DNA of 20,000 bases from an uncultured virus (IMG/VR IMGVR_UViG_3300028805_000098) (lineage: Duplodnaviria; Heunggongvirae; Uroviricota; Caudoviricetes). The stretch spans positions 54,585 to 74,584 of IMG/VR virus record IMGVR_UViG_3300028805_000098; one strand, 5' to 3'. Positions 1-20,000 of this stretch are shown piece after piece. Position 1 is the first letter of the stretch, and every line of letters starts with the position of its first letter. A program made the position numbers and the translations under genes. The notes beneath the pieces were generated by a model that was not told where the DNA came from, ran no database searches, and saw only the letters and a list, made by a program, of their open reading frames with translations.

Positions 1-21
1 AAAATGGGATGGTTCTTCTAA
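1..21 (+). CDS. 3' end of an upstream gene (partial, ...KMGWFF*)
   Basis: Frame is open from base 1 to TAA at 19-21 and is followed by a terminator of the same family as the one ending the 396-884 cassette. Confidence 0.4.
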   Translation, partial: KMGWFF

Positions 22-36
22 CTGGTCACGTCACGC

Positions 37-216
37 TCACCGGTCACGCTCATTATACGGGCGTGATTTTTTTTTGTTTTCCAACCTCGCAATACCCGAG
101 AAGAAGTATGGGGTAAAGCAAAAGCATTTAGTAGAGAACCAAAGATTTATCTCCACTGGACTGCTGGTTGGTACGATAATGTTCCGACCACCAAGTGTAA
201 TACCACCAAATTTCAT
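37..216 (-). CDS. Possible 59-aa chimeric small ORF (MKFGGITLGGRNIIVPTSS...), antisense to the amidase fragment
   Basis: AAGGAGG RBS (complement of 225-231) lies 8 nt upstream of the ATG at 216; the frame is open to TGA at 39-37. Confidence 0.3.
   Translation of the reverse strand: MKFGGITLGGRNIIVPTSSPVEINLWFSTKCFCFTPYFFSGIARLENKKKSRPYNERDR
43..75 (+). terminator. Intrinsic terminator
   Basis: GTCACGCTC-attatac-GGGCGTGAT stem followed by a T9 tract; homologous to 897-926. Confidence 0.8.
96..188 (+). pseudogene. Duplicated fragment of the amidase gene (copy of ~1026-1120)
   Basis: 96-180 matches 1026-1111 with about 4 substitutions; no start codon or RBS. Confidence 0.85.
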
Positions 217-285
217 GATGTTTGCCTCCTTATATGATTCATCATCGGAATCGAATTACCTTTTTTAAGAAGGGTTTAATTTCAA

Positions 286-398
286 TCCGACATCACCCCC
301 ACCCACATTTATATATTATATACGCGTAGAAGAGTTAAGTAGGCAGCTCACTACTAAGATGAAAAAACCTACGATCCCTTAAGGAGGGATTTGGAATG
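286..398 (+). promoter_or_regulatory. Cassette leader, diverged copy 0 (promoter plus structured 5' UTR)
   Basis: TCCGACAT, TATATATTAT (310), GAGTTAAGTAGG...TACTAA, AAAACCTACGATCC and TTAAGGAGG are shared with the copies at 4208, 5050 and 13332. Confidence 0.8.
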
Positions 399-884
399 AC
401 CACAGACGATTTCGGATACGAGCTGGGTCAAATACTCAACTTTCAATGCACTGAACCAGAGGATTTCGATGGTGAGTGCATCGGATCCCGGTGCCCGAAC
501 TTCCATGAGTGCCATAGTCATCCGCATTACTACATCAGCACGGCATATTACAAAAAGTATGCTGTTGTGAGCGATGATTGGCACGAGGTTGGCATCTTTG
601 ATGTTGACATCGTAACACCGAAACAGGCGGCCGAAATAATTTGCAATGGAGCAACGAATCCTACCCGGATCGAACGCGCCAACCGCATCAGTGTCGGAAG
701 CCAATGGTTCAAAACGCTCGATGATGAAATAGAATGCGAGTATGTCGACATCAACGGTATTCGCTACTATTTTGACGATCAGTATTGCTTCGGCGGCTAC
801 ATCAACTGGGCTCGCGCCATAATCAAGGAAAACAATCTTTCGTTTGAAGATGTCGTTTATCTCAATGAACTCTTGGAGCAATAA
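396..884 (+). CDS. Hypothetical early protein, 162 aa, with N-terminal Cys/His cluster
   Basis: AAGGAGG RBS, leader upstream and terminator downstream; CIGSRCPNFHECHSHPH motif. Confidence 0.85.
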   Translation: MTTDDFGYELGQILNFQCTEPEDFDGECIGSRCPNFHECHSHPHYYISTAYYKKYAVVSDDWHEVGIFDVDIVTPKQAAEIICNGATNPTRIERANRISVGSQWFKTLDDEIECEYVDINGIRYYFDDQYCFGGYINWARAIIKENNLSFEDVVYLNELLEQ

Positions 885-896
885 CGCTCCGCTGCG

Positions 897-926
897 GTCT
901 CGCTCATATGGGCGAGATTTTTTTTT
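897..926 (+). terminator. Intrinsic terminator
   Basis: GTCTCGCTC-atat-GGGCGAGAT stem plus T tract. Confidence 0.85.
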
Positions 927-950
927 CATTTCTAACCTCTTAATATTCAA

Positions 951-963
951 GACAATCTCATAA
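951..963 (+). promoter_or_regulatory. Putative phage late promoter GACA-N6-TAA
   Basis: GACA ATCTCA TAA just upstream of the amidase RBS; the same motif precedes several backbone genes. Confidence 0.65.
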
Positions 964-979
964 AGGTAGGTGAACGAAA

Positions 980-1582
980 ATGCGTGAAGTTACACTTAAA
1001 GAAATCTATCAACTCGCTTCTGCTGCCCGAGAAGAAGTTTGGGATAAAGCAAAAGCACTTGGTAGAGAACCAAAGATTTATCTCCACTGGACTGCTGGTT
1101 GGTACGATAATAAGTCTGACGACTACCATATCAATATCGATAAGAATGGCAAATATTATGCCAGTACAGATAATTTTGCTGATGTTATCGCCGGAACATA
1201 CAAACGTAACAGTGGAGCTATCAACATCACAATATGTTGTGCGGTATATGCGGATACCAAAGACTTAGGTCCGAATCCTCCAACCGCTGCACAGATTGAA
1301 AGTATGGCTTTGGCTGTTTGTGCAGTAGCTGAAGGATTATGGCTCACAATCAATCCAGGTCATGTAATGACACATGGAGAAGCTGCAGATAATGAAGATG
1401 GTTTGTGGTGTCATGAACAATATGGACCGAAATCAACTTGTGAACGCTGGGATTTGGAATATCTTGAAACTTCAGAATCCCCAAAGTTTAATCCTCATGC
1501 AATAGACGGTTCTCGCGGTGGAGACGTTCTCAGAGGAAAAGCTCTTTGGTATCTCCCAGAATTCAGAAAGAATTACAAATAA
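980..1582 (+). CDS. N-acetylmuramoyl-L-alanine amidase (Amidase_2/T7-lysozyme-like endolysin)
   Basis: IYLHWTAG, YHINID, TYKRNSGAINI, PTAAQIESM and VMTHGEAA motifs typical of Zn amidases. Confidence 0.85.
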   Translation: MREVTLKEIYQLASAAREEVWDKAKALGREPKIYLHWTAGWYDNKSDDYHINIDKNGKYYASTDNFADVIAGTYKRNSGAINITICCAVYADTKDLGPNPPTAAQIESMALAVCAVAEGLWLTINPGHVMTHGEAADNEDGLWCHEQYGPKSTCERWDLEYLETSESPKFNPHAIDGSRGGDVLRGKALWYLPEFRKNYK

Positions 1583-1590
1583 ACTCAAAA

Positions 1591-1618
1591 TGAGGAAGAG
1601 ATTCGAATCTCTTCCTCA
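1591..1618. terminator. Perfect 28-bp palindrome/hairpin after the amidase
   Basis: TGAGGAAGAGATTC|GAATCTCTTCCTCA; no strong U tract. Confidence 0.6.
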
Positions 1619-1654
1619 ACTTACCCTTAAACTAATTCAAAGGAGGTAACGCTT

Positions 1655-3940
1655 ATGAATCTTGAACGCGTTATCAAACGCGACGGTTCGTTGGTTTCAT
1701 ACGACCGATCGAAAATTTACAAAGCGATTGTTGGAGCTAACAACGCTTCCGTCGAACAAATGACCGAACGCGATCTTGAGAATATCATTGAACAGATAGA
1801 GTCCGATATTGGTGATCGTACTGAAATATCAGTCGAAGATATTCAAGATGTCGTGGAACGTCGTCTTATGCAACACGGATTTTTCGAGATAGCCAAGAAG
1901 TATATTTGTTACAGATATAAACATATGCTTCGTCGGGAATCGAAGAAGAATCTCATGCAAACTTATAAAGACATTTTGTTTACTGATGCCTCAGCGATGG
2001 ACGATAAGAGGGAAAATGCAAATATTAACACTGATGGTCCAATGGGCATAATGCTTAAACTTGGATCAGATGGAGCAAAAGAATTCGCGCTTAATACCCA
2101 ACCAAAAGAATTTGCTGAAGCACATCGTCAACATTTCATTCATGAACACGATAACGATTTCTCAATGATAACGTTGAATTGTTGTCAAATTGATCTACTG
2201 AAACTGTTTCACGGTGGGTTTTCAACAGGTCATGGTCATATAAGAGAACCAGGCTCTATTCGATCATATGCAGCTTTAGCATGTGTGGCAATTCAATCAG
2301 ACCAGAACGACTGTTTCGGAGGCCAGTCACTAAATGCAGAAGATTATGCGATGGCTGAAGGGATCAGAAAAACATTCGTGAAAGAAATTATATCTAAAAC
2401 GGTTGAATTTGGACAATTTGTGACATCGAACATGTACGACAAGCACACGGTTAGTAAAGAAGTCAAAGAAGAATTCGATAGAACAAAGATACATTACGTC
2501 GAAGATAAAGACATTAAGAATTCTAGTGATTATTGGGAAACCATAGAAGAAATATGGAGAGTTTTCTGTAAAGTTTTCATGGAAGTCGAGCGAAACGAAT
2601 GGGATGGTCTTCATTCAATTTATGAAATAGCAAAAGATGCCACTGAAGAAGAGACACGTCAAGCTATGGAAGCAATGGTGTATAATTTTAATAGCTTACA
2701 CGCTAGGTCAGGCGGGCAAGTTCCGTTCAGTTCTATCAACTTTGGTATGGATACTTCTCCAGAGGGACGATTGGCAATAAGAGAAACTCTCAACGCTATT
2801 GATGCTGGAATGGGAAAGGGAGAATCTCCACTATTTCCAATTTCGATTTTTCAGATTAAATCAGGAATCAATTTCAACCCAGGCGATCCAAATTACGACT
2901 TATTTAAGCGTGCATGTGAAGTGAGTGCTAAGAGGTTGTACCCGAACTTTGTATCGTGTGATGCCACTTTTAACTTGAAGTATTATAAACCAGGAAATTA
3001 TAATACATACGCTGCAACGATGGGATGCCGTACCCGTGTTATCGGAAATGTGAATGGACCTGAAGAAACTGGTGGAAGAGGAAATTTTAGTTTTGTGACT
3101 CTTAATCTTCCAAAATTTGCACTCGAAGCAAAACGTCAACTTGGAAACAACGCACCACAAGAAGAGATCATAAAACGTTTCTACGAGATATACGATCACT
3201 ATATTCAACTTAGTCACGATTATCTTCTTTACCGTTTTCAAATTATTGCAGATAAACACGTTTTCAATTTTCCGTTTTTGATGGGTCAAGGCGTTTGGAT
3301 GGGAAGCGATGAATTATCGCCAAATGATACTATACGAAAAGTTTTGAAAAATGCTACCCTTTCTATTGGATTCTGTGGTCTTGCAGAAACTTTAATAGCA
3401 TTAACAGGAAAACATCATGGAGAGAATGAGGATTCGCAACGGTTCGGATTGGAAATCGTCCAACATCTTCGTGACAAAACCGACAAGTTTAAAGTTGAAG
3501 AAAAAATGAATTGGTCAACCTTTTCAACTCCAGCCGAAGGGACAGCAAATACATTTCAAAAAGCGAATCGCAAAGATTATGGAATCATACGTGGTGTCAC
3601 CGATAGATTGTACATCACGAACAGTTTCCATGTTCCTGTGTATTATAAGATACGAGCTATCGATAAAATTCGTATCGAAGCACCATACCATGAAAAATGT
3701 GATGCTGGCGCGATAAGCTATATTGAGTACAATGGGGATCCTCTCCAAAATGTAGAAGCTTTTGAAAAACTTGTACGAGCCATGCACGATGCAAATATGG
3801 GATATTTCAGTGTGAACCACCCTGTCGACCGCGACCCGGTCTGTGGTTATACCGGTATTATAAAAAACGAATGCCCACACTGCAAACGCAAAGAACACGA
3901 ATCGTGGCATCACAAAACCGTACCGATGATTTCAATCTGA
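1655..3940 (+). CDS. nrdD: Anaerobic (class III) ribonucleoside-triphosphate reductase large subunit with N-terminal ATP cone; lacks the C-terminal glycyl-radical loop
   Basis: VIKRDG ATP cone; NCCQID, QSDQNDCFGGQ, RSGGQVPFSSINFG, TMGCRT, GRGNFSFVTLNLP, TPAEG, YITNSFHVPV, DPVCGY...CPHC; AAGGAGGT RBS. Confidence 0.96.
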   Translation: MNLERVIKRDGSLVSYDRSKIYKAIVGANNASVEQMTERDLENIIEQIESDIGDRTEISVEDIQDVVERRLMQHGFFEIAKKYICYRYKHMLRRESKKNLMQTYKDILFTDASAMDDKRENANINTDGPMGIMLKLGSDGAKEFALNTQPKEFAEAHRQHFIHEHDNDFSMITLNCCQIDLLKLFHGGFSTGHGHIREPGSIRSYAALACVAIQSDQNDCFGGQSLNAEDYAMAEGIRKTFVKEIISKTVEFGQFVTSNMYDKHTVSKEVKEEFDRTKIHYVEDKDIKNSSDYWETIEEIWRVFCKVFMEVERNEWDGLHSIYEIAKDATEEETRQAMEAMVYNFNSLHARSGGQVPFSSINFGMDTSPEGRLAIRETLNAIDAGMGKGESPLFPISIFQIKSGINFNPGDPNYDLFKRACEVSAKRLYPNFVSCDATFNLKYYKPGNYNTYAATMGCRTRVIGNVNGPEETGGRGNFSFVTLNLPKFALEAKRQLGNNAPQEEIIKRFYEIYDHYIQLSHDYLLYRFQIIADKHVFNFPFLMGQGVWMGSDELSPNDTIRKVLKNATLSIGFCGLAETLIALTGKHHGENEDSQRFGLEIVQHLRDKTDKFKVEEKMNWSTFSTPAEGTANTFQKANRKDYGIIRGVTDRLYITNSFHVPVYYKIRAIDKIRIEAPYHEKCDAGAISYIEYNGDPLQNVEAFEKLVRAMHDANMGYFSVNHPVDRDPVCGYTGIIKNECPHCKRKEHESWHHKTVPMISI

Positions 3941-3953
3941 CAAACTACAAAAA

Positions 3954-4005
3954 GCGTGACAAAGCCAGAACCTACAAGGTTCTGGCTTATTGTCCGCAAA
4001 AAAAA
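3954..4005. terminator. Hairpin terminator after nrdD (likely bidirectional)
   Basis: GCGtGACAAAGCCAGAACCT-aca-AGGTTCTGGCTtaTTGTCCGC; nearly duplicated at 4996-5036. Confidence 0.75.
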
Positions 4006-4006
4006 C

Positions 4007-4143
4007 GACTCCCAGGAAGATAGGCCTAGCCGCCAATTCTGTTACGCGGCGACTTCGAGGCGGGTTAATCCGAAGTCTACTATATAAGCCGAGTACAACT
4101 TAGGCGTTTGTCACCAATAACCTATCTTCCCTTAAAGTGGAGC
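4007..4143 (-). ncRNA. Candidate structured non-coding RNA (closing stem plus three hairpins); strand tentative
   Basis: GGAAGATAGG (4015-4024) pairs with CCTATCTTCC (4121-4130), enclosing GCCGC/GCGGC, GACTTCG/CGAAGTC and GCC..GGC hairpins. GC-rich, no ORF. On the minus strand it is preceded by AACA-N6-TAG and TATAAT and followed by U8. Confidence 0.55.
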
Positions 4144-4207
4144 TATTGCCCGCACATTAGTATTATAGATGCATCTAATGATATGTTGACACGATATAAT
4201 TTTTCAA

Positions 4208-4329
4208 TCTGACATCGCCCACCCTCCTAAGTATATATTATCGTGGTGTATGAGAGTTTAGTAGGAGTTCTCTTGTACTAAATTGACGAAAACCTACGAT
4301 CCACATCTTTAAGGAGGATGTTTGAAATG
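4208..4329 (+). repeat. Cassette leader copy 1 (promoter plus structured 5' UTR plus RBS)
   Basis: 4232-4323 is identical to 13356-13447 (92 bp) and nearly identical to 5074-5164. Confidence 0.95.
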
Positions 4330-4893
4330 AAAAACGCTCTGGTAAATTCGATCGTCTCCGTTATTAACGTCATTTGGGGTCTCACAGGAGGGGCAATTCT
4401 GTTCGGCGCGATGTACGTTATCGCGTACTTCAAAGTCAAAAACGGAACTGCGTCGTTGTACACCGATGTGAGATACGCGGATACTGGAAAGAAATTGACC
4501 ATATGGTCATTCTTGAAAAGGTTCGCCGTCCAGATGGAAGCAGTCCCGTTAGTAACAGATCAGGGGCTGGTTGCTTGCGTTCACGGAGGATTCGCAGAAT
4601 TCATTATCGAAGGCAAGAAAGAAAATCATTTCTCGATGGCGAACAAATTCGACAAGGGAGAGTACACACTCATCTCTTGTTGTAATGGTAGCCATCAAGA
4701 CTTCCATTTCAACGGGCGCAGTTTCAAACGCGACAAAAACACTATCAGTTTATATGAAACAATACTACTTCCATATAACAATGGAAAGCTTGTGTGTTGG
4801 GCTGACAAGACAATACGTCTTTACACCTGCGCGCAATCGGTGCAGTATTGGAAATATATTCCGAAGGTTATCTGCGCAAAAGGCTGGAAATGA
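4327..4893 (+). CDS. Hypothetical early protein with N-terminal transmembrane helix; possible HG...SC peptidase-like motif
   Basis: Start placed at the second ATG for correct SD spacing; hydrophobic IVSVINVIWGLTGGAILFGAMYVIAYF; LVACVHG and LISCCNG. Confidence 0.8.
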   Translation: MKNALVNSIVSVINVIWGLTGGAILFGAMYVIAYFKVKNGTASLYTDVRYADTGKKLTIWSFLKRFAVQMEAVPLVTDQGLVACVHGGFAEFIIEGKKENHFSMANKFDKGEYTLISCCNGSHQDFHFNGRSFKRDKNTISLYETILLPYNNGKLVCWADKTIRLYTCAQSVQYWKYIPKVICAKGWK

Positions 4894-4899
4894 TTCACG

Positions 4900-4963
4900 A
4901 AAGAATCTGTGTCGTAAATCGGCACAGACACCGCACACATTTGCGGCACAGATTCTTTTTCCC
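4900..4963 (+). terminator. Long bistable hairpin terminator (family member 1)
   Basis: AAGAATCTGTGTCGTAAAT pairs with ATTTGCGGCACAGATTCTT and is followed by T's; homologous to 13884-13953. Confidence 0.8.
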
Positions 4964-4995
4964 TCAAGGAGATATTTTTTACCTCCCACAACAAG

Positions 4996-5036
4996 AAGCG
5001 TGACAAAGCCAGAACCTTAATAGGTTCTGGCTTTTT
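4996..5036 (+). terminator. Second terminator, duplicate of the post-nrdD hairpin
   Basis: AAGCGTGACAAAGCCAGAACCT...AGGTTCTGGCTT is shared with 3952-3988; followed by a T tract. Confidence 0.8.
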
Positions 5037-5049
5037 CTCCTTTTTACGT

Positions 5050-5170
5050 TCCGACATTACCCTCTCCCATAAGTATATATTATCGTGGTGTATAGGAGTT
5101 TAGTAGGAGTTCTCTTGTACTAAATTGCGAAAACCTACGATCCACATCTTTAAGGAGGATGTTTGAAATG
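5050..5170 (+). repeat. Cassette leader copy 2
   Basis: Differs from copy 1 by two substitutions and one deleted A between TATATATTAT and the start codon. Confidence 0.95.
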
Positions 5171-5815
5171 AGCATTTACGTCAATGGTGTGAAATCAGAT
5201 GATTTGAACGACGAGGAGAGAAAGGCGTTCGAAAACGCTAAGGCGCTCAAATCACGTCATGTTCCGAGAGGAACTGACGGAGTGGTCTGGGCGCACGGCC
5301 TCAACGCTGTCAACAGATCGCAGTCGCCTGCGGTCGCACTCGAAAAACTGTTGACCATTCTTGGCACCGGAGCCGAGATAAGTTGCTCGAAACCCGGGCC
5401 TGAATCTAGGCTCATGAACGGAGGACTCGGCGTAATAGGCGTTTATGTGAAAGGCGAAACGTCGTTAATGGCCTCCGTTGATTGCGGGAGCTACACGATT
5501 GATGGGAAGCGTTACCCATCAATTCGTGAGGAGTTCATCGTTGACGACTATGAAAAACTCGACGACGAATACAGCGCCTACACCGAGGCGTTTGTCGCTC
5601 CGCAAAAAATCGTGGGGTTCTGGATTTCGAAAAAGGCGTACGAAAACTACGTCACGAATTTCGAATCCGGAGAAGCGGAAAAAGTTTACAAGAAACGCTA
5701 CGGCGAAAATTGGAAAGTCTTCTTTCGGTTTGAGTATCTCAAACCAAGAGAAGGTTTCATCAGCTGTTTCAACATGTTGAAAGACATGGGTATTCCTATG
5801 ACTTTCGCATATTGA
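5168..5815 (+). CDS. Hypothetical early protein, possible ADP-ribosyltransferase-like fold
   Basis: Leader, RBS and terminator present; WAHG / ISCS / YTEAFV arrangement. Confidence 0.8.
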   Translation: MSIYVNGVKSDDLNDEERKAFENAKALKSRHVPRGTDGVVWAHGLNAVNRSQSPAVALEKLLTILGTGAEISCSKPGPESRLMNGGLGVIGVYVKGETSLMASVDCGSYTIDGKRYPSIREEFIVDDYEKLDDEYSAYTEAFVAPQKIVGFWISKKAYENYVTNFESGEAEKVYKKRYGENWKVFFRFEYLKPREGFISCFNMLKDMGIPMTFAY

Positions 5816-5823
5816 AACAATTC

Positions 5824-5852
5824 AGCCACGCAAAACCGCGTGGTTTTTTTTT
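5824..5852 (+). terminator. Intrinsic terminator
   Basis: AGCCACGC-aaaacc-GCGTGGTT plus T tract. Confidence 0.85.
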
Positions 5853-5882
5853 CTCCGAATTTCACCTATTTTTACCCCTCGC

Positions 5883-5895
5883 GACAAAGCACTAA
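5883..5895 (+). promoter_or_regulatory. Putative late promoter GACA-N6-TAA
   Basis: GACA AAGCAC TAA upstream of the AGAGGTGA RBS. Confidence 0.65.
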
Positions 5896-5911
5896 AAAGA
5901 GGTGATAAACG

Positions 5912-7312
5912 ATGCCTAAACTTTCTAGTGCTCAAAGAAAAGAACTCCCCGCAGATCAGTTCGGTCTTCCGGAAGATAGAGCTTTTCCAATGCCCGACGA
6001 AAATCACGTCCGTAGTGCGATTGCGTACTTCCATACATGCCCACCAAAAAAGCGTAAGCAATTAGCTGCGAATATAAACAGACTCGCCAAACAATACAAC
6101 ATGAAAGTCAAACTGAAGAAATATTCGGCATTTAAACCATACGCAGATAAAGATATTATCGCAGCAGAATCGTCTTCTATAGATTACTTAGAAGCCCCAA
6201 CCATCACAATGGAAGAAAAACACGTCATAATGAACGCGACTGATTATGCTGAAGGTGTGCTCACATTTGATAAATGGTCTAATATCTTCAGGAATCAACT
6301 GGTAGATCCAGCGCATCAACATCATTCATGTCAGTTTAGTGACAGATTAAATGACGCAATAAACCAAGCTATTAAGAAATCCGCTCAGAATTATCTCGAT
6401 AAAGATTATATTCTGAACGGACGATTTAACACCACAAGAATTTCGGATTACGTCTATGACACAGACCTGAAACTTTGCTACGACATAACCAGAAATTTTT
6501 TCTATACAAAATCGGTGTACGACGCCAATATGTTAGAAAAGATTCGGCGAGTTGCTAACAAAGATATGTTAATAAATGCATTTGGTGAAATCAAGAAGCA
6601 TATTGATGCTCCGATAATCACTAAGATGTGTGACGATATTGACTTTGTTATTAGACAAAGTAAACCGGATGATGACCAATGGCCACTCACTAGCGAATAT
6701 GACTGGCGAATGAAAGATGAACTTCTAAATCCAAGAGATTGGGCTACTAATGGAATTAATCTCAGTAATATGAATGATTTCGGTTTCTTAGCCAGACCTT
6801 CAAACTTTCGAAATTTCTCCGATGAAGAAATCCATCAATTCTTAAGCAATTATCGCATCGTCAATAAGATATGTGATATGGCTCTGTTAAACATGGTCGA
6901 AAATTTTGGATTCCCACCAATTAAAGAGGGAACCAGTGTTGCGCACGATGTATTGGAAATGGACCGCAGAGGCATCATAGACGGATATTACATATGTGGA
7001 GACAATGACGATATTGAGCGAGATACTGCATTCAAAGTAGCAGTGAAGATGAAAGATACGATATATATCCCGGTTCATGTGTATCGAGACGAAGAAAAGT
7101 CAATCGTAACTATGGTGAAAATGTTTGATAACGATGTTCACAAGAATTACTTCATTCATATATCTGACATTTTCTTACGTTCCAGAGAAAGAAAATTGCC
7201 GAAGATGCCTGTACGGAGAATCACATTCTACAGAACCAAAACGGTTTTGGAATCGACAATTGAAGGTATTTCTGTCAGTAGAACTGGAGAAATCGATTTA
7301 GACATATCTTAG
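5912..7312 (+). CDS. Protein with N-terminal DUF6582-like domain, possibly virion-associated
   Basis: N-terminus LSSAQRKELPADQFGLPEDRAFPMPDENHVRSAIAYF resembles DUF6582 as I recall it; late-type motif upstream. Confidence 0.75.
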   Translation: MPKLSSAQRKELPADQFGLPEDRAFPMPDENHVRSAIAYFHTCPPKKRKQLAANINRLAKQYNMKVKLKKYSAFKPYADKDIIAAESSSIDYLEAPTITMEEKHVIMNATDYAEGVLTFDKWSNIFRNQLVDPAHQHHSCQFSDRLNDAINQAIKKSAQNYLDKDYILNGRFNTTRISDYVYDTDLKLCYDITRNFFYTKSVYDANMLEKIRRVANKDMLINAFGEIKKHIDAPIITKMCDDIDFVIRQSKPDDDQWPLTSEYDWRMKDELLNPRDWATNGINLSNMNDFGFLARPSNFRNFSDEEIHQFLSNYRIVNKICDMALLNMVENFGFPPIKEGTSVAHDVLEMDRRGIIDGYYICGDNDDIERDTAFKVAVKMKDTIYIPVHVYRDEEKSIVTMVKMFDNDVHKNYFIHISDIFLRSRERKLPKMPVRRITFYRTKTVLESTIEGISVSRTGEIDLDIS

Positions 7313-7331
7313 AATCGAAAATATATATTAT
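7301..7331 (+). promoter_or_regulatory. Early-type promoter GACAT-N16-TATATATTAT
   Basis: Same 21-nt offset between GACAT (7301) and TATATATTAT (7322) as in all four leaders. Confidence 0.75.
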
Positions 7332-7334
7332 ATA

Positions 7335-7550
7335 GGTATAAGACGCAGTGAAATTAGTAGCTGCGACTTAAATCTAATAAATGTGGGGGGAGGTAAATGA
7401 AACGTAAAACCACCCTCCTGTTACTGAAAGGAGGTGACGACCATGGGTGACAATAGCACTTGTGGAACTCGCCGCTAATCAGTAGCAGCAGTTCAAAAAA
7501 CGGTTAAACCGGGGAGCAAATTCTATCAGATTGCTCCCCGGTTTTTTTTT
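7335..7550 (+). ncRNA. Candidate small structured transcript carrying two micro-ORFs (7397-7450, 17 aa; 7443-7478, 11 aa)
   Basis: Lies between a promoter and a strong terminator, has several hairpins and two strong SD sequences, and has no long ORF. Confidence 0.5.
7506..7550 (+). terminator. Strong intrinsic terminator between convergent units
   Basis: AAACCGGGGAGCAA-attctatcaga-TTGCTCCCCGGTTT plus T tract. Confidence 0.9.
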
Positions 7551-7567
7551 CTCGTTTTAATCCCAAA

Positions 7568-8077
7568 TTACTTAGAGGTAAGTTCGTCCGCCTTAGGCTT
7601 ATTTTTTTTGGTACTCATAAGACCTCCAGCGTCATTACCATTCCTTTTAGAATCGGCTTCAGCCTTACCTCCAGCCGCTGATACGGTAATCTTATTCTCA
7701 ACGACGGCAGTCTCAACTTTAACCGATTCTTTTTCAGCAGGTTTTTCAGTTTTTGCTTCAGGCGCAGGAGTTTCGACTTTGGCATTTTTCTTCGGCAGAG
7801 GCTTAATATCTTCATCAGGTTTCTTAACCTTTTTAAGACCTTCACCACCATCGCCATTGATGTCGACATTGTAGTTCGAAAGACTGAGTTTAACTTCAGA
7901 CTTATTATTCAGAATTTCCGTAACGTGATAACCCTTTTGCAAGAGAATCGCAATCGTTTTAACGGTCATAATCTGAGGAAGAGTGGGTCCATAGATTCCA
8001 CCGAGCGGCATAATCGGACCACGATCTGTAACTTTTACAAGTTTCTTGTCTACGAATGTAGTCATATCAGTTTCCAT
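7568..8077 (-). CDS. Hypothetical protein with globular N-terminus and Lys/Glu/Ala-rich C-terminal tail
   Basis: Third gene of a compact minus-strand operon; start chosen from GAAAGGA spacing (8086 and 8065 are alternatives). Confidence 0.75.
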   Translation of the reverse strand: METDMTTFVDKKLVKVTDRGPIMPLGGIYGPTLPQIMTVKTIAILLQKGYHVTEILNNKSEVKLSLSNYNVDINGDGGEGLKKVKKPDEDIKPLPKKNAKVETPAPEAKTEKPAEKESVKVETAVVENKITVSAAGGKAEADSKRNGNDAGGLMSTKKNKPKADELTSK

Positions 8078-8092
8078 TAGTTTCATCCTTTC

Positions 8093-8419
8093 TTAAACTT
8101 CTTCAGTGGGCGGTATATACGCCTCGCAACATTCTTCCACTGACATATCTTTCTCGTTACCCTGTTCGTCGCGACCACGAATAATTCCTTGAATAATCGC
8201 TTCATTATCCAAATCGATGTCGGATTCGGGAAGAGCATCGATCAACTTGCCAATATCTTCATCGCAGTAATCGTCGTCTTCATGCCAACATTCCGGAGCA
8301 TCGCATTCTTCGAGCATGATATCTCTCTGAGGTGCGCGTTCAATAGCATCAAGGACAAATCCTTCAAACGAAGCATCTGCCTTTTTAGTTGCCAATTGTG
8401 AACGTAATGTCTTAAGCAT
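8093..8419 (-). CDS. Small acidic hypothetical protein
   Basis: GGAGG RBS 8 nt before the ATG at 8419 (MLKTLRSQ...); tightly packed operon. Confidence 0.75.
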   Translation of the reverse strand: MLKTLRSQLATKKADASFEGFVLDAIERAPQRDIMLEECDAPECWHEDDDYCDEDIGKLIDALPESDIDLDNEAIIQGIIRGRDEQGNEKDMSVEECCEAYIPPTEEV

Positions 8420-8437
8420 CTCAAATTCCTCCATTCT

Positions 8438-9748
8438 TCAGTGTGAGATTTTAAGTTTTTGTCGAAGCTGTTCATTCTCAACATAATTATTGTTTGTCTT
8501 GGTAACAGACTTCTTGTATTGATAAAGAATGTACAGGAATAGAGGTATCAAGACATAATCCAAGTATGTGGGTCTAACGCGAATTTTGTCATTGAAATTA
8601 CCTAAAAGTTTTCCTACACTTTCAATATCATTATTGATGTATTTCACCAAGACATTGTAGATCAAATTTGTGGTATCAACGTTTCCATTAGAGCAGATTG
8701 CTTCAAACAAATCTTGAGGTATTAACGGATGAATCTGTCTACCAAATGGATTTATATGTCGTTCACTTATCGTTATTCCGGAAGTGTCAAAATCTCCATA
8801 GAACTGGAATATTGAATCGGTGAAAGTGGGAATAGTATCATAATACCGCATAAATCTTGGTGATTGAATCAATTCCAAATCTTTGTTAATGACAACCGAT
8901 TGAATTGAGTTTGCGTTATAGAAGAACTCAAATTCCGGTCTGGTTTCTACATAGAACTTATAATTCCAAAAGTTTCTTGGATTCTGAGCAAATATCGATT
9001 GCTCATTACAGAAGTAATTCACATAAGCATCATACAGCATATTGTAACCATGTGGATTCTTAACCATCAACGCATTATATTTCTCATTATAGAAGAAAGT
9101 GAGATATTTCCTTGATAATTCATCTGCCATTTTCTGGAGCTTATTAGTAATATCATAATTCTCTTCCTTTATGAGAAATGCGTCTTGTGTTCCATAATTG
9201 TCGTAAACGCAAATGAATGTGTCGTTTACCTTCTTAAGATAATCCTCGTAATAATAACCATTATCGACACCTTTTACCACAAAATTAATCTTGTAATAGT
9301 TCTTCGCAAGAATTGTGTCGTAATGAATTTCGATTACACGGAAAAACCATTTCTTTCCAAGAGCTGTTGCAATAAATGCATCATCCGGTAACGGAGTTAT
9401 AGTTTGTGGAAGAATTATTGCCTCACCCTCGTAGTTTGTCTGTAAACCAACATCATCATTATCTTCGATATCGAGAAGAATCTGCTCGAGACCAAACAGA
9501 GGAAAATCTTTAATGAGATTGTATCTGAACGGTGAGCTGTCTCCAGTCAATTTATCAATGTTTAACAAACCGGTATCTTCCGTAGTTAATGCTTTAACTA
9601 TGTGAAAGTATTCAGTGAATATTGGAAGTTCACTGAGATATTTCGCATACTGGCTATGGACTTTCTGCTCGAACTCAGAATGATTATCATGATAAATTTG
9701 CTTCTCAAAACCTGTTCCGAACATCTGTCCTCGTAATAATTGACCCAT
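8438..9748 (-). CDS. Putative jumbo-phage virion structural protein (436 aa)
   Basis: Long ORF with AAGGTGA RBS and late motif; SPFRYNLIKDFPLFG...EGEAIILPQTITPLPDD resembles structural proteins of large myophages (from recall, unverified). Confidence 0.65.
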   Translation of the reverse strand: MGQLLRGQMFGTGFEKQIYHDNHSEFEQKVHSQYAKYLSELPIFTEYFHIVKALTTEDTGLLNIDKLTGDSSPFRYNLIKDFPLFGLEQILLDIEDNDDVGLQTNYEGEAIILPQTITPLPDDAFIATALGKKWFFRVIEIHYDTILAKNYYKINFVVKGVDNGYYYEDYLKKVNDTFICVYDNYGTQDAFLIKEENYDITNKLQKMADELSRKYLTFFYNEKYNALMVKNPHGYNMLYDAYVNYFCNEQSIFAQNPRNFWNYKFYVETRPEFEFFYNANSIQSVVINKDLELIQSPRFMRYYDTIPTFTDSIFQFYGDFDTSGITISERHINPFGRQIHPLIPQDLFEAICSNGNVDTTNLIYNVLVKYINNDIESVGKLLGNFNDKIRVRPTYLDYVLIPLFLYILYQYKKSVTKTNNNYVENEQLRQKLKISH

Positions 9749-9775
9749 TTCTTCACCTTCTTTCTGTGTAGTGTA

Positions 9776-9788
9776 TTATCGCTTTGTC
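9776..9788 (-). promoter_or_regulatory. Putative late promoter GACA-N6-TAA
   Basis: Minus strand reads GACA AAGCGA TAA about 28 nt before the ATG at 9748. Confidence 0.65.
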
Positions 9789-9951
9789 TTCAGCCCAAAT
9801 CAGCCGATATTCACATCAGAATACACGCAATGATTCGATGTATATATCTTGACCAGTACATTTTTAATGAAATTTTAATAATTGGTTTGGTGTAACTCAA
9901 ATATTGCTTGATTTAAGCAAAATAAGATACGGTTATTTCCTAAAAGCTGCG

Positions 9952-9964
9952 GACATAGTGGTAA
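9952..9964 (+). promoter_or_regulatory. Putative late promoter GACA-N6-TAA
   Basis: GACA TAGTGG TAA upstream of the AAGGAGG RBS. Confidence 0.65.
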
Positions 9965-9991
9965 ACTCAATCTCAAAGGAGGAATCCACTA

Positions 9992-11038
9992 ATGTATACT
10001 AAACATCTAATCGCGGCGATCTGTGTAACTGGTGCGATGCTGATTGGAGCCGGAATCAATCACAACTTCTTCAATCCTCGAGTCAATCCGGCGACAGATG
10101 AACAGATTGTTCAGACAAACGTTGCGGAAGCGGAACCCCTTGTAGAAATAGACAAATTTGCAGACTTGGTTTGCGTCTCTACACAAGATGTTCCGATGTA
10201 TGCCGAACCCGATTCTTCGGCTCGACTCATTGGCACGCTTCCTAGTGGTACTGCTATCTCGGTCAGCCCCATTAATCCACAATGGGGAGTAGCTGGCGAA
10301 TACAGAGCGTACTGCGAACTTGACAAATTTGAGAAGCCTTCGACAGAAAAAATCGTCGGCGTGTTATTCACTCGAAACGAACTCGACGCGATATGTTACA
10401 AACAGCCTGCTGAAGACGACAAACCGATACAATTAGACAAGTACAATACATACGAGATTGTTCCGTTAATCTACAACAGCAACTTCTATTGCATCGGCGA
10501 AGCAGCATATATTGAAAAACGATTCGTTAAAGTCGATTACTATCCCAGTTCGTATTACTATGAACACGTCAAACCGTTTCTTAGCAGTGGCAAAATCGAA
10601 CATTACAGAGTCAACCTTATTCCACCGGTTTATCCGCTTTCAGACGTAATAACCGAACGATGTGGATTGAGTATGGATGAACTGGAATCGATTGTTGCCG
10701 GAACCGGTCTCGAAGGGTTAGGTCATGTGTTCTACGAAATGGAATCCACATACGGAGTCAATGCCGTATTTGCTTTGGCTGTTGCACAACTCGAAAGCGG
10801 TCATGGGACTTCATTTATGGCGTTGAATGATAATAACCTTTTCGGAATGATGGGATTAAGTTACAGCTCGAAAAAAGAAAATATCGATGCATTCGGGCAA
10901 CTTATCAATGAGTGTTATTTTGCACGCGGCTTAGATACGGTCAGTTCGATCAACCCCGTCTACTGCCCGGATAACTATAACTGGGCTCCGCAAGTTAGGT
11001 CACTTATGGAAAGAAATTTTGCAAAAGTCAACAGATAA
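9992..11038 (+). CDS. Exported or anchored peptidoglycan hydrolase: SH3-like domain plus glucosaminidase (GH73-like)
   Basis: N-terminal hydrophobic segment; VPMYAEPDSSARLIGTLPSGTAISV SH3b-like segment; YGVNAVFALAVAQLESGHGTS...NNLFG...YCP. Confidence 0.85.
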   Translation: MYTKHLIAAICVTGAMLIGAGINHNFFNPRVNPATDEQIVQTNVAEAEPLVEIDKFADLVCVSTQDVPMYAEPDSSARLIGTLPSGTAISVSPINPQWGVAGEYRAYCELDKFEKPSTEKIVGVLFTRNELDAICYKQPAEDDKPIQLDKYNTYEIVPLIYNSNFYCIGEAAYIEKRFVKVDYYPSSYYYEHVKPFLSSGKIEHYRVNLIPPVYPLSDVITERCGLSMDELESIVAGTGLEGLGHVFYEMESTYGVNAVFALAVAQLESGHGTSFMALNDNNLFGMMGLSYSSKKENIDAFGQLINECYFARGLDTVSSINPVYCPDNYNWAPQVRSLMERNFAKVNR

Positions 11039-11059
11039 AAGGAATCGCTAATCTATTAT

Positions 11060-11098
11060 AAATGCAGTCACAACTAACTATAGGAGTGGCTGTATTTT
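11060..11098 (+). terminator. Hairpin, probable terminator
   Basis: AAATGCAGTCAC pairs with GTGGCTGTATTT (G-U wobbles consistent with the + strand). Confidence 0.55.
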
Positions 11099-11113
11099 AA
11101 CGCGATTTCTAAG

Positions 11114-11123
11114 TATATATTAT
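11114..11123 (+). promoter_or_regulatory. Early-type promoter TATATATTAT (no upstream GACAT)
   Basis: AAGTATATATTAT context identical to leader copies 1 and 2. Confidence 0.7.
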
Positions 11124-11167
11124 AAACTCGGTTACGACCACAAATTAAAGAAGGAGGCGCATTACTC

Positions 11168-12055
11168 ATGGAAGTAAGCAGCGAGGAAATTCGCTTGTAC
11201 CGTGCAGTCGGCGAAGAAAGCACGGTCAAATCGGCAGCGAGCAAATTGCCCGATCCGTTTGAAGACAACGACGAATTCGAAAAAGAAGAGGAGGCAGAGC
11301 CGGTGGTTAAACCTGAACCTACTCCGAAACCCAAGCAGCAAGTACATCAACCGCGTCAACAACAGCGCGAACAGCGTCAGCCGAATCCGCAACCGCAACG
11401 TCCGAAAGACGGAGGTGGTAAACCTTTCACTCGTCCACAATCCGACGTGAGCGATCCGAATGGTTTGTATAACTACGAAGGCGGATGTGTCATTGGGAAC
11501 CGCGCGAACGACAATCGTCTCGGACTCGATCCCAGTGGGTCGATCTTCACGTTCACGAGTCGCGACATTTCGACGTATTTCGAAAAATACTTCGAGCATC
11601 ACGGTTACCGCTACATCTATTTCGGGGATGGCGCTGCAGTACTGAACGACATTCCCAAGATGTATCTCATCTTTCCGAAGATGGAACATCTTGTCGTGAA
11701 TGGTCGCTCGGCTAACGACATCGAACTCGAATTGCTCGGCGGCAAAGCGCGTGGCGCACACGTTCGTTTGGATGCAAAATTGAAAGAGCTTGTCAAACCG
11801 TTTGTCGATACGAGCAAACTCGTAGTGAACGAGTCTCAGAAACGCGACAAAAACGGCAGAGCATTTTGCTATATCGAACTCAACCCGGACGCCGTTCTGA
11901 GTGCGCTGTTCTTGCACAACAGAGCTTACCGTGTCATTCTGCTCGATACAGCTCAGCAAGGCAGCAATGTGATGTACCGAGTCGCACGTTTGCGCGAACT
12001 CGGCAATGGCGGCAGTGACATCCGCGAAATCATCGAACACATCACGACGAAATAA
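11168..12055 (+). CDS. Hypothetical early protein with acidic and Pro/Gln-rich disordered N-terminus
   Basis: AAGGAGG RBS, early motif upstream, hairpin downstream; GC-richer codons. Confidence 0.85.
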   Translation: MEVSSEEIRLYRAVGEESTVKSAASKLPDPFEDNDEFEKEEEAEPVVKPEPTPKPKQQVHQPRQQQREQRQPNPQPQRPKDGGGKPFTRPQSDVSDPNGLYNYEGGCVIGNRANDNRLGLDPSGSIFTFTSRDISTYFEKYFEHHGYRYIYFGDGAAVLNDIPKMYLIFPKMEHLVVNGRSANDIELELLGGKARGAHVRLDAKLKELVKPFVDTSKLVVNESQKRDKNGRAFCYIELNPDAVLSALFLHNRAYRVILLDTAQQGSNVMYRVARLRELGNGGSDIREIIEHITTK

Positions 12056-12080
12056 AATCTGACAAGGAAACACACGTTAA

Positions 12081-12111
12081 GGGCGGGAACCTTTCCCGCC
12101 CAATATTTTTT
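12081..12111 (+). terminator. Hairpin terminator
   Basis: GGGCGGGAA-cct-TTCCCGCCC, then aatatttttt. Confidence 0.7.
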
Positions 12112-12130
12112 ATCTGAAGAAGGGATTGAA

Positions 12131-13261
12131 ATGATTTCAAGTTCATCTGAAACGATTGATAAGATATTCAATGCTCACAAGATTAAGTTCGAAAAAATGA
12201 ATCTTCTATTTGGTTCTGTTGGTATTAGAGAAGTAATAGATCGAGTAAATATATTCATCAATCTCGAATCAATTATTCATTGCATACATAACCAAACCGT
12301 AGAAGAATTCATTCTTTCTATGGATAAAACTGAAACCAAGAACTTTCATTTTTCCATTATCAGTAACATTCTGAATCTTGCCGGGCATTATCGTCGATTC
12401 TTTACCAAAAACAGAATCAAGACTAATATCGTTCTATTCATGAATGAATACGATAAATACACGACACTGAATAATACGATGTTTCTTAAACACTATCGCG
12501 AGAGATTCATTTACGATTACACCGACAATCCAAACTACGAGGCAACTAATATGGTTCTGGAGTCTGTCATCAAAGCTCTCAGAACCATAGTGGGTTATGT
12601 GGAAGGTGTATATTTGGTAACATCAAATAGACTCGAAAGTTCTCTCGTTCCTCTGTTGTTATGCAACTCTAAAGCACTCGATGGTCAATTGAATATTTTG
12701 ATAACCAGAGACGAATACGATTTGCAATACGTCAACAAGAACTTCTTGGTTATGTATCCAAAAGGTGACGAAAGTTACATAGTAACCAAAGAGAATCTTT
12801 TTACCATCATCAGAGAGAAACACGATATAAAGAATTCACACAAACTTCCTGCATACCTGATTACTTTCATTCTTGCCATAGTTGGAGATAAACGTCGCGG
12901 TATCGGAAAGATCAAAGGTTGTGGATGGAAAACCATATACAAGAGATTACACAAATTGTTCAAAGAGCTGGATATAAGTGAAGCTGAAATAATTGGATTA
13001 GAACACCTTATAATGGCAATCAAAGACGGTCCTAATGATGATAACAAAGAGCGAATTGCTAACAGTATCATGTGCGTCGATTTAGACAGACAACTTGGCA
13101 TGGTCTCAGAACCGCAACAACTCAACATAACGAAACAGCTTGTGGATAAGTATGAGAATGACGCATTGAAAAATCTGAATTCTAAATATTTCGAGATGAG
13201 TCCAATTAATGTCGTCGAACTGAATCAATATTCTGCACGTTCGAAAAAATCATTATTTTAA
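12131..13261 (+). CDS. FEN/5'-3' exonuclease (T4 RNase H/PolA N-terminal)-like protein, degenerate
   Basis: Helix-3-turn-helix motif AIVGDKRRGIGKIKGCGWKTIYKRL; ILITRDEYDLQYV matches the I.S.D.D..Q motif. Confidence 0.7.
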   Translation: MISSSSETIDKIFNAHKIKFEKMNLLFGSVGIREVIDRVNIFINLESIIHCIHNQTVEEFILSMDKTETKNFHFSIISNILNLAGHYRRFFTKNRIKTNIVLFMNEYDKYTTLNNTMFLKHYRERFIYDYTDNPNYEATNMVLESVIKALRTIVGYVEGVYLVTSNRLESSLVPLLLCNSKALDGQLNILITRDEYDLQYVNKNFLVMYPKGDESYIVTKENLFTIIREKHDIKNSHKLPAYLITFILAIVGDKRRGIGKIKGCGWKTIYKRLHKLFKELDISEAEIIGLEHLIMAIKDGPNDDNKERIANSIMCVDLDRQLGMVSEPQQLNITKQLVDKYENDALKNLNSKYFEMSPINVVELNQYSARSKKSLF

Positions 13262-13284
13262 GGAGGGGTTTAGTTCCCTCCTTT
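13260..13284 (+). terminator. Hairpin terminator
   Basis: AAGGAGGG-gtttagtt-CCCTCCTT-T. Confidence 0.65.
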
Positions 13285-13331
13285 GTTATCTATCTTTTTC
13301 ATGTATTATAGCAATATACCTAATTTTCCGA

Positions 13332-13453
13332 TCTGACATCGCCCCCACCTATGAATATATATTATCGTGGTGTATGAGAGTTTAGTAGGAGTTCTCTTGT
13401 ACTAAATTGACGAAAACCTACGATCCACATCTTTAAGGAGGATGTTTATCATG
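13332..13453 (+). repeat. Cassette leader copy 3
   Basis: 92 bp identical to copy 1, 9 kb away; also shares ATCTGACATCGCCC. Confidence 0.95.
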
Positions 13454-13879
13454 GAAAAGACTTCGGCAATCGCAATCGCAACGTTCGCAATGTTGAATGG
13501 TTTTGTCGACCTGCACGACAACAAAGCCAAACAACTCGATGTTGCAATCATTGCGGAAAACGACAACGGCAACTGGTTCCCCTGCTTCGCCACGAGAAAA
13601 GCGCGTTACTTCAGCGTCAACCCTCTCTGGAAAAGCAAAGGACAGGTAACACTGTCCAAAGCGGCTTTGGGACCGGTCGTTGACATGCGCGTTGATTCGC
13701 TGGAAACAGCGATCGAGAAACTCAACGCGTTTTATGCGACCCCGTCAATCGACAACGGTTTCGAACGCTGGTATTTCGAACTCGTCGAAAAACCGGTTGT
13801 TAAAACCCGCTTTGAAAAAATGATTGACGATTTCAACAATTCGCAAAAATTGATCCACATCAATCTCGTCGAAGCTTAA
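13451..13879 (+). CDS. Hypothetical early protein (142 aa)
   Basis: Leader and RBS with start at the second ATG; 3' hairpin follows. Confidence 0.85.
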   Translation: MEKTSAIAIATFAMLNGFVDLHDNKAKQLDVAIIAENDNGNWFPCFATRKARYFSVNPLWKSKGQVTLSKAALGPVVDMRVDSLETAIEKLNAFYATPSIDNGFERWYFELVEKPVVKTRFEKMIDDFNNSQKLIHINLVEA

Positions 13880-13883
13880 AACC

Positions 13884-13953
13884 AAAAAGAGTCCGCGCCG
13901 TATTACGGTATCGGACGCCGCATTCAACAAATGCGGTGCGGATTCTTTTTCCC
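13884..13953 (+). terminator. Long bistable hairpin terminator (family member 2)
   Basis: AAAAAGAGTCCGCGCCGTATT pairs with AATGCGGTGCGGATTCTTTTT. Confidence 0.8.
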
Positions 13954-13996
13954 AAAATTTATGCTCTCTAACTTTTTTGTAAAGGAGGAGATTTGA

Positions 13997-15433
13997 ATGG
14001 TAAAAGAGCTGTACGAAAAAGAAGTCGCTGCGATGTCTCATAAACTCTATCGTTACCGTATCTCAAAATTTGAGTTATTGGCACCGGAACTTGAAGGACC
14101 TGTTGATATGGTCCCAGGTTCAATAAGCGAGATGTATATCGGCAAAGATTACGACAATAATTTGTACCCGATGCTTATGATCCATTTCGTCGTCAATCCA
14201 AAAGTCAAAGAATTCATTGAAGTTCGTCGAAATGAGGTCAAATTCCATATCGCTCTCAGATGTGAAGGTTATGACGTGTCAGGTTCCGGTTCTCGTACTG
14301 AACCCGTCAGTAGCGAAACAGTATTCGACACGATTTTCATTCCGGTAATCGCAAGCAACGTTCCGTTTATGGATGCGGCTATTTACAATATGACCGTGAA
14401 TGATTTACAGAATATTGCTGCCGCTGGTGGAAGCGTTAATGATCTTGGCGGTAAAAATATGCCGGCAGACGTGAGAGAACGTGTAAGCTACTATTTCTAC
14501 GTCGAGAGAGATTTGGTCAACAGCAAGAACGTAGTTAACAAAGTTTATTCAAATACAGATATTCCTACAATCTGTGCGGATATGTTATCTAAGAACGGAT
14601 TCGATGCAATACTCATGAGTCCGTCAGATAACAAAGATCCGATAGACCAATGCATTATTCAACCTCAAAACCTGTTGAATTTATTCCAGTATCTTTCTGA
14701 TATATACGGAATGCATCAAACTGGTACGTTAACTTTTTTCGATTACCGCTGTGTATATATCATGAATAAGACTGGACATCCAGACTGTGTTGAAGAAGGT
14801 GAGTACCCGACTACTATATTCACTGTCAATAAAACGAAACTGTCAGAAAGTTGGCTGTCTGGTACTACAACCTGTGATGAACGAAAAGAGTATTACATTT
14901 TCCCTGACCCACATCGTGTTACAATGCATAATCCTGCGGCAATCAATGACCACATAATGGGGAATAACTTGACCGCATTAAATGCAAAGACCAACGCTCC
15001 AACTCATATTGAAGGGACTGGAGAGCAACGTGGTAAAGGAAACACGCGAGTCGATAACAACGCTAACGCGAATCCTTATATGCAGACTCAATACGCTAAC
15101 GATATACAAGAAGGAAACATCACGGTCCGGATGACTGTGTTTGATCCATATATGTGGGCGCTAACCCCCAATAAGGAATTTATCCTACATTATCTCGATT
15201 CCAACATCGATCCAAATTACAGCGGGTATTACAGAATAAGAAAAACGGATTTCATCTTCAATCGCAACGGCGAGCAGTTGACATTAACAGCAAATATCTA
15301 TATGGTTAAGAAAGAACCTATAGACGACGCAATCAAACGCGCGATTGAAACTCAAGTTGTTCCGTCACCGTTATTGGTTCAATCCACATCGGGTGGAGTT
15401 ACTGGTGGGAAGGGGCTTCCCGGAGTTGGTTAA
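13997..15433 (+). CDS. Putative virion tail/baseplate-hub-like protein
   Basis: 478-aa ORF with AAGGAGG RBS and AACT-N6-TAA motif upstream; layout (...LTPNKEF...YSGYYRIRKTDFIF) is reminiscent of gp27/hub-like proteins (tentative). Confidence 0.55.
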   Translation: MVKELYEKEVAAMSHKLYRYRISKFELLAPELEGPVDMVPGSISEMYIGKDYDNNLYPMLMIHFVVNPKVKEFIEVRRNEVKFHIALRCEGYDVSGSGSRTEPVSSETVFDTIFIPVIASNVPFMDAAIYNMTVNDLQNIAAAGGSVNDLGGKNMPADVRERVSYYFYVERDLVNSKNVVNKVYSNTDIPTICADMLSKNGFDAILMSPSDNKDPIDQCIIQPQNLLNLFQYLSDIYGMHQTGTLTFFDYRCVYIMNKTGHPDCVEEGEYPTTIFTVNKTKLSESWLSGTTTCDERKEYYIFPDPHRVTMHNPAAINDHIMGNNLTALNAKTNAPTHIEGTGEQRGKGNTRVDNNANANPYMQTQYANDIQEGNITVRMTVFDPYMWALTPNKEFILHYLDSNIDPNYSGYYRIRKTDFIFNRNGEQLTLTANIYMVKKEPIDDAIKRAIETQVVPSPLLVQSTSGGVTGGKGLPGVG

Positions 15434-15443
15434 AAACGGGGTC

Positions 15444-15478
15444 AAAGAGAAGAATCTTGGATTTAGATTCTTCTCTTT
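15444..15478. terminator. Bidirectional terminator between convergent genes
   Basis: AAAGAGAAGAATCT-tggattt-AGATTCTTCTCTTT. Confidence 0.85.
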
Positions 15479-15483
15479 AATCA

Positions 15484-18162
15484 TCATTTTTTTGCTTTAT
15501 CGGGTTTCTCGGCTTTATCTGCAGCAATGTGAGCCAAAGCAACTACATTACGTAATGTTTTGATATATGACACGAAACGCTCTTCAGCTATTGTGAGCAT
15601 TGCTGTAGCAACCTTAACTTTAACCTGATAATAGTATTTAGCAGCAAGAGCTCTAGAAATTTTATCGTCTTTAGCTTTCTTATCATCAGCTTCTTTTTTC
15701 TCACGAGCTTTTCTTTCCTCTTCAGTCTCAGGTTTTGTTTCTTTCTTATCATCATTAGCAACAGTTGCACCAGCAGCTTTAGCAGCGTCTTGTCCTTCTT
15801 TCTTCTCCTTATTAGCCTTTTCTTTATTCGCATCACCTTCTGCTTCTTTGAGCACAAGGAATTTAGCATTACCTTTAGAATCAATAAACGGTAACCAAGC
15901 CAGACCAGTTTCTTCCAATAATGCTTGTTCAGAAAGAACGTAAGAATATGACGCTTCTTTTGATGCTTCGTAAGCTTTATCCATCTTTTCCATTTCTTCG
16001 GTCATTTTATCAATCTGATCTTTTATGTGATGGCATGTATCAGTATATTCTTTACACCATTCCACCATCATTGTAACTTGCTTCTTAACATCTGCACCAT
16101 TTGAATACGTTTCAACTGTATTCGAACCACCTCGGAAATATATCTTCGTGCCTTCAGTAATATCTTTCGTGGCAGATAATTTGCAAATTCCGGGGTACAT
16201 CAATTCGGCAACTTCTCCAAGTGTTTTGAATTTCTCAGTGCCAAGTCTTGCATCATCTGGTGACACGCTGGTTCTAGGTATATCGTACTTATTTTGTTTA
16301 TGATATGCAAGCATCGTAATCTTAATATTATCATATGCTTCAGCATTAACTTCATTAAGTTTGCCCGAGTATTTATCAAACCATTCTTGATTAGAGTTAA
16401 AAAGATTAGATGCTTTATCCATAAACTTTGCAATGATAGTGTGGATGAACTCAATTATCTTGGAGAATGTGGATTCTTTTGCATCTTGTCCTGATTTCTC
16501 CTTCACTTCTACATCTTCCATGAGAATGTAGCCGCGACGATAACCTTCGGCCAAAACATCAATTTCATCGAGATATTCACGGAAATGAGCATCCCATTTA
16601 GCAACTTCAATCTCATGCATCGCTTCCATAGCTTGAATCGAATAGTCGTCGACATCTCCAACATGAATTTTAGGAAGATTTTCCATAGCAGGAATAATTC
16701 CGACTGATTCTTGAAGTTTCATCTTCTTTTTATGCTTAGCATAAACCCAAATGTAATTCACAAGAATCCCTTTATTGAAAAAACTCGGTTTGGGTATACT
16801 ATACACAAAATCTTTTGATTTGGAATTGGCAAGTCTGACAGCATTTTTAGCATCTTTCTCTGCATCTCCACGACCTGCAGCCTTGAAAATAGCAACACAA
16901 TTTTCGCCACCATATTGTATTTCTGACTTAAAAGATGTATTCGTTGTTTTAACTATAGCCTTGAGTTCATTGAACGCTTTTATTCTCTCATGTGTCGATA
17001 ATTCTTCACCTTTAAATGCGTTCAAACCATATTCAGTCATCCAGTCAGTATAACCATCTTGAATTATCGATACTGACTCTTTAGAAGATTTAACACTATC
17101 TGTCTCTCTTTCATTAAATGGACTGATCGCTTTTCTAATAACTGATGTATAGAAACTGATGGCTTCTTTTATGGCTTCGATTTTTGTAGTATATGCTTTC
17201 GTATACATACCAGCTATCTCTCTACACATCCTATAGCAGAAGTTGTAATAAGCAGTGAGTTTTTTGTAATACTCTGTGGAATATCCTTCTTCATCCGATT
17301 CATCCGCTGTAAAATCGCCTTTTTTGAGATCTGTCGATAACTTATAATGCTTTATGCGTTTATCATCAGAATCGACATATTCATATTTGGGTAGACTATA
17401 GAAGAATTTTTCCATGTCATCTAAGACACTCTGTACGTTATAACCATCTTCTTTAACATCCGGTAACATCGCTTTGCATCTTTTAAATTCATCGATAAAA
17501 CTATTCACTGTTCCAGAATTGACTTTGATGTTGCTTGTGGAAGTTTTTCCATTGCGAAATCGTTTATTCATTTCATCAATAAATTTCTCCGGCCTAATAA
17601 ATCCAGACGTTTTTCCACATAGTGTGCTACGAAGTTTCCCTAATGACTCTTTACCCATTTCTTTGGAAATCATTGTTTGAATATCACTATACTCCTTGCT
17701 GTTGATAGTTTTGATATTCTTGTTATATTGATTAATGATATTCGTTATTCCCGAACTGTCTATGGGTTGACTGTCAATAGTATATGTATATCCATTAACC
17801 TCAAACTCCTTGAAGTTTTGAATATTTTCTTTGTATCTATCGATGAATTTCTCGAAATCTGTCACATATGACATAAGGTAGTAAAACGTATTCTTGATAA
17901 ATGCAGCGATTTTCTTAATGATCGTTTTGAAAAACTCACAGGCTGATTTTAACATATCTCCTAAACCTTCAAGAGCAATTTCCATATCGTTACATGATAC
18001 CGCATGATATAATGCACTCATTGATTCAGCCATTGTTCTATACGAATCATCTTCAGTGTTATCAATAAACAAATTGATTGTCGCTATACCACCAGAAGGT
18101 TCAGCAACATTAAACACGGATGAGTTTATAATTGAAGGTTCTGTGTTTTTGAATTTAAACAT
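15484..18162 (-). CDS. Large putative internal head/virion protein with two paralogous helical modules
   Basis: AAGGAGG RBS before MFKFKN (18162); many xxE motifs (ALEG, AMEN, AMEA, AKES) followed by amphipathic helices. Confidence 0.7.
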   Translation of the reverse strand: MFKFKNTEPSIINSSVFNVAEPSGGIATINLFIDNTEDDSYRTMAESMSALYHAVSCNDMEIALEGLGDMLKSACEFFKTIIKKIAAFIKNTFYYLMSYVTDFEKFIDRYKENIQNFKEFEVNGYTYTIDSQPIDSSGITNIINQYNKNIKTINSKEYSDIQTMISKEMGKESLGKLRSTLCGKTSGFIRPEKFIDEMNKRFRNGKTSTSNIKVNSGTVNSFIDEFKRCKAMLPDVKEDGYNVQSVLDDMEKFFYSLPKYEYVDSDDKRIKHYKLSTDLKKGDFTADESDEEGYSTEYYKKLTAYYNFCYRMCREIAGMYTKAYTTKIEAIKEAISFYTSVIRKAISPFNERETDSVKSSKESVSIIQDGYTDWMTEYGLNAFKGEELSTHERIKAFNELKAIVKTTNTSFKSEIQYGGENCVAIFKAAGRGDAEKDAKNAVRLANSKSKDFVYSIPKPSFFNKGILVNYIWVYAKHKKKMKLQESVGIIPAMENLPKIHVGDVDDYSIQAMEAMHEIEVAKWDAHFREYLDEIDVLAEGYRRGYILMEDVEVKEKSGQDAKESTFSKIIEFIHTIIAKFMDKASNLFNSNQEWFDKYSGKLNEVNAEAYDNIKITMLAYHKQNKYDIPRTSVSPDDARLGTEKFKTLGEVAELMYPGICKLSATKDITEGTKIYFRGGSNTVETYSNGADVKKQVTMMVEWCKEYTDTCHHIKDQIDKMTEEMEKMDKAYEASKEASYSYVLSEQALLEETGLAWLPFIDSKGNAKFLVLKEAEGDANKEKANKEKKEGQDAAKAAGATVANDDKKETKPETEEERKAREKKEADDKKAKDDKISRALAAKYYYQVKVKVATAMLTIAEERFVSYIKTLRNVVALAHIAADKAEKPDKAKK

Positions 18163-18189
18163 TCCTATTCCTCCTTTCTTTAACGTCAC

Positions 18190-18223
18190 AAAGGACACAC
18201 AGTACATTATCTGTGTGTCCTTT
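18190..18223. terminator. Hairpin containing an embedded minus-strand GACA-N6-TAA motif (18207-18219)
   Basis: AAAGGACACACAG-tacattat-CTGTGTGTCCTTT. Confidence 0.7.
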
Positions 18224-18246
18224 TATTCACTGCGTCGTTAAGTGGT

Positions 18247-19437
18247 TTACCATCCTCTGACCCATGTTTCCATCAATGAAACATTATTTTTGGTATGACG
18301 ATAACCGCTTCCAGATTCTTTTACACTATAACGCACGAACTGCCCCAAAATGCTACGGCATTCATCCACGATTTCTTGATACATCTCTTTCGTTATTGAG
18401 GCAGCCGCCGTTTGATATGACAAAGCGTATTTGGCGACAGACGCGGCTCCGTTTACACCTCTTCTATATGCATCAACATCATACTGTTCTTTATTAACGT
18501 TATCGATCAAGTTCGATACTTTTTCAGCATACGAATCTGCGTCTTCGGAAATAGCATTCGCATTTTCTTCTATTTCACTAATAATGGTCTTTTCATCTTC
18601 AACCCATCGAATCATTTCATCACGGGAAAAAGTGTTTTTTGAACCAAAACCTTTACAAGATTTCTTTTCACCATTTGTGATAGCTTTCTTAAGTGCTGTT
18701 TTGAATTTAGAGATCGTTGTTGTCCCAGTGGCACTTTCGCCTTTCAAACTTTTAAACATTCGTGCGTCGATAGATTTTTTCAGTTTTTTGACTTCATCGT
18801 CGGTACCACCCCAAGCGGCGTCGTCGCTGTCTCCAGATTCTCGAACGATGCGCCAACTTTCCTCTGCTTGTGTAGCAGCGTTTCCACCTGTAGCAGCGTT
18901 TCCACCTGTAGCAGCGTTTCCACCTGTAGCAGCGTTTCCACCTGCCTTTTTAGCAATTTTTTCCACAAGTTTATCGAAATCGATCGAATCACTAAAAGTG
19001 TTACTGTCGTCTCTAACTTGCTTCATAGGGTGGAGATTCCAAGCATGAGCTTCAAACTCAAAATCTTTGTCTTCTTTGCCTTTAATGTATTCTTTATATT
19101 TCTTGATGAAACTCGCATTGCTAGAGAACATAGCACGGAAAAACTTGACAACGGAATTAAACCACGATTTTATCTTTTTTCCGATGGAGATAAAAAAATC
19201 TTTGATTTTCTTCCAAGCACTAGCAATGACGCCTTCGTACATAACAACTTTCTGAGTTGCACTGTGTTTAGTGTCCATAATCCAGTTTTCGTACATATTT
19301 GCCATCATAACTTCGGAATCACCAAAATAAATTTCCAGATCACAGAAAGATTCGTGCATTGCGAAAGCGAGACCGTCATGCGGAACATCAAATGTATTAC
19401 CAGAACCAATAGGTCTAGCGTTTCCAAAAAATCTCAT
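18247..19437 (-). CDS. Putative internal head/virion protein (paralog)
   Basis: AAGGAGG RBS before MRFFGN; MYEG followed by IASAWKKIKDFFISIGKKIKSWF...FIKKYKE. Confidence 0.7.
   Translation of the reverse strand: MRFFGNARPIGSGNTFDVPHDGLAFAMHESFCDLEIYFGDSEVMMANMYENWIMDTKHSATQKVVMYEGVIASAWKKIKDFFISIGKKIKSWFNSVVKFFRAMFSSNASFIKKYKEYIKGKEDKDFEFEAHAWNLHPMKQVRDDSNTFSDSIDFDKLVEKIAKKAGGNAATGGNAATGGNAATGGNAATQAEESWRIVRESGDSDDAAWGGTDDEVKKLKKSIDARMFKSLKGESATGTTTISKFKTALKKAITNGEKKSCKGFGSKNTFSRDEMIRWVEDEKTIISEIEENANAISEDADSYAEKVSNLIDNVNKEQYDVDAYRRGVNGAASVAKYALSYQTAAASITKEMYQEIVDECRSILGQFVRYSVKESGSGYRHTKNNVSLMETWVRGW
18871..18942. repeat. In-frame tandem repeat, 4 x 18 bp (GGNAAT)
   Basis: Four perfect copies of TGTAGCAGCGTTTCCACC. 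Confidence 0.97.
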
Positions 19438-19455
19438 TACAATTCCTCCTTTCAT

Positions 19456-20000
19456 TTAGTCTTCAGGTTCAGTATAGTGCAGTGCAGCTGAGAAACATGA
19501 TTTATACTGAGAGGCACGGGCTTTAATACAATCCTTGTATACGTCAAAATACGTCATGTAAGCATCTTTAGCGATTGTAAACACTTTGATTCTATTAGAC
19601 GCACCTGTCTTGTTATTCTCGTCTTCAATATCTTTAGACTTGATCAAATCGATTTCATCGTCAAATTCAGACAATAAAGTGTCTTTGGCTTCTTCAATGT
19701 TGTCAAGCGTCTCTTTATAATCTTCAAGAGCTTTGATTATTTTAGACATGTCAGGGGACTTGGTTTCTTTCGGCTCTTCACGATTACCCTGTAATTTTTT
19801 TCTCAAGGCCTTCCTGAAAGACTCCGTGCTTTTCGAGTTTGAATTACCTACAAGGAACGCGTAAATTTCGAGCATAATATTTTTCTTCTGTGTAGACGTG
19901 ATGCTCTCAGCTTTGGGACGTGCATTAGTAGAGCCGCTGTCACCACCGCCGCCGTCACCGCTGTCACCACCGCCGCCGGCACCGCTGTCACCACCGCCGC
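19456..20000 (-). CDS. 3' part of another putative internal head protein paralog (begins beyond the window)
   Basis: Frame is open from 19998 (GGGDSGAGGGGDSGD...) through the listed ORF; C-terminal helix resembles those of the neighbours. Confidence 0.75.
   Translation of the reverse strand, partial: GGGDSGAGGGGDSGDGGGGDSGSTNARPKAESITSTQKKNIMLEIYAFLVGNSNSKSTESFRKALRKKLQGNREEPKETKSPDMSKIIKALEDYKETLDNIEEAKDTLLSEFDDEIDLIKSKDIEDENNKTGASNRIKVFTIAKDAYMTYFDVYKDCIKARASQYKSCFSAALHYTEPED
19934..20000. repeat. In-frame tandem repeat, 24-bp unit (GGGGDSG[D/A]), at least 2.8 copies
   Basis: CCGCTGTCACCACCGCCGCCG(T/G)CA repeated up to the window edge. Confidence 0.92.

Follow-up and report, generated by a model that had tools for sequence, protein, structure and literature searches.

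The analyzed stretch of DNA, in the following called the window, comprises 20,000 nt and lies at the very end of a virus record of 74.6 kb (G000). The record is estimated to be 30% complete, and therefore, its source is a giant phage. Sequences of this phage are present in public metagenome runs from sheep and goat guts. A Pfam scan of the proteins on the window side yielded a match to a phiKZ-type internal head protein, a head-tail joining protein, and endolysins, and the rest of the record encodes a sigma-70 region 4 protein, a chaperonin, a prohead protease, and a tail tube protein (Pfam). A second record, G001, was identical to G000 across the 7,937 nt that were compared, and thus, it is not an independent copy.

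The region under study lies downstream of nrdD, the core gene of an anaerobic ribonucleotide reductase (1655-3940, plus strand, 761 aa; Pfam NRDD 2.9e-165, plus an ATP-cone). The order after nrdD is a stem-loop terminator unit (3944-3995, plus strand, hairpin at 3962-3988), an extra block of about 204 nt that is a candidate small RNA gene with a promoter on the minus strand (3996-4199, delimited by pairwise alignment), and a promoter/5′-UTR module (4200-4330, plus strand). The module has a total length of about 130 nt and consists of the promoter CTGACA-17-TATATA, a conserved leader of about 90 nt, the SD motif AAGGAGG, and an ATG at position 4327, which is probably the true start of the next gene. 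An earlier note on this DNA had described the region of the block as GC-rich and free of open reading frames. This description turned out to be correct. The GC content of 3998-4157 is 0.48, compared with roughly 0.40 for the window, and no ORF of at least 60 aa is present in 3941-4317, the longest overlapping ORFs having 50, 43, 37, and 34 aa.

The stem-loop unit and the promoter/5′-UTR module are parts of a repeated cassette. Copies of the module are located at 280-395, 4200-4330, 5042-5171, and 13324-13454 of the window and at 11360, 3805 (minus strand), and 53999 of G000, and the copies found with blastn have identities of 72-94%. Some of the module copies share the stem-loop terminator, which is placed before the module, and the window contains two copies of the stem-loop unit, the second one at 4988-5040 (repeat comparison; inverted repeats I10 and I2). 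Pairwise alignment revealed that the intergenic region 4988-5171 matches the region downstream of nrdD on both sides of a single gap, and that the stem-loop unit and the module abut directly there, without the 204 nt. Judged from this alignment, the block 3996-4199 is a discrete insert. It is single-copy in each record, and the repeat comparison showed that the cassette regions of the phage are visibly reshuffled.

A similar layout has been reported for the PeSL cassettes of T4-type phages. They are described as small repeated units in which a strong promoter of the sigma70-like type is combined with a stem-loop terminator; they are found beside non-essential genes, at sites where insertion and replacement occur (Arbiol et al. 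2010, PMC2839356). The cassette found here shares the repetition, with at least seven copies in 74.6 kb, and the block is situated exactly between the stem-loop and the promoter. The setting can thus be called PeSL-like, with seven copies of the predicted promoter/5′-UTR and two copies of the predicted stem-loop terminator. In contrast to the PeSL cassettes as described there, the present cassette additionally includes the conserved 5′-UTR of about 90 nt with an SD motif and a start codon, and the cargo in the block is non-coding and in reverse orientation. The likeness concerns the layout.

The secondary structure of the block was predicted for both strands. The perfect 10-bp closing stem proposed in the earlier note was recovered, with GGAAGATAGG at 4015-4024 pairing with CCTATCTTCC at 4121-4130 (inverted repeat I14), and so was the outer pairing of CTCC (4009-4012) with GGAG (4139-4142). 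Taken by itself, an inverted repeat of 10 bp is no rarity here, because the window contains 16 inverted pairs within 150 nt. The proposed extension of the closing stem by G-U pairs was also found, and on the minus strand, the stem P1 comprises 13 bp including 3 G-U pairs, formed by the 5′ strand 4119-4131 and the 3′ strand 4014-4026, with a mean pair probability of 0.97. It is flanked by the outer stem, in which GCUCC (4139-4143) pairs with GGAGU (4008-4012) and which competes with a hairpin in the 5′ leader. P1 encloses four predicted minus-strand hairpins: H1 (4103-4115), a weak hairpin of 4 bp; H2 (4085-4102), with 7 bp and the loop UACU; H3 (4051-4077), with 8 bp and an 11-nt loop; and H4 (4029-4050), with 5 G-C pairs and a 12-nt loop. 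The pair probabilities are 0.88-0.97 for P1 and H1-H4, compared with 0.17 for the outer stem. The three internal hairpins and the four-way junction that had been proposed earlier are thus an adequate description of the plus-strand fold, in which the hairpins occur at the places given for them. In the better-supported minus-strand fold, the third hairpin is split into two and the junction becomes five-way, with H1 as its weak member. A pseudoknot between GCGGG in the 5′ leader and CCCGC in the loop of H3 is possible on paper; it lacks covariation, and the start predicted for a diverged copy of the block would shorten the leader.

Quantification of the predicted stabilities did not yield equal results for the two strands. 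The minus-strand fold of about 155 nt has a predicted free energy of -55.9 kcal/mol (z -2.93), and none of 200 shuffled sequences was as stable; for the plus-strand fold, the respective values are -46.5 kcal/mol, z -2.42, and 5 of 200. Eight of the 42 pairs of the minus strand are G-U pairs, which turn into C/A mismatches on the plus strand, and the minus-strand structure has an energy of -51.8 kcal/mol, compared with -41.7 kcal/mol for its mirror image on the plus strand. After GC correction, and in comparison with 497 windows of 160 nt taken across the 20-kb stretch, the minus-strand fold ranked 12th (z -2.33) and the plus-strand fold 99th (z -0.77), and windows at 4881, 5721, and 7401 were more stable than the block. 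According to these predictions, the block is clearly structured on one strand, yet it is not the most structured place in the window.

Two other structured regions were noted during this comparison. The most stable 160-nt window on the plus strand (z -3.56) is found at 7313-7567, a region in which the promoter-like sequence TATATATTAT and two mini-ORFs (one of about 17 codons, the other of about 11) occur together with a strong terminator at 7506-7544. The most stable window on the minus strand (z -4.3) contains, together with the next stem-loop, a hairpin terminator with 20-nt arms at 4900-4958, behind ORF 4318-4893, and its 3′ arm is repeated at 13927-13953.

The difference between the strands bears on the possibility that the block acts on the plus strand, either as a structured 3′-UTR of nrdD or as the spacer of a transcript that reads through from nrdD to the next gene. 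The U-tract of the terminator copy next to nrdD (3944-3995) is degraded, GGCTTATTGTCC versus GGCTTTTTCTCC in the other copy, and therefore, read-through is plausible; the z value of the plus-strand fold against shuffled sequences is also consistent with a plus-strand element. However, the GC-corrected rank of this fold, the loss of eight pairs to C/A mismatches, and the run of eight A residues before the stem, which would have no role on the plus strand, all argue against it, as does the consensus fold with the diverged copy described below, which is poorer on the plus strand (-35.4) than on the minus strand (-46.7). A plus-strand function is thus regarded as very improbable.

Next, the flanks of the minus-strand fold were inspected for transcription signals. 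Upstream, at 4162-4189 on the minus strand, lies the sigma70-like site TCAACA-16-TATAAT, which agrees with the consensus at 10 of 12 positions and would place the transcription start near 4155. A second site, TTGAAA-18-TATCAT, overlaps with it (4178-4207, minus strand) and also matches at 10 of 12 positions; both assignments are made by consensus match alone. Three promoter-like sites were found in 3800-4400, compared with 1.2 expected, and two of these are on the minus strand of the block, so that both consensus matches could provide the candidate gene with a promoter of its own. At the other end, a stretch of eight U residues (3998-4005, minus strand; A8 on the plus strand) follows 2 nt behind the outer stem and is the presumed 3′ end. 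A terminator-like site was predicted here, and the arrangement of outer stem plus P1, 2 nt, and U8 (4005-3998) resembles an intrinsic terminator, with an atypical long-range stem. These signals had in part been noticed before, and the sequences concerned, AACATATCATTAG at 4187-4175, TATAAT at 4167-4162, and U8 at 3998-4005, are located where the earlier note had placed them on the minus strand.

The same is true for the minus-strand GACA-N6-TAA motif GACAAACGCCTAA at 4112-4100. The sequence AACA-N6-TA is the late promoter motif of AR9/phiKZ-type phages. In the 20-kb window, this motif is not enriched but under-represented, occurring 7 times, compared with 15.3 expected, and at least 7 occurrences were found in 199 of 200 shuffled sequences. 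The two short AACA/GACA-type motifs of the block are not above chance. The earlier speculation that the RNA might mimic a promoter lacks support, because AACA-N6-TA is not enriched. In addition, no covariance-model match to 6S RNA was obtained up to an E value of 10, the fold of the block is a multi-branch junction, and the phage has a sigma-70 region 4 protein and promoter cassettes of the sigma70 type.

The predicted minus-strand promoter points toward nrdD, and thus, the block could also be the structured 5′ part of a longer antisense RNA that reads through U8 and the stem-loop into nrdD and controls the nrdD mRNA in cis. For such a transcript, the stem-loop (3988-3962 on the minus strand) would be a poor terminator, as no more than UUUGU comes after it. 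Yet U8 directly behind a stem of 13 + 5 bp is a strong stop signal. Public RNA libraries were inspected as well, and in two runs (X3 and X6), Logan contigs identical to nrdD were found at 3571-3780, 3792-3955, 3400-3545, and 3665-3824. These nrdD contigs are strandless and contain no evidence for antisense transcripts. No contig of the two runs covered 3998-4190; at a depth of about 3, and with strandless contigs and possible DNA carry-over, this is no evidence either for or against transcription of the block. Taken together, control of nrdD by a long antisense RNA is judged to be quite improbable.

A natural variant of the block was found in a public contig of 392 nt (run X5, record 22), which aligns to 3998-4321 and differs by about 7%. 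Over this length, the diverged copy has 26 substitutions and 16 gap letters, and 3 of the 26 substitutions fall outside the listed positions. The alignment tool does not report differences within about 30 nt of the contig end (3998-4027), and therefore, the variant is uninformative on the 3′ strands of P1 and of the outer stem. In 3998-4156, 11 substitutions and one inserted base were listed in 159 nt, while for the 122 nt of the adjoining part of the cassette (4200-4321), the list contains 12 substitutions and 5 insertions with a total of 10 letters. Past 4321, the variant contig is unlike the window, and thus, block and cassette precede a different or diverged gene there.

Eight of the 11 listed substitutions are at unpaired positions, i.e., in loops, junctions, or the leader. 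Two further changes, C to T at 4053 and G to A at 4075, affect partners in H3 and convert a C-G pair into a U-A pair, which is one compensatory pair. The change at 4103 breaks the outer pair of H1, the loop of which also contains the extra base. In H2, only the loop is changed (4092), in H4 only the loop ends are changed (4034 and 4045), and no difference was listed in the 5′ strand of P1 (4119-4131). The finding that at most 3 of 11 substitutions are in paired positions has a binomial P of 0.08 and is based on one variant. The consensus fold of the two sequences retains the outer stem, P1, H2, H3, and H4.

The promoter-like sites are affected to different extents. In 4166-4199, which includes the -35 element and the spacer of the TCAACA site, no substitution was listed for the variant. 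A deletion of 5 nt at 4160-4165 falls on TATAAT, and we infer from the listed differences that AATAAT with a 17-nt spacer remains. The -35 element of the second site is altered by differences at 4200 and 4208 and by an insertion behind 4204.

The compensatory change in H3 would equally fit a DNA hairpin. Together with the perfect 10-bp inverted repeat, it could indicate that the block functions at the DNA level, as a protein-binding inverted repeat, a recombination site, or a feature of a replication origin. In contrast, the dependence of the fold on G-U pairs favors an RNA from one strand, and the block contains neither iterons nor an AT-rich stretch for unwinding, is present in a single copy, and is not bounded by terminal inverted repeats or target duplications. 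A role as a DNA element is thus the least probable of the explanations that were considered. A MITE-like element was also rejected, as there is one copy per record, no target duplication flanks the block, and the inverted repeat is set back from the block ends by 12 and 56 nt.

The earlier note had not recognized the block as a tRNA, an SRP RNA, or a known ribozyme, and the family searches gave the same answer. ARAGORN detected no tRNA or tmRNA gene in the window or in the rest of the record, and the 4227 models of Rfam 15 did not yield any match at the gathering threshold in the 20-kb window or in the other 58 kb of the record. When matches up to an E value of 10 were included for 3900-4330 and 3990-4170, ftsZ-DE was the only one inside the block, with 10.9 bits (E 8.9) versus a gathering score of 72.2. 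The nrdD gene of phage T4 carries a group I intron. An intron was discarded as an explanation for the block, as no Rfam intron model matched and no glycyl-radical exon was found in any downstream frame or in the 93 kb examined.

Homologues were searched at the levels of sequence and structure. A blastn search with the block against 50,697 phage records gave no match. A covariance model of the minus-strand fold built from the single sequence (R1) matched two of five whole records, i.e., G000 and G001, and it did not match the three giant-phage records with relatives of nrdD (48-66% identity; G002-G004). Scans of IMG/VR with exact patterns found G001 as the sole record. The pattern of the P1 core occurred at 39 loci in JGI metagenomes, one of which passed R1 and is the contig of G001, and at 21 loci in GTDB genomes, none of which passed. 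R1 gave a single match in 150 sampled genomes of one gut-relevant class (22.1 bits, E 0.0115 per genome), which lacks H1 and H2 and was judged to be a chance match, and none in 151 sampled genomes of a second gut-relevant class or in two centre genomes. A scan with a cassette motif retrieved eight further records, none of which matched R1, and alignment showed that only two of these (records G308 and G312; loci L079 and L086) carry the true cassette, while the other six share a short motif. A probe for the 10-nt inverted repeat matched five loci of one Verrucomicrobia MAG (L053, L056, L062, L065, and L070), none of which matches R1; a dispersed repeat that is particular to this genome and happens to have identical arms is the probable reason. 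As far as these searches reach, G000, the identical G001, and the one variant with about 7% difference are all known copies. The block fits no described RNA family, and the sequence evidence describes a real, discrete element that is plausibly transcribed.

The position of the block was compared with the same position in relatives, and this comparison revealed an unusual organization of the ribonucleotide reductase. NrdD of this phage (1655-3940) ends right after the zinc ribbon, covers positions 1-533 of the 562 positions of Pfam NRDD, and lacks the glycyl-radical domain. In a more distant relative (L005: 6489-6758), the core is fused with the glycyl-radical motif, which reads RRITGYLVG..FNNAK. 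In another relative (L004: 6287-6568), the motif is encoded by a separate ORF of 93 aa directly after nrdD, and in a third one (L003: 7359-7592), the separate ORF ends behind RRITG, with a gene for an HNH endonuclease next to it on the downstream side. For the lineage of the present phage, a homologous stand-alone glycyl-radical ORF (E 9.6e-16) is present in the cassette-bearing record G312 (L089: 1495-1794, minus strand), which may belong to the same genome as G000 or to a separate one; this ORF has 99 aa when it starts at a GTG and about 95 aa when it starts at the ATG behind an SD motif. The consensus of the motif in the small ORFs is RI[RA]RITGYL...N[ND]AK. As deduced from these ORFs, the class III ribonucleotide reductase of the clade is split into a core and a glycyl-radical protein of about 95 aa. 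In the phage analyzed here, the slot of the separate ORF holds the stem-loop, the block, and the cassette, and no glycyl-radical motif was detected in the 93 kb that G000 and the additional end of G001 make up together, also not with tblastn.

This occupation of a gene slot raises the question of whether the block is functionless filler, i.e., a recombination leftover between cassettes or a decayed remnant in the slot of the glycyl-radical gene, with an incidental fold, promoter, and U8. Such an origin would be in agreement with the restriction to one lineage, with the protein genes that L004 and L003 have at the position of the block, with the visible reshuffling of cassette regions, and with the modest statistics (a stability rank of 12 among 497 windows and a P of 0.08 for the bias toward unpaired positions). 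It is contradicted to some extent by the compensatory pair in H3, by the smaller degree of change in the block than in the adjoining cassette of the variant, and by the correct order of a promoter-like site, a fold with eight G-U pairs, and U8 on one and the same strand. Moreover, the block has neither DNA similarity to the small ORFs of L003 and L004 nor a convincing reading frame. A remnant of the glycyl-radical ORF in particular was rejected: a stretch in frame 2 of the block is faintly similar to RRITGYL, but neither a DNA comparison with L003 and L004 nor tblastn yielded a match, the similarity was attributed to chance, and both paired changes of the variant would alter an amino acid in this frame. 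Overall, functionless filler is considered to be rather unlikely.

The explanation that we prefer, if only tentatively, is that the block is an independent minus-strand gene for a structured small RNA of about 155 nt (from about 4155 to about 3998), which is carried as a "moron"-type insert within one of the repeated terminator-promoter cassettes of the phage. The promoter-like site, the fold with its G-U pairs, and U8 in the right order on one strand support the assignment to the minus strand. A gene is further supported by the discreteness of the insert, by the compensatory pair and the mostly unpaired changes in the variant, by the -35 element and spacer for which no substitution was listed, and by the higher GC content in combination with the lack of a credible ORF. 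Several observations count against a gene: the 5-nt deletion of the variant affects TATAAT, H1 is not conserved, the outer stem has a low pair probability, the stability is good and not extreme, the terminator is a long-range stem instead of a compact hairpin, the conservation is deduced from one variant, and no homologue was found in the three records with nrdD relatives or in G308 and G312. While the proposed boundaries and the fold of the gene come from the sequence, its transcription, the exact ends of the RNA, and its mode of action are deductions.

The small RNA gene might work as follows. A sigma70-type RNA polymerase holoenzyme would start at TCAACA-16-TATAAT, and the RNA would fold into the closing stem of 13 bp, which holds a multi-branch core with firm hairpins H2, H3, and H4 and the weak H1. 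The long stem would close directly before U8, and transcription would end there. The likeliest guess for the function is that the RNA does not pair as an antisense RNA but acts in trans via its shape, with a protein of the phage or the host being bound or titrated. We lean toward shape-dependent protein binding because the changes of the variant are situated in loops and because duplexes of the loops were no better than those of shuffled sequences; this is a weak inference. Specifically, loop-restricted duplexes with the 5′-UTRs of four cassettes were equalled or bettered in 36 to 96 of 100 shuffles. Duplexes of the whole RNA with 73 translation-start regions were dropped, as only unrealistic full-length duplexes were obtained.

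Small RNAs of phages are known as a kind, e.g., the stable RNAs "species 1 and 2" of T4, and the block is a plausible candidate addition to them. Further examples come from the giant phage 201phi2-1, in which sRNAs were mapped (PMC11512511), and from E. coli, in which an sRNA of a prophage has been described (PMC13502914). The block resembles the phage sRNAs in that it is short, non-coding, and self-contained, with a predicted sigma70-like promoter and an end made of a stem and a U-run. It differs in that a multi-branch fold provides its predicted terminator, in the form of the long closing stem and not of a compact 3′ hairpin, and in being a candidate that was predicted from DNA. The likeness to 6S RNA is confined to the proposed action of a small structured RNA on a protein, and nothing further, as the block lacks a long interrupted duplex with a central bubble. 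The pRNA of phi29 and the bacterial Y RNA (YrlA) are structured RNAs that are closed by a stem of the 5′ and 3′ ends and serve as protein scaffolds. The block shares with them the paired ends, which form a long stem closing a multi-branch core, and a size of about 120-170 nt, but apart from ftsZ-DE, it does not match any Rfam model up to an E value of 10. The protein scaffold on which the earlier note had speculated is a guess. Genes for Ro/Rsr, for RtcB, or for phi29-type packaging were not found among the 64 proteins that were scanned with Pfam.

A bolder version of the small RNA gene can be formulated, which we regard as distinctly unlikely in its entirety. The small structured RNAs of phages would include a class that has so far not been described, and the block would be its first representative, an "RNA moron" that is moved between slots by promoter/terminator cassettes, that landed in the slot where relatives keep the gene for the separate glycyl-radical subunit of their split ribonucleotide reductase, and that binds a protein of the phage or of its host while a rumen bacterium is being infected. 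If the small RNA gene is real, the structured small RNAs from uncultivated giant rumen phages, of which very few are known, would be joined by an orphan, and the gene would show that non-coding genes can be cargo of mobile promoter-terminator cassettes, which reshuffle the accessory regions of phages. At present, the block is a candidate from a single lineage, and its value is that of a lead and not of a finding.

The split class III ribonucleotide reductase may be of more general interest than the RNA candidate. Among the papers retrieved by a literature search, none names such a split in its title or abstract. In relatives, the nrdD frame is broken into three to four pieces (L003: 3989-7334 and 7592-8260; L005: 3119-6758). 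The broken frames and the ORF that is cut exactly after RRITG beside an HNH gene suggest the presence of introns or other intervening elements in these sequences.

Three further observations concern other parts of the record. An 86-nt direct repeat with 95% identity (95-180 and 1026-1111 of the window) links ORF 2-268, which runs off the start of the window, and the endolysin-like ORF 980-1582, and the starts of the two ORFs look paralogous. Tandem repeats of 18 nt, TGTAGCAGCGTTTCCACC, are present in about four to five copies at 18853-18942, within the minus-strand ORF 18247-19455. Outside of the window, at 40838-41434 of G000 (L073: 2838-3434), a protein of 198 aa is encoded that contains a domain similar to the Thoeris anti-defence protein Tad2 (Pfam E 2.2e-05), with a score of 25.3 bits versus a cutoff of 25.
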